A program made the position numbers and the translations under genes. DNA of 64,000 bases from Phormidesmis sp. (GTDB taxonomy: Bacteria > Cyanobacteriota > Cyanobacteriia > Leptolyngbyales > Leptolyngbyaceae): NCBI GenBank assembly GCA_965248535.1, contig CBDFJR010000002.1, forward strand, positions 1,024,001-1,088,000, in the 5' to 3' direction. The first letter of the stretch is position 1; each line of letters begins with the position of its first letter. Below are positions 1 through 64,000 of the stretch, piece by piece. Under the pieces are notes generated by a model. It did not search any database. It was not told where the DNA came from and saw nothing but the letters and a program-made list of their open reading frames with translations.

Positions 1-169
1 CAAGGGGAACCTCATTTTGTTTGGCGATTCGAGCTAGTTTGACCTTTGCTCTTTGAGCGTCCATCGTCAGTTCTATGCCAGCAGAGAGGATGTCCTCTTC
101 AAACCGTCGCTGCATCTCGAATTCGATTTCGGCCCAGTGGTTTTTTTCTTTCTTGAATTCTGATACCAT
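1..169 (-). CDS. Hypothetical element protein (5' part; runs off the window)
   Basis: Manual translation MVSEFKKEKNHWAEIEFEMQRRFEEDIL... is open to position 1 and co-oriented with the neighbouring small ORFs. Confidence 0.6.
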   Translation of the reverse strand, partial: MVSEFKKEKNHWAEIEFEMQRRFEEDILSAGIELTMDAQRAKVKLARIAKQNEVPL

Positions 170-251
170 TTGGCTATCTCACTTTTTTAGGTGTATTTGC
201 TGTCAAAAGTTCCCTGTAAACGTTGTTTACTGGGTTTCGTGAATACACGAG

Positions 252-296
252 AAAAAGCCTGACCTTGTTGCCTCGTAAGCGTTGGTCGGGCTTTTT
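252..296. terminator. Intrinsic terminator-like hairpin
   Basis: AAAAAGCCTGACC...GGTCGGGCTTTTT with A/T tails on both sides, downstream of ORF 302-514. Confidence 0.65.
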
Positions 297-301
297 GCTG
301 C

Positions 302-514
302 TTAAATGTGATTGGCGATCGCTCTAATCAACCCCTTGGCATCGTCGATCGTGAGGGATTCAAAGTCTGGTTCAGCTTCTAAGATGCCGTCTAGCTCGTA
401 GTACCTAAAGCCTCGATTAGCCTGTGGGTAGAGCATTCGATCTGATAGTGCGCTGATCAGTTGAATCTTTTGAGTCTGGTCAAGGGAGGGGATTAGCTGC
501 ATTAGCGGTGTCAT
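302..514 (-). CDS. Hypothetical small element protein (70 aa)
   Basis: ORF with GAGG RBS upstream and protein-like composition. Confidence 0.7.
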   Translation of the reverse strand: MTPLMQLIPSLDQTQKIQLISALSDRMLYPQANRGFRYYELDGILEAEPDFESLTIDDAKGLIRAIANHI

Positions 515-586
515 AAAGTAACCTCTAGGTAATTAATCAAGTTGCGATCGCGCTGCCGTCTGGGGAGTGCGATCGCTTTTTTGTGG

Positions 587-790
587 TCAGTCTTGTAGAT
601 GTTTAGGGACGAGCCATCCATCGTCCTCAGGGTCGTCGTATGGCAGGAAATCGCTGAGTTTAGACAAGACGGCTATCTGTCTATCTAGAGGAAGTTCTTT
701 AAACCTGGCTAGAACCTCTTCTTCTATCGCCTCTGGGTCATTGAGGTCTAGCAGATCTTCTTGTCTGGCTTTCCAGTCTTGCTGGGTCAT
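587..790 (-). CDS. Hypothetical small acidic element protein (67 aa)
   Basis: AGGAG RBS upstream of the ATG on the minus strand. Confidence 0.7.
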   Translation of the reverse strand: MTQQDWKARQEDLLDLNDPEAIEEEVLARFKELPLDRQIAVLSKLSDFLPYDDPEDDGWLVPKHLQD

Positions 791-973
791 TTGACACTCC
801 TAAAAATGGCTGAATTGATCAAGGGGCAACGGTTTGAGCGATTATTGGGGGGCAGTGCGGCTAGCTCTAGAGATGGGGATTTCCATAGATAGCTGCTGCG
901 TACCTCTAAACAACGTTCTAGGCAACGTGTGCTGATACACACGGTCACTTCGTGCTGTTTGTTGTTTAGCGGT

Positions 974-1032
974 AGACATTTATGTCTTGTCAAAGTTTAC
1001 CAGACAAAAATGTCTATCGGACAAAAATGTCT
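974..1032. promoter_or_regulatory. Three operator-like palindromes (AGACA-N4-TGTCT) between divergent units
   Basis: AGACATTTATGTCT at 974-987, AGACAAAAATGTCT at 1002-1015 and GGACAAAAATGTCT at 1019-1032; a minus-strand TTGACA lies at 988-993. Confidence 0.75.
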
Positions 1033-1038
1033 GGTAAT

Positions 1039-1317
1039 ATGAACGAAGATAATCCAATTCGAGGCAATGCAGCTTTGAAAGCTTTAAGGGAAAAAGCTGG
1101 ACTCAACAGAATGCAGATAGCAAAGGCTATGGGCATTACTACCCGTATGTGGCAAAGGTATGAAAACGAAGGACGACCACCAGACAAGATTGATTTCGTT
1201 CTCAAACTTGCTGCCCTTACAGATACACCTGTTGATGAGGTACTGAAACTACTAGGTTTCAAAGTCCCAGACCGAGAAGAACTGCTTTCACTTATAGATA
1301 AAAGCGCTGAAGTATGA
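1039..1317 (+). CDS. XRE/Cro-CI family HTH repressor (start could be 1027)
   Basis: LKALREKAGLNRMQIAKAMGITTRMWQRYENEGRPP matches the HTH_XRE pattern. Confidence 0.85.
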   Translation: MNEDNPIRGNAALKALREKAGLNRMQIAKAMGITTRMWQRYENEGRPPDKIDFVLKLAALTDTPVDEVLKLLGFKVPDREELLSLIDKSAEV

Positions 1318-1473
1318 CTCGCTCACACTTCAGCGCTTGTAACGATCACATTTAGGAGAGGAGAGTTTGAATTCTAAAACCAGGGCAGAGCTGTAACTCT
1401 CCCTGGATGCTCCACAGAAGACTTAAACCACCTATGGAGACTTACATTGTCTACTCAATCGTTGACATTGATT

Positions 1474-1520
1474 AAAAAAGGGCGATCGCCTCCACTAGCC
1501 GGAAGCGATCGCCCTTTTTT
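1474..1520. promoter_or_regulatory. HIP1-stemmed hairpin with A6/T6 tails ahead of the operon (terminator/attenuator-like)
   Basis: AAAAAAGGGCGATCGC...GCGATCGCCCTTTTTT. Confidence 0.6.
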
Positions 1521-1544
1521 GTCTAAAACATCTCACTCAAAATT

Positions 1545-1853
1545 ATGACCCAAATCACCAAACTTAGACCCGTGCCTCGGTGGGAGTCACCCCCCAACAA
1601 TCTCTATCCAATCATCAAGCAGCAGGGCATCGACTATCAGCTAGTGCCCCTATCCCTCATTGAGCAGTTGAAAACTGATCGCGAAAATCTAGTCTGGCTT
1701 GCCACGGGCGCGGCGGCAATGGCGATCGCCGCCGCCGTCGCCCTGGTCGCGGGTGCCTTCCGGCAAGAGACAAAAGTGATGACGATCGATAAGCCCGTCA
1801 TCGTCGAAAAGCAAGTCGTCGTCCCTACCAACTGCGTTCTGTTCTGCAAATAA
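1545..1853 (+). CDS. Hypothetical single-TM protein (102 aa)
   Basis: Hydrophobic helix LVWLATGAAAMAIAAAVALVAGAF; first gene of a tight operon. Confidence 0.75.
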   Translation: MTQITKLRPVPRWESPPNNLYPIIKQQGIDYQLVPLSLIEQLKTDRENLVWLATGAAAMAIAAAVALVAGAFRQETKVMTIDKPVIVEKQVVVPTNCVLFCK

Positions 1854-1865
1854 GGAGAAACTCAA

Positions 1866-2354
1866 ATGTCATTACTCGGAAAAACCATCTCAGCCAACAA
1901 CTATGGCGGCACCAGCATGAAGCCCAACGACGTGATGAACGTTGGCAGTCATGCCGTCACCCCCTGGAACCCCGGCGATAGCTCAGAAATTCGCACTGAG
2001 CAGGTCGTTAACCGTCATAAAAACTTCGCAAAAAAGGAGGCAGACGATCTGCGGGTCAAAGCCAAAACTCGTCAACGTCAGGCTAAAACCAATCGTCAGG
2101 CCTATAAAGCACTGACCGCGATCGAGAGGGCAGACAGTTCAGATCAAACTGCATTCCGGGGTTACCAGACCGCCGTCGCCACCGTCACCGCCGCTAAGAA
2201 AGGGGCAGACGTTTCTAAAGCCAAAGTGCTCAACGGACTCACACCCAAGTACGCCAACATGGGCTATAGCCTGGGAGCTTCCAGCGATGAAGCCCAAGTG
2301 AAAGTCCGTGAATATCAAGCGCTTTACACCGAAGTTAACAGTCGTTGGAACTAA
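1866..2354 (+). CDS. Hypothetical Ala/Lys-rich, probably helical protein (162 aa)
   Basis: Strong AAGGAG RBS; ORF track. Confidence 0.8.
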   Translation: MSLLGKTISANNYGGTSMKPNDVMNVGSHAVTPWNPGDSSEIRTEQVVNRHKNFAKKEADDLRVKAKTRQRQAKTNRQAYKALTAIERADSSDQTAFRGYQTAVATVTAAKKGADVSKAKVLNGLTPKYANMGYSLGASSDEAQVKVREYQALYTEVNSRWN

Positions 2355-2373
2355 CCACCAGGAGGAAAACTAA

Positions 2374-2646
2374 ATGATACGAATGGCTAGACTCACCAAT
2401 TACGCATGGTTGGGTCTAGCCATTAGTTCTTTATTAGGGCTAATGGCTAGACACGTCGCACCGCTAGGAGTTGGAGTATGGGTCACGCTCCTGCTACTGC
2501 TATTTGGACTCGGAACTGCACTGATTGCAGGAAACCTGTTAGACCACCACTTTGGATGGGTTCAAGACACCTCATTGGCACTCGCGATCGGCTTACTCGG
2601 AATCTTCATCATAGGGAGCGTGATCGGATGGTTAATCCTGCTCTAA
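2374..2646 (+). CDS. Hypothetical 3-TM small membrane protein (90 aa)
   Basis: AGGAGG RBS; three hydrophobic segments. Confidence 0.8.
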   Translation: MIRMARLTNYAWLGLAISSLLGLMARHVAPLGVGVWVTLLLLLFGLGTALIAGNLLDHHFGWVQDTSLALAIGLLGIFIIGSVIGWLILL

Positions 2647-3299
2647 AACGACTGCCCTACGGCATCCAGTGGGGAATGTCGATCGGCGTAGGCATCGTCA
2701 CCTGGTTCGTTGCCGTCAGTTTTGTGCGGCTGCTACCCGCCCCATTGCAACTACTGTCGATGCTCATCCCGATCGCCTGCTTCAGCTACGGGCTTTATGT
2801 CCTTCCCCGATGGAAAGATGAAGGCAAGCGCCGCGACTTGATTGAATCCCTGAAAGAGCGCGAATACGCTCACCGCATAATGCAACAGCATCATCTCAAC
2901 ATCGCAACCGATGATATCGAGTTCAACAGCACCATGAGAGAACTTGAGGCGATGTATCCCGTCGATAACCCTGCGGATAGAACGCCATCGGGCACAACTC
3001 CACACTCACAACTGGCACTACCAGAACAAGCAACCTACCTCTTAAAAGTGCAGCAGGAGGTCATGCAATCGTGTGGCGATATTGGCTGGGCCCTTGTGGA
3101 ATGGGCAAGCGGTTCAGGCTCTAAATACTGTGGACAAGATGGATGGATTTCCGTCGAGGGTTTACGCGCTAATTGGGGCAAAAAATACGGCTTAAAAACA
3201 GACGATCTTAAAACCCTGCTATCAGCATTAGTCGGAATTCAGATCGGAGAGTGGCGCAATTCTGAACTCAAAGAATGGCGATTAATCCTAACACTTTGA
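2628..3299 (+). CDS. Hypothetical protein with 2 N-terminal TM helices, a linker and a possible C-terminal winged-helix domain (223 aa)
   Basis: GGGAG RBS before ATG 2628, overlapping the previous gene; C-terminus ...GWISVEGLRANWGKKYGLKTDDLKTLLSALVGIQIGEWRNSELKEWRL. Confidence 0.75.
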   Translation: MVNPALKRLPYGIQWGMSIGVGIVTWFVAVSFVRLLPAPLQLLSMLIPIACFSYGLYVLPRWKDEGKRRDLIESLKEREYAHRIMQQHHLNIATDDIEFNSTMRELEAMYPVDNPADRTPSGTTPHSQLALPEQATYLLKVQQEVMQSCGDIGWALVEWASGSGSKYCGQDGWISVEGLRANWGKKYGLKTDDLKTLLSALVGIQIGEWRNSELKEWRLILTL

Positions 3300-3472
3300 A
3301 CGCTTGCTATTTTTTGCGGATCGGACGATCGGACAATCGGACGGATTTGCGGATACCTAGTCCGATTTCTGTCCGATCCGGAATCCGCAAATCTGTCCGA
3401 TTTCTGTCCGATCTCTCTAAGTCAAATTTGACGACTGAACAGACGCTAAGAATTACTGTTAGTTGAACGCTT
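3296..3472. repeat. Array of 7 ATCGGAC/GTCCGAT motifs with a 19-bp inverted repeat, bracketed by a 10-bp direct repeat
   Basis: ATCGGAC at 3320, 3328, 3336; GTCCGAT at 3360, 3371, 3395, 3406; inverted repeat 3336-3354/3383-3401; TTGAACGCTT at 3296 and 3463. Confidence 0.85.
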
Positions 3473-3477
3473 AATAA

Positions 3478-4335
3478 ATGGCTCGTGACTGCCGCTACTG
3501 GATTGAAAAATTTAAGGAGGATTACTTCCAGCGTGGTAGCTCTGAAACAACGTGGAGAACCGAGTATCACAAGATGCTCAAACTACTCCCGTCAGACAAA
3601 CCTTTAACTGCCAAATTACTGCACCAATTAGTAGTATCAACCGAGGTCAATACTCGCACTCGCATCCGCGCCTGCATGGTGGCCGGACAGCTTGCCCGGT
3701 TCGCGAAACTCAACTACGACCCGTCACCTTATCGAGGCAAGTATTCAGCAAAAAGTGTTTCACCCCGCAATGTTCCCAGTGATGATCTAATTGTTGATTG
3801 GTACGATCGCCTCAAAAATCCCAACTGGAAGTGGGTCTACGGGATGCTCATCACCTATGGGCTTAGACCTCATGAGGCTTTCAGACTCGACTTTGAACAA
3901 TTACGGCAGCGCGATCGCGTTCTCTGGGTTGAGAACGAAACCAAGACCGGGAGCCGTCAAGTCTGGGCCTTTCATCCTGAATGGTTTGATGAATTCGACC
4001 TCCACTTGGTGCGGCTGCCCAACATCCAGCTAGACCGAACCAACGATCGAGTAGGACACAGCGCCACCGCCTATTTTAGTGAGTTTGGCTTGCCCTTCCA
4101 TCTCTACGATCTGCGACATCGATGGGCAATCAGAACCCTCGAATATGGGCTAGATATCGGTCTAGCTGCAAAGCAGATGGGTCATAGCCGCGAAGTGCAT
4201 GAGCGCGTCTATCACCGATGGATCAACGTCACGATTCATCAGCGCGCTTACGAGTCGATATTGAGTCGAGACGATCGCCCGCGGCCGCCGTCGAGGAAGA
4301 AACCATCAAAAAAAGAAGAAGGGCAAGACCGATAA
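3478..4335 (+). CDS. Tyrosine recombinase/integrase, cyanobacterial Xis-like family (285 aa)
   Basis: Catalytic motifs GLRPHE, TKTG, YDLRH and MGHS...HERVY; adjacent to a tRNA. Confidence 0.92.
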   Translation: MARDCRYWIEKFKEDYFQRGSSETTWRTEYHKMLKLLPSDKPLTAKLLHQLVVSTEVNTRTRIRACMVAGQLARFAKLNYDPSPYRGKYSAKSVSPRNVPSDDLIVDWYDRLKNPNWKWVYGMLITYGLRPHEAFRLDFEQLRQRDRVLWVENETKTGSRQVWAFHPEWFDEFDLHLVRLPNIQLDRTNDRVGHSATAYFSEFGLPFHLYDLRHRWAIRTLEYGLDIGLAAKQMGHSREVHERVYHRWINVTIHQRAYESILSRDDRPRPPSRKKPSKKEEGQDR

Positions 4336-4351
4336 AAGTCTTGCCCTTCTT
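4316..4351. terminator. Hairpin between the integrase and tRNA-Glu, overlapping the integrase stop
   Basis: Perfect 14-bp stem AAGAAGGGCAAGAC / GTCTTGCCCTTCTT. Confidence 0.75.
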
Positions 4352-4364
4352 ACGTTTTGCTACA

Positions 4365-4437
4365 TACCCCCAGGGGAATTCGAATCCCCGTCGCCTCCGT
4401 GAAAGGGAGGTGTCCTAGGCCTCTAGACGATGGGGGC
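4365..4437 (-). tRNA. trnE: tRNA-Glu (TTC)
   Basis: The reverse complement GCCCCCATCGTCTAGAGGCCTAGGACACCTCCCTTTCACGGAGGCGACGGGGATTCGAATTCCCCTGGGGGTA folds as a cloverleaf with anticodon TTC. Confidence 0.97.
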
Positions 4438-4809
4438 GTATTTCACACTTTAGTTAAATTAGCAGATGGAACCGAAGTCTGTCAACCCCACCCAAACTTC
4501 TGGCGAGGTCAGCGTCTACCAACAAAACAGACAGCCGTGGAAGTGTCCTTTTAAAAAACTCAACGACTGCAAAACCCATTACGTTATCAACAAAGGGTAC
4601 GTCTACCCGCTCTACGAAGCCTCTACTTGTTTCCTATTGCGCTCATGATCTCGCTCAATCCCATGACTCCGCCAGAATCCGACTGCGATCGCGTTCCCTC
4701 GCGTCTCAAAAATGCTGACATTGCTTTATTAACAAACTGTCAGATCGATGAAAATCCCTTGATAATTAAGCAGAATAAAAAATCTGATAGAAGCGCTTCC
4801 CCTTCCCCA

Positions 4810-5505
4810 ATGACGGCAAAGGCTAATGCTACGAGTTCTCGTCTCTCGCCTTGGTTGGCTTCTCTAGTCTATCCACTGGGGCGCTATGGGCTGCTGCCAT
4901 TTTATTTTCGGCGCATTGAAGTCGTAGGTCGAGAACACCTTCCAGAGCAAGGTGCCGTGATTTTAGCGCCTACTCATCGTTCTAGGTGGGATGCTTTTAT
5001 GGTGCCTTATGCTGCAGGTCAAGACCTGACAGGACGGGCATTGCGATTTATGGTGACAGTAGATGAACTGAGGGGACTTCAGGGCTGGTTCATCAGGCGG
5101 TTAGGCGGGTTTGCGATCGACACAAAACATCCGGCGATCGCCAGTCTTCGTCACAGCGTTGAGTTGCTGCAAAACGGAGAGGTGTTGGTGATCTTTCCAG
5201 AGGGGGGAGACTTGCGGGGAAATCGCTCCTGCAAGCTCAACCGACTGCAACCGGGTTTAGCGCGTCTAGCTCTGCAATCACAGGCAGGTCAAGCGGGTCT
5301 AGGTGTGCAAATCGTCCCCATTGACATCTCCTATAGCTGCCCCTCAGTTCCGTGGCGCTCAAAAGTCAGAATTTGCATCGGTGCGCCGCTCAAGCTTGCC
5401 GACTACAATGCTAAGTCTTCTAAACTGGCGGCAAAGGAGTTGACTGCCGACTTAGAGCAAGCCCTTCAAGATTTGAATCGCTGTGGCACCACCGACAGAG
5501 GCTAG
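4810..5505 (+). CDS. plsC: 1-acyl-sn-glycerol-3-phosphate acyltransferase (start uncertain; ORF open from 4627)
   Basis: THRSRWD (HX4D) and IFPEG motifs. Confidence 0.88.
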   Translation: MTAKANATSSRLSPWLASLVYPLGRYGLLPFYFRRIEVVGREHLPEQGAVILAPTHRSRWDAFMVPYAAGQDLTGRALRFMVTVDELRGLQGWFIRRLGGFAIDTKHPAIASLRHSVELLQNGEVLVIFPEGGDLRGNRSCKLNRLQPGLARLALQSQAGQAGLGVQIVPIDISYSCPSVPWRSKVRICIGAPLKLADYNAKSSKLAAKELTADLEQALQDLNRCGTTDRG

Positions 5506-5741
5506 CTGTCGAGTCTGGGATCTGAGCCTTGGTGACCCGAATCAACTACATTGTCTCTTCAAGGCTCCTCATGGCTCATGGTGAGCAACCTTGTTTTCGT
5601 GTGCGTTTGATGAAATTTCCTGCGGCGGTTGCCTATAGGAGAACGTTCCCTAGTCCTGAGAAGAATCTGAAGCTCAAAGTCCTCTAAAACTGGGAGACTT
5701 AGGAGGCTGAAGCCATGAGCATCACAGAACTGATGGTGCTT

Positions 5742-7325
5742 TTAGGCAACTGCCTTCACGTCTTGCTGTCGAAACTCAGTCTCTCCTTGGAGAAATTCGT
5801 CTACCTGCACGCCAATCTCATCACTAACAATTTGGCGATATTCTAAGAAGTGCTCGATTTGGGCACAGACAGCCAGATAGCTGCTTACGCCGCCGGGGTT
5901 ATGACGATACATGCTTGCCAGGTTACGCCAAAATTGCCAGCGAGTTTCGCGAACAATGCCCTGTCGCCAGCAAATCGTGAGGAGGGCCCGGATCATAATC
6001 CAATTCACATTCTTGCGAGTCGCTTTGCCCTTGTTGGGGTAGGTTGCTTCTCCTAGAAGACGATAGTGACGATAGGCGCGATCGAGAAACCGTTTCGGGT
6101 CATATAGTTGCCAAAATGCTTCAACATACTCTTGAGCAATGCCTTCTAACGGCCGTGTTGGCACAAAATTCATCAGAGTAGTCTGATTGATGTTGGCAGA
6201 TTTGCTGCGTAACCGACCTTCTTTTTCAAGTCGATGCCAAAGTGCCGTATCAGGAAGCGCCTGTAACATACTAAACAGCGCTGTTGGAATGGAGGTTTCT
6301 TCGACAAATTTAACGATGCGCGCCCCGGCTCCTGGCTTCTCTCCATCAAATCCGATGATGAACCCTGCCATAACTCGTAGCCCTGTGCGCGTAATGGTAT
6401 GCACGGCTTCACTCAGTGAATCGCGTGTGTTCTGATATTTTTGAGTCAGTGCCAGGCTTTCTTCATCGGGGGTTTCAATTCCTAAAAAAACGGCACCAAA
6501 ATTGCAGAGCACCATTAAATCCATCAGTTCTTGATCTTGGGCCAGATCGACAGAGGCTTCGGTGGCAAAGGAAAACGGATAGCGATGGTCTATCATCCAA
6601 GGCTGAAGGTCTTTGAGAAAGAGTTTGACATTGCGTTTATTGCCGATGAAGTTGTCATCCACCATAAAAATGCTGCGTCGCCAACCAAGTTGGTAGAGCC
6701 GATCGAGTTCGGCTAGCAATTGTTCAGGGTTTTTGGTTCTGGGTTTGCGACCATAAAGCACGATGATGTCGCAAAATTCACACTGAAAAGGACACCCTCG
6801 CGAGAACTGAACTGACATCTCAGCGTAAGCATCAAATTCGAGTAGATCAAATCGGGGAACTGGCGTTTGGGTGACATCCGGTTTAACGCCGTCCGATCGA
6901 AAAATGCCAGAGCGATCGCCCCGTGAAATTGCTTCAATAAACAGGGGCAGCGTGATTTCTCCCTCATCTAAAATTAGGTAGTCGGCACCTGCTAACTTTG
7001 CATCGTCTGGTAGGGCAGTGGGGTAAGGCCCACCCACAGCAACCTGCTTGTGGCGGCGCTTTGCCTCTTGAATCTGGTCGAGTAAATCCTCTTTCTGCAC
7101 AATCATGGCAGATAGGATGACTAAATCTGCCCAAGCCCATTCATCTTCTGTAACAGCACGCACGTTGCGATCGACTAACTTAAACTCCCACGCCTGCGGC
7201 AACATCGCGGCCACTGTGACCAACCCTAAAGGTGGCAACATTGCTTTCCGGTCTAGCAATGCCAGCGTTTTCTCAAACGACCAAAAACTTTTAGGAAAGA
7301 GCGGATACAAAAGTAAGACGTTCAT
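5742..7325 (-). CDS. B12-binding radical SAM protein (DUF4070-type C-terminus)
   Basis: PPLGL and VGGP cobalamin-domain motifs; SRGCPFQCEFC is the CxxxCxxC motif. Confidence 0.92.
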   Translation of the reverse strand: MNVLLLYPLFPKSFWSFEKTLALLDRKAMLPPLGLVTVAAMLPQAWEFKLVDRNVRAVTEDEWAWADLVILSAMIVQKEDLLDQIQEAKRRHKQVAVGGPYPTALPDDAKLAGADYLILDEGEITLPLFIEAISRGDRSGIFRSDGVKPDVTQTPVPRFDLLEFDAYAEMSVQFSRGCPFQCEFCDIIVLYGRKPRTKNPEQLLAELDRLYQLGWRRSIFMVDDNFIGNKRNVKLFLKDLQPWMIDHRYPFSFATEASVDLAQDQELMDLMVLCNFGAVFLGIETPDEESLALTQKYQNTRDSLSEAVHTITRTGLRVMAGFIIGFDGEKPGAGARIVKFVEETSIPTALFSMLQALPDTALWHRLEKEGRLRSKSANINQTTLMNFVPTRPLEGIAQEYVEAFWQLYDPKRFLDRAYRHYRLLGEATYPNKGKATRKNVNWIMIRALLTICWRQGIVRETRWQFWRNLASMYRHNPGGVSSYLAVCAQIEHFLEYRQIVSDEIGVQVDEFLQGETEFRQQDVKAVA

Positions 7326-7528
7326 TTTAAACTCAGCTAGTGAAAAGGAGACGGTTGAATCAAGTCACAATCCTTGACCACAGATTAGCGACGCAAGTCA
7401 AATCTTTCTCCTCTGAAGGGAGACTCAACTAATATCAAAATGTTCCACCAGCATAGAACTCTGTGTGAATAACTCATTTATTGAAAGCTGGAGAACGATC
7501 GTCGAACTAAGTCCTGACACGTTCCAGC

Positions 7529-7562
7529 AAAAAGCCCTCCACGTGATGTGGAGGGCTTTTTT
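7529..7562. terminator. psbA intrinsic terminator
   Basis: AAAAAGCCCTCCAC-GTGAT-GTGGAGGGCTTTTT. Confidence 0.85.
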
Positions 7563-7591
7563 GATTCAGACTCACTCAACCGAAGCTGAGA

Positions 7592-8674
7592 TTATCCGTG
7601 GATGGAAGGCGCAGAGAGTGCGACAGGTGCAGCATCTCCCGATGCCAAATCTAGAGGGAAGTTGTGAGCGTTCCGCTCGTGCATCACTTCCATCCCCAAG
7701 TTGGCACGGTTGATCACATCCGCCCAGGTGCTCACCACTCGACCCTGAGAGTCGATGATGCTCTGGTTGAAGTTGAACCCGTTCAGGTTGAATGCCATCG
7801 TGCTCACGCCCAGTGCCGTGAACCAGATGCCTACGACTGGCCATGCGCCGAGGAGGAAGTGCAGGGAACGTGAGTTGTTGAACGAGGCGTATTGGAAGAT
7901 CAACCGACCGAAGTAGCCGTGCGCTGCCACGATGTTGTAGGTCTCTTCCTCTTGCCCAAACTTGTAGCCTGCATTCTGCGATTCGTTCTCGGTCGTCTCT
8001 CTCACTAGCGAGGAGGTCACCAATGAACCGTGCATGGCACTGAATAAGCTACCACCGAAGACTCCAGCGACTCCCAACATGTGGAAGGGGTGCATCAAGA
8101 TGTTGTGCTCGGCTTGAAACACTAACATGAAGTTGAACGTGCCACTGATGCCGAGGGGCATGCCGTCCGAGAAAGACCCTTGTCCGATCGGGTAGATCAA
8201 AAAGACCGCCGTTGCAGCCGCCACAGGTGCGGAGTAAGCGACGCAGATCCACGGACGCATCCCGAGTCGGTAGGAGAGTTCCCACTCACGTCCCATGTAG
8301 CAGAAGATGCCGAGTAGGAAGTGCAGAACCACGAGTTGGTAAGGTCCGCCGTTGTACAGCCACTCGTCTAAGGATGCGGCTTCCCAAATCGGGTAGAAGT
8401 GTAAGCCAATGGCGTTAGAGGACGGAACCACAGCACCGGAGATGATGTTGTTGCCGTACATTAAGGAACCGGCTACTGGCTCGCGGATGCCGTCGATGTC
8501 TACAGGAGGCGCTGCGATGAACGCGATGATGAAGCAGATGGTCGCAGAAAGTAGGGTGGGAATCATCAGAACCCCGAACCAGCCTACATACAGGCGGTTG
8601 TCGGTGCTGGTGACCCAAGAGCAAAACTGCTCCCAGAGGTTGGCGCTTTCGCGTCTTTGAATCGTAGTTGTCAT
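7592..8674 (-). CDS. psbA: Photosystem II D1 protein (360 aa, Gln130 form)
   Basis: [10 protein letters not shown]...[13 protein letters not shown]; Mn-cluster ligands are intact; PYQL. Confidence 0.99.
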
Positions 8675-8734
8675 GGTAATAATGAGTGCTTTGGAATGTA
8701 TGGGTGGCAGGGCGGTTTCCCGACCTACCTCTCT

Positions 8735-8763
8735 ACAATAAAGCAATTATTTCTTTTTGTAAA
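8735..8763 (-). promoter_or_regulatory. psbA sigma70-type promoter
   Basis: TTTACA-17 bp-TATTGT on the minus strand. Confidence 0.65.
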
Positions 8764-8887
8764 GCAGCAAATTAAGATTGCTCTCGTATTGTGTGAATTA
8801 ACCGTAACAAAGCCTGATCTCTGGGGTCTGAGATCGGACTTTCTGAGAAGAAGATGAAGTCTCTGTCAGGCTGTTTATAAAAGTTGA

Positions 8888-9907
8888 CTAAAGTTTGAGA
8901 TTGGTTAGAGCTTGTTTAATATCCAGGTTGACAAACCGATCGGCGGCTAGATAAACCCAAGAATAAGAGCGCTGAGTGTCTTGGTAGATGCGCTCAAACC
9001 CCAGCACCCGTCTCAGTTCTTCGTGAATTGGGTGAAGCACGAGCGAGTAGAGGTCGCAAAGCTGAGGAAAGTCAGACTGCATCCGCTTTAAGGTTTCTTG
9101 CGTGTCTTCTAAAAGCTGATAGAGAGTTGCAGGATTAAAAAAGGGAGGGTCGATAATCCAGGCGCGGATGTAAACCGAGGTGCAGTTCTCATCTTTTAGG
9201 GCTGCCATTTTAAAAGGGTCTACCGGGTTGTCAGAGGTGAGATAAAAACTTTTGCTGGGCGGTTGGAAGAAATTAAACTCTGACTCACTGCTGACGGGAA
9301 ACAGAATCATCACGCCAGCCACATTCAGGTTGTCTGTTCGCCGAATGACCCGCATCCCTGCTGGATAGTCTTGGGCCCAAGCTCTCAAGACTCTGGCGAT
9401 TTTGGCAATCACCGATCCGTCTCGAATCAGTTCGGCATAGCTACGGGCATAGAGATAAGCAACCGGAATGGCATCGGTGCGAGGGTTAAAATCGTCCATG
9501 AACAACTCTACTGGCTCTTCAATTTGAAGCAGGGTCAGTTCAGGTAAAGACCGCACTTGCAAACACAGCGTCTGGCCGTCGTATTGCTTCTCTAACAGAC
9601 CTAGGGCAGCTAGGCGATCGATCATCATGCCAGCGGCCCGATCGCTGCCCCGTTCTTGATCTCCATAAAACAATTCTGCTGCCTCTCGGTGAGTGCAGGC
9701 GATCGAGCCTTCGGGCGGTTCTAGACTCATGAGGGGCTGCGGCAAGATTCCTGCTAGCTCTTCTTGTTTTTTAAGCAGCAAATAAGCCCAAAGTCTGACA
9801 AAACACTCTGCTCGACGACGAGTTAACCCGCCTCGTTTTTGAAGCATGGAAGCATAGAGCTTTTGGCGATCGAGCGGGAATAATTTATCTAGGAAACTGG
9901 GGTTCAT
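8888..9907 (-). CDS. Hypothetical protein (339 aa; possible N-terminal HTH-like region)
   Basis: Long ORF with genome-typical HIP1 content, divergent from the LuxR gene. Confidence 0.8.
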   Translation of the reverse strand: MNPSFLDKLFPLDRQKLYASMLQKRGGLTRRRAECFVRLWAYLLLKKQEELAGILPQPLMSLEPPEGSIACTHREAAELFYGDQERGSDRAAGMMIDRLAALGLLEKQYDGQTLCLQVRSLPELTLLQIEEPVELFMDDFNPRTDAIPVAYLYARSYAELIRDGSVIAKIARVLRAWAQDYPAGMRVIRRTDNLNVAGVMILFPVSSESEFNFFQPPSKSFYLTSDNPVDPFKMAALKDENCTSVYIRAWIIDPPFFNPATLYQLLEDTQETLKRMQSDFPQLCDLYSLVLHPIHEELRRVLGFERIYQDTQRSYSWVYLAADRFVNLDIKQALTNLKL

Positions 9908-10411
9908 GGGGCAGACCCATTCTATGAGAGTGGATTTGGAAAAAGACCCGATCGGGTGAAGCGTTTACAAACTAGTCAATCGATAATCCGGTGCATAGGC
10001 TGCTTATTAGCTTTGCGCGAATCGATCGGTCTTAAGAATTTGTTTCACCAAAAAATTCAGTCAAACTGCCGAGAGAGTAGGCTGGGTGCTGTTGTGACAG
10101 GCACTTACTAGTCTAGGTTGGAACTATTAAACTTTCACAAATGTTGAGTCACAGATTTGGCGGTCACCACTGAGCTTTGGGTTTAACTGACCATTGCTCA
10201 CGGTTAACTGCGCGTCTGGGACAGTCGTCCTAGAGTCATATTATTTCCTCTAGATGGAAAACCTCGAAAACTTCATACTACTTCAGGTTGTTTCACCTTC
10301 TTTCAGATTGTTGAGAGTCTCTTCACTATCTTAGACAGCCTTGCAGCCTGCTCATTGCGTGTTCAGAATCACAGGTAGCAATATATCTCCAGTGCCTGAG
10401 GATTTTGCCCC

Positions 10412-11146
10412 ATGACAGCCCGTTTGTTTGCAGTGCCCCCACAGCTTCAGCTATCAGTTCGCGCTCGATCGAAATTTCAATTGTCTAAGCGAGACCTAGA
10501 AGACACGACTTCTCGTGTGGTCTCTGCTCAATGCCCAACGCCTCCTGACACAAAGCATTTAGAAGCAGATATGCCTCTAGAAAGCCTTGAGTCAGATGAG
10601 CTTTGGAGTCATTTGGTCGAGTCAATGCCAGAAGGCGTGATCGTCGTTAGTCAAACTGTACGACCCATCTACACCAACTCAAAAGCGAAGCGGCTTTGTC
10701 AGCAGCTAAACTCAGAAGAAGGGCAGAGTGCCAGTCTTTTAGACGTAGTTGCCGAGGTCTGTCGGCGGTTGCTCAAAGCAGAGCCGCAGCACAAGTTTCT
10801 GATTGCGGAGTATCAGGGGCTTCAGGGACGCAGCGTTCGCTTACGGGCTAGTTGGTTGTCTACTAACACCCCCCGACCTGGCTTGAAAAACAATGAGCCA
10901 CACATTCTAGTTTTGCTAGAGGATTGTTATGAGACGCTGAAGGAAAATCTGTGGATCGATCGTCAAAAATATGACTTGACCGATCGAGAAGCCGAAATCT
11001 GGATGCTGTTGCGCCAGGAATATACCTACCAGGAAATTGCAGAGATTTTGCAGATTAGTCTTAATACTGTCAAGACTCATGTGAAAAACGTCTATGCCAA
11101 GCGCCGAAGCGTAGTCGGGCAGGAAAAAATTTGGTATTCCAACTAA
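10412..11146 (+). CDS. LuxR-family HTH regulator with a PAS-like N-terminal region (start may be 10571)
   Basis: LTDREAEIWMLLRQEYTYQEIAEILQISLNTVKTHVKNVY. Confidence 0.88.
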   Translation: MTARLFAVPPQLQLSVRARSKFQLSKRDLEDTTSRVVSAQCPTPPDTKHLEADMPLESLESDELWSHLVESMPEGVIVVSQTVRPIYTNSKAKRLCQQLNSEEGQSASLLDVVAEVCRRLLKAEPQHKFLIAEYQGLQGRSVRLRASWLSTNTPRPGLKNNEPHILVLLEDCYETLKENLWIDRQKYDLTDREAEIWMLLRQEYTYQEIAEILQISLNTVKTHVKNVYAKRRSVVGQEKIWYSN

Positions 11147-11277
11147 ATTCAGTTGACTGGCTTAGGTCACCCATTCTCGATCAACCATGCTAGAGATTAA
11201 AGAAGACTCTAGATTTTAGACTCTTAGGGTCTTGGGTCTAGAGTTTCGACTTTTTAACCCGTCAACTGGCAAGGTCA

Positions 11278-12261
11278 ATGGGATTTTTTTCACCGATCGT
11301 GACATATAGCCCCGCTTATACCCTGGTTCCCACCTATGAGTGCTTTAACCGATGTGCTTACTGCAACTTTCGAGCCGATCCGGGTACGAGTCCCTGGTTA
11401 ACGCTGGCTGAGGCAGAAAGGGTTCTACATCGTCTAAAAAATCAAGGAGTGATCGAAATTCTGGTCTTGAGTGGGGAAGTTCATCCTCAAAGCGCTCGAC
11501 GATCGGACTGGGTGCAGCATATTTATAATCTTTGTGAACTGGCGCTAACGATGGGATTTTTGCCTCACACCAATGCGGGGCCTCTCAGCTTTGCGGAGAT
11601 GAAAAAGCTGAAGGAAGTCAATGTCTCAATGGGGCTGATGCTAGAGCAACTCACGCCAGAGCTTCTCAAAACCGTTCATCGATATGCACCCAGTAAATTG
11701 CCGGAGGTGAGATCGCAGCAGCTAGCCTGGGCAGGGGCGTTACAAATTCCGTTTACGACCGGGCTGCTGTTGGGCATTGGAGAAACAGAAAGCGATCGCT
11801 GGGAAACGCTAGCCGCGATCGCCCACTTTCAAGAACGCTGGGGCAATATTCAGGAAGTGATTTTGCAGCCCTACAGCCCTGGGCAGACAGAAGCCTGGGG
11901 AGAATCTGCCTTTGAATCAAAGGACTTGCTAGAGATGATTAAAGGGGCCCGCCAAATTTTGCCAGAGACGATCGCCCTACAAATTCCTCCTAATCTTCTG
12001 CAATCAGAGATGTTAATCGAGTGTTTGAGGGCTGGAGCCAATGACTTAGGCGGAATTAGTCCTCACGATGAGGTGAATCCTGATTATCCCCACCCGCGGG
12101 TGGATCAGTTAACGTCCACACTTAAACAGTCTGGGTGGGAGGTGGTGCCCCGGTTGCCGATCTACCCACACTATGATCGATGGCTGCCGTTGCCCTTGCA
12201 AAAAGTGGTGGGCGAGTGGCGATCGCGGCTGGTGCAATCTATCAAACACGAGGAACTCTGA
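11278..12261 (+). CDS. cofG: FO synthase subunit CofG
   Basis: TYECFNRCAYCNF radical SAM motif; PFTTGLLLGIGE; DLGGISPHDEVNPDYPHP. Confidence 0.9.
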   Translation: MGFFSPIVTYSPAYTLVPTYECFNRCAYCNFRADPGTSPWLTLAEAERVLHRLKNQGVIEILVLSGEVHPQSARRSDWVQHIYNLCELALTMGFLPHTNAGPLSFAEMKKLKEVNVSMGLMLEQLTPELLKTVHRYAPSKLPEVRSQQLAWAGALQIPFTTGLLLGIGETESDRWETLAAIAHFQERWGNIQEVILQPYSPGQTEAWGESAFESKDLLEMIKGARQILPETIALQIPPNLLQSEMLIECLRAGANDLGGISPHDEVNPDYPHPRVDQLTSTLKQSGWEVVPRLPIYPHYDRWLPLPLQKVVGEWRSRLVQSIKHEEL

Positions 12262-12288
12262 GAGTAGCTTATTTTGTTTTGAAATTTT

Positions 12289-12916
12289 ATGGTTTTAAGA
12301 AAAAACACCCGGACAGAGTTTGAGTGGTTGCTACAAGCTCGCAATGATTACCCTGACCAAACGGCAGCGATCGATCAGCAAATCCAAGACTTGTTTAGCT
12401 GCACTCAAGCCATTTTTGTTCTGGATATGTCAGGCTTTTCACGGCTGACGCTGCGCCACGGCATCCTGCATTTTTTAGGCATGATTCGCCGCATGAGGGT
12501 GATCAGTGAGCCGATCGTGCTTCAGTTTGAAGGCCGAGTGATTAAGCAAGAAGCCGATAACTTATTTGCGGTGTTTCCCAATGTGATGTCAGCGATCGCT
12601 GCGTCTTTCTCGATCTTAGAAGACCTCGCGGCGGTCAACACTGGCTTGCCAGACGATCAAGATATTCATGTTGGCATTGGCTATGGAGGTGCTAATGGTC
12701 GGAGACAACGACCTCTATGGAAGCGAGATGAATCTGGCCTGTAAACTTGGTGAAGACCTAGCCCGCCGAGGTGAGATTTTGCTGACCCAAGCGGCTTTTC
12801 AGGAAGTTCGGCACCATCCTGGAGTTTGGGAGTCCCTCGATCTATCAATTTCTGGCGTGGCTGCCCACAGAGTCCGATCCTCCTCGGCGTTTCGCAAATC
12901 CGTTAAAGTTCTCTAA
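12289..12916 (+). pseudogene. Class III adenylate/guanylate cyclase domain protein, frameshifted near 12687
   Basis: Frame 1 (IFVLDMSGFS...EADNLF...VGIGYG) continues in another frame as EVLMVGDNDLYGSEMNLACKLGEDLA. Confidence 0.8.
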
Positions 12917-13805
12917 CTTGGGCAGAGTGGGTTACCCCTAAGAACTCTCGCACCTTATGAAGATAGGTTGGGGTATCTTCTAACATAGGAAAGTGCGCCG
13001 TATTCGGCATCAAAAAATATTCAATCCTGTCATTCAGTTCGGCCGCATGGCGACCTAGCGCTGCCGGAATGATCACGTCATGCTCTCCAGAGACCAAAAG
13101 AGTGGGCACGTTGAGTCGAGCAAATTCATCAGGCATGACTTCTGCCGCCTTTTTGCTGACGCAAGTGAAGATCGTTCCTAACGCTGCATCATAGTCTGCC
13201 ATCAGAAAGTCATCTAGAAAAGCGCGACTGATTTCACCCGATAGAGGACGGTGCAAAAACCGCTGCATAAATAGCCGATCCATAAACGGCAGCTTATAAA
13301 GCCAACGCGGCCGATATTTGACCACATAGCCGCCAAATTTGTAGAACGCATTAAAGGCTTTTTCGTCATATTCAAAAATGCCGCTACAGGTGAGAATGGC
13401 TTTTTTGACCCGATCGCCGTGCAAGTTCAAAAAAAACGTTCCCACAGAAGCGCCCATTGAGTGGGCATTGAGATAGATTTGCCCCAGCCCCAGAGCGTCT
13501 AGCAGCCTCGCCAAGTCTTCCGCATAGCTTTCAAGCTCATAGCTGAGGTCTTCTGGGGTGGCGGGAGGTTGAGCAAGCGGCGGGGTTTCTTGACCATTGA
13601 CCCGTGAGCGGCCAAACCCGCGCATGTCGTAGAGTAAGCAATCAAAGGTATCAGAAAGCGCTCTAGCTGTGCTTTCCCAATAGCGCGAAGACCCACCCCA
13701 CCCGTGGACGAATACCATAATCGGTTTCCCCGTAGGCTGAGGTTGTCCTGAGTCTGTCACCCATTCGTAATAGTGCTGAAATCGATTGACCGTTGCGTAT
13801 GCCAT
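12903..13805 (-). CDS. Alpha/beta fold hydrolase
   Basis: HGWGG, AHSMG nucleophile and AHFPMLE motifs. Confidence 0.9.
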   Translation of the reverse strand: MAYATVNRFQHYYEWVTDSGQPQPTGKPIMVFVHGWGGSSRYWESTARALSDTFDCLLYDMRGFGRSRVNGQETPPLAQPPATPEDLSYELESYAEDLARLLDALGLGQIYLNAHSMGASVGTFFLNLHGDRVKKAILTCSGIFEYDEKAFNAFYKFGGYVVKYRPRWLYKLPFMDRLFMQRFLHRPLSGEISRAFLDDFLMADYDAALGTIFTCVSKKAAEVMPDEFARLNVPTLLVSGEHDVIIPAALGRHAAELNDRIEYFLMPNTAHFPMLEDTPTYLHKVREFLGVTHSAQVREL

Positions 13806-13872
13806 GGTGGAGCTTCGAGTTTTAAGGGTTGAGTTTTAACAGGATTTGACCTCCGAAACTCAAGCCTTAATT

Positions 13873-15222
13873 TTAAGCTGATTCAGGCTTCGGCAACGAT
13901 GAAGGATGCACTAAAAGCTCGGCAGTAGAGCGTTTTTCAACCATCTCCCGTGTGATCGAGCAGCGAGTCACATCTTTGCGAGAGGGTAGCTCATACATCA
14001 CGTCTAGCATCAGTTCTTCGACAATGCTGCGAAGCGCTCTGGCTCCAGTCTTGCGACGGTAGGCCTCTTGAGCGATCGCTCTCACTGCGTCTTGTTTAAA
14101 GTCAAGCTGCACGTTGTCCATCTTCAGCAGCTTTTGAAATTGTTTCACTAGAGCATTGCGAGGCTCAGTTAGAATCTCCGCCAGTGCGTCTTCATCTAGC
14201 GGGTCAACGACGGCCATCACTGGAATCCGTCCGATGAACTCTGGAATCATGCCAAACTTCACCAGATCATCGGGTTCGAGATGTTTGAGAATATCAGCCG
14301 TGCGCTTGTCTTTAGAGGGCTGATTGTCGCCGCCTTGAACAAAGCCCATCGATCGCTTGCCGATGCGTTGTTCGATAGACTTATCTAGCCCAACAAACGC
14401 CCCACCGCAAATAAACAAAATATTGCCCGTGTCGATCTGAATGCAGTCTTGATAAGGGTGCTTGCGTCCACCCTGGGGAGGAACGTTGGCGACCGTGCCC
14501 TCCAGCATCTTAAGCAAAGCCTGTTGAACTCCTTCGCCAGAGACATCGCGAGTGATGGAAGGATTTTCACTTTTGCGAGCAATTTTGTCGATCTCGTCAA
14601 TATAGATAATGCCGCGCTGGGCTTCTTCAACATCTAGGTCGGCGACTTGCAGCAGCCGCAGCAGAATGTTCTCTACATCTTCACCGACATACCCTGCCTC
14701 AGTCAGCGTCGTCGCATCAGCCACGGCAAAGGGCACATCTAAGATCTCTGCCAGGGTTTGCGCCAGCAGGGTTTTACCACAACCCGTTGGGCCGATCAGC
14801 AAAATGTTAGACTTCTGTAGCTCTACTGCATCATCAGTAGTTGCCTTTCCGCCGCCACTATTTTTGGTTTGAATGAAGCTGAGGCGCTTGTAGTGGTTAT
14901 AGACCGCGACCGAAAGGACTTTCTTGGCTTCATCTTGCCCAATCACCTGCTCGTCGAGATATTTTTTGATCTCTCGCGGCTTAGGAATCTGGCTTAGGGA
15001 AATGTTGGCAGACCTCACTCGACGCTTTTCGGGGGCTTGCTCTTTGCGGGGCACTGGTTGAGGAACAGCGCTAGAGTCAAACAACTCCTCATCTAAAATT
15101 TCGTTGCACAGGTCTACACACTCATCGCAGATGTAAACGCCTGGCCCCGCAATCAGTTTGCGTACTTGCTCCTGAGACTTGCCACAAAAAGAACATTTTA
15201 GATGGGAGTCGTATTTGGACAT
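13873..15222 (-). CDS. clpX: ATP-dependent Clp protease ATPase subunit
   Basis: C4 zinc finger [23 protein letters not shown]. Confidence 0.98.
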
Positions 15223-15231
15223 ACCTTCCTC

Positions 15232-15924
15232 TTAACCTAGTGCGGCGACAGGCACTTCCACTTTGGGAAGATTCTGCCGAGTGATTACCTGATCAATTAA
15301 GCCGTAGTCTTTGGCCTCATGAGCCGACATAAAGAAATCGCGCTCGGTGTCGGCTTCAATCCTTTCAAACGGCTGACCTGTGTGTTCAGCCAATAGCTCA
15401 TTGAGCTTGCGCTTATGATAGAGGATTTCTTTGGCCTGGATCTCAATATCCACCGCTTGCCCTTGAGCACCGCCTAGGGGTTGGTGAATCATGATGCGGG
15501 AGCTAGGCAGAGACATTCGCTTACCGTGGGTGCCACCAGAGAGCAGAAATGCCCCCATGCTGGCAGCTAGACCAAAGCAAATAGTCACTACGTCGCAACG
15601 CACCTGCTGCATTGTGTCATAGATGGCCATGCCTGCGGTGACCGAGCCACCGGGAGAATTAATGTAAATTTGGATGTCTTTTTCAGGATCTTCGGCTTCT
15701 AGGAAGAGCATTTGAGCCACTAACGAGTCTGCTACAGCATCATCGACTTGGGTTCCTAGAAAAACGATGCGCTCGCGCAGGAGGCGAGAGTAAATGTCAA
15801 ATGATCGATCCCCGCGCCCGGACTGCTCAACCACCATCGGAACGACGCTAGTCGGAGTCACAGACAGCACTTCTAAGGGAGTCTGGTTGGTAATGAAATG
15901 GTTGGGAGACTTAGATTGCAGCAT
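15232..15924 (-). CDS. clpP: ATP-dependent Clp protease proteolytic subunit
   Basis: [21 protein letters not shown] and MIHQP motifs. Confidence 0.97.
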
Positions 15925-16096
15925 AGAGTCAAAGCGTTGCTTGAAGGCACTTTTGATCAAATTGACTGGCGGATTTTCACGCTGGTCATGCACACATTAT
16001 GCCTTAACTCACCTGAGACTGGGGTCGATCCTCTAAAAAGACTTCCCTTGATCGAGAAGCTCAGTCTCAGGGGGGTTTTAAAGTCTAGGTGAGACT

Positions 16097-17518
16097 CTAC
16101 TCAGCTTCGATCGTGGTGGCTTCGACCTCGATCGCGTCGTCTGTCTCAACCTCGATCGCGTCATCTTCGAGAATCTCTTCCTCTTTTTTCAGGGTTCCTT
16201 CAGGTACTAGCTCGATCGTGTTGTGCTCTTCTAGCCAGGTGAGAATTTTTTCTTTGAGCAAGTCTTCAGCGACCGCAGTGCGGAGCCGATCGGAATCGAC
16301 CTCTCGCCCTTCTAGATCGGCCATGACTTCGAGCACCCGATCGTTGACTTCAGACTCGCTGGTAGTGAGTGACTCTCGCTTGGCAACTTCGCCTAGGGCT
16401 AGAGTGCGCTTGATGCGATCGATCGCGTCGGGGCGAGAGCGCTCTTTGAGCATCGGCAGCGTTTCTTGATTGAGCAAGCGCTTGATGTCGATGCCCTGGT
16501 TTTGAAGCTGCATCGCTGTCTGAGTGATCATAAACTCGACTTCGCGCTCTACGAGCGTTTCAGGAAGCTCGACTTCAACTTGAGTCAGCAACCCATCTAG
16601 AATTGCCTGCTCTTTGTTAGCTTTGGTTTTTTGCTCAGCTTCTTCGGTGAATCGCTTTTCTAGAGACTCGCGCAGATCGGCGATCGTTTGATAGTCTCCA
16701 CCGCTAGCATCTTGGGCAAAGTCGTCATCCAGATCGGGCAGTTCTTTGGCTTTTAATTCTTTTAGCGTCATGGTGAAGGTTGCAGGGCGACCCGCCAACT
16801 CTTCTTGAGGATAGTCGTCTGGGAAGTTAACCGACACTTCTTTAGTGTCTCCAGGATTCATCTCGACGATGCCATCGATAAAGCCAGGAATGAATTTTCC
16901 GTCATCTAGCTCGACCTGGAAATCTTGAGCCTGACCACCCGGAACGTCCTGTTCTTCAACGTCTTCACCCGCAGGCATAAAGCGCCCGTGATAGTCAACC
17001 ACCGCCGTATCGCCCTTTTGTGCAGCTCTGCCCTCAACCGGGACGAGCGTCGCCATCTGAGTCTGATAGTTGCCGAGGACTGTATCGACTTTGCCAGCTT
17101 CAGGCTCGACTGCTTCGGCTTGGACGCTTAAACCTGTGTATTGTTTCAGATCGACTTCTGGTTGAATATCCACTGCCGCCGAGAACGTGAGCGGATTGCC
17201 TGGCTCAAACTGAGTCACCAACTCCTCGAACGATGAGCGCAGTTGAAAGTTGCCGATCGCTTCAATTTTTTCCTGCTCTAGTGCTGCCTTGAGAGCCTTG
17301 TCTACAAGGTCTTCAACCGCTGCCGCTTTGATGCGAGTCGGGCCAAAGCGCTGAATCAGCACTTGACGAGGCACTTTTCCCTTGCGAAACCCAGGAATAT
17401 TGGTGGAGCGGGTGAAATCTTGTAGCACTCGCTCATAAGCCTGTTTAGACATCTCTGGCGTGATTTCAATTTCCAGACCAACCTGGCTGGCGGGAAGTTT
17501 TTCCTGGGTAACTTTCAT
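16097..17518 (-). CDS. tig: Trigger factor
   Basis: IPGFRKGKVP signature; tig-clpP-clpX gene order. Confidence 0.97.
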   Translation of the reverse strand: MKVTQEKLPASQVGLEIEITPEMSKQAYERVLQDFTRSTNIPGFRKGKVPRQVLIQRFGPTRIKAAAVEDLVDKALKAALEQEKIEAIGNFQLRSSFEELVTQFEPGNPLTFSAAVDIQPEVDLKQYTGLSVQAEAVEPEAGKVDTVLGNYQTQMATLVPVEGRAAQKGDTAVVDYHGRFMPAGEDVEEQDVPGGQAQDFQVELDDGKFIPGFIDGIVEMNPGDTKEVSVNFPDDYPQEELAGRPATFTMTLKELKAKELPDLDDDFAQDASGGDYQTIADLRESLEKRFTEEAEQKTKANKEQAILDGLLTQVEVELPETLVEREVEFMITQTAMQLQNQGIDIKRLLNQETLPMLKERSRPDAIDRIKRTLALGEVAKRESLTTSESEVNDRVLEVMADLEGREVDSDRLRTAVAEDLLKEKILTWLEEHNTIELVPEGTLKKEEEILEDDAIEVETDDAIEVEATTIEAE

Positions 17519-17996
17519 GGGCGTATGAGTTGCAAACGATATGGGGTTGGGTGAGCGGGGCGAAGTCTAACGATCGTCGCTAAATCTTCTTCTCTCCAAA
17601 AATCTTCTGAGTTGAAAGGATCGAAATTCAACCCCCTGATTAAGAGACTTTGGGCACCGTTGACACCACCGCAGTTAGCCATAGTAACCGATTCTCGACC
17701 TGCTTAACTCAATTCTGTGGTTGAATCTTAAGAATCTGCTTAAGATAAATTGCGCGATCGAGTCCGCTTGAAAGGGTGAGCATTTTTAAGAAAATTAACG
17801 TCAATCTTTGGCAGAACTTTCCAAAATCACGATAGTCTCTAGGTGAAATCTCGAATTTGCTACTAGACCTTGCCAAGAGTTAGCAGCGATCGCCTGAGCG
17901 CGACTGAGATCTTCTATGTAAAGCTGCTTTTACATAAAACTGTACTAGTAAAGGTTTATTCTTAATTCAGAAAATAGCGTTTGGAGGAAACAAACT

Positions 17997-19037
17997 TTGG
18001 GTCAATCCTATCGAGTCGCCATTTTGGGGGCAACGGGTGCTGTGGGCACAGAACTGCTGGAGCTTTTGGAGAGCCGCCACTTTCCATTGGCCGATCTGAA
18101 GCTGCTGGCTTCTCCCCGATCGGCCGGAACGACCCTAGAGTTTCGAGGGGAAACACTGACGGTGGAAGCGGTTGAAGCTCACTCTTTTGATGGGGTTGAT
18201 ATTGTGCTGGCCTCGGCAGGCGGTTCTATTTCTAAAGCTTGGGCGAAGGCGGCGATCGCCGCTGGGGCAGTGATGATCGACAACTCCAGCGCCTTCCGCA
18301 TGGATGCTAACGTGCCGCTAATTGTGCCAGAAGTCAATCCTCAAGCCGCCGCCAGCCATCAGGGCTTGATCGCTAACCCCAACTGCACGACGATTTTAAT
18401 GTCGGTGGCGGTTTATCCCCTTCACCAGGTTCAGCCCATCCAGCGAATTGTTGCCTCAACTTACCAGTCAGCAAGTGGGGCGGGGGCACGAGCGATGGAA
18501 GAGGTCAAAATTCAAGCGCAGGCCATTCTCAACGGGCAAACGCCCCAACCAGAGATTTTTCCCTATCCGCTAGCCTTCAATCTGTTTCCCCACAACTCCC
18601 CGCTCAATGAGCAAGGCTATTGTGAAGAAGAAATGAAAATGGTCAACGAGACCCGCAAGATTTTTGGGGTCGATGACCTAAGAATTACGGCAACTTGTGT
18701 ACGGGTTCCCGTGCTACGCGCCCACTCAGAATCGATTAACCTAGAGTTTGAGAGTCCGTTTGACGTGGCAAAAGCTAGAGAGATTCTCAGCGCTGCGCCT
18801 GGGGTGAAGCTGGTTGAAGACTGGCAGGCAAATTACTTCCCGATGCCGATCGACGCAAGCGGCAAAGACGAGGTTCTGGTTGGCAGAATTCGTCAAGACC
18901 TTTCAAACCCCAATGGGCTAGAGTTATGGCTCTGCGGCGATCAAATCCGCAAAGGAGCCGCTCTCAACGCTATTCAGATTGCAGAACTACTGGTTGAGAA
19001 AAACCTATTAAAGCCTCAGATGGCAGCAACCGTTTAG
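17997..19037 (+). CDS. asd: Aspartate-semialdehyde dehydrogenase
   Basis: GATGAVG, NPNCTT and RKGAALN motifs. Confidence 0.97.
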   Translation: MGQSYRVAILGATGAVGTELLELLESRHFPLADLKLLASPRSAGTTLEFRGETLTVEAVEAHSFDGVDIVLASAGGSISKAWAKAAIAAGAVMIDNSSAFRMDANVPLIVPEVNPQAAASHQGLIANPNCTTILMSVAVYPLHQVQPIQRIVASTYQSASGAGARAMEEVKIQAQAILNGQTPQPEIFPYPLAFNLFPHNSPLNEQGYCEEEMKMVNETRKIFGVDDLRITATCVRVPVLRAHSESINLEFESPFDVAKAREILSAAPGVKLVEDWQANYFPMPIDASGKDEVLVGRIRQDLSNPNGLELWLCGDQIRKGAALNAIQIAELLVEKNLLKPQMAATV

Positions 19038-19092
19038 AGTCTTGTCGAGACGCAGTACAAGACCGAAGATCTTTAAGGAGTGATAACCGAGT

Positions 19093-19980
19093 GTGGTGAA
19101 TTTTGGATGTGTTTTAACGGCAATGATTACGCCATTTAACCCAGATGGCACGGTCAACTACGCAGTGACCGAGAAACTAGCGGCTCATTTAACTGCCCAC
19201 GGCACCGATACACTGGTGGTTTGTGGCACGACGGGCGAGTCACCCACCTTAAGTTGGGATGAAGAATTTGAGCTATTTAGGGTGGTAAAGAGCGCGATCG
19301 CTGGGAATGCTAAAGTCATGGCAGGAACCGGGTCAAACTCGACGGCGGAGGCGATCGCAGCGACCCAAAAAGCCGCTAAAATGGGGCTAGACGGAAGTTT
19401 GCAAGTGGTTCCTTACTACAACAAGCCGCCTCAGTTGGGGCTTTATCACCACTTTAGAGCGATCGCTGAGTCTGCTGCCGATCTGCCGATCATGCTCTAC
19501 AATGTGCCTGGGCGCACCAGCCAAAACCTTTTGCCCGAAACCATTGCAAAACTGGCTGAAATCCCAAACGTCGTGGCCGTGAAGGAAGCCAGTGGAAATC
19601 TAGACCAGGTTAGCCAAATCAGGCAGTTGACACCTGCTGAGTTTGCCATCTACTCTGGAGACGATTCTCTAACGCTGCCAATATTGGCGATCGGGGGCAA
19701 AGGGGTCGTCAGTGTGGCGAGTCACTTGGTGGGTTCTCAACTTCAGCAAATGATTCAAGCCTTTGAAAGCGGTCAGGTGCAAGCAGCCACTCAGATTCAT
19801 CTCAAGCTCTTTTCACTGTTCAAGGCGTTGTTTATCACGACCAACCCGATTCCGGTCAAAGAAGCTTTAAAGCTGCAAGGGTGGGATGTTGGCTCCTTCC
19901 GTCTTCCTCTCTGCGATCCAGGTGAAGAAGTTCGCGCTATGCTAAAGACTGTGATGGCAGAGCTTAATCTTCTCAACTAG
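19093..19980 (+). CDS. dapA: 4-hydroxy-tetrahydrodipicolinate synthase
   Basis: GTTGES, YNVPGRT and VKEASG motifs. Confidence 0.97.
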
Positions 19981-20299
19981 CTCCCAAAAGTTTTCCGAAA
20001 ACTGAATAGTCTACTAGCGGTGCTGAGATTGAGTCCTAGAGTCTCCTCAGTGATTCCGATGTTCACCATTAGACCTTGACTTTGATTGACTGGCTCGATC
20101 ATAAAGATCTACAGGTCACGCTTCAAAGCCTTGAACTGTCTGCCGATCAGTGCCTCTCACTAAACTCTTTACTCTTTTAACCGACCTCACCATGCACTGA
20201 ATTCTTCTCTCTCATTAAACTTTCCTCCTTCGTAATTTGCAAAACCTAACTGTCAATCCATTGAAAACTAATCTTCCAAAACCCACTACAAAGACCCAA

Positions 20300-22063
20300 A
20301 TGACCCAAACCAGTTCTGCTGAAGCGTTGAAAATTATTCCCCTCGGTGGGCTACACGAAATTGGTAAAAATACCTGCGTGTTTGAATACGGTGATGAAAT
20401 CATCCTGCTGGATGCCGGGTTAGCCTTTCCGACCGATGGAATGCACGGCGTTAATATCGTGTTGCCCGACATGACCTATCTGCGCGAAAATCGCCACAAA
20501 ATCAAGGGCATGATCGTCACCCACGGGCACGAAGACCACATTGGCGGCATTCCCTTCCACCTCAAGCAGTTTGACATTCCAGTCATCTACGGGCCGCGCT
20601 TGGCGATGGCGCTGTTAGAAGGCAAGCTAGAAGAAGCGGGCGTGGCTGACCGCACCGAAATCCGCACCGTTCGCCCTCGCGATATTGTCAGAATTGGCTC
20701 TTATTTCTTCGTCGAGTTTATTCGCAACACTCACTCGATCGCTGACAGTTTCACGGTGGCCATTCACACTCCAGTAGGGATTGTCATTCACACAGGTGAC
20801 TTCAAATTTGACCACACTCCCGTCGATGGCGAGTTCTTTGACTTTCAGAAGCTAGCAGAATACGGCGAGAAAGGCGTTCACTGTCTGATCAGCGACTCAA
20901 CTAACTCAGAGGTTCCTGGCTTTACGCCCTCTGAGCGCGCAGTGTTTCCTAACCTCGATCGCATTTTTAGCCAAGCTCAAGGACGTTTGCTCGTCACCAC
21001 CTTTGCGTCGTCAGTGCACCGGATCAATATGATCTTGGAATTGGCGAAAAAGCACAACCGAGTTGTGTCAGTGATTGGGCGCTCAATGCTCAACGTGATC
21101 GCCCACGCTCGTAATTTGGGCTATATCAAGTGCGAAGATGATCTGCTGCAACCGTTGCATATGACCCACAAGCTGCCCGACAGCAGCGTGCTGATCCTGA
21201 CCACTGGGTCACAGGGTGAGCCAATGTCTGCCATGACTCGGATTGCCAACGGAGAGCACCGTCAAGTCAAAGCCAGACAGGGCGACACGATCGTGTTCTC
21301 GGCCAACCCGATTCCGGGCAACACGATCGCGGTGGTCAACACGATCGACAAACTGATGATGCAAGGAGCCAAAGTCGTCTACGGCAAAGACCAAGGCATC
21401 CACGTTTCGGGTCACGGCTGTCAAGAAGACCAGAAGCTGATGATTGGGTTGACTCGTCCCCGGTTCTTCTTGCCCGTTCACGGTGAGCATCGAATGTTGG
21501 TCAAACACTCTCAGACGGCTCAGAGCACAGGCATTCCGGCTGAGAATATGGTGATTATCGATAACGGAGACGTGATCGAATTGGGCAAAGACTCCCTGCG
21601 CAAGGTTGGCAAGGTGCCCGCCGGAATCGAGCTTGTAGACACCTCTCGCTCTGGCATGGTCAATGACAAAGTGTTGAAAGAGCGGCAGCAGTTGGCAGGC
21701 GATGGCATTGTGACGATCGCTGCCACCATCGACGGAGATGGTCATCTGTTTTCAAAGCCAGAAGTGCATTTGCGCGGTGTTGTGTCTGCGATCGAGCGCC
21801 CGGTTTTGCAGTCAAAAGCTGAAGCCGCGATCGAGGCTGTGTTGCGCGATCGCTGGAAGGAGTTTACCCGCGAGTTAGAAGGTCAGATCGAAACCGATTG
21901 GGCGGGCTTGCAGGTGCAGATCGAGCGTGAGCTACACCGATTGCTGAAGCGTGAGTTGCAGAGCAATCCGCTCTTGGTGTTTTTGATGCAAAATCCTGAG
22001 CCTGCGGAGGTCAAATCGACGGCTCCGACTCGGCAACGAGCAGCCGTAAAGGTTGCGTCTTAG
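20300..22063 (+). CDS. rnj: Ribonuclease J
   Basis: LGGLHEIGKN, HGHEDH and HVSGH motifs. Confidence 0.96.
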   Translation: MTQTSSAEALKIIPLGGLHEIGKNTCVFEYGDEIILLDAGLAFPTDGMHGVNIVLPDMTYLRENRHKIKGMIVTHGHEDHIGGIPFHLKQFDIPVIYGPRLAMALLEGKLEEAGVADRTEIRTVRPRDIVRIGSYFFVEFIRNTHSIADSFTVAIHTPVGIVIHTGDFKFDHTPVDGEFFDFQKLAEYGEKGVHCLISDSTNSEVPGFTPSERAVFPNLDRIFSQAQGRLLVTTFASSVHRINMILELAKKHNRVVSVIGRSMLNVIAHARNLGYIKCEDDLLQPLHMTHKLPDSSVLILTTGSQGEPMSAMTRIANGEHRQVKARQGDTIVFSANPIPGNTIAVVNTIDKLMMQGAKVVYGKDQGIHVSGHGCQEDQKLMIGLTRPRFFLPVHGEHRMLVKHSQTAQSTGIPAENMVIIDNGDVIELGKDSLRKVGKVPAGIELVDTSRSGMVNDKVLKERQQLAGDGIVTIAATIDGDGHLFSKPEVHLRGVVSAIERPVLQSKAEAAIEAVLRDRWKEFTRELEGQIETDWAGLQVQIERELHRLLKRELQSNPLLVFLMQNPEPAEVKSTAPTRQRAAVKVAS

Positions 22064-22078
22064 GAGTTCCATAAACTG

Positions 22079-22110
22079 AAAAAAGCCCTGGCCACCTGGC
22101 TAGGGCTTTT
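22079..22110. terminator. Bidirectional terminator-like hairpin
   Basis: AAAAAAGCCCTGGCC-ACCT-GGCTAGGGCTTTT between convergent genes. Confidence 0.8.
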
Positions 22111-22129
22111 CTGTAGACACAAAGAAACT

Positions 22130-22477
22130 TTATTCTTTACCCGTCACTTTCTCGATCAACTCTTTAGCGCCTTCAACCACTGGGTTATCGCTGGGGTGTT
22201 CTTCTTTGAAAGTTTCTAAATCCTTTTCATACTCTTTTTCTACGCCGTTTGACTTCTTGGCAGTGTCGATCGCTTCTTCATAAGCCGCTTCACGGTTGGT
22301 TGCCGTTTGCGGCTCGTCTAAAACAAATGGCTGCTCTTTCACGGGTTGCTTTAAGATGTCTGCGTAGCTAGGCTGCTCGGCGACAAAGAATCCAGAAGTG
22401 TAGATGAGACTCACCAGCCCCACCAGCACCATCGTTTTATAAACGGTTTGTTTCAGCGTTAAAAAAACCTGTCTCAT
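22130..22477 (-). CDS. Hypothetical secreted or membrane-anchored small protein
   Basis: N-terminal hydrophobic segment and acidic C-terminus. Confidence 0.75.
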   Translation of the reverse strand: MRQVFLTLKQTVYKTMVLVGLVSLIYTSGFFVAEQPSYADILKQPVKEQPFVLDEPQTATNREAAYEEAIDTAKKSNGVEKEYEKDLETFKEEHPSDNPVVEGAKELIEKVTGKE

Positions 22478-22710
22478 AAAAAATTCCTCTCTACGAATGT
22501 TTGTCACTCACGGTTTGCGATGTGAACTTGACCCGTAATTTAAACTCAAATCCTATTTAATCCCTCTATCAGAGGAACGATTTAGCAATTGTCAGGAATT
22601 TTTGATAGTTGAGAGCAACGATCGTCCCCGTTTGATCTCTAAAATATTCAGAGGCAGTCCAATAATTGTTTGCGGCTGCTGCCTTGATCTATCCGCCGGA
22701 ATGATTTTTC

Positions 22711-22724
22711 GTAACCGAAGATAC
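22711..22724. promoter_or_regulatory. Candidate NtcA box
   Basis: GTAACCGAAGATAC matches GTA-N8-TAC, 75 bp upstream of argZ. Confidence 0.55.
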
Positions 22725-22798
22725 AACCATTAGCGCCAATTTCTCATTCACTAGGCTGATTGGTCGCGTCTAATTCCCCTCACAACCCCGATTTTTCT

Positions 22799-24907
22799 AT
22801 GACTTCCTCGCTTCGATTTCTCATGTGTCCCCCTGATCACTACGATGTGGATTATGTCATCAATCCTTGGATGGAGGGCAACATCCACAAGTCGTCGCGC
22901 GATCGGGCGGTTGAGCAGTGGCAAAAGTTGCACAACGTGATTCAACAGCACGCAGTGGTCAACCTGGTCAGCCCCCAAAAGGGGATTCCAGATATGGTCT
23001 TCACCGCCAATGCAGGCTTAGTCTTAGGCAAGACGGTTGTTTTGAGCCGCTTTTTTCACAAAGAGAGACAGGGAGAAGAACCCTTCTTTAAAGCGTGGTT
23101 TGAGGAGAATGACTACACCGTTCACGAATTGCCCAAAGATCTGCCGTTTGAAGGGGCAGGCGATGCTTTGCTCGATCGAGAAGGTCGCTGGCTCTGGGCA
23201 GGCTATGGTTTTCGGTCTGAGTTAGATTCGCATCCCTATCTGGCAAAGTGGCTAGATATTGAAGTTCTATCGCTGCGGCTGATGGATGAGCGGTTTTATC
23301 ATTTAGACACCTGCTTTTGCCCCCTGAGCAATGGCTATCTGCTCTACTATCCGCCTGCGTTTGATGCTTACTCCAATCGCTTGATTGAGATGCGCGTCCC
23401 GGAAGCCAAGCGGATTGCGATCGCCGAACCTGATGCGGTCACCTTTGCCTGCAACGCGGTCAACATTGAAGAAATTGTGATTCTCAATCAGGCCAGTGAT
23501 GACCTCAAACGCAAGCTGTCTAAAGTAGGGTTTCGCGTGATTGAAACTCCGCTCACAGAGTTTCTCAAAGCGGGGGGTGCGTCTAAATGTCTAACGCTGC
23601 GGGTCACAGAGCCAGTGCGCGTCGAGCTTCATGCTAGTGCGGCGATCGAGAGTCGCGTCATGCGGCTAGAAGGGCATTTGCTCGATTCGGGGTTGATCAA
23701 CCAAGCGCTAGATGTAGTGGTCGAAGCGGGCGGCAGCTTTCAGGTGCTCAATTTTCATCTCGGTGAGCAGCGGCAAAGCACCTCGTCGGCTGAGGTGAAG
23801 GTAACGGCTCCGTCTCACGCGATCATGGAAACGATCATGAGCCAGTGGATCGATCTCGGAGCGCTGCCGCCGCCCCAAGAAATTTGTGACTGTGAGTTAG
23901 AAACCGTGATTCAGACGGGCGTTGCCCCCGATGATTTCTATGTGACTACAATTTATCCGACTGAGGTGCGGGTGCAGGGGCTGTGGCTGAAAGTGCAGAA
24001 ACAGCGCATGGATGCCGCGATCGTGCTCCCAAAAGATGACAGTGCGCCTGTCTGCAAGCTATTGCGAGATGTGGAAACGGGCGATCGTGTGGTCGTGGGC
24101 GTAGACGGCATTCGCACGGTTCGCAAAACTGAGTCGCGTGAGCAGCGCAACACCCAAGAGTTTAGCTTCATGGGGGCGGGCGTTTCGAGTGAGCGGCGCG
24201 TTGAGTTAGTGGTTGAGCAAATCGCCTGGGAACTGCGAAAGATTCGCGATCACGGCGGCAAGGTGGTGGTGACGGCGGGCCCGGTGGTGATTCACACGGG
24301 CGGCGGTGAGCATCTGGCGCACCTAGTGAGAGAAGGCTATGTGCAGGCGCTGCTGGGCGGAAACGCGATCGCCGTTCACGACATGGAGCAGTCTTTGATG
24401 GGCACATCGCTGGGCATGGATATGAAGCGAGGCGTGTCAGTCAGAGGCGGGCATCGTCATCATCTCAAGGTGATCAACTTGGTTCGTCGGCACGGCAGCA
24501 TTGCAGAAACGGTGAAAAGTGGCGTTCTGACCAGCGGCATTCTCTATGAATGCGTCAAGCACAAAGTGCCCTTCTCGCTAGCTGGCTCGATTCGCGATGA
24601 TGGCCCGTTGCCAGATACGCAAATGGATCTGGTTAAAGCCCAAGAGGACTATAGCCGCCTGATTGAAGGGGCAGATATGATCCTGATGCTGTCATCAATG
24701 CTGCACTCGATCGGGGTGGGCAATATGACTCCATCGGGGGTCAAAATGGTGTGTGTGGATATCAACCCGGCCGTGGTGACGAAGTTGAGCGATCGTGGCT
24801 CGGTGGAGTCAGTTGGGGTAGTGACTGACGTAGGGTTGTTCCTGAGTTTGTTGGTGCAGCAGTTAGATAAGCTGACGCATCCCTATCCGATGGCTTCGGT
24901 GGGCTGA
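22799..24907 (+). CDS. argZ: Bifunctional arginine dihydrolase/ornithine cyclodeaminase (ArgZ/AgrE)
   Basis: Amidinotransferase-fold N-terminus (INPWM, PDMVFTAN, YHLDTC, GGASKC) followed by the LOR/SDH-type region (GHLLDSG) and AGSIRDDGPLPD. Confidence 0.92.
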   Translation: MTSSLRFLMCPPDHYDVDYVINPWMEGNIHKSSRDRAVEQWQKLHNVIQQHAVVNLVSPQKGIPDMVFTANAGLVLGKTVVLSRFFHKERQGEEPFFKAWFEENDYTVHELPKDLPFEGAGDALLDREGRWLWAGYGFRSELDSHPYLAKWLDIEVLSLRLMDERFYHLDTCFCPLSNGYLLYYPPAFDAYSNRLIEMRVPEAKRIAIAEPDAVTFACNAVNIEEIVILNQASDDLKRKLSKVGFRVIETPLTEFLKAGGASKCLTLRVTEPVRVELHASAAIESRVMRLEGHLLDSGLINQALDVVVEAGGSFQVLNFHLGEQRQSTSSAEVKVTAPSHAIMETIMSQWIDLGALPPPQEICDCELETVIQTGVAPDDFYVTTIYPTEVRVQGLWLKVQKQRMDAAIVLPKDDSAPVCKLLRDVETGDRVVVGVDGIRTVRKTESREQRNTQEFSFMGAGVSSERRVELVVEQIAWELRKIRDHGGKVVVTAGPVVIHTGGGEHLAHLVREGYVQALLGGNAIAVHDMEQSLMGTSLGMDMKRGVSVRGGHRHHLKVINLVRRHGSIAETVKSGVLTSGILYECVKHKVPFSLAGSIRDDGPLPDTQMDLVKAQEDYSRLIEGADMILMLSSMLHSIGVGNMTPSGVKMVCVDINPAVVTKLSDRGSVESVGVVTDVGLFLSLLVQQLDKLTHPYPMASVG

Positions 24908-24908
24908 G

Positions 24909-25124
24909 GATCGTGGGTTAAACGCTGTCGGGGAGTGGCATGGTTACTGGGCACGGCAGTGCCGTGCCCTTACGGCGATCGTGGATTAAACGCTGTCAGG
25001 GAGTGGCATGGTTATTGGGCACGGCAGTGCCGTGCCCTTACGGCGATCGATCGTGGATTAAATTCTGTCGGGGAGTGGCATGGTTACAGGGCACGGCAGT
25101 GCCGTGCCCTTACGGCGATCGATC
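24909..25124. repeat. Three near-identical 68-bp tandem units, each carrying a REP-like palindrome
   Basis: Units at 24909-24976, 24977-25044 and 25049-25116; core GGGCACGGCAGTGCCGTGCCC. Confidence 0.95.
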
Positions 25125-25149
25125 AGGGGTTCTGCTGCCTTCTGTAGAG

Positions 25150-25503
25150 CTATTTGGTTTTGTTTAATCCATTATTCTTGAGCAGGGCGGCACAGGCTTG
25201 AACGAGTTGTCTGAGAGTTTCTGGCATTGGTTTGCCTGCATCAAGATCGGTGCTGAGGGTTGTAAATTCCTTTAGGGTATATTGCTCTTGAATTCCTTCG
25301 ATCGAGCAGGTGCAGACCGATTTCATCGTTTCAGGATCATTCGTTTTGCCGCCGCCCGCCGTGCAAGCATCAACAAAAGTTTTTACGAGCACTTCAGGAT
25401 AGACGTGTTCGCTCTGATCGGTCTGCTGCGCCTGCCCCGGAGATGAGACAACCAAAATAGATAAACCCGCGCTGAGAGCTAGGAAGATGGAACGCGATCG
25501 CAT
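25150..25503 (-). CDS. Hypothetical secreted Cys-containing protein
   Basis: Signal peptide followed by a C...CxC...C pattern. Confidence 0.8.
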   Translation of the reverse strand: MRSRSIFLALSAGLSILVVSSPGQAQQTDQSEHVYPEVLVKTFVDACTAGGGKTNDPETMKSVCTCSIEGIQEQYTLKEFTTLSTDLDAGKPMPETLRQLVQACAALLKNNGLNKTK

Positions 25504-25541
25504 AGTGAAATTCTCAAAAAAGAGCTGGATTTTTTCTTTTT

Positions 25542-25680
25542 ATACCAATTTTGGATGCGATTGCGACTGATCGTTCAATCCGACGGGGCACGGCAATGCC
25601 ATGCCCCTACGATTTTTGTACGGGCATGGCACTGCCGTGCCCTCTTGCGGATCTGTCGCATTCACAAATCAAATTGGCAT
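25542..25680. repeat. MITE/REPIN-like element: inverted REP doublet inside imperfect terminal inverted repeats
   Basis: ATACCAATTT...TGCGACTGATC and GATCTGTCGCA...AAATTGGCAT flank two GGGCA(C/T)GGCA-TGCC(A/G)TGCCC palindromes. Confidence 0.75.
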
Positions 25681-25775
25681 CACATTCTAGCGCTGGCCTC
25701 TAGATAGGCTCAAAAACTCTTTAAAATCCTTCAAAATCAGGCTGCTAAACTCAAGAGACGTAAATCACGGGATCT

Positions 25776-26768
25776 ATGGATATTTCTGAATTTGTGCCTA
25801 TTTTAGCAACCGCGATCGCCACATCTACGCCCCTCGTGCTGGCTTGTCTGGGTGAAACCATCACCGAACGCGCCGGAGTCATCAATCTCTCGGCCGAAGG
25901 CACAATTTTGCTAGGAGCGATGACGAGCTTTGCGATCGCCAAAACTCTCGAAGGATCGGGAACAGTGCCCAGTCTATTAGCCGGATTTGCTGGAGCCGCT
26001 TTGGTCGGAGCCGCGATCGCGCTGATCGTCGCTTTCGGAACGCTAACTCTCAAACAATCCCAAGTGGCGATCGGGTTTGTGTTGGCCTTGTTAGGCGCAA
26101 ATTTATCATCGTTTTTGGGCAACTCTTTTGTGAGAATTCCCGGCCCGACGGTGCCCAGTTTTAAGATTCCTGGGCTGGAGTCAATTCCGTTTGTCGGCAG
26201 TCTGCTGTTTCAAAGCGATCTGCTGGTCTATCTGAGCTATGGCGCGATCGCGCTGGTGTGGGTCTACTTCTATCGGACTCGTGCAGGTCTGATGCTGAGA
26301 GCGATCGGAGAACAGCCCAACGCCGCCTTTGCGCGAGGAACCAATGTCGTCAAGATGCGCTATGTCTACACGCTGATCGGTGGAGCCATGATGGGAATCG
26401 CCGGAGCCGCTTTTTCTCTAGATTTCAAGGCGGGCTGGAGTCATATGCACACGGCTGGCTATGGCTGGATTGCCTTAGCGATCGTGATTTTTGGCGGCTG
26501 GAATCCGCTGCGGGTGGCGTTAAGCTGTTATTTGTTTGGCATTCTCCAATCTTTGGCTAGCGTTGCTCAAAGCACGATTCCTGCCGTTCCGAGTCAGGTG
26601 TTTAACGTCGCTCCTTTCATGTTGATGATTTTATTATTGGTGCTGACTTCTAGCGAATGGGTCGAGCGATTATTAAAGCTATTGCCTTCACCGATCGATC
26701 GAGCAGCATCAGAATTGATTCGCAGTACGCCACCTGCTGCATTAGGCAAAGTGTTTGAACAAGATTAA
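25776..26768 (+). CDS. ABC transporter permease (nucleoside/sugar type)
   Basis: ERAGVINLSAEG, LRAIGEQP and GYGWIALA motifs. Confidence 0.9.
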   Translation: MDISEFVPILATAIATSTPLVLACLGETITERAGVINLSAEGTILLGAMTSFAIAKTLEGSGTVPSLLAGFAGAALVGAAIALIVAFGTLTLKQSQVAIGFVLALLGANLSSFLGNSFVRIPGPTVPSFKIPGLESIPFVGSLLFQSDLLVYLSYGAIALVWVYFYRTRAGLMLRAIGEQPNAAFARGTNVVKMRYVYTLIGGAMMGIAGAAFSLDFKAGWSHMHTAGYGWIALAIVIFGGWNPLRVALSCYLFGILQSLASVAQSTIPAVPSQVFNVAPFMLMILLLVLTSSEWVERLLKLLPSPIDRAASELIRSTPPAALGKVFEQD

Positions 26769-26788
26769 TAGCACCGATCAAAATCGTG

Positions 26789-28237
26789 TCACGATCGACA
26801 GCGATCGCACCGTCCACATTTAAAGTCCACCGCTTCTGCTTCAAATCCAAACGCCCGCAGCAAGAAGCTCCAGCGACACGATCGCGTCTTTAAATAATCT
26901 CGCATTGGCTGCGTCGAGTTAGACGAGTTTGCAGATTGAGGACTGTGAGCCGGATCAGCCGCGTGAATCGTGTAGTGAAATGGGTCAGCCCAAGTTAACC
27001 GTCCCTGACTTTGCAAGAGCGAAAGCGCGATCGGGCTTTCTTTATGCTGTTTAGCAATCTCATTCACATTGCCGTGCTGAGGCAGGTTTTTTAGAAGTTT
27101 TTGGGCTGCTTGCTGCTGCGATCGCGTTTGTGTTTCAAAAAATTTCCAGCGCTGTTGATCTTCCGAATCTAGCCAGCCACTCACCAGCGTTAACGCTTTT
27201 GCAAATTTGCCATCGCGTCCGGCTCGTCCAATCTCCTGCACATATTCACTCAACAAAAACGGGGCGTGAAAGTGCACAATCCATCGGACATTTGACTTGT
27301 TAACCCCCATCCCAAAGGCGCAGGTGCAGACCACAAACTGAAGCGCATCAGTTAACCAGGCTTGCTCAATGCGGCGGCGATCGCTGGCTCCTAACCCGGC
27401 ATGATAAGCCGCCGTTTGATAGCCCATTTGCCGCAGCCAGTCTGACAGTTCTTCGCTGTCGCGTCGCGTCCGCACATAGACTAATCCTGCCTGTTTGGGT
27501 TGAGCCTGAATGAATTTTAGCAACTGGTCTCGTCGCCCTCGCGGAGTCTGCACGGTTTGAACGGTGAGACTGAGATTGCTGCGATAGGGATTGAGCCGAA
27601 AGATCTGCGGATTCTGTAATTGCAAAACTTGCTCGATCGTGGCTTGAGTTTGAGGATCAGCCGTCGCCGTAAAGGCCGCGATCGCGATCTGAGTTCCAGC
27701 AGGTTTGTGCTGCAAGAGCGCCGATCGCACCGCGCCCAAACGATAATAAGCAGGTCGAAAAGCTTGCCCCCACTGCGTTAGACAATGGGCTTCATCTAAA
27801 ATCAGTCCGTTGATTTGCAAGTTGGGATTGCACAGCCGTTGCCAAACCGGAGTGCTCAACAGCGTTTCTGGCGAGAGATAAAGCAGCCGCAGTCGTTGAG
27901 CCTCGATCGCCGAGAGCACCTGTTTGCGCTGCGGGGCAGCCAATTCACTATGCAATAGCGCCGCAGGCAACCGCCGTTGCCGCAACTCCTGCACCTGATT
28001 TTCCATTAAGGCAACTAGGGGCGAAACGACGATCGTTAATCCGGTTTGCAGCAGAGCAGGAAGCTGAAAGCAGATCGACTTGCCGCCGCCCGTTGGCATA
28101 ATGATCAGAGCATCCGTTTGAGCTAGCAAGGTTTCCACGATTTCACCTTGGGGCGGTCGAAAGTTGTCATAGCCCCAAATTTTCTGGAAGAGCGATCGCA
28201 CATCGGTTGCCGAATGCGGAGGTCGAGCAAGATTCAT
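26789..28237 (-). CDS. recQ: RecQ-family ATP-dependent DNA helicase (short form, no HRDC)
   Basis: MPTGGGKS, DEAHC, QEIGRAGRDG and C-terminal Zn motif CGRCDRC. Confidence 0.92.
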   Translation of the reverse strand: MNLARPPHSATDVRSLFQKIWGYDNFRPPQGEIVETLLAQTDALIIMPTGGGKSICFQLPALLQTGLTIVVSPLVALMENQVQELRQRRLPAALLHSELAAPQRKQVLSAIEAQRLRLLYLSPETLLSTPVWQRLCNPNLQINGLILDEAHCLTQWGQAFRPAYYRLGAVRSALLQHKPAGTQIAIAAFTATADPQTQATIEQVLQLQNPQIFRLNPYRSNLSLTVQTVQTPRGRRDQLLKFIQAQPKQAGLVYVRTRRDSEELSDWLRQMGYQTAAYHAGLGASDRRRIEQAWLTDALQFVVCTCAFGMGVNKSNVRWIVHFHAPFLLSEYVQEIGRAGRDGKFAKALTLVSGWLDSEDQQRWKFFETQTRSQQQAAQKLLKNLPQHGNVNEIAKQHKESPIALSLLQSQGRLTWADPFHYTIHAADPAHSPQSANSSNSTQPMRDYLKTRSCRWSFLLRAFGFEAEAVDFKCGRCDRCRS

Positions 28238-28353
28238 AAACGTCTGAAAAACGCTTTCAGTAGAGTGCCCATCAAACCCGGTTGACTAGAATCGCAGTGC
28301 GGGCGATCGCCAAATATGCGAGACTGCTAGAATCGCGTTCCTCACGGTTTGAC

Positions 28354-28917
28354 ATGACGCAATCTGATGCCTCACCCACACTCAAGCAAATCGCTAGCAC
28401 CTTCCGACTCACAGGCTGGATCAGTTTTTGGTCGCAACTTGTTTTAACGATCGTGTCGGGTGCGATTTTGCTGTTTGCCCCGATCGCGAGCCGAGGAGTT
28501 GACTCTGCCAACAACCCCGGAACGAATGTAGGCGTGGTTTTAACCGTCTGTGGAATTGCGGTCTTGGGCTTTAATATGTATTGGGCTGTGTTGCGCTACA
28601 TTCCGATCGGTCGTCGCTTGCAGGGGGCCGCGGCTGCCCGTCCCAAAAAGGCAGAAGCCATTCAAGTCTTGAGAACTGGACTGATTGCCAGCTTAGTCGG
28701 AATTTTGCTGGCCCTGCTAGGAGCCGAGGCGATCATCGGGCTGCTGTTTGGCAAAGCGTTGAGTCAAGGCGCGGCCGGGTTTATCAACACCGACCAATCA
28801 AAATTTATTAAGCCGCTCGATATTCTAGTCGTGCAGGCTAGCATCAACGTGATCTTGGCGCATTTTGTGGCGATCGCCACTTCACTTTGGCTCTTAAACA
28901 AGATGAGCCGCCAGTAA
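28354..28917 (+). CDS. DUF3611-like membrane protein (Tic21-related)
   Basis: GWISFWSQLVL ... LDILVVQA pattern; 4 TM segments. Confidence 0.8.
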   Translation: MTQSDASPTLKQIASTFRLTGWISFWSQLVLTIVSGAILLFAPIASRGVDSANNPGTNVGVVLTVCGIAVLGFNMYWAVLRYIPIGRRLQGAAAARPKKAEAIQVLRTGLIASLVGILLALLGAEAIIGLLFGKALSQGAAGFINTDQSKFIKPLDILVVQASINVILAHFVAIATSLWLLNKMSRQ

Positions 28918-28921
28918 GCTC

Positions 28922-29167
28922 CTAATTTTCTAGCCAGTCTAAAATCTGATTGAGTTGCTCTAGCGAGACTAACCCATAGTGCCAAAGCACCATCGGCAGC
29001 GGCCCATTTTCTTGCTTGGCATAGCGAATGGCCATCGCGATCGCCGAGGGCGATAGACAAAGCTCTTCTTGCAGAAAGTGGATCAGGTGAGCATTTTGAC
29101 GGTTAAGCCCCCGCTCATCGGCTTCTAGTTGGTATTGTTCAATAATTTCAAACGGCAGCACAGACAT
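28922..29167 (-). CDS. DUF2949-like protein
   Basis: LIHFLQEEL...PLPMVLWHYGLVSLEQLNQILDWL. Confidence 0.85.
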   Translation of the reverse strand: MSVLPFEIIEQYQLEADERGLNRQNAHLIHFLQEELCLSPSAIAMAIRYAKQENGPLPMVLWHYGLVSLEQLNQILDWLEN

Positions 29168-29423
29168 GGTAGAGAACCCTTGATGAAAGGAGCGATCAGT
29201 GAATTTAGGTGTTTATACTAACATCTAAATTGTGGGTTGAAAAATAAATTCAGTGAATTCTCGGTAGGCGATTGAATCAGCATTTTTACCTACAGAATCG
29301 CAGGTCTAGGGGCTTTGAGAATGCGTTTCAACCAGTTAAGCATTAGTTCAGAGATACTGATCATTAAATTTGAGTAAAGAGTATAGTGATGCAGTCAACT
29401 AATTGGAGCTAATTTAGCCAATT

Positions 29424-30263
29424 TTAGGGCTGCTCCAAAGCTTCATCTCGCTCTCTGGCTAGGTTTGCTTTTGCCTGCTGCCAAAAGGCTTCTAACTCAT
29501 CGAGGCTATAGTCTGAAAGCGGACGATCGGCGATCGCTTCGATCTGCGCCAATCGCTGAATAAATCGCTGATTGGTGCCCTGCACGGCGGCAGATGGGTC
29601 AAGATCATACCAGCGGCCCAAATTGATCAGCGTAAAAAACAGATCGCCTAGCTCTGCTTGCTGGGCGGCTTTGCTTTCGTGGGCTAGGGCGTGCTGAAAT
29701 TCGCCTAGCTCTTCTTGAAACTTGGCCCAAACATCCTCCACGGTTTCCCACTCAAACCCGGCGGCAGCGGCTTTTTGAGAAATTTTCATGCCTGCCATTA
29801 GGGGCGGCAGCGATCGGGCAGCGCGCTTTAGCTGATAGGTCAGACGTTGGGTTTCTGCAAAATCGTGCCCTTTTTCGGCCGCTTTGATCTGCTCCCAGTT
29901 GCGGTGAATCTGATCGATATCTTCAACTGCTAAATCAGCAAACACATGGGGATGCCTGCGGATCAGTTTTTGAGTAATCGTCTCTGCAACTCGCGACAGA
30001 TCAAACTGACCCTGATCGCTGGCGACCTGAGCTTGCAGCACCACTTGCAGCAGCAAATCGCCTAGCTCTTCGGCGATCGCGTCTTGATCGCCACTGCGAA
30101 TGGCATCGACCACTTCATAAGCCTCCTCAATCACGTAGGGAATCAGCGTTTCGCGAGTTTGGGCTAGATCCCACGGGCAGCCACCATCGGGCGATCGCAG
30201 TTGGGCAACGACTTCAATCAACTGTTGCAGCGCCGTTAAAATTGCGGTTTGATTCGATGACAT
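29424..30263 (-). CDS. mazG: Nucleoside triphosphate pyrophosphohydrolase
   Basis: GCPWD, EEAYE, EELGDLL and KLIRRHPHVF motifs. Confidence 0.95.
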   Translation of the reverse strand: MSSNQTAILTALQQLIEVVAQLRSPDGGCPWDLAQTRETLIPYVIEEAYEVVDAIRSGDQDAIAEELGDLLLQVVLQAQVASDQGQFDLSRVAETITQKLIRRHPHVFADLAVEDIDQIHRNWEQIKAAEKGHDFAETQRLTYQLKRAARSLPPLMAGMKISQKAAAAGFEWETVEDVWAKFQEELGEFQHALAHESKAAQQAELGDLFFTLINLGRWYDLDPSAAVQGTNQRFIQRLAQIEAIADRPLSDYSLDELEAFWQQAKANLARERDEALEQP

Positions 30264-30306
30264 TATGTTGAGTCCTTTAACAGGTTGACCCTTTTTACTC
30301 TATCGT

Positions 30307-30867
30307 TCATCCCTTGGCTCGGTTCTTTCGTCGCTTTTGCGATCGCTTATAGCGAGACACCAGCCAATCACTAGCGCTGTGACTGAGTGCGCCTAATTCC
30401 AACCCGATCGTGCCTGCCATCCATTCATTTCTGTGCTGCTGTAGCGATTGGTGAATCATTGCAATACTGTTAATCAATCCATATTCAGCATGACTTTGCC
30501 AGTGATCGATTTTGCCCAGAAGTTGCTGCGCGATCGCTCCACTCAAAATGATCAGACTACCAACGATCGCGACCCAAATGGCAAGATAGAGAATTCGCCC
30601 GATCGTGCCCACTATCAGCCCATGAGAAAGAAACGATCGATGCCGCACACTTTTTCGGTAGGGCAACCAGATCCAGCGCAGCAGCCCCCAGCGCTGATAT
30701 TGCTGAGAATAGATGTCGAGGTCGGGGCCAAACATCAATCCGCCGACCAAAAATGTGCCCGCCACTACGAGGGTCAGGTTGCTGCTTTGCGTTAGCCCAA
30801 ACGCCCCGCCCGCCACGAAGGGCAGACTCCAGAGGGTGATGCTGTCATGGGTGCGACCAGAAGGCAT
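30307..30867 (-). CDS. Metal-binding membrane protein (DUF2227-like)
   Basis: MPSGRTHD, PDLD, HRSFLSH and HSASD motifs. Confidence 0.85.
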   Translation of the reverse strand: MPSGRTHDSITLWSLPFVAGGAFGLTQSSNLTLVVAGTFLVGGLMFGPDLDIYSQQYQRWGLLRWIWLPYRKSVRHRSFLSHGLIVGTIGRILYLAIWVAIVGSLIILSGAIAQQLLGKIDHWQSHAEYGLINSIAMIHQSLQQHRNEWMAGTIGLELGALSHSASDWLVSRYKRSQKRRKNRAKG

Positions 30868-30943
30868 AAACCTAAAAACTCAAAGAATCTCTATCAAATT
30901 CTATAGAGAATTGGCGCGGTCTGATATTATAGATGAAGCGATC

Positions 30944-31015
<72 letters not shown>

Positions 31016-31132
31016 TAGATTTTAGCCTTTGCATCATCAAGGTTCCGCCAAAAAAGCGACCTCACGGGAGCGATAAAGCTCCGAAATCTTTCATTATTCT
31101 TGATTCAGATCTGAATTGGGAGTCTTAAACCT

Positions 31133-31269
31133 ATGATTTGTCTCAAAAAACGCAGCGCAGAATGCGGACGACTCAGGAGCGGTTTGCTAAGGCGTTAGAC
31201 ACAAGTCATCAGTAACCGAACCCGATCGCTCGTTGGGAGAGTAGACTGCTATCCCAACTCTCGCCCTGA
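31133..31269 (+). pseudogene. Degenerate XRE-family HTH remnant
   Basis: Reads MRTTQERFAKALDTSHQ*PNPIARWESR with an in-frame stop at 31213. Confidence 0.5.
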
Positions 31270-32102
31270 AAGATTTATCTATCCGCTTTTGCTGCACGAT
31301 TAAAGATGTGACGAATAAGACGATTAACTAGATAAAACCTAGTCATGAAAACTGAAGAGATTAGTCCGTACAAAAAGGCAAAAATTCTCTTAAGCTAATC
31401 GATCAATTGATGGAATTAGTGATAGCTCTCAGTGAAATTAACCGCTACTTAAGCAACACTTTCTGAAAAGTTCAGCAAGATCACTGATTTTTTAGGGCGA
31501 CTGGTTAAACCGCCAAACCGAAACCCAAACGCTATGGTCTGTGCTTCTAAGCAGGTTGTTTTAACCGTTAGCCCCATGACTAAAAAGAACGAAATCTATA
31601 AATCTGAACCGTTTCAGGGTAGTATGAAGTGCTGGTGAAGTCACCAGTGCTGAAAGCTCTTTGTCATCCGTATATTTTCAGTGCTTAGAAAGTGCCCCCG
31701 CAAGATTCTTTCTGACCTGCTCAACCTCTATAGCCACTGGTGCAAATGTATCGCTTTTAATTAGGTCAGGGTGGTTGTGTTTAAGTCTTAGTTCATCAGA
31801 CAGATTCTTTGAGCTTCTAAGGCTTAAAGATGTGTGAATTTTGACCCTGGCAAAAGCCTGTGGCATTCTCTATTTTGTGGTGCATTTGATCTTGCAAAAA
31901 GACTCAAACCAGCACTCTCATCGCTTGCTAAAAACTCGCTTGCGTTGAGGGTTGACAATCTTAAAATTAACCGCTATCACTAGTAGGAAGCCAAGAGCAA
32001 GCCGCTATATCTAGCAACTGGCTTGGCAAAGCGTTCCAAATCGCTTCCTAAAGTTTCTCGATCGCCATTTCGTCAACGATTCCTCCTCACCCCAACAAAA
32101 CT

Positions 32103-32303
32103 ATGAATTACCAAGAGCAACTGACTCCCTGGGCTGTCTATCAAACTCTGCCTGATCTTCAGCGTCAATTGGTTATTCGCTTTCGCCGTCGCACCGATGC
32201 TGATTGTTATATCAAGGTGTTGAAGCAAACCCGTCCTCAAACTGATTTTGTGATCGCTTTTGAGACGGTTAAGAAAGAAGTTGTTCCCGCTGCGATCGCT
32301 TAA
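32103..32303 (+). CDS. Small cyanobacterial hypothetical protein (66 aa)
   Basis: PW...RFRRRTDAD pattern resembles small cyanobacterial hypotheticals; upstream TTGACA and a structured leader. Confidence 0.75.
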   Translation: MNYQEQLTPWAVYQTLPDLQRQLVIRFRRRTDADCYIKVLKQTRPQTDFVIAFETVKKEVVPAAIA

Positions 32304-32377
32304 CTCGACTCTAAGGATCATGAGTTGATGACTGTCGGCCATTTGCACTAAACAGGGTCAGACCAAAGCTAGCTTTT

Positions 32378-33574
32378 ATGGTGAACGATTTACCCGATCG
32401 CACGTCTGACCTTTGCGATGTGATTACTCAACAAATTCTCCACAGTTCCGAAGGTCGAATTTCATTTTCTGAGTATATGGAGATGGCACTCTACCATCCG
32501 CAGCACGGTTATTATGCTGCCAATAGCGACAAGATTGGGGCGCACGGTGATTTTGTCACCTCGCCCCATTTAGCTATGGATTTTGGTGAGCTATTGGCTC
32601 AACAGTTTGCAGAAATGTGGCAGCTTTTAGGGCAACCCCAACCCTTTACAATCGTTGAAATCGGAGCCGGACAAGGACTCTTAGCCGCAGATGTTTTGCG
32701 GGGTTTGCAAAGTCAGCATCCCGATTGTTTCACCGCGTTAGACTATGTGATTGTTGAAAAAGCCGCCGCTTTGATAACAGAGCAAAAGCAGCGACTAGAT
32801 CCTTGGCGGGCATCAGGGTTGCAGATCGAGTGGCGATCGCTCGACAGCATTCCTGCCCAATCAATTATTGGGTGCATATTCTCTAATGAATTGGTCGATG
32901 CGTTTCCGGTGCATCTAGTAACACTGAGTCAGGGCAAACTCCAAGAAATTTACGTCACTATCCAGTCCGATAGATTTGCAGAAGTGATCGACGACCCTTC
33001 AGACGATCGGTTGACTAACTATTTTGATCTCAACAGAATTAATTTATTTTCAGCCGATTATCCAGATGGTTACCGAACTGAGGTCAACTTAGCGGCCCTA
33101 GATTGGCTAAGTTTGGTCTCCGATCGCCTCCAGCGCGGCTATCTGTTGACGATCGATTATGGTTACACCGCGACTCGCTACTATAGCCCTCGGCGATCGC
33201 AGGGAACCTTGCAGTGCTACTACCAGCACAGTCACCACAACAATCCTTATATCAATGTGGGTCAGCAAGACATCACGGCTCACGTTGACTTCACCGCACT
33301 AGAGCGACAGGGCGATCGCTGTGGCTTAAAAACTTTAGGCTTGACCCAGCAAGGACTATTTTTAATGGCGTTGGGGTTGGGCGATCGGCTGATGGCACTC
33401 AGTCAAAGCGAGACTAAAAATGCTCAAGACATTCAAACCGTGATTCGTCGTCGTGACGCACTTCACCAACTCATGAACCCGATGGGACTCGGTAACTTTG
33501 GCGTTTTGCTGCAAAGCAAGGGCTTGACCGCCACAGAAACCGCGCAGCCTTTGACGGGTTTACGAACGTTTTAG
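32378..33574 (+). CDS. SAM-dependent methyltransferase, MidA/NDUFAF7 family
   Basis: GDFVTSP, EIGAGQG, NELVDAFP, IDYG and DITAHVDF motifs. Confidence 0.92.
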   Translation: MVNDLPDRTSDLCDVITQQILHSSEGRISFSEYMEMALYHPQHGYYAANSDKIGAHGDFVTSPHLAMDFGELLAQQFAEMWQLLGQPQPFTIVEIGAGQGLLAADVLRGLQSQHPDCFTALDYVIVEKAAALITEQKQRLDPWRASGLQIEWRSLDSIPAQSIIGCIFSNELVDAFPVHLVTLSQGKLQEIYVTIQSDRFAEVIDDPSDDRLTNYFDLNRINLFSADYPDGYRTEVNLAALDWLSLVSDRLQRGYLLTIDYGYTATRYYSPRRSQGTLQCYYQHSHHNNPYINVGQQDITAHVDFTALERQGDRCGLKTLGLTQQGLFLMALGLGDRLMALSQSETKNAQDIQTVIRRRDALHQLMNPMGLGNFGVLLQSKGLTATETAQPLTGLRTF

Positions 33575-33594
33575 CCTATCAAGGGCACGTCTTG

Positions 33595-33650
33595 CCCCCC
33601 AATCCCCCATTCTGGGAGACTTTGAACCTCAGCACTGAGGATCTAGGGGA
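33595..33650. repeat. Short dispersed repeat (related copies at 39546-39616 and 5675-5707)
   Basis: Shares ATTCTGGGAGACTTT and CCCC/GGGG arms with the 39546 copy. Confidence 0.65.
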
Positions 33651-33685
33651 CAATTCATCCCGTGATTCGCAACGCCAGAACTCGC

Positions 33686-34756
33686 TTATCGAGAACTGAT
33701 CACCTCTAGCCGCACGGGGGCAATGCCGCTTTGCATGACTCCCAAAATGCGGGCGGCTCCGGCTGACAAGTCAATCACGCGATCGCCGACATAAGGTCCA
33801 CGATCGTTGATTCGCACAATCACCGATCGTCCGTTATCCAAATTCGTCACTTGCACTTGGGTGCCAAACGGCAGAGACCGATGAGCCGCTGTCATCGCAT
33901 TTTGATTAAAGGTTTCACCACTGGCACTGGCGTTGCCATCAAACCCAGGGCCATACCAAGAGGCCCACCCATCAATGCGAAGCTTGATCGGGCCGAGAGA
34001 AATCTGCTGCCCATTATTTGGCTTGTTAGGCACCGTTCTCAGAGGGGCGGCATCTCCGATCAGACGACGAAGACGGTTGGTGACTTGCAGCGCATCTTGC
34101 TCAGGATTTTTGGTCGTGTCAGGCAAAATCGTATCGGCATCGACTGCCACGATCGTGGTTTTGTTAGCCTCAATGATGTAGCGATCGCCCGTGCCATTGG
34201 GGGCTTGCTTCCAGCTAACGGTGATGGTCTTGGCATCCACCCCTTGGCGATAGAGTTGATTGAGCTTGGCAGCGATCGTAGTGGCTCTCGTGACTGGATC
34301 AGACTGCAAAGCGGAAATAGAATTCTGACGCTGCTCTAAAGATGGGGCTGCATTGACACCAGACTTGAGCTTGGCGATTTGAGAAGATTCATCAGTCTGC
34401 GTTGCTCCCATTTTGACGCGATCAGAGGAGGCTGACTGTGAACCGACGAACGTGAGAACCGGAATGTTGCGGACATAGAGCGTTGCGGCCTTGCGTCCGG
34501 CGTGCTCATGGGTTTGAATCTTGGCGATCGAATTCTCTAAAGACGGGGTTTGGCTCTGTTGCTCACCAACTTTGACAACATCGCCTATCGGCGAAAGAGG
34601 CGGTGGCGCGTTTTGCTCGGCGTGAGAAGCGTGGCTCACGGCTGGGGCTGCCTCAGCGCTGCTGCGATGATTAAGACCCAACGAGGTGCTGATCAACAGG
34701 GTTGCCGTCAGACCGCTAATAAGTTTCTGATTCATATCTCCGTAGGTGAAGGACAT
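33686..34756 (-). CDS. rlpA: Septal ring lytic transglycosylase RlpA family
   Basis: ASWYG, TAAHRSLPFGT, RINDRGP and IDLS motifs. Confidence 0.92.
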   Translation of the reverse strand: MSFTYGDMNQKLISGLTATLLISTSLGLNHRSSAEAAPAVSHASHAEQNAPPPLSPIGDVVKVGEQQSQTPSLENSIAKIQTHEHAGRKAATLYVRNIPVLTFVGSQSASSDRVKMGATQTDESSQIAKLKSGVNAAPSLEQRQNSISALQSDPVTRATTIAAKLNQLYRQGVDAKTITVSWKQAPNGTGDRYIIEANKTTIVAVDADTILPDTTKNPEQDALQVTNRLRRLIGDAAPLRTVPNKPNNGQQISLGPIKLRIDGWASWYGPGFDGNASASGETFNQNAMTAAHRSLPFGTQVQVTNLDNGRSVIVRINDRGPYVGDRVIDLSAGAARILGVMQSGIAPVRLEVISSR

Positions 34757-35152
34757 TTGCTAATCGAGCTTGAGTTCGACAAGCAGATTGCAAAATTGCA
34801 AGGATGCTTTCGGAATAACTCGTACTCGCTCCGTTTTTTACTCCCAGTTATAGAACTGCAACAGACTACCATGAAGTTTTTGCCCAGGGGATCAGGGTAG
34901 TCGCGGTATGTAAAAAAACTTTATGAAAACTTCATACTGCTTAATTGACCTCAAAGCCTTGTAGTGAAAGGGTTCTCAGAAAAAATTAAGACATGTCGCC
35001 AAAGGGAACTTCATGAAAACTTCATACCAGCTTCATAGTAGTTCTAGGTTATGCTGAAGTCTTGTGTTTTCACGACCCCAAAAATCAGTGATCTTGCGTT
35101 AGTCAAGATTGCAGCACTAAGCATTTGTGACCGATACAGAGGCGTTCATTTC

Positions 35153-36181
35153 ATGGATTATCGAGAGGCTGGGGTTGACGTTGAGGCAGGGCGGGCATTT
35201 GTCGATCGCATCGGCAGCATGATTAAACGCACCTATCGCCCCGAAGTGCTGGGCGGCATTGGAGGCTTTAGCGGGTTGTTTCAACTGCCTGCGGGCTATC
35301 GAGAACCTGTTTTGGTGTCGGGCACGGATGGCGTGGGCACTAAGCTCAAACTGGCTCACACCCTCGATCGTCATGACACGGTTGGCATTGATCTCGTGGC
35401 CATGTGCGTCAACGATGTGCTGACCTGCGGGGCAGAACCCCTGTTCTTCTTAGATTATTTGGCTACCGGACAGTTGCAGCCCGAACAACTCGCCGCCGTG
35501 GTGTCTGGCATTGTGCAAGGGTGTGAGTCAGCAGGCTGTGCGCTGTTGGGGGGCGAAACGGCTGAGATGCCAGGGTTTTATCAGGCAGATGAATATGATT
35601 TAGCCGGGTTTTGCGTCGGCATTGTTGAAAAAAGTTTGATTCTAGACGGCTCTCAGGTACAAGTGGGCGATGTGGCGATCGGGCTAGCTAGCAGCGGCGT
35701 TCACAGCAATGGCTTTAGTTTGGTTCGCAAAATTGTCAGCGATCGGGGGTTTAACTGGAGCGATCAGCCCGAAATTCTAGCTGGAAAAAGTCTCGGTGAA
35801 GTGTTGCTGACTCCGACTCAAATCTACGTCAAGCCGATTTTGGCAGCGCTTGAGGCTGAGATTCCCATTCACGGCATGGCGCATATCACAGGCGGCGGCT
35901 TGCCCGAAAACTTGCCCCGCTGTTTGCAAAAAAATCAAACGATCGACGTGGATTTGAACAGTTGGGACGTTTTGCCCATTTTTGATTGGTTAGCAACTCA
36001 AGGAAACGTTAGCCCAATCGATATGTTGAATACCTTTAATATGGGAATTGGGTTTGTGGTGATTGTGCCCCCCGATCGGGCCACAGAAACCTTAGAATTT
36101 TTTGCTTCTCATCAGATTAAATCATCCCCGATCGGCACCGTGATTCCGGGTGCGGGTCAGTTAGTCGGGCTACCCACTTAA
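35153..36181 (+). CDS. purM: Phosphoribosylformylglycinamidine cyclo-ligase
   Basis: [23 protein letters not shown] and HITGGG motifs. Confidence 0.97.
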
Positions 36182-36185
36182 AATT

Positions 36186-37031
36186 GTGACCAAAACCCGC
36201 AAACAATTCGGTCAACATTGGCTCCGCAGCGAGAAGGCATTAGCTAAAATTGTCAGTTCGGCAGAGTTATCAACCTGCGATCGGGTTTTAGAAATTGGCC
36301 CAGGGACGGGTGTTTTGACCCGGCAATTATTGACCCAAGCAGAAGCCGTGGTTGCCGTTGAAATCGACCGAGATTTGTGTCAACTTCTCGCCAAAAAATT
36401 GGGTCAAGTTGAGAATTTTCTGCTGCTGCAAGGAGACTTTCTCGCGATCGACTTAGACGCACTTTTAGAACCCGCTCCAGCATTTCAGAATCCTACTAAA
36501 GTTGTCGCTAATATTCCCTACAACATTACCGGGCCGATTTTAGAAAAATTGCTGGGCACGATCGGGCATCCCAATCCCAAGCCGTTTTCCTCGATCGTGC
36601 TGCTCGTGCAAAAAGAGGTGGCCCTGCGGCTGTGTGCCAATCCCAAATCGACTCACTTTGGCGCGCTGTCGGTGCGAGTGCAATATTTAGCCGACTGTCA
36701 GTTTATCTGCGACGTTCCGGCTAAAGCTTTTCAGCCACCGCCCAAAGTAGACTCGGCCGTGATCAGGCTCCGCCCGCGTCTGGTTGAAAACCCGGCCCAC
36801 AATCCGCGATATATGGAGATATTGATCAGACTCGGTTTTTCTAGCAAACGCAAAATGCTGCGAAACAATTTGAAGAGTTTAATCGACGGCGATCGTCTGA
36901 CCCAGATTCTGGAACAATTAGAAATCAACCCTCAAGCCCGTGCTGAAGATCTCAGCGTTGCCCATTGGGTCGCTCTGAGCAACACTCTAGAAGTCGTGGA
37001 AGGGTCACTCACCCCCAACCCCGAACCCTGA
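36186..37031 (+). CDS. rsmA: 16S rRNA dimethyltransferase
   Basis: FGQHWL, EIGPGTG, NIPYNIT and PPPKVDS motifs. Confidence 0.96.
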   Translation: MTKTRKQFGQHWLRSEKALAKIVSSAELSTCDRVLEIGPGTGVLTRQLLTQAEAVVAVEIDRDLCQLLAKKLGQVENFLLLQGDFLAIDLDALLEPAPAFQNPTKVVANIPYNITGPILEKLLGTIGHPNPKPFSSIVLLVQKEVALRLCANPKSTHFGALSVRVQYLADCQFICDVPAKAFQPPPKVDSAVIRLRPRLVENPAHNPRYMEILIRLGFSSKRKMLRNNLKSLIDGDRLTQILEQLEINPQARAEDLSVAHWVALSNTLEVVEGSLTPNPEP

Positions 37032-37049
37032 AACCTCAACGTTTTATTT

Positions 37050-37991
37050 ATGCGTTCCTATTCTCTGGTGGCTCCCGCCAAAATTAATCTCTATCTGCAA
37101 ATCGTGGGCGATCGTGCCGATGGGTTTCATGAGTTGGTGATGGTGCTGCAAAGCATTGAGCTAGCCGATTTAGTCACTGTGCGCCCGATCGGGGCCGAAA
37201 TTATTCAGATACAGTGCGATCACCCCGATGTGCCCCAAGATCAGACAAACCTGGCCTACAAAGCCGCCGATTTAATGGTGCGGCAGTTTCCAGATTATTT
37301 TGCCAAATTTGGCGGAGTCGAGATCAAGATTCAAAAGCGTATCCCCTTGGGTGCAGGCTTGGCGGGTGGCTCTAGCAATGCGGCGGCCGTGTTGGTGGGG
37401 CTAGATTTGATGTGGAATTTAGGACTCACTCACTCCGAGCTTCAAGAGTTGGGCGCAACGCTGGGATCAGACGTTCCATTTTGCATCTCAGGGGGCACCT
37501 CGCTGGCCACAGGGCGCGGAGAACAGTTGGATGGGTTGCCCGACCTGCACAATGTCAGTGTGGTGTTAGCCAAATATCGCGATTTGCCCGTCTCGACTCC
37601 GTGGGCCTATCAAACCTATCGACAGCAGTTTGGAGCCACCTATCCTCAAAGCGCCCATGACCTAGAAACCCGAAAGCAGCAGTCTAGGGGCATGATGGCA
37701 GCGATCGCCCAGCAAGATCTGGCTCAAATTGGTAAACTACTCCACAACGATCTAGAGCGCGTAGTCTTGCCCAACTATCCGCAGGTGCAGCAGCTTCGCG
37801 ATCGCTTTCAAAGTCTAGGTGTGTTGGGCACGATGATGTCAGGGTCTGGCTCTACGGTCTTTGGTCTAGTTGAGTCTCAAGCCCACGCCGAGCACGTTAG
37901 AGAGCAGATGAAAACGGCGATCGCTGATCCTCATCTCGATCTCTGGGTTACGAGATTTTGTCCTTCTGGAGTTCGGTTAGCGACTCATTAA
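37050..37991 (+). CDS. ispE: 4-diphosphocytidyl-2-C-methyl-D-erythritol kinase
   Basis: PAKINLYL, GAGLAGGSS and MSGSGST motifs. Confidence 0.96.
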   Translation: MRSYSLVAPAKINLYLQIVGDRADGFHELVMVLQSIELADLVTVRPIGAEIIQIQCDHPDVPQDQTNLAYKAADLMVRQFPDYFAKFGGVEIKIQKRIPLGAGLAGGSSNAAAVLVGLDLMWNLGLTHSELQELGATLGSDVPFCISGGTSLATGRGEQLDGLPDLHNVSVVLAKYRDLPVSTPWAYQTYRQQFGATYPQSAHDLETRKQQSRGMMAAIAQQDLAQIGKLLHNDLERVVLPNYPQVQQLRDRFQSLGVLGTMMSGSGSTVFGLVESQAHAEHVREQMKTAIADPHLDLWVTRFCPSGVRLATH

Positions 37992-37996
37992 TACCC

Positions 37997-38329
37997 ATGT
38001 CTAAATCTTTGCCTGACTCTTCGCCTCAATCTACTCTGCCAGACAAGGCAATGCCCAGTCCTTTGCAGTGCGTCTTGGGGTCGCTCGTCGCGGGGGGAAT
38101 TGCCCTTGTGATGTATGGTATGACTAGCTCGATCGCCCTCTCTTTTGCCAGCAAACCTCTGCAATATCACAATGTCACGACTGCCAATATTGCTGTTGCC
38201 GTCAGAACGTTAGTGGTCGGGATGAGTGCTTTGGGCACCGGAGTGTTTGGGTTAGCGGCCGTCGGATTGTTTGGGCTGGGCATCCAGGTTTTGATCGGGA
38301 AAGCAAAGCAGCGATCGGCCACCGACTAA
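37997..38329 (+). CDS. DUF3082-like membrane protein
   Basis: NIAVAVRTLVVGM pattern; follows ispE. Confidence 0.8.
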   Translation: MSKSLPDSSPQSTLPDKAMPSPLQCVLGSLVAGGIALVMYGMTSSIALSFASKPLQYHNVTTANIAVAVRTLVVGMSALGTGVFGLAAVGLFGLGIQVLIGKAKQRSATD

Positions 38330-38374
38330 TTCCCTGTTTGTAAAGTTAGAAAAATTTTAGAATTCATATCTAGC

Positions 38375-38709
38375 TTTTCCACAAGATAAGCACAGTTTTC
38401 CACAGATAGTCCGATTTTTCAGAATCGGTGCCATCAGTCTGTGGAAAACGTTTCGCTTGCTAAGGGGAATTTTTGAATTTGTAGGCTGAAACTCTGATTC
38501 TCTCGTTGTGTTGGAGACAAACCGCTCCATACTCTATCACTTTTTAGCAAAGACGGTTTAGATTCTTGTGATTAAAGAAATCTAATTTAAAAAACTGGTT
38601 GATTATGGCTGAGAACTATGTATGTACTGGTTTTTAGCTAAAAAACGACTCAGATTGCCAAGCCCATTGATGAGCCATCCATTGTCTGAATAGATCAAAG
38701 TTTTCCACA
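38375..38709. other. DnaA-box cluster, candidate replication origin
   Basis: TTTTCCACA at 38375, 38396 and 38701, plus reverse-orientation TGTGGAAAA at 38440, in an AT-rich 512-bp intergenic region. Confidence 0.7.
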
Positions 38710-38841
38710 GCCTACGATCGTCCTTCTAGATTTCTAAAGTCAATAGGATTTAATTCACGATTCTTGGGGCCGCAATATTAGAAAATTATAGAGGTGGAGT
38801 CTGTCTGACGTTATTGAGTCAATATCTCGAAGAGGTTTTTT

Positions 38842-39438
38842 ATGGCATATCTCTGGTTCAAAGCATTTCACCTCGTGGGTATCGTCGCCTGGTTTGCCGG
38901 ACTGTTTTATCTGCCCCGACTGTTTGTTTATCACGCAGAAGCTTATGAACACCCAGAGCCAGCGCGCACGATTCTCAAAACTCAATATCAAATCATGGAG
39001 AAGCGCCTCTATAGCATCATCATGACTCCGGCGATGCTGCTAACGATCGCGATGGCGATCGGGCTGCTCACGACTGAGCCAGACGTGCTCAAACAGCCTT
39101 GGCTGCACGCCAAACTCGCGTGTGTTGCGGGGTTGTTGGTCTATCACCACTATTGCAAAATCATCATGAAGCGGTTGGCTGCTGATGAATGCAAAATGAC
39201 GGGGCAACAGTTTCGCTGGTTTAACGAGTTACCGACCGTGTTTTTTGTGATCGTCGTGATGTTGGCCGTGTTTAAAAACACTTTGCCCACCAGCGCCACC
39301 GCCTGGGGAATCTTCGCCATGATTGTGGCGATGGCAGCGATCATTCAGCTTTATGCTAAAAAGCGCAGACTGGCAAAAGAAAAGGAGTTGACAGACGCGA
39401 TCGCTCAACCCAAATCAACGTCAGAAGTAGGCGCTTAG
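38842..39438 (+). CDS. hemJ: Protoporphyrinogen IX oxidase
   Basis: WFKAFH, WFAGLFYLPRLFVYH, WLHAKL and FNELP motifs. Confidence 0.95.
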   Translation: MAYLWFKAFHLVGIVAWFAGLFYLPRLFVYHAEAYEHPEPARTILKTQYQIMEKRLYSIIMTPAMLLTIAMAIGLLTTEPDVLKQPWLHAKLACVAGLLVYHHYCKIIMKRLAADECKMTGQQFRWFNELPTVFFVIVVMLAVFKNTLPTSATAWGIFAMIVAMAAIIQLYAKKRRLAKEKELTDAIAQPKSTSEVGA

Positions 39439-39545
39439 GGGGTGACGACATAAATTTTTCGACGCGATCGAAGATTGGACGACCAAAAAAAATAGCTAAC
39501 GTCAGTTCGACGAGTTTGTTCGCTTCGTTGTCAGCGGCTTTTGCT

Positions 39546-39616
39546 CCCTAAATTCCCTATTCTGGGAGACTTTAAATCGAAATTTTGGCTTGAAGTCCCC
39601 CAATTGGGGAATTTAG
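39546..39616. repeat. Short dispersed repeat with inverted arms
   Basis: CTAAATTCCC...GGGAGACTT / AAGTCCCCC...GGGAATTTAG. Confidence 0.65.
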
Positions 39617-39807
39617 TGATGTGGATGTCTTGGTTGTGTTTAGTCCAGACACACGCAAGAAACTCTCCGAATGGATTGCAAAGTGATCTAGATCTTTAGA
39701 CCCTCCTCAACCCCTGCTTCTACCTTGCTCAAATTCGTGTTGGTTTCTGGCATAGACATTGAATATGGCGATTCTAGGCTGATATCCAACGATAGAGGCA
39801 TTTAAGT

Positions 39808-40470
39808 ATGGCGATTTTAATGAATGGTTTTATGATTGCTGCGATCGGGCCCTTTCACATTCAAGAATCATTGCAGAGTTTGCTGAACTGGATTCAAGAT
39901 TTTGGGGCCGCGAGTGCAATTATTTTTATCGGCATCTATTTATTGCTAACGGTGTGTTTAGTTCCAGGAACTATTTTAACGTTGGGGGCAGGCGTTGTTT
40001 TTGGGGCTATTTGGGGTTCTCTCTACACATTTATCGGCGCAACCCTTGGCGCAACTGCGGCATTTTTGATCGGACGTTATTTGGCTCGTGACTGGGTTGC
40101 TAAAAAGATTGAAGGTCATTCTAAATTCAAAGCGATCGCCACAGCCGTTGCCCAAGAAGGATTGAAAATTGTTTTTCTGACTCGTTTATCGCCAGTGTTT
40201 CCATTTACGTTGCTGAATTATGCGTTTAGCGTCACAGATGTTTCACTGCGAGATTATGTTTTGGGTTGTGTAGGCATGATTCCTGGAACCATTTTGTATG
40301 TTTATATCGGTTCTCTAGCGGGCAATTTAGCCACCCTAAACGCCGCCAACTCATCGGCTCAAGCGGCTCAATGGGCGCTGCGAGCGATCGGGCTAATTGC
40401 CACCGTTGCGGTGACGATTTATGTGACTCGCCTTGCCCAAAAAGCCTTAGCCAGCGTCGAAGAGTCATGA
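39808..40470 (+). CDS. TVP38/TMEM64 (DedA/SNARE-associated) membrane protein
   Basis: GATLGATAAFLIGRY and RLSPVFPFTLLNY motifs. Confidence 0.92.
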   Translation: MAILMNGFMIAAIGPFHIQESLQSLLNWIQDFGAASAIIFIGIYLLLTVCLVPGTILTLGAGVVFGAIWGSLYTFIGATLGATAAFLIGRYLARDWVAKKIEGHSKFKAIATAVAQEGLKIVFLTRLSPVFPFTLLNYAFSVTDVSLRDYVLGCVGMIPGTILYVYIGSLAGNLATLNAANSSAQAAQWALRAIGLIATVAVTIYVTRLAQKALASVEES

Positions 40471-42219
40471 GTCCTGTCTCGATTGAGCTATGCAGTCTGC
40501 TTTTAGCAACATTAGGCTTTCGCTCTCAAAAACTGAGCATTTTTTAGCGAGTTTAGCTAAGGCTGAAACAGTTTTCTGCTCTAAGTGGGCCGAAGCCTCG
40601 TTAAACGCTGGCTGAAAGCTTTGTAGCCAATTTTTTTCGAGCAGATAGTTGGGAGTGAAGGCGGTGCGATCGAGCAACCAAAAATCAATCCCATATTGCT
40701 GAATCATCTGCTGAACGGGGGCTAACTCTGGACTGTATTGAGCCTCAATCAAGGCCAGACTTCGCTGCCGAATTTGACGATAGTAACCCAGATGAAAGGG
40801 CAGAGCATATTCTTTGCCGATTAACACCGATCGCTGGGCAAAAGTCGGAATGCTATTTGCCTCATCTGAAAGGGTTGCAATCAAGCTATCTTGGGGCTGC
40901 TTTTGCAAGAACTGATAAAGCTTACCTTCTCCAGACGTTCGATAGTTTGTAGCCGGAAAATTAGATGAGAAATTGGGAAATAGAAAGAGCAATGCTGCCA
41001 GAAATCCGATTAGGGTCAGTCTCCAAAATAAGGGCTGCCAACGGTGAGCGCTGGCGAGTTCTTGACACCTGAGCAGCACGGCATCTAGCACGGCGGTGAG
41101 GGTAATGGCAGCCGCGATCGCCATCACCATTCGCCAAGTGTGAATGGTATATCGAGTCGGAAAAAATAGCTTGAGCCACAGTGCATGAGCCGCAAAAAAA
41201 AGTCCTAAAGACACGATCGCTGTCTGAACTAAGACACTAACCGAGTTCTTGAGTTGCCGAATTAACGGGAAGCGAACCGGATTTTTAGCGACGATCGGCA
41301 GTGCCAATCCTGCCCAAATCAACGGCGGCAATAGCGGGGGCAAAATGCCGCTATGCTGCCCTGTGAGCCAAAACTGCCAGAGATTGGGATCAAAATAGGG
41401 ATGCCGTCCGCCGGGATAGAGTTCTGGCATGGCCAAGGCTTCAGCTTTGGTGACGATCGGGTTAAACTGCGCTGACGAAACTGCATAGGGCAACAGTGCC
41501 AGAAATCCCAGTCCGGCTGCTAGGGCAAAAAAAGGAAGGCGTTCTCGATGAAACTGAGTCCGTCCACGCTCCCAGTTCCACAGTCGTAGAAACAGGACTG
41601 CGATCGTGATAAAAACCAGAGGTGGATAGATTAGAGCTTGGAGCACGATCGTGGCGATTACACCCAGTCGAATATGGCGCAGCAGATAATATAAGAACGC
41701 TAAGAATAATGGATAGACAAACGCTCTAGGAGTCGCAGAACTCAAATCGTCTCTAAACCACAGACTTTGATTGAGCAACAGCATTGCAACAAAACCGCTG
41801 ATAGGAATTGGAAACAGTTGTAAACAAACCCCAAATCCATAAAAAGTCGTTACGACACCAATCACGACAGGCAAAAGCTTACTCAGCAGCAATGGCTGAA
41901 TACCAAGGTTTGCGATCAGATGATAAATCGCGGCATATCCCGGTGGTGTAATCGATTTAAAATAGTCTGCGATCAAGTCATGAGAAAACAGCGACGGATT
42001 GACGAATTGCTGCATCCAAAACACATATTCTCGCGCATCATCTTGAACAATGTATTCGGCTCTAAACGCTTTTTGCAACCCTAAACTACTGTAATAGATT
42101 GCGAATCCTAAGCTTAGACTTAACCAAAATAAGATGGATGTAGACTGGTTAGAGCGATCGTAGGATAACGTTTGATCCATTGGAGTCGTTAAAAGCTGAC
42201 GTAAGCGCGAAATCATCAT
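40465..42219 (-). CDS. Polytopic membrane protein, possibly a GT-C-type glycosyltransferase or polymerase
   Basis: Many TM segments, a QDD motif in the first loop, and linkage to glycosyltransferase genes. Confidence 0.7.
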   Translation of the reverse strand: MMISRLRQLLTTPMDQTLSYDRSNQSTSILFWLSLSLGFAIYYSSLGLQKAFRAEYIVQDDAREYVFWMQQFVNPSLFSHDLIADYFKSITPPGYAAIYHLIANLGIQPLLLSKLLPVVIGVVTTFYGFGVCLQLFPIPISGFVAMLLLNQSLWFRDDLSSATPRAFVYPLFLAFLYYLLRHIRLGVIATIVLQALIYPPLVFITIAVLFLRLWNWERGRTQFHRERLPFFALAAGLGFLALLPYAVSSAQFNPIVTKAEALAMPELYPGGRHPYFDPNLWQFWLTGQHSGILPPLLPPLIWAGLALPIVAKNPVRFPLIRQLKNSVSVLVQTAIVSLGLFFAAHALWLKLFFPTRYTIHTWRMVMAIAAAITLTAVLDAVLLRCQELASAHRWQPLFWRLTLIGFLAALLFLFPNFSSNFPATNYRTSGEGKLYQFLQKQPQDSLIATLSDEANSIPTFAQRSVLIGKEYALPFHLGYYRQIRQRSLALIEAQYSPELAPVQQMIQQYGIDFWLLDRTAFTPNYLLEKNWLQSFQPAFNEASAHLEQKTVSALAKLAKKCSVFESESLMLLKADCIAQSRQDS

Positions 42220-42226
42220 TGCAGAG

Positions 42227-43438
42227 TTACCCTGTCAAAACTTGCTCATAACATTGTCCAGCACTTTCCCACGTATAGTCGGTTTCTACGAGCGATCGGG
42301 CCTCACGAGAAAGGCTTTCTCGCAGCGCCGCCTCTTCAAACAGTCGAGCGATCGCCCTCACATAATCTTCTACTCGATTTGCCCGCAGTGCCCGCAATGG
42401 AGTGTTAACCCCATCAACGGTTAATCCCTCTAAGCCGCGATCGCTGGCTACGATCGGTGTTCCCGCAGCCATTGCTTCTAGCGTTTTATTTTTGATTCCA
42501 AATCCGGTTCGCATTGGAATCACGCAGACCGTTGCTTGATGCAAATAGTCTGCCATTGATAGAACGCGCCCTGTCACCGTGATATTAGGACGATCGCCCA
42601 ATTTCAACACCTCTGGAGTCGGACGTGCCCCCACTAACGCAAGAGTTGTATCGGGATATTTTTTCTGCAACTCAGGCAAAATCTCTAAACATAAAAACTG
42701 GACTGCATCAATGTTGGCTAAATTGTCCATCGCACCAATAAAAATCAGTTGATGTCCGCCTGGGTCTTGAGAGCGATAAGGAAATTCAGCAAAATCTACC
42801 CCGTTGGCAATGACTTGAAACTGAGCGTTGGGATTGAAGGCGTGTAATTGTGCCCGATCATCCTCTGTGGTCACCACAATATTTGAGAATTTATTGCAGT
42901 AACGTTGCTCATAGCGTTTTAAAAGCGGCAAGTTTAAGCGATCGCGCCATTCATTTTCAGAGGTTTGAGTTTGCAATTGATTTTTACACGTTGCATACAC
43001 TGAGCTATGCACATTTGCCACTGTACGAAGTTGTTTTTTCCATTCAGGACGTACATAGATTTCATTCACGCAGTGTTCACAGGTAATGACGTGATAGCGA
43101 CTAGATTGAATAGCCCGATCGACCCAATTCTGCATTTCTGATGAGTAGGAAGACAACACGCTAGGCGGCGTTCCGTTCTGCAAAAACTGGCCAAATCGCT
43201 GAACTTTTGAGATGAACCCCGATCGAGCCAAATGAGGACGATCAAACACCACCAATTCCGCGACCCATTCTCGCAGTACTGTGATTTCGTCTGCTGTGAC
43301 TTCCGGTGATTTCAGCGTTGCCACCGTGACTTGATGATGACGACTCAAATATTTCAGCAAGTTGAATGTCCGCACCTGAGTGCCCCCCTTGCTAGGCGGG
43401 TAGGGAAAGGTAGCTGAGAGCATCAAAATGTTCATCAC
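42227..43438 (-). CDS. Glycosyltransferase family 4
   Basis: PYPPSKGG and GIKNKTLEAMAAG motifs. Confidence 0.92.
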   Translation of the reverse strand: MMNILMLSATFPYPPSKGGTQVRTFNLLKYLSRHHQVTVATLKSPEVTADEITVLREWVAELVVFDRPHLARSGFISKVQRFGQFLQNGTPPSVLSSYSSEMQNWVDRAIQSSRYHVITCEHCVNEIYVRPEWKKQLRTVANVHSSVYATCKNQLQTQTSENEWRDRLNLPLLKRYEQRYCNKFSNIVVTTEDDRAQLHAFNPNAQFQVIANGVDFAEFPYRSQDPGGHQLIFIGAMDNLANIDAVQFLCLEILPELQKKYPDTTLALVGARPTPEVLKLGDRPNITVTGRVLSMADYLHQATVCVIPMRTGFGIKNKTLEAMAAGTPIVASDRGLEGLTVDGVNTPLRALRANRVEDYVRAIARLFEEAALRESLSREARSLVETDYTWESAGQCYEQVLTG

Positions 43439-43551
43439 AGAGCGGCTAAAAGGACTGAGTTAATGTACCCGATTTGTGAGTTTAGACAATGATTTGTGCA
43501 AACTTCGCCACTTTGGTCAATATTAGAAGCAGTTCACTAAGTCAGCTTTTT

Positions 43552-44502
43552 ATGTCGATCGTTAGCGTTTGCATTTCGACTTTTAATCGTAAAGAATTAT
43601 TAGCGATCGCCATTGACAGCGTTCTCCAACAAACTCATCAGGACTTTGAACTCATTATCTGTGATGATGGCTCAACAGATGGTACAGCCGATCTGATGGC
43701 TCAGTTTAGCGATCGCCGAATTCACTACCTTCGACATCCGCAAAATATTGGCAAAAGTAACAATATGATCTCCGGCTTTCAAGCCGCCACCGGACAATAT
43801 TTTGTTAAATTTGACGACGACGATCGCTTAACTCCCAGCTTTTTAGAAAAGACAAGTCAACTGTTAGATAAAAATCCTCAAGTTGATTTTGTCGGCACCG
43901 ATCATTGGGTCATCGATTCAAACACGATTCGTCATGAGATCTTGACGCAGATAAATTCTCAAAAATGGGGCAGATCGGACTTACCTCAAGGAATCGTTGA
44001 GAATTTGATAGAAATAACTTTTATCAAACAAAGCTTTCAAATTGGGGCAACGCTCTTTCGGAGAAAGGTTCTAGACGAAATTGGATATATGCAATCGAAC
44101 ATCCAAAACTGCGAAGATAACGATCTTCTCGTTCGACTCGCCTTAGCAGGAAAACAAGCTTATTATCTGCCCGAAAGACTGATGGAATATCGGTTTCACG
44201 CCGAACAGCAAGGACTCGATCGCGCTATTCCCTATCTAAAAGATAAACTGAGCTATTTAGAAAGTTTTCACTTTGAGTCAGAAGCTATAGAAAAAGTTCG
44301 CTGCGATCGACTTCTAGAAACCAAACTTCTGCTCGGACTTCGACTCATTCAAATCGGCGAAACTCACGAAGGTAGAAATCTAATTCATCAAGGAAAATCG
44401 GCTTCACCTAACAAAGCGCGAGTCGGTCTCGCATTATCTCGACTACCGATGAGTTTGCGACAAAATGCCTTCGCGCTTCTAAAGCAAATTAAAGCTTCTT
44501 AG
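43552..44502 (+). CDS. Glycosyltransferase family 2
   Basis: DDGSTD, FDDDD and EDNDL motifs. Confidence 0.92.
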   Translation: MSIVSVCISTFNRKELLAIAIDSVLQQTHQDFELIICDDGSTDGTADLMAQFSDRRIHYLRHPQNIGKSNNMISGFQAATGQYFVKFDDDDRLTPSFLEKTSQLLDKNPQVDFVGTDHWVIDSNTIRHEILTQINSQKWGRSDLPQGIVENLIEITFIKQSFQIGATLFRRKVLDEIGYMQSNIQNCEDNDLLVRLALAGKQAYYLPERLMEYRFHAEQQGLDRAIPYLKDKLSYLESFHFESEAIEKVRCDRLLETKLLLGLRLIQIGETHEGRNLIHQGKSASPNKARVGLALSRLPMSLRQNAFALLKQIKAS

Positions 44503-44583
44503 AGACGTTTTTTTAGAGTTGGTGACGAGGTGATGCCCTGCGTTAAGCTACGATCGCCCTATACCTAATACAGGAATTAATCT

Positions 44584-44687
44584 ATGAGCCTCGTTTAGAG
44601 CATGAGACACTCCCTCTCTTGAAAGACGAAACTGGAGCAATTCGAGTTAGAAATTCAAGGGCTTTACTAGAAATGTTGTCCTGTTGA
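44584..44687 (+). pseudogene. DUF433 (antitoxin-like) N-terminal remnant
   Basis: MSLV (frameshift) EHETLPLLKDETGAIRVRNSRALLEML, then a stop. Confidence 0.55.
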
Positions 44688-44751
44688 GTCAGAAAAATAG
44701 AGAATGCTATTATTTAAGCCAAATTAGGAAAACTTAGAAGAATTATTTTCA

Positions 44752-45351
44752 ATGGAGATGAATATGGATTCTAATCAAAGAATAGATTACCTATATAAAG
44801 AGTATGCTCGGCTAAGTGAGAAGCTTGAGGAGCATATAAAAAGTAGTTTTGAGGACTTTAAGCTTTTAGGAGCAGCGAGTGCATCTATAGCCTTTTGGAA
44901 GCCTATTACCGATTTAATTGTATTGGCCAATCCCAAAATTAACTATAGCGGACTTCTATTTCTAGGTTTTCTAAGTCTGCTTCTAATCTTTGTGCTGATT
45001 GGGTTCGCAACCTTGATCAGAACAGCTTATATGTTTTCTATTTCTTCTAATCTTCTCAGCTTTGAGCAAGAAATCAGAAAAGAGCTTAACGAAGCAGAGA
45101 ATTCAGAAGTCTTTGGAGTGAACCTTGTGAGAGATACCGTAAAGTTCTCTACGGCTTATCGCCTAACCTATGGAACTACCTTAATAATTCTTGCTCTCGC
45201 AATGACCATTCTACCGTTCATAATCCTTTACCATGCTAGTATTCTCTACGCTGTGGTGTATTTGCTTTTAGCATCAATAGCTTCCATAAGCTATCTCCAA
45301 GTAGTCAGAAGACTGACCAGAATTTTCTTCAAAAAATTTAGGATCTTTTAG
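44752..45351 (+). CDS. AT-rich hypothetical membrane protein (3-4 TM)
   Basis: 199-aa ORF with low GC and no HIP1 octamer seen. Confidence 0.75.
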   Translation: MEMNMDSNQRIDYLYKEYARLSEKLEEHIKSSFEDFKLLGAASASIAFWKPITDLIVLANPKINYSGLLFLGFLSLLLIFVLIGFATLIRTAYMFSISSNLLSFEQEIRKELNEAENSEVFGVNLVRDTVKFSTAYRLTYGTTLIILALAMTILPFIILYHASILYAVVYLLLASIASISYLQVVRRLTRIFFKKFRIF

Positions 45352-45372
45352 TTACTCGCTATATTTACTCTG

Positions 45373-45805
45373 TTAAAGACATGATTCACTCTGTAGTTTT
45401 TGCAAATCCTTAGTCAAAGCTTGCCCCCATTGTGCAGCTAAATCAGGTTGAGTAAAGGGGATCTCGATCGAGTCCTTCTGATCACAAACAAACTGCAAGC
45501 CCGATCGCTTTACCTTTAGCTGGCGGCGATCGCAAATCTACTATTTGCCCATCGACTAACAGGTGAATTTCTCGCACATCTCGCAGCGAAAACGTTCGCA
45601 AGTTCTCTGGCTCTTTGCGGGTCGGCTTGCCCCAAGTCAGCGTGTCACCCGCTTGACCCAACACTGCATAGACATCATATTTCGCCCGATCGTAGGGTTC
45701 TGCCCAAACCCGATAGGCTTCTATTTTTTGATATTCATTGCGACCTGCCCAAGCTAGACCGATAAACGCCGCTAACAGAGGCAACCAGAGAAGTCCGTGA
45801 ATCAT
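45373..45805 (-). pseudogene. Conserved-type hypothetical protein with an apparent +1 frameshift near 45500
   Basis: After KGKAIG, the alternative frame reads LQFVCDQKDSIEIPFTQPDLAAQWGQAL...*. Confidence 0.65.
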
Positions 45806-45853
45806 AAAAAGTTTGCATTGAATAACCTACCTCTATCCTATCTAGGTCTCTCG

Positions 45854-45891
45854 CTCAAAACTCAAAACTTAAAGCTCAAAGCTCAAAACTC
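45854..45891. repeat. STRR-type heptamer tandem repeat
   Basis: CTCAAAA/CTCAAAA/CTTAAAG/CTCAAAG/CTCAAAA. Confidence 0.7.
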
Positions 45892-45934
45892 TGAGCTATG
45901 TTGGTAAACAAGCAAGACCTGAAATAGAGATTTT

Positions 45935-47782
45935 ATGAGAAAGCTAGTGCTGGCGGGCTTATTTGTGGTGGGGCTGATTTGGGCGATCGCTAATTTTTCG
46001 GGCTTGGCAGCGCAGGGCACCTATGACAGCATCGTCTTAGACTTTAAAGAAGACATAGATTCTGCCCAGATTGAGCGACAGGTGCAAGCGATCGCTCAAA
46101 AATATAACGTCCGTCCCCGCTTAAACAGCGAATTCTCTCAAGCCGATCACCTCTACACGGTCAAAGGCGACAAAAATCTCTTAAACGCGCTCAAACAGTC
46201 TGACCTCAAGCAATATACCGAATATATTGAGCCAGACTATATCTACAGCATTCCAGAATCTCAAGAGTCTAAAGGCCTTGTCCCAGCAGGCAAAGAAGCG
46301 CCGATTCAGGCGACAGGTCAGGCACCCAACGACCCCATGTATAGCCAGCAGTGGAATCTGCACAGCATCAATGTCGAGTCGAGTTGGCAAGACACCAAGG
46401 GCAAAGGCGCAATCGTTGCAGTGATTGACACGGGCATCTCAGAAGTGCCTGACTTGAAGGAAACGAAATTTGCTAAAGGATACGATTTTGTTAACGATCG
46501 CGAAGATGCCAGAGACGATAATGGTCACGGCACTCACGTTGCAGGCACGATCGCCCAATCTACCAACAACGGCTTTGGGGTGGCCGGAATTGCTTACGAA
46601 GCGACATTGATGCCGCTCAAAGTGCTCAGTGCTAGTGGGGGCGGCACCGTTGCCGACATTGCCGAAGCGATTCGGTTTGCGGCAGATCACAATGCCGACG
46701 TGATCAATATGAGCTTGGGCGGCGGCGGCGAGAGCTTGGCCATGGCAGAAGCGATCGACTATGCCCATAAAAAAGGCGTTCTGATTATTGCCGCGGCAGG
46801 CAATTCTAGCCAAAATTCAGCCTCCTATCCGGCTCGTTATCCCCATGTTCTAGGGGTCGGAGCGCTTGATGCTTCCGGTCAAAAAGCGGCTTATTCTAAC
46901 TTTGGGGCAGGAATAGATATCTCGGCTCCGGGCGGTTTGACATCGGGCGACAACACGGCGGGCGGAATTTTGCAGAACACGATCGACCCCTCAACGGGAG
47001 AATCGATCTTTACCGCCCTTCAAGGCACCAGCATGGCGGCTCCTCATGTGGCGGGGGTTGCGGCTCTTGTCAAGGCATCGGGCATCAAAGACCCTGATGA
47101 AGTCGCGGCAGCGTTAACGCAGTCTGCTCGCAAGGTGCAAGACGACGAACTTAACCACTACGGCGAAGGCAAACTGGATGCGGCGGCCGCCGTCAAGCTG
47201 GCACTCAAGGGCAAAATCACCTTCAACGATTTCTTTCGATGGCTGCGTGATAACGGCTATCTCAATCCGCGCTTTTGGATAGATGGCGGTGTGGTGGCGC
47301 TGGCACCCAAACTGGCGATGGTGCTAGGTTCCTATTTGCTGGCGTTCTTCTTGCGAAACTATTTCCCCTTTGCCTGGAGTTGGTCAATGGCTTCGGGTCT
47401 GGTGGCCGGAAGTTCGGGGCTTTTCTTTCTCAAGGGCATTTATATTTTTGACTTGCCGCAGGCTCCTCTGCGGGTGCTGGGTAGCTCGATTCCTGAGTTG
47501 GGTAGCTCGATTCAAGGCAGTGGCGCACTCAATCCAATATTCGCGAGTGTGCTGATTCCGGCTGCGCTGATCGTGCTGCTGTTGGGTCACGCTCAGTGGA
47601 AATGGTTTGCGATCGGGTCTACGATCGGAGTCGCGGCCTGTCTGGCGGTGAGTGCGGCGATCGATCCACAGGTGATGTGGTTGGGTGAGGGTGCCCTCGC
47701 TCGTGGCTTTCTGATGGTGAATGCGCTGTTGTGCTATGGCTTAGTTTGGCTTGCTGTTAAACCAGGAGACAAAATTGCATGA
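45935..47782 (+). CDS. S8 subtilisin-like peptidase with C-terminal membrane domain
   Basis: Catalytic motifs VIDTG, HGTHVAG and GTSMAAPHV; TM-rich C-terminus. Confidence 0.93.
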   Translation: MRKLVLAGLFVVGLIWAIANFSGLAAQGTYDSIVLDFKEDIDSAQIERQVQAIAQKYNVRPRLNSEFSQADHLYTVKGDKNLLNALKQSDLKQYTEYIEPDYIYSIPESQESKGLVPAGKEAPIQATGQAPNDPMYSQQWNLHSINVESSWQDTKGKGAIVAVIDTGISEVPDLKETKFAKGYDFVNDREDARDDNGHGTHVAGTIAQSTNNGFGVAGIAYEATLMPLKVLSASGGGTVADIAEAIRFAADHNADVINMSLGGGGESLAMAEAIDYAHKKGVLIIAAAGNSSQNSASYPARYPHVLGVGALDASGQKAAYSNFGAGIDISAPGGLTSGDNTAGGILQNTIDPSTGESIFTALQGTSMAAPHVAGVAALVKASGIKDPDEVAAALTQSARKVQDDELNHYGEGKLDAAAAVKLALKGKITFNDFFRWLRDNGYLNPRFWIDGGVVALAPKLAMVLGSYLLAFFLRNYFPFAWSWSMASGLVAGSSGLFFLKGIYIFDLPQAPLRVLGSSIPELGSSIQGSGALNPIFASVLIPAALIVLLLGHAQWKWFAIGSTIGVAACLAVSAAIDPQVMWLGEGALARGFLMVNALLCYGLVWLAVKPGDKIA

Positions 47783-48003
47783 GTAAAACTGTAAACGGAG
47801 TCATCGATCGCAAAGGCTTTGGCACCGGAACGTGGGCGATCGAGTCAGAACAAGGCGAAACCTATGAACTTCACAACCCGCCCAGTGAGATTCAAAAAAA
47901 AGGTCTCAAGGTCAAAATCGAAGGCAAAATTCGCGATGACATCATGACTTTGGCAATGATCGGCCCAGTTTTAGAAGTCAAAAAATTCGAGATTCTCAAA
48001 TAG
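47779..48003 (+). CDS. Small hypothetical protein (OB-fold-like)
   Basis: ATGA overlap with the peptidase gene; GTGTWAI...MIGPVLEV. Confidence 0.8.
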   Translation: MSKTVNGVIDRKGFGTGTWAIESEQGETYELHNPPSEIQKKGLKVKIEGKIRDDIMTLAMIGPVLEVKKFEILK

Positions 48004-48492
48004 ATGAAGGGTCATTATCAAGACTTTCTGATTCGCGATTGGGAAGAACGCGATCGTGCCCTAGCTGCTGAGATCATTGGTTCGGTGCTGGCAGACTATG
48101 GGCTAAGTTGGGAGCCTTTGGGAGCCGATCGGGATGTCTTAGAAGTCGAGCAGTTTTATCAAGCGACGGGTGGCGAATTTTGGGTGATTGAGCGATCGGG
48201 GCAGCTTGTCGGCACAGGAGCCTACTATCCAATATCGCGAGGCGAAAATGCGGTCGAGATTCGCAAAATGTATTTTGTGCCAGCGATTAGAGGACTAGGA
48301 CTAGGACGATTTTTGCTTAAGGAATTGGAGAGAGCGATCGGCGATCGGGGCTTCACTCAAATCTGGATCGAGACCGCCAGCGTTCTCAAAGAAGCCGTCA
48401 AACTTTATGAAACAAGCGGTTATCGATCGACAACGGGTGTCGAGACAGAGCGATGCGATCGCATTTACGTTAAACAGTTATCAAAACGATAA
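48004..48492 (+). CDS. GNAT family N-acetyltransferase
   Basis: EIRKMY, RGLGLG and AVKLYE motifs. Confidence 0.92.
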   Translation: MKGHYQDFLIRDWEERDRALAAEIIGSVLADYGLSWEPLGADRDVLEVEQFYQATGGEFWVIERSGQLVGTGAYYPISRGENAVEIRKMYFVPAIRGLGLGRFLLKELERAIGDRGFTQIWIETASVLKEAVKLYETSGYRSTTGVETERCDRIYVKQLSKR

Positions 48493-48657
48493 ATCTCGAT
48501 TTAAATCTAGATAATAGGCCCCTGGAATGTGCCCAGCCTCATAGTGCTGCCGTCCTAAGGTTGGCTCTAGGAGCGAAAAACGACACTCTACGATCGCCAC
48601 CTGCAAATCGTCTAAATGGCGCTGCAACCACTCTGCCGAAACGATCGGGTCAAGCAT
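48481..48657 (-). pseudogene. Truncated sulfurtransferase (SseA/rhodanese) N-terminal fragment, 58 aa
   Basis: MLDPIVSAEWLQRHLDDLQVAIVECRFSLLEPTLGRQHYEAGHIPGAYYLDLNRDLSF*. Confidence 0.8.
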
Positions 48658-48757
48658 TGACTGCCCTCACAATGACGCTAATCAGCATTCTAAATCTATG
48701 TCGCCTGAGACTGGTTTGACTCACTCAAGGGGGAGCGCGGATAGTTGCCCGATCGCC

Positions 48758-50059
48758 TCATAACAACCGCAGTTGCGTTTCTGCTGGCTCAACCAGTGGG
48801 GCCTCGTCTAAATCGATCGTCAGTCCTACCGACCCTATCCAAACTGTTTCGTCGGTTAACAATCGTTGAGCCGCTTCGAGAATCGGTTCTTGCAAGTCGC
48901 GTAAATCTTCTCGATTTTGCAGATAAGCTTGCAGCGCTTGCAGAGGCTCGATCGTGGTGCCAAGTCCCAACTCTGGTAGACGCGGACGAGAGAGTTGACT
49001 GATTAGCTCAGGGTGAATCGTGTAGTTATGAGCGCTGCTCAAAGCCTGGTGAACTAGAGAATCATCTAGGCGATCGACCTGTTCGGGGCGCAGTTGATAA
49101 ATGAGTCGCACGACAGCATCTTCGACCACCTCAGAGGCGATCGCAGCCAACAATGCCGCCTGGGGTTCGTCTTCTTCAGATAGGTCAAGCTCGATCGTGC
49201 GAAACGCTCGCACCGGAAGCGGGCAAAACTCCATCTGCACCTTGCCTCGCGCTAGCTCGACCAGCACAAACCCTTTTTCTTCTTTTTCTTCGCTAAAATC
49301 GACTCGTTCAATGCTGCCGGGGTAGACCACAAGCGGCTGTTGACAGAGGATCTGATGGCGATGAACATGACCCAGCGCCACATAGTCAAAACAATCTCGC
49401 GTGATCAGAGACAGCGGAATTGTAAACCCTTTGCCCACCGATAGAAACCGTTCTGCGCCATAGGTAGCGGCATCTGCCATCAAGTGAGCCAACAAAATAG
49501 TCGGAATCGAGGGGTCGAGTTTGCGAATCTCACCTTCGAGGGCCACGCGGAGCCGATCAAGCAACAAATGCCCCACCTCAGACATCGACAGCCCTTCGGT
49601 TTCGGGTCGGGTCAGCAGTGTCGATCGCGTCAGCCACGGCAGCGTAATCACCTGCACAGCCCCCTGGGAAGTTTGGATCGTGTGAGCATCGAGGCGATCG
49701 CCCACAATCACATTCGGCACGCCCAAGGTGCGATAAATGCAGAGACTTGCGCCGCCTGCGCCTTGAGAATGCTGATCGTGGTTTCCGACCAGCATCACGG
49801 TGGGAATATTGGCCTCAACCAGACGATGAAACTGACGCGCAAAAGCTTGCTGAATATAAGGTGGCGGCGTTGCATCTGGGAAGGCATCGCCGCCAAATAA
49901 GACCAGATCGACGGGTTCAGAGAGGGCGCGATCGATGCAGCGTCCTAAGGTGGCAACAAAATCTTCTAATCGTGTATTCAGCCCAGTGTCGGGGTTAATT
50001 CGTCCGTGAGAAAACCCGCTTCCTAGGTGAATGTCGGCGAGATGAAGGATTTTAATCAT
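48758..50059 (-). CDS. sbcD: Exonuclease SbcCD subunit D
   Basis: DIHLG, GGDAF, GNHD, ALGHVH and YPGS motifs. Confidence 0.93.
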   Translation of the reverse strand: MIKILHLADIHLGSGFSHGRINPDTGLNTRLEDFVATLGRCIDRALSEPVDLVLFGGDAFPDATPPPYIQQAFARQFHRLVEANIPTVMLVGNHDQHSQGAGGASLCIYRTLGVPNVIVGDRLDAHTIQTSQGAVQVITLPWLTRSTLLTRPETEGLSMSEVGHLLLDRLRVALEGEIRKLDPSIPTILLAHLMADAATYGAERFLSVGKGFTIPLSLITRDCFDYVALGHVHRHQILCQQPLVVYPGSIERVDFSEEKEEKGFVLVELARGKVQMEFCPLPVRAFRTIELDLSEEDEPQAALLAAIASEVVEDAVVRLIYQLRPEQVDRLDDSLVHQALSSAHNYTIHPELISQLSRPRLPELGLGTTIEPLQALQAYLQNREDLRDLQEPILEAAQRLLTDETVWIGSVGLTIDLDEAPLVEPAETQLRLL

Positions 50060-50069
50060 AAAATTGCGC

Positions 50070-50885
50070 CTAGCCGATCGTGCTGCTGCGAACTATTGTA
50101 CTAAATATCCGATCGGGCAGTAGTTTTCTCAACAGCAACAGTGCTCCAGCGTTGCCTCCGGCGGGATAGCGAAGTCGCTGAGACGCATCGGTTGCTGCTC
50201 GATAAATGACGGCTGCTGTAACCTCTGGCGGTGAGCCGTTGTCGCCTGCCTGCTTGAGTTTGGGCAACACTTTGGCAACAAAGGCATCATAGGCTGTCAA
50301 ATCAGATCGGGTGGCGAGATCTGGCGATCGCCCATAAAAATCGGTCTTAATTGGCCCTGGCTCAATAATTTTGACCCGAATGTTCAATGGTTCTAATTCA
50401 TATCGCAGCGAGTCTGAAAAGCCCTCGACTGCCCACTTTGTAGAGTGATAAAGACTGTAGAGAGGAAACGCCATTTTGCCCCCCACGGAGGCGATGTTGA
50501 TAATGGTGCCCGATCGCTGATGTCGAAACTGAGGCAATAGCGATCGGGTGACTGCCATCAACCCAAAAACATTGGTGGCAAACTGTCGCTCAATCTGCTC
50601 AGGGGTGCAGGCTTCAAACGCCCCCAGCAAGGCATATCCAGCGTTGTTAACCAGCACATCGATCGTCGAAAACTTGGCGAGCGCTGCGGTCACAGCTTGA
50701 GCGATCGAGTCAGGGTCAGTGACATCTAATGACAGGCACAGCGTGTTAGCGAGTGCCATCAAATCGGAGTTTTTTTCGAGCGATCGCATCGTCGCCACCA
50801 CGTTCCAGCCCTGCTGATGAAATAGGGTTGCAGTCGCCAGCCCGATGCCCGTCGAAGCACCCGTAATCAAGACAGTTTTTGCCAT
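50070..50885 (-). CDS. SDR family oxidoreductase
   Basis: TGASTGIG, NNAG and YHSTK motifs. Confidence 0.93.
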   Translation of the reverse strand: MAKTVLITGASTGIGLATATLFHQQGWNVVATMRSLEKNSDLMALANTLCLSLDVTDPDSIAQAVTAALAKFSTIDVLVNNAGYALLGAFEACTPEQIERQFATNVFGLMAVTRSLLPQFRHQRSGTIINIASVGGKMAFPLYSLYHSTKWAVEGFSDSLRYELEPLNIRVKIIEPGPIKTDFYGRSPDLATRSDLTAYDAFVAKVLPKLKQAGDNGSPPEVTAAVIYRAATDASQRLRYPAGGNAGALLLLRKLLPDRIFSTIVRSSTIG

Positions 50886-50971
50886 TATTAGTTGTTAGAA
50901 AAAAGCTCAAACTTTGTGCTCTAGGCTTCCCACTGAGCGCGAGACTTATCGCCTCCCAACCCCACCTTAAG

Positions 50972-51769
50972 CTAAGACTTGCCCGCCATGCGATTAGTTC
51001 TAAAGGTCACGTTAGAGCCTTCTTGGGTTTGCTCTAGCACGAGCAACGGCGTTGGTTTTGCCTTTTGATCCCAGTGCATGTTAGCGATTCGTCCTTGAAT
51101 CGCGGGCTGCCAGGAGTCGTTTTCGTGAGTTGGGCTGAGAAACGTCTCAAAGCAATCAATAATCTGATTAATCGTGACAGAAGTCGGCTGAGTCGGCAGT
51201 TTAAGAATCTTGATTTGAACTCGGAATAACACGCGCTTTGAGCCTTTGTTCACTCCTTCTCCCGCGTCGTATTCTAAATCGAAGATCTCATCGACCTGCC
51301 GCCCCGTGCTGGCAATGCCCACTTCAGCTTGGTTGTTTGGGTTAGCGCGCAGTGCGAGCGTGATTTTGTCTTTAACTTTGAGTTTGATCTGGTTGACGAT
51401 CGCAAAGTGAAACACCTCTTCTGCCATTCGCATTCTCAGATAGTCGAGGTTAAACTCACGCGAGTGGATCAGATCGGGGTTGCGCTCCATTTTGCCGATC
51501 ATTTCAACGGCATATTTAAGCTTCTTTTGCAGTTCGCGATTTTTAAATGTCTCAAATCGCACTTGTTTTTTGAGTTTGCTGGCTTGCAGGGTTGAAAAGA
51601 TGCCCAAGAAAACGAGCAAAAAGAACAAGCCGCCTGAGCTTGCCATCCAAATCTGTTGCCCGGTGTCAGAGGTGGGAGGGGCGCTAACGGGAGCCTCTGG
51701 TTTGGTTTTGACGGTTTTGGGCGAGGCTTGAGCAAGCCAGGGTGCAACAAAAACAATTTGGAGTGACAT
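50972..51769 (-). CDS. Hypothetical membrane-anchored protein
   Basis: 265-aa ORF with one TM segment followed by a coiled-coil-like region. Confidence 0.8.
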   Translation of the reverse strand: MSLQIVFVAPWLAQASPKTVKTKPEAPVSAPPTSDTGQQIWMASSGGLFFLLVFLGIFSTLQASKLKKQVRFETFKNRELQKKLKYAVEMIGKMERNPDLIHSREFNLDYLRMRMAEEVFHFAIVNQIKLKVKDKITLALRANPNNQAEVGIASTGRQVDEIFDLEYDAGEGVNKGSKRVLFRVQIKILKLPTQPTSVTINQIIDCFETFLSPTHENDSWQPAIQGRIANMHWDQKAKPTPLLVLEQTQEGSNVTFRTNRMAGKS

Positions 51770-51857
51770 AGTTAGGAGTGCTGGCTAGAACTTGACTCGT
51801 TCTTCATAATGCCCTTGATTGACCTCCTCAGCACCAATCTCTTTACTTGCTTTATTC

Positions 51858-52628
51858 ATGTTTTTGATACCCCTTGCTCAAGCTGACCCGTTTCACAAAA
51901 TCCGACTGATCGCAACCGACATGGACGGAACTCTGACGATCGCCGAAAAATTTACGCCCAATCTCTTCAAAGCTTTTGAGACGCTGACCGCCCAAGGCCT
52001 TCAAATCGTGGTCACCACCGGACGATCGGCGGGTTGGGTGAATGGATTGGCGCATTATCTGCCCGTGGTGGGCGCGATCGCTGAAAATGGCGGCGTGTTT
52101 TATCGGGGTGAGTCGGAAATTTTGCTGACGGCGATCGCCGATCTCACCCAGCATCGGCAGCAGTTAGCCGACTCGTTTGCCCGCTTAAAAACTCAGTTTC
52201 CTCACCTTCGAGAGTCGAGCGATAATCGCTTTCGGCTCACCGATTGGACGTTTGATGTTGAAGGATTGAGCCTAGAAGCCTTGACGACGATCGCTCAACT
52301 CTGCGAGTCTTGGGGCTGGAGTTTTACCTACAGCACGGTGCAGTGTCACATTAAACCGCTTCAACAAAATAAAGCAACAGGATTGCTCAAAGCTTTAAAG
52401 GATTATTTTCCCGACTATTCTTCTGAGCAAGTTCTCACGGTGGGCGACAGTCCAAACGATGAGAGTTTGTTTGATGCGAGTCTATTTCCTAGCTCGGTGG
52501 GGGTGGCGAATATTTTGAATTATAGCGATCGGCTTTTGCACAAACCTGCTTATGTGACGGCTGCCTCAGAAGGCGAGGGCTTTTGTGAATTGGTGGCCGC
52601 GATCGTCCACAGCCAATCACATTCCTGA
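51858..52628 (+). CDS. HAD-superfamily hydrolase (subfamily IIB)
   Basis: DMDGT, TGR and GDSPND motifs. Confidence 0.9.
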   Translation: MFLIPLAQADPFHKIRLIATDMDGTLTIAEKFTPNLFKAFETLTAQGLQIVVTTGRSAGWVNGLAHYLPVVGAIAENGGVFYRGESEILLTAIADLTQHRQQLADSFARLKTQFPHLRESSDNRFRLTDWTFDVEGLSLEALTTIAQLCESWGWSFTYSTVQCHIKPLQQNKATGLLKALKDYFPDYSSEQVLTVGDSPNDESLFDASLFPSSVGVANILNYSDRLLHKPAYVTAASEGEGFCELVAAIVHSQSHS

Positions 52629-52714
52629 AACACTTTCTCCGTTGCCTGCGTTGACGTTCTAAAATATCACTCTGGATTGACACAAACTAGCCGATTCGTC
52701 AGTGAGAACAGAGA

Positions 52715-54400
52715 ATGCCGGACAATCTTAAAAGCCAAGTTGTAACGCAGGGAGTGCAGCGATCGCCCAATCGTGCCATGCTGCGGGCCGTCGGGTTTGG
52801 AGACAGTGACTTCACTAAGCCGATCGTCGGAGTTGCCAACGGGCACAGCACGATTACGCCCTGCAATATGGGCATCGATCCCCTAGCAAAACGCGCCGAA
52901 GCGGGGATTCGAGCAGCAGGCGCAATGCCCCAAATGTTTGGCACGATCACGATCAGTGACGGCATCTCCATGGGTACCGAGGGCATGAAATATTCCCTAG
53001 TATCGCGAGAGGTGATTGCCGACTCGATCGAGACGGCCTGCATGGGTCAAAGCATGGATGGCGTGATCGCGATCGGCGGCTGCGATAAAAATATGCCCGC
53101 AGCCGTGATTGCCATGGCGCGGATCAACATTCCCGCGATTTTTGTCTATGGCGGCACGATCAAACCCGGACATCTGGATGGCAAAGATCTGACCGTGGTT
53201 AGCTCGTTTGAAGCAGTTGGCGAATATAGCGCTGGCAAGATCAGCGAAGAGCAACTGTTAGCTGTTGAGCGCAAAGCCTGCCCCGGCGCGGGTGCCTGCG
53301 GCGGAATGTATACGGCGAATACGATGTCTTCAGCGATCGAGGCGATGGGCCTGAGCTTGATGTATTCCTCCACCATGGCGGCAGAAGACGCTGAGAAAGC
53401 CGATAGCGCTGAGAAGTCGGCGGCCGTCTTAGTTGAGGCGATTCGCCACCAGATTTTGCCCCGCGACATCATCACCCGCCAGTCGATCGAGAACGCGATC
53501 GCGGTGATCATGGCGGTGGGCGGCTCGACGAATGCGGTGCTGCACTTTTTGGCGATCGCGCACACGGCTGGCGTTGAGTTGACGATCGATGATTTTGAAA
53601 CAATCCGGGCCCGCGTTCCGGTTCTGTGCGATCTCAAGCCCTCTGGTCGCTATGTGGCCACCGACTTGCACAAAGCAGGCGGCATTCCGCAAGTGATGAA
53701 AATGCTGCTGGTGCACGGATTGATCCACGGCGACGCACTGACGATTACCGGACAAACGGTTGCAGAACTGCTCCAAGACATTCCCGATCAGCCCCGCCCT
53801 GATCAAGACGTGATTCGCTCCTGGGACAACCCCATGTATGCTCAGGGGCACTTGGCCATTCTCAAAGGCAATCTCGCCACCGAGGGAGCCGTCGCCAAAA
53901 TTACGGGCATTAAAAAAGCTCAAATCACGGGTTCTGCGCGGGTGTTTGAATCTGAAGAAGCCTGCCTAGACGCAATTCTGGCTAAAAAAGTCAGCGCTGG
54001 CGATGTGCTGGTGATTCGCTATGAAGGGCCCAAAGGCGGGCCGGGAATGCGAGAAATGTTGGCTCCGACTTCGGCGATTATCGGCGCAGGGTTGGGCGAC
54101 ACCGTGGGGCTGATCACCGACGGTCGATTCTCTGGCGGCACCTATGGCATGGTGGTTGGTCACGTTGCGCCCGAAGCTTATGTCGGCGGCACGATCGCCC
54201 TAGTGCAAGAGGGCGACTCGATCACGATCGATGCCCCTGCCCGCCTGCTGCAACTCAACGTCTCTGACGACGAACTAGAGCGTCGCCGCGCCCAGTGGCA
54301 ACCTCCCGCACCTCGCTACACCAGAGGCGTATTAGCCAAATATGCCAAATTGGTGTCTTCGAGCAGTTTGGGAGCCGTCACCGACCAAGGTCTAGATTAA
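52715..54400 (+). CDS. ilvD: Dihydroxy-acid dehydratase
   Basis: [22 protein letters not shown] and TDGRFSG motifs. Confidence 0.97.
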
Positions 54401-54419
54401 TCCCAGACACGTCAACCCC

Positions 54420-54446
54420 GTGGGGCACAACACATTGTGCCCCCAC
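54420..54446. repeat. REP-like palindrome / terminator after ilvD
   Basis: GTGGGGCACAA-CACA-TTGTGCCCCCAC. Confidence 0.6.
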
Positions 54447-54546
54447 CGCCTAACCGAGATTCAGTTAACTATCTTTAACCCGATCGAGCAGCACGTCACA
54501 ATTCCCTAATAATTGATCTAGAGACCTTAAGCAGCGATCGTGACCC

Positions 54547-55011
54547 ATGCCCAAAACTGTTGCGGATGTGATGACGCGTGACCCCTTCACAGTGCGTCCT
54601 GAAACCTCGATCACAGAAGTCATTCAAACAATCGCAGCGCATAAAGTTAGTGGGTTGCCCGTCGTCGATGAGACTGGCAAGCTAGTCGGCATTATTTCTG
54701 AGACCGATCTGATGTGGCAGGAAACAGGTGTTACGCCGCCCGCCTACATTATGATTCTCGACAGCGTGATTTATCTTGAAAACCCGACTCGCTATCAGAA
54801 AGATCTGCACAAAGCCCTAGGGCAAACCGTGGCTGAGGTCATGTCTCGCGATCCGATCACGACCACTGCCGACAAACCGCTACCCGATGCCGCCAGAGTG
54901 ATGCACGATCGCAACATTCGCCGTTTGCCTGTCTTAGACAGCACCGGGCATGTGGTCGGAATTCTCACCCGTGGCGATATTGTGAGGGCCATGGCAGCCG
55001 AGCAAGCCTGA
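54547..55011 (+). CDS. CBS domain protein
   Basis: Two CBS repeats (SGLPVVD...GIISE; RRLPV...GILTRGD). Confidence 0.92.
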   Translation: MPKTVADVMTRDPFTVRPETSITEVIQTIAAHKVSGLPVVDETGKLVGIISETDLMWQETGVTPPAYIMILDSVIYLENPTRYQKDLHKALGQTVAEVMSRDPITTTADKPLPDAARVMHDRNIRRLPVLDSTGHVVGILTRGDIVRAMAAEQA

Positions 55012-55043
55012 AATTTTAACCTCCATATTTTTCTTAATTTAAG

Positions 55044-55709
55044 ATGACTATTACTCCTGATTCAGTCAAAGCCTCTCTCGAATCCGCCGATTTTGGTGAG
55101 CGACTGCGGGCAATTAATCACTTGCGGCAACTTGATCCCGCGATCGCGTTTGATCTGATCAAAGCGCCCGTGGTCGATAGCAATGTGCGGGTGCGCTATG
55201 CGGCGGTCAGTCAACTGTCGTCTCTGGGGCGACAAAACCTAGCAGAATCTCTGAAGATATTGAGAGCCGGGTTGCTCGACCCCGAACCCGATGTGCAGGC
55301 AGCAGCAGCCGACTCGATCGGGGCATTAAAACTCACCGAAGCCTTTGATGACCTAGAAGCGCTCTATCGCCGCACCCCTGAGTGGTTGGTCAGCTTTAGC
55401 ATTGTGGCGGCGCTGGGTGAGTTGGGCAATCTGCGGGCCTTTGAGTTGTTGAAAGAAGCGTTAGCGGCCGATAACGACTTGCTAAAAACGGCAGCCATTG
55501 GCTCTCTTGGAGAACTGGGCGACGTTCGCGCTGTGGAGATCATCGTTCCCTATATCACCAACCCAGATTGGCAGATTCGCTATCGAGTCGTGCAGGCTTT
55601 GGGCGCATTGAACACACCAGAGGCGCGATCGGCCCTAGAGACTCTGACCACCGATGACACTGAGCAAGTTGCTCAACAAGCCAAAAACTGTCTAGAAGCG
55701 GCTATCTAG
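55044..55709 (+). CDS. nblB: HEAT-repeat (PBS lyase-like) protein, NblB-like
   Basis: HEAT repeats VRYAAV, VQAAAADSIG, ALGELG and IRYRVVQALG; follows the CBS gene. Confidence 0.75.
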   Translation: MTITPDSVKASLESADFGERLRAINHLRQLDPAIAFDLIKAPVVDSNVRVRYAAVSQLSSLGRQNLAESLKILRAGLLDPEPDVQAAAADSIGALKLTEAFDDLEALYRRTPEWLVSFSIVAALGELGNLRAFELLKEALAADNDLLKTAAIGSLGELGDVRAVEIIVPYITNPDWQIRYRVVQALGALNTPEARSALETLTTDDTEQVAQQAKNCLEAAI

Positions 55710-56655
55710 AGCTAGCCCGATCGTGGTGAGGCTCGGCTTTGCGATCAGCGGTTAACCCCGTCCAACCTGTGAGACTTTGCAGATAGAGACTGCCCACGGT
55801 GACTAGGAAAAGGACATAAGCGATCGCTTCTACCCAATACAGTCGATCGACATACCCAAACAAAGTGTGCAAAATAATGCCGGGAAACTGACGATCGGGC
55901 AACACTCCATGCAGATTCCAAACGAGAGAACCAAGAAAACAGGAGGCTTGAGAAACGCAGACCGACGCGTAGTGGGAATCGAGCTGTGCCAACATTGCAA
56001 ACCCTTTGTCAAAATGCGCTAGGGCTGAAACTACCAATCCAGCCACGATCAGCAACAAGAAAACGCCCATCACCTGAAAAAACACTCGCAGGTTAATCTT
56101 GACTCCCCATTTGAAGAGCAGGACTCCGATCGCCGTTGCCATGATCAAACCCGCCACTGCCCCCAACGCCGGAACCCAACCCTGCTGAAACTTGGCGGCG
56201 ATAAACACCACGGTTTCAAATCCTTCTCGCAGCACGGCAATAAAGATTAGCCAAAAAATTCCCCATCCCTCCCCAGAGTCTGCTTTGAGAGCACTGCTGA
56301 TCTCGGTTTCGACCTGAGATTTGAGCGATTTTGCCTGTCGCGTCATCCAGACGAGCATCCAACTTAATAGGGCGATCGCAACCAGCCCAAACACTCCTTC
56401 TAAAAGCGGCTTTAGAACGGGAGCATAGGGTTGATCAGACCTCTCTAATGCCTGAATTGTCCATCCGAATAGAAACCCGACTAAAACACTAGACAAAACG
56501 CCTGTTCCGATGCCGCTATAAACCCAGGGATTGAGGGAAGATTGACCTGCTTTTTTGAGATAGGCCATCACGATTCCTACGACGAGGGCGGCTTCGACCC
56601 CTTCGCGCAGGGTGATCACAAACGTTGGAATGGCAGCACTAAAATCGATGGGCAT
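55702..56655 (-). CDS. FTR1/EfeU family iron permease
   Basis: Two RExxE motifs (REGVE, REGFE). Confidence 0.92.
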   Translation of the reverse strand: MPIDFSAAIPTFVITLREGVEAALVVGIVMAYLKKAGQSSLNPWVYSGIGTGVLSSVLVGFLFGWTIQALERSDQPYAPVLKPLLEGVFGLVAIALLSWMLVWMTRQAKSLKSQVETEISSALKADSGEGWGIFWLIFIAVLREGFETVVFIAAKFQQGWVPALGAVAGLIMATAIGVLLFKWGVKINLRVFFQVMGVFLLLIVAGLVVSALAHFDKGFAMLAQLDSHYASVCVSQASCFLGSLVWNLHGVLPDRQFPGIILHTLFGYVDRLYWVEAIAYVLFLVTVGSLYLQSLTGWTGLTADRKAEPHHDRASSR

Positions 56656-56779
56656 AGATTGGGGTTCTAACGTTGACAACCTCCTATAAAGCTAGCAACA
56701 AACTCGGTTTATAGGGTTGGGATTTGAGCTAGTGGGTTTGGTTGGCGATCGTGCTGAAAATTGCGTGGACTCTGGCGGA

Positions 56780-56804
56780 GGGCACGGCAATGCCGTGCCC
56801 CCAC
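56780..56804. repeat. REP-like palindrome, same family as the 24909 and 25585 copies
   Basis: GGGCACGGCAATGCCGTGCCCCCAC. Confidence 0.75.
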
Positions 56805-56816
56805 GAGGGTGCTCGG

Positions 56817-58304
56817 TTAGGGTTGTGACGGTTGCGGAACCCACACCGACACCGACCCACCATTGCATCGAAACTCGCCCCACCCGTGCTCATTGGTGAC
56901 AACAGGTTCGCTAATGTGTTCAGTGAGGTCGATATAGGTGCAATTGGGGTGCCCGACTTCCATCGATTTCCACCCTTCAGAGCCATTGCTCAACACCACT
57001 GCCATGCCCCCCGGATGGTCGGCATCACCCAAGCGCGTCCACCCGATCGTGTTGGGGTGATCAAAATAATTGTATTGATCTCCATAAGCGTAGGTCTGAC
57101 GCGCAAATAAGAATTTGTCAATTAGCCAGCGATGGCTATCCATCCAAATTTCATATTCATTGCCATCATTGCCATGATCGCGATAGTGTGCGCCGTAGTA
57201 ATCGCCATAGAAAATGCAGGGATATCCTTCACGACGCAGCAAAATCAGCGCATAGGCCAACGGCTTAAACCAAGATTCCACGATCGATTCCAAAGACTGC
57301 AACGGCTGAGAATCGTGGTTTTCGACCAGCGTCACCGCCAGACACGGCTGCTGTTGAACGAGGGTGTTGTCAAAAATTTGCCGCATATCATAGCCGCTGC
57401 CGCCAACGCTAGCCGCATGAAAATTGTAGTGGAGCGGCGCATCAAATAGCGCTACTTTTCCCTGCGTTACATCAATGAAATGGTGCAAGGCTTCGACTTC
57501 ATAAGACCAATATTCACCCACGGCAAACAGGTCGCGCTGCACATAGTTGCGAACGTGCTCAAACCAATCTTGAAAGAATTCTGCCGAGACGTGTTTGACG
57601 GCATCAAATCGAAATCCATCCACCTTAGTCGTGTCTAGATACCATTCACCCCAATACTTGAGTTCTCCTCTCACTTCCGGGTGCTGAATATCGAGATCGC
57701 AGCCCATCAGATAGTCATAGCCGCCTTTCTCTTCGTCCACGTTGTCATCAAACTGCTTACCTTCGAGCAGATAAATGGCATTTTCGTCTTGGTGATAGGC
57801 GTTGTAGTCGATCGCGTCAAAGTGCCACCAATGCCACTGCATACTAGAGTATTTTTCGCCACGACCCGGAAAGGTGAAGTGCGTCCAGGATTTGATCGGC
57901 TGATAGTCACCGACGACAGCGTGGCGATTTTCAGGATCAAACGGTGTTGCGGCCACTTCTTCTTCTGCGTCTGCCCCCATTTTGTGATTGAACACGACAT
58001 CCGCATAGATTCGCAGCCCGGCACTCTGGGCGGTCTCAATGGCGTTTAGATACTCACTCTTCGTTCCATATTTGGTGCGAACTGAACCCTTTTGGTCAAA
58101 CTCGCCCAGATCAAACAGGTCATAGATGCCATAACCCACATCATATCCACCACCCGTGCCCTTGTAGGCAGGAGGCAGCCAGAGCGCTGTGATTCCAGCC
58201 TTCGATAACTCTTCAGCCTTCTCTGCAAGCTGATTCCACAAGCTACCATCACTGGGGATATACCAGTGAAAGTATTGCATCATGACACCATTCGGTTCAG
58301 ACAT
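56817..58304 (-). CDS. amyA: Cytoplasmic alpha-amylase (GH13)
   Basis: MMQYFHW, DVVFNH, GFRFDAVKH, GEYW and VENHDSQP motifs. Confidence 0.93.
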   Translation of the reverse strand: MSEPNGVMMQYFHWYIPSDGSLWNQLAEKAEELSKAGITALWLPPAYKGTGGGYDVGYGIYDLFDLGEFDQKGSVRTKYGTKSEYLNAIETAQSAGLRIYADVVFNHKMGADAEEEVAATPFDPENRHAVVGDYQPIKSWTHFTFPGRGEKYSSMQWHWWHFDAIDYNAYHQDENAIYLLEGKQFDDNVDEEKGGYDYLMGCDLDIQHPEVRGELKYWGEWYLDTTKVDGFRFDAVKHVSAEFFQDWFEHVRNYVQRDLFAVGEYWSYEVEALHHFIDVTQGKVALFDAPLHYNFHAASVGGSGYDMRQIFDNTLVQQQPCLAVTLVENHDSQPLQSLESIVESWFKPLAYALILLRREGYPCIFYGDYYGAHYRDHGNDGNEYEIWMDSHRWLIDKFLFARQTYAYGDQYNYFDHPNTIGWTRLGDADHPGGMAVVLSNGSEGWKSMEVGHPNCTYIDLTEHISEPVVTNEHGWGEFRCNGGSVSVWVPQPSQP

Positions 58305-58766
58305 AAAGCGCCCTCGGTTAGAAAGTTACAGGTATGAATTTTTCGAGCTTGAACAGTGCCGGGCGATCATCCAGCAACGTCTTACTACAAAGTGCCCTTA
58401 AAAAGATGGAAATTAGAGTGGTCTGAACATCCTGAAAGCTGCCACCCATCAGGAAATATGGATTCGTCGTTTCCCTATAGCTAAAGGATTTTAGGGGGTT
58501 GAGCTAAGTTTATCTATCTGTCTAGAGAGAAGTTTCAGCAGGGCTTTGTGGGGGCAAGTCACACACTTTTAGCATTTTCATCGATCCTTGGCTAGACTTG
58601 ATATCGTTCGTTAGACAGAGATGATTTGAGAGAGCGTTAACAGATCATCTCTCTAAAGCCGTAGATTTTTTGAGACGGGTTCACCGCGATCGCTGGTCAT
58701 CGTGACCCACGCGAAGTTTAGTGCGATCGCCTATAATTTTGGGCATCCATTGTTCCTTCGCTGCCC

Positions 58767-59588
58767 ATGACCGATGCTTATTCTCAACCTAGTCGCGAAT
58801 GGTGGGCACAGCGCTGGGTCGATGTCTTAGAGTCATTTGGCTGGACTCGACGCTTGGCCCGGGCCCGCACCTATGCCAGAGAAGGAAACGTCTTAACGAT
58901 CGATTTTCAAGGCGCTAAAGTCTCTGCCAACGTTCAAGGAACGGCTCCCGAACCCTATAAAGTGTCGTTGTCTCTCGACCCGTTTAGCGACGATCAGTGG
59001 GGCTATGTGATTGAGTCAATGGCAGAGCGAGCCATCTTTTCGGCTAAACTGCTGGCTGGAGAGATGCCCCAAACCATTGAAGAAGTGTTTACTGCCAATG
59101 GGTTGAGCCTATTTCCGTTTAATAAGTTTGACATTCACAGCCGCTGTTCTTGCCCCGACCCGGCAACCCCTTGCAAACATATTGGGGCGGTTTACTATTT
59201 GTTGGGCGATCGCTTCAGTGAAGACCCGTTTGTGTTGTTTCAACTGCGGGGGCGCACCAAAGAGCAAATTATCGAAGCGTTGCGGCAAACGCGCAGCGCG
59301 GGCGGCGACACTCCAGACGTAGGAGTCTCGATCGTGCCGGAGACTGTTCAAACAATTCGCCCTGCTACAGCCCTGAAGCTCGATCGCTTCTGGCACTATG
59401 CCGAACAACTCGAACCGACGCTGATCGTGATCGTTCCGCCGCCCAGCAGTGAGACGGTTTTAGAGGTGCTGGGCCCGATTCCGCTTAAGCCCGAAACCCC
59501 TGCTAATCAAGCCGCGATGGAGTATCTCGACGCGATCTATCAAGAAGTCAGTCAGCAAGCCGTTCAGAGGGCGATGACCACTGAATAG
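58767..59588 (+). CDS. SWIM zinc finger protein
   Basis: CSCPD...CKH and DPFVLFQLRG motifs. Confidence 0.92.
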   Translation: MTDAYSQPSREWWAQRWVDVLESFGWTRRLARARTYAREGNVLTIDFQGAKVSANVQGTAPEPYKVSLSLDPFSDDQWGYVIESMAERAIFSAKLLAGEMPQTIEEVFTANGLSLFPFNKFDIHSRCSCPDPATPCKHIGAVYYLLGDRFSEDPFVLFQLRGRTKEQIIEALRQTRSAGGDTPDVGVSIVPETVQTIRPATALKLDRFWHYAEQLEPTLIVIVPPPSSETVLEVLGPIPLKPETPANQAAMEYLDAIYQEVSQQAVQRAMTTE

Positions 59589-59667
59589 TGGGGTTGATTT
59601 TTTTCAATTGATCCCTCAAAGCCGTAGACTAAAGGATGCAATTCATCCTGTTTGAAGCTGAATACCC

Positions 59668-60393
59668 GTGCGAAAAATTGTTATTGCTGGCAACTGGAAG
59701 ATGTATAAAACCCAGGCAGAAGCCATGGAGTTTTTGCAAGGCTTTAAGTCTGAGCTAGACAACACCCCCGACGATCGAGAGATTATTCTGTGTGTTCCGT
59801 TTACTGATTTAGATCTTTTGTCTAAAACTCTGCACGGCAGCCGCATTCAAATTGGCGCTCAAAATGTCCACTGGGAGACATCAGGGGCCTACACGGGCGA
59901 AATCGCTGCCCCAATGCTGATGGAAGCAGGGGTGCGCTATGTGGTCATTGGTCACAGTGAGCGCAGACAATATTTTGGCGAAACGGATGAAACGGTGAAT
60001 TTGAGGCTGAAAGCGGCTCAAAAAGCAGGGCTGACTCCGATTTTGTGCGTTGGCGAAACCAAACAACAGCGCGACGCTGGAGAAATCGAGTCTCATATCT
60101 TTAGTCAGCTTGCAAAGGGTTTGGTAGACATCGATCAAGCCAGGTTGGTGATTGCCTATGAGCCAATTTGGGCGATCGGGACGGGCGACACCTGTGCGTC
60201 AACCGAGGCGAATCGGGTGATCGGCTTGATTCGCAGCAAACTCAGCAATTCTAATGTCCCGATTCAGTATGGCGGGTCAGTCAAGCCAGACAACATTGAT
60301 GAGATTATGGCTCAACCTGAGATTGATGGGGCCTTGGTCGGCGGTGCCAGTTTAGAGGCAACCAGCTTTGCGCGGATCGTCAATTTTCAGTAG
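59668..60393 (+). CDS. tpiA: Triose-phosphate isomerase
   Basis: [23 protein letters not shown] and LVGGASL motifs. Confidence 0.98.
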
Positions 60394-61472
60394 GACGCTA
60401 GGGCTGGGTCGTCTCCGATCTTTTTGCCCTTGAGCCAATAAGTCACCATCTTGCCTTTGCCTTTAACGTCGATCGGGCCGCGTTCTTCAAACCAGTAGCG
60501 ATCGCGCAGTCGCTCATAGGTTGAAGCGGTGACTTGAATGCAGCCTGCAATGCCGTGAGACTCCATGCGGCTAGCCATATTCACTGTGTCGCCCCACAGG
60601 TCGTAAGTAAATTTGTGGGTGCCAATCACCCCTGCCACCACTGGGCCTGTGCTGACCCCGATTCGCATGATGAAGGCTTCACCCGTCTCTTGGTTGAACT
60701 GGCTGATCGCTGTCTGCATGTTTAGCGCCATCGCCGCGATCGCGTTGGCATGATCAGGGTTGGGCATCGGCAGCCCCCCCACCACCATATAGGCATCTCC
60801 AATCGTCTTAATCTTTTCTAAACCGTGCTGGTAGGTAAGCCGATCAAAGGCCGAAAAGATTTTGTTGAGCAGCGTCACAATCTCGATCGGGGATTTTTGA
60901 GTCGATAAGTGAGTAAACCCCACAATGTCGGCAAACAAAACCGTGGCTTCAGGAAAGCTCTCGGCGATCGTGCTGGAATTTTGCTTAAGCTGATCAGCCA
61001 CGGGCTTCGGTAAAATATTGAGCAAAAGCCGCTCTGACTTTTCTTGCTCTATCTGAAGCTCTTTTAAGAAGGCTTGCTCACGATCGCGCAATCGCTTTTT
61101 TTCAAGACTGGCCTCGGTGCGGGCTTTGAGAAGGGTGGGGTTAAAGGGCTTGAAAAGATAGTCTTCGGCCCCAAGCTCAATGCAGCGCACAACGCTGTCG
61201 ATGTCATTTAACGCCGAAATCATGATCACCGGAATGTGGCGCAAAGCCGGATCTGCCTTGAGATGCTCTAACACCTCATAGCCCGTCATAAAAGGCATCA
61301 TGATGTCAAGCAACACTAAATCTACAGGCTGCTCTCCGAGCAATTCCAGCGCTTGTCGCCCATTTTCCGCCATGACGATGCGGTGTCCTTGACGCTGAAG
61401 ACGACGAGCGAGCAGGTCGCGGTTAGTTTCAATATCATCCACAATCAGCACAATTCCCGGTTCGTCGCTCAT
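60387..61472 (-). CDS. Response regulator receiver fused to a class III adenylate/guanylate cyclase
   Basis: REC motifs (VDD, LLDIMMP, KP) plus [15 protein letters not shown] and [16 protein letters not shown]. Confidence 0.93.
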
Positions 61473-61571
61473 CTAATCGCCTCGTTTAGCCAGAGTTGCC
61501 TAGAGATTGCCAATAAAAGTTGTCGTTTAAATAACAGGTCACTTAGCAGTATTCTAGAAGTTATTTCCCAG

Positions 61572-63497
61572 TCAGTATAAATTGGGGCTAATTTTTTGCA
61601 CCGATGGCTTCGATCGAGCCGTTGTCTGATCGATCACCTGCACTGGGATTTGCATCGTGAAGGTGGTGCCGTGACCTAATTCACTCTCGACGCTGATGAT
61701 GCCGCCCATCATCTGACAAAACTTTTGCGCGATCGCTAGACCTAGCCCCGTGCCGCCATATTTGCGCGTGATCGACGCATCTGCCTGCACAAACGCCTGA
61801 AACAATTTGTCGATCTGGTCTTGCGTCATGCCAATTCCCGTGTCAGACACTTTAAAGAGAGTGACGGCTAAAAGCGGGTCAGAATGCTGCTCTTCCTGCT
61901 TTTCTACCGCCAGGGTGATCGTCCCCCGATCGGTGAATTTAATGGCATTGCTGAGTAGGTTATAGAGATTTTGCCGAGTCTTAGCGAGGTCAGCATAAAT
62001 GCTGCCAATCTGATCATCGCACTCTACCGTTAGGGTGTTGCCCGTTTTTTGCACCAGAGGTTTGAGAGTGCTCACCACTTCTTGAACTAAACTCGACAGG
62101 TCAAAAGATTCTAGATAAAGATTCATCCTCCCAGCTTCGAGTTTAGAAAAGTCGAGAATGTCGTTAATCAACGCTAAAAGCTGTCTGCCTGCGTCGCTGA
62201 TCTTTTGCAAATCGGGCACAAAGTTAGTGTGCTGAGACTCGATGCTTGCACCGCGCTGCGCGTTCGCATCTTCTTGCAGCATCTCACTGTAGCCAATAAT
62301 GGCATTCATCGGAGTCCGCAATTCATGACTCATGTTGGCCAAAAACTGACTTTTGGACCAGTTTGCTTCTTCTGCGGCTTCTTTGGCGTTCTTTAAATCA
62401 CGAGTCGATTGTTGAAGGTCAATCTCATATTGCTCTAAAGCAGTCAGCATCGTGTTGATGGTAAAGCCCAAATTTGCAAGCTCGTCATTGCTCTGCACTG
62501 AGACCCTTAGCGATAAATCGTTGCTTTCGCTCACTTGGCTGACTTCTTGGTTAAGCTGGGTAAGCCGAGACAGCACCAGCCTTTCTAGCAGCAGCAGGGT
62601 CACACCCCCAAAGATTAAGCCAACTAATAGAATCAACACGCTAAGAAACCAGATCGCTCGTTTGCCCTGACGATAGATGTCTCTGGGGCTGCTGACCTGC
62701 AAGATCAGGGCGGGTTTGCCATAGAGGTCTCTCAAAAGCGCAGCCCCGATGATGGTCTTCTCATCAATGTCGCTGACGGTGATGTCTGCTTTGTTTAAAT
62801 CTAGAGAAGCGTTTGCCCCAAAGCCTGAAGGTAGTTTGCCATCGTTTAAGACCTGAAGGGTCAGCGGCGTTTGGATTAGTTTGGCGAGTCGTCTGAGTTC
62901 GTCAGCATTTAAGTAGCGACCGACGATCAACGTCCCGCGAGTCGGGCCTTTTCCTTCGCTGGTTCTGATCGGGCGCGATGCAATCATCAGTGCGCCTTCT
63001 GAAGTGGCTATGATTCCGGCAAAGTTGCCCCCGCGACTGGTCACTCGCAACAGCCGATCGCCCACATTCAACCGCTTTAGCAAGGGGGCTGGAATCGGGG
63101 CTTTTTGTCTGGTTTGCAAATCAAATCCAGTGCCAAACACGATTTTGCCAGATGGATTGACGAAGACGATCGCGTTGACTCTAAGAGCCGCCAATTGCAC
63201 GTCAACCAAATTAGACCGAATGAATTCTGAGTTGCCATCTTGCACAAACTGATAGGCATCATCCCAGTCTGACCAGTCTGAAAATCGCTCGTTAAACTGA
63301 TCAAGGTTCTGCGTAAAAACACCCAGCGCTCCTTGGGTGATCTGGCGCGTATTGCGCTCTTCTGCTTGACGAGAGCTACCGAGCAATAGCGTTGAGGAGA
63401 CTGCATAAAGTGCCCCGTTTAGGCTCACAAGGGTGACTCCAATTACGAGCAGCGTCCTTCGTCTTAGAGTGAGAAAACTGCTCTTTTCAAACCTCAT
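61572..63497 (-). CDS. CHASE4/HAMP sensor histidine kinase
   Basis: DWSDWDD (CHASE4), HAMP, MSHELRTP, NAIKF, DTGIG and GGTGLGL motifs. Confidence 0.92.
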   Translation of the reverse strand: MRFEKSSFLTLRRRTLLVIGVTLVSLNGALYAVSSTLLLGSSRQAEERNTRQITQGALGVFTQNLDQFNERFSDWSDWDDAYQFVQDGNSEFIRSNLVDVQLAALRVNAIVFVNPSGKIVFGTGFDLQTRQKAPIPAPLLKRLNVGDRLLRVTSRGGNFAGIIATSEGALMIASRPIRTSEGKGPTRGTLIVGRYLNADELRRLAKLIQTPLTLQVLNDGKLPSGFGANASLDLNKADITVSDIDEKTIIGAALLRDLYGKPALILQVSSPRDIYRQGKRAIWFLSVLILLVGLIFGGVTLLLLERLVLSRLTQLNQEVSQVSESNDLSLRVSVQSNDELANLGFTINTMLTALEQYEIDLQQSTRDLKNAKEAAEEANWSKSQFLANMSHELRTPMNAIIGYSEMLQEDANAQRGASIESQHTNFVPDLQKISDAGRQLLALINDILDFSKLEAGRMNLYLESFDLSSLVQEVVSTLKPLVQKTGNTLTVECDDQIGSIYADLAKTRQNLYNLLSNAIKFTDRGTITLAVEKQEEQHSDPLLAVTLFKVSDTGIGMTQDQIDKLFQAFVQADASITRKYGGTGLGLAIAQKFCQMMGGIISVESELGHGTTFTMQIPVQVIDQTTARSKPSVQKISPNLY

Positions 63498-63593
63498 GAT
63501 GGTGCCGTTTTTCAACAAGGATTTAGACTCAACCCTTACAAGGATGCCCAAAAAATTTTAACCCTGCCAGCCAGAAAGACTTATTAACATAGA

Positions 63594-64000
63594 CTACACA
63601 AACCGAGTTAGCTCAACTCGATAGCGATCTTTTTTAGTCACCATCATGTCGCCCACTTCGACTCGCCCTTTGCCGCGAATGGCGATCAAGTCACCGGGCT
63701 TGACCGTGTAGCTGGTGGAGTTGATGTCTTTCCAGTTGACTCGCACATCACCTGCCGAGATCAAGTCTGCCATCTTGCTGCGCGACATGCCAAACCCGGC
63801 CGAGGCGATCGCGTCTAATCGCATTGACGCTTCGACGGTGGTCAGTTCTTTTTTCTTGGGTTCTCGAATTTTAAGCTCGCTGAGGGGGATGGGCTGCACC
63901 TTGACAGGCACCGATCGCACTTGGGTCAAACTAGCCTGAAAGAACTCAACTAAGTCAGCAACGACAATCGCTTGGGCACCGCGTTCACCCAGCACGATGA
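63594..64000 (-). CDS. Photosystem II S4-domain (YlmH/Sll1252-like) protein, 3' part
   Basis: ASMRLDAIASAGFGMSRSK...GDLIAIRGKGR. Confidence 0.9.
   Translation of the reverse strand, partial: IVLGERGAQAIVVADLVEFFQASLTQVRSVPVKVQPIPLSELKIREPKKKELTTVEASMRLDAIASAGFGMSRSKMADLISAGDVRVNWKDINSTSYTVKPGDLIAIRGKGRVEVGDMMVTKKDRYRVELTRFV

Follow-up and report, generated by a model that had tools for sequence, protein, structure and literature searches.

The closest described systems are found in Streptomyces. In the accessible parts of the published accounts, the 8-bp clt repeats are the binding site of TraB, intramycelial spread requires Spd membrane proteins (PMC4447253), the clt of pWTY27 begins in the last 16 bp of traA and comprises direct and inverted repeats, and the specificity of TraB is ascribed to its helix alpha3 (PMC3583192). 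The corresponding parts of two further papers make no mention of cyanobacteria (PMC12857230, PMC3218068), and a 2014 paper gives, in its accessible part, circumstantial evidence only for conjugation in cyanobacteria and deals with VirB4-type systems only (PMC4027160). For the movement of mobile DNA between the cells of cyanobacterial filaments, we present a small, defined candidate: four genes and a 100-bp site, existing in motorised and motorless forms, with the specific prediction that one residue, K186, sets one base of the site. The locus lies in a 64,000-nucleotide stretch of Phormidesmis sp. DNA, called the window here. Its features, in window coordinates, are:

982..1317 (+), context: gene of an XRE-type HTH repressor, on the upstream side of the cassette (Pfam HTH_31, E 1e-10)
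1474..1520 (no strand), terminator-like inverted repeat (20 bp, with a T-run) that delimits the cassette upstream
1545..1853 (+), ORF1, 102 aa, one transmembrane (TM) helix, conserved C-terminal VPTNCxxFC motif, no known family
1866..2354 (+), ORF2, 162 aa, soluble, predicted single 106-residue helix (residues 56-161), the best marker of the cassette
2374..2646 (+), ORF3, 90 aa, three-TM membrane protein
2628..3299 (+), ORF4, 223 aa, two TM helices, helix, linker and predicted winged helix, ATPase absent
3021..3296 (+), predicted winged-helix domain of ORF4, residues 132-223 (VIA-align Z 7.3-8.9; Foldseek)
3183..3185 (+), codon of K186 (motif NWGK-K), which tracks the variable repeat base (co-change analysis)
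3312..3413 (no strand), converging repeat array, putative clt-like docking site (7-mer copies, shuffles, close-locus comparison)
3478..4335 (+), tyrosine integrase, 285 aa (context; Pfam Phage_integrase)
4270..4386 (no strand), right attachment repeat, 117 bp, 96.6% identical to a copy 14.07 kb upstream
4365-4437 (-), tRNA-Glu, its 3' end overlapped by the right attachment repeat
-9649 to -2615, outside the window (L031:1352-8386) (-), late operon of 11 genes, called late by position only

The cassette and its host elements

The four genes and the array belong together as a cassette that is conserved among mobile elements of filamentous cyanobacteria. The earlier note had described four tightly linked ORFs with one TM segment, none, three and two, respectively; the ORFs were confirmed at 1545-1853, 1866-2354, 2374-2646 and 2628-3299, and hydropathy gave 1, 0, 2-3 and 2 segments. 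The ATG at 2628 is the start of ORF4, as supported by alignment A1. All four proteins stayed below the thresholds of Pfam and NCBIfam, no capsid, lysis or structural match turned up for them, and PHROGs gave no match for ORF1, ORF3 and ORF4 and only weak ones for ORF2 (E of at least 0.002, on the helix). The AlphaFold model of ORF2 is a single 106-residue helix (residues 56-161), for which no fold match was found. With the queries used, no relatives of ORF4 or ORF2 were found in viral contigs; a plasmid search with ORF4 itself returned no relatives, the PDB held no sequence relative of it and the ESM Atlas no usable match. Promoter and terminator scans stayed at chance level. In all four genes pN is well below pS, as expected under purifying selection (for ORF1, 0.33-0.41 versus 0.68-0.76).

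ORF2 was found in 24 of 401 genomes of the phylum by a single-protein search and in 21 of 401 genomes of the class by a profile search. The 56 loci fetched hold 60 ORF2 matches, followed by ORF3 in 54/60 and by ORF4 in 55/60, counts for which the profiles were partly built from the counted loci and in which the misses include contig ends and two motorised genes. The same gene order, for which a search had been proposed, recurs on small plasmids and in integrated elements. Carriers include contigs of 6.7-15 kb that encode a DUF3854 Rep, pOSC7112.05 (a complete plasmid of 7.6 kb and 10 genes), five co-resident Crinalium plasmids, and integrated elements, of which some have late genes and others do not; those named are Phormidesmis, Myxacorys, Alkalinema, Crinalium and Oscillatoria. 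On pCRI9333.04 the cassette lies alongside ParM and ParA genes, and pCRI9333.07 carries it with no annotated par gene. Decayed copies also occur, namely an ORF1 fragment in L033 and an internal deletion in L062. The record name of a 9-kb cassette contig (L058, JADEXW010000185.1) gives a coverage of 812, which suggests high-copy replication of this element. In one sample of 401 genomes, ORF2 was present in 21 of 209 FraD-positive and 0 of 192 FraD-negative genomes, with DUF5357 as the marker (its top match by NCBIfam is the septal junction protein FraD), with many small genomes among the negatives and with one FraD-positive family at 0/46. Since kin are not independent, this association is a pattern and not a test. 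A literature search that covered mainly open-access main texts found no description of the cassette, which is real, conserved and apparently undescribed.

The recurrence of the 117-bp repeat 14.07 kb apart places the cassette inside an element of 14.2 kb whose integration site is the 3' end of tRNA-Glu. This element contains the tyrosine integrase, the XRE repressor, a primase/helicase-type Rep of the AAA_25 family, which is its only P-loop protein, and the 11-gene operon. Neither VirB4, relaxase or mating-pair genes, nor a terminase or packaging ATPase, nor a Par NTPase (ParA, ParM, TubZ) was found in it. An HTH gene occupies the position of the XRE repressor in L055, L058 and L097-L099, and the integrase is equally short in L055, L096 and L099. 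Between the repressor and the divergent genes, at 970-1040, lie direct and inverted repeats of CAGACAAAAATGTCT, which are probably operators of the XRE repressor; the same region contains the element's eighth ATCGGAC. The Rep gene is split into 421 and 207 aa (L031:9300-11170, window -1701 to 169), its relatives measuring 626-637 aa, and two metagenome runs carry one extra base where the two parts meet, so that either allelic variation or faulty assembly may account for the split. Logan contigs, which may not span the 117-bp repeat, listed neither an attP nor an attB joint, and the four sequencing runs listed include no RNA dataset. In one metagenome run, a weak contig joint skips 1519-3497, with a short side of just 22 letters, and we take it as a weak hint.

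The proteins of the late operon measure 101, 867 (Pro-rich), 269, 173, 85, 156, 107, 132, 194, 128 and 82 aa. None of the 11 genes has a curated family match, and one small gene has a weak holin match (E 5e-4). Searches found no relatives of the 101-aa protein in viral contigs, none of two late genes in phages and no usable ESM Atlas match for the 269-aa protein. The operon is conserved in integrated elements of several cyanobacterial families and could encode the particles of a tail-less virus that has not been described and has no packaging ATPase. Two other elements were seen in the same genome. One is decayed (L033:12411-13000, G000 C2 about 2,355,500): all that it has kept of the cassette is 73 codons from the start of ORF1, along with the hairpin upstream; the other (L032, G000 C2 1,427,000-1,440,300) has an integrase and homologues of four late genes, with the cassette absent.

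ORF4 and the array behind it

In the AlphaFold model of ORF4, two TM helices (residues 18-60) are followed by a long helix, a linker of low confidence and, at 132-223, a compact domain. VIA-align matched this domain to the winged helices of TFE-alpha, Fur/PerR, ArsR and ORC/Cdc6 with Z 7.3-8.9, almost all of its structural matches are winged helices, and so are the top Foldseek rows for ORF4 (E of at least 0.05). The winged helix that had been predicted for the end of ORF4 is thus present in the model, in the last ~90 residues. A profile of the domain matched 53 proteins among 1.84 billion, which are mostly either two-TM proteins 190-230 aa long and devoid of a Walker A motif or TM-ATPases of 450-800 aa; three of them (P0057, P0078, P0085) pass Pfam FtsK_SpoIIIE. 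A first version of the profile matched 3 of 401 phylum genomes, one of them at chance level, and no second protein with this winged helix was found in the Phormidesmis genome. Five cassettes have a TM protein with an ATPase, FtsK-type or P-loop, in the ORF4 slot (L053, L150, L151, L155, L156); L155 and L156 pass FtsK_SpoIIIE, and L155 passes FtsK_alpha as well. Longer homologues with an FtsK-type ATPase, another expectation of the earlier note, therefore exist both in the ORF4 slot and among the profile matches. ORF4 itself has no Walker A motif, as had been claimed, and no Pfam match, and no motor was found in the element. Given a winged helix that also ends many TraB-like ATPases, and the five motorised cassettes, ORF4 appears, on sequence and model, to be a TraB-like translocase that lacks its motor, that is, a motor-less relative of TraB/FtsK-type DNA translocases. 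With regard to motorised ancestry, loss of the motor is the simpler reading of ORF4. As a separate observation, the genome encodes an 1815-aa ORF with a C-terminal FtsK/SpoIIIE domain as its sole Pfam match (L174:632-6076, G000 C2 2,419,631-2,425,075).

The tail of ORF4 is modular; in place of the winged helix there can be a smaller HTH-like domain, an HNH-like tail rich in Cys/His, or no domain at all. A narrow ORF4 profile gave a probability of 1.6% against HTH-type ORF4s; a wider profile of the N-terminal part reached 96% (E 5e-9) against the HTH-tailed ORF4s of plasmids, on which basis we accept N-terminal homology. The motorised ORF4s of L155 (5929-7893) and L156 (5696-7321) have the HNH-like tail, assigned by eye, and no array, and in pCRI9333.02 an annotated HNH gene lies between ORF3 and ORF4 (L086:6756-7283). 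A nuclease may replace the reader domain of ORF4 in these three loci.

Behind ORF4, the heptamer ATCGGAC occurs at 3320, 3328 and 3336 on the forward strand, with an 8-bp period, and at 3360, 3371, 3395 and 3406 on the reverse strand, 11, 24 and 11 bp apart. This position count bears out the seven copies, three direct and four inverted, of the earlier description. The extent given there (3296-3472) has to be narrowed: the array is present, with CCTAG at 3356-3360 as its centre, but its proper span is about 3312-3413, and the end at 3472 takes in the spacer before the integrase. ATCGGAC has 525 copies in the 5.03-Mb assembly, and only the array has at least three within 120 bp; of 300 dinucleotide shuffles, 5 attained the top 5-mer count of the 165 bp past the ORF4 stop, and the element has no second cluster of TCGGA. 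The array directly follows the ORF4 stop in all 14 distinct close loci, and in 13 of these it beats shuffles at p<=0.017, the exception being the G-run array of L072 (p 0.17). Its layout is fixed, with proximal copies, a TA-containing centre and then inverted copies ~11 bp apart; the centre, C[CT]TA(TA/A)G, lies 49-50 or 58-59 bp past the stop in 13/14 loci, and L071 has the distal arm only. The spacing is constant to the ORF4 stop and not to the start of the next gene, which is an integrase in just four of the 14 loci and an unrelated gene in the other 10. We also considered the array as a remnant of the N-terminal arm domain of the integrase and dropped this idea because integrases this short are found repeatedly and an array stands behind ORF4 regardless of the gene after it.

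The same converging layout is found behind the motorised genes, including those of Nostoc PCC 7120 plasmids delta and epsilon, and Nostoc plasmid ATPase genes with such an array were found in 4 of the 33 plasmid records examined. It is also found, centre CTAG included, in L153, which has a different winged helix, and is absent from L155 and L156, which have none. In HTH-tailed ORF4s, a similar array often lies within the linker (6 of 21 genes beat 60/60 codon shuffles).

In the motif NW[GA]x-X of the winged helix, residue X (K186 here) tracks the base that follows the invariant G of the repeat, a column and a repeat register that were both chosen by eye. Of 43 distinct loci, four with weak arrays (L078, L084, L123, L125), whose few copies read N:T, were dropped before the count. 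The remaining 39 give N:T 20, S:G 7, K:A 6, H:C 3, D:G 1, R:A 1 and S:A 1, so that residue and base match in 38/39. The exception, L117, has a one-residue insertion; the array of L036 is mixed (7 T, 3 C), as is that of L154 (residue Y, G/A), which was found later and stands outside the count. The N:T pair, first seen in four motorless loci, was afterwards confirmed in 16 motorised ones. When residue X and the positions next to it were masked for tree building, X changes on the tree 10 times, the base 8 times and the joint pair 10 times, so there is no base change without a residue change. In a scan that used the base values from the 39-locus count, only one of 34 columns leaves no base change unexplained, with a purity of 38/39 versus 30/39 for the next best, and 7 of 82,325 base histories simulated with 8 changes on the same values did as well (about 0.003 after 34 columns). 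Independent N-versus-other pairs agree in 4/4 cases (p=0.125). An array that co-varies downstream, for which the earlier note had suggested looking, is thus found in this match and in the close loci, and the co-change points to direct reading of the array by the ORF4 winged helix. On the opposite strand, the pairs Asn-A, His-G and Asp/Ser-C are common contact preferences and Lys/Arg-T is less typical. By eye, repeat positions 4-5 also seem to vary with the residue that lies two positions ahead of the invariant W (Q:A, K:C, R:T; L073-L080, L116-L140).

Proposed function and rival explanations

We propose that ORF4, through its winged helix, makes the DNA of its own element dock at a membrane complex, probably for cell-to-cell spread, a reading to which we give an even chance as a whole. 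Several ORF4 winged helices would bind the phased repeats, with K186 reading one base, and the two arms and TA-containing centre would allow the DNA to loop back onto an oligomer of ORF4. The membrane part would be built from ORF1, ORF3 and the long helix of ORF2, a role that Spd proteins have with TraB. The excised circle would be held at the membrane or septum, and its passage into the next cell would be either passive or driven by a motor provided in trans. Binding of the array by ORF4 winged helices, one base being read by K186, together with anchoring in the membrane, is what we infer with high confidence; that spread is the purpose of the cassette could equally turn out right or wrong. 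Spread is favoured by the apparent translocase ancestry, the FraD-positive hosts and the coexistence with ParM and ParA on pCRI9333.04. Since TraB transfer needs ATP hydrolysis, a motorless ORF4 cannot pump DNA alone; the genome has two FtsK-domain ORFs elsewhere, but they are unrelated and nothing links them to the cassette. This, the motorless state of the element and the lack of a second protein with this winged helix among those found in the genome count against spread.

The main rival is partition, which we regard as rather unlikely and in which ORF4 would tether the circle to the membrane for both daughters, with the array as a centromere, the ORF2 helix as a spacer or filament and no transfer. 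A passive tether requires no ATPase, and about 50 of the 60 cassettes are motorless, but the ancestry appears to be that of a translocase and not of a Par protein. The cassette is the main cargo of replicons of 6.7-15 kb and of the 10-gene pOSC7112.05, and element-specific repeats would suit the five co-resident Crinalium plasmids; however, pCRI9333.04 already carries ParM and ParA, and integrated elements are numerous among the carriers. Also on the side of partition, repeats phased at 11 bp are reminiscent of centromeres; on the other side, partition would not require a restriction to FraD-positive genomes. Docking for spread is the reading we prefer, and packaging, regulation and a decoy fit worse than partition.

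An improbable reading is that the array serves as a signal for packaging or assembly, with the cassette bringing DNA to the membrane for particles made by the late operon. Homologues of that operon were found by tblastn in 7/14 close loci, and the element is without a terminase or packaging ATPase; nevertheless, the cassette occurs without late genes on small plasmids, in L059 and in L036, L032 shows the reverse, and no late gene has a structural family match. Even less probable is that ORF4 is a membrane-bound regulator and the array the operator of whichever gene comes next, in this element the integrase. The integrase start lies 65 bp past the end of the array, four close loci have an integrase at this place, and regulator winged helices are among the fold matches of ORF4, but unrelated genes follow in the other 10, the distance is constant to the ORF4 stop and not to the next start, the array often lies inside ORF4 in HTH-type relatives, and motorised ATPases are followed by the same layout. 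Least probable of all, motorless subunits could poison or block incoming related translocases, or the cassette could be a decaying relic, as motor loss is common and decayed copies such as those in L033 and L062 exist, but a relic does not fit strong purifying selection on all four genes and a maintained residue-base matching, and a decoy would have no need to read its own array.

More broadly, and tentatively, it is possible that filamentous cyanobacteria own a TraB/clt/Spd-like route for dsDNA, mostly motorless, with a one-residue-one-base address code (N:T, K/R:A, H:C, D/S:G), ORF1-3 as a septal channel and plasmids and prophage-like elements spreading along the trichome. If the code is true, the docking address would be re-programmable by single substitutions. 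A tunable DNA membrane tether could serve as a tool to stabilise or spread plasmids in filamentous cyanobacteria, and a motorless TraB derivative under selection would imply either a second job for such proteins or a systematic borrowing of motors.

Comparison with known systems

Plasmid centromeres such as ParR/parC and omega/parS consist of phased direct and inverted short repeats and have an element-encoded binder. ORF4 differs from such binders in being membrane-anchored and apparently translocase-derived, and the element lacks ParA, ParM and TubZ. In the FtsK/SpoIIIE gamma domains with their KOPS/SRS sites, a winged helix reads an oriented 8-mer, and motorised relatives of the cassette match FtsK_SpoIIIE; the cassette, however, has its sites in one array and not replicon-wide and has no motor, and FtsK gamma is not among the listed fold matches of ORF4.

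Also comparable are the TM-ATPase-winged-helix proteins of Nostoc and Tolypothrix plasmids (WP_010994159.1, WP_010999524.1), which occupy the same end-of-operon position and have a converging array past the stop. In contrast to ORF4, they keep the motor and sit behind ParG/ParM-type genes. They are unannotated, our literature search found no description of them, and their upstream genes are not detectably homologous to ORF1-3; the same holds for the genes before the motorised ATPases of genus g178.

The TraB/TraA-clt-Spd systems of Streptomyces (pSVH1, pIJ101, pJV1, pWTY27) and the AICEs, as described in the accessible parts of the sources, share with ORF4 a predicted N-terminal membrane anchor and a C-terminal winged helix (PMC4447253, PMC3583192, PMC12857230). 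In the same accounts, they share with the cassette element-specific repeats of 7-9 bp adjoining the end of the gene, an upstream operon of small membrane and coiled-coil proteins, and a filamentous host. ORF4 thus has the predicted anchor, the predicted winged helix and a cognate repeat locus, and it lacks the FtsK/SpoIIIE domain; because the ATPase is absent from ORF4, the cassette is not a TraB system, though it is TraB/clt/Spd-like in layout. ORF1-3 resemble Spd proteins in topology but match no Pfam, PHROGs or NCBIfam family. Whereas clt consists mainly of direct repeats, the cassette array converges on a fixed centre with 11-bp phasing, and whereas TraB specificity is ascribed to helix alpha3, the co-varying residue of ORF4 lies in the turn just before helix 3. 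Finally, unlike Streptomyces, the host of the cassette is a diderm cyanobacterium.
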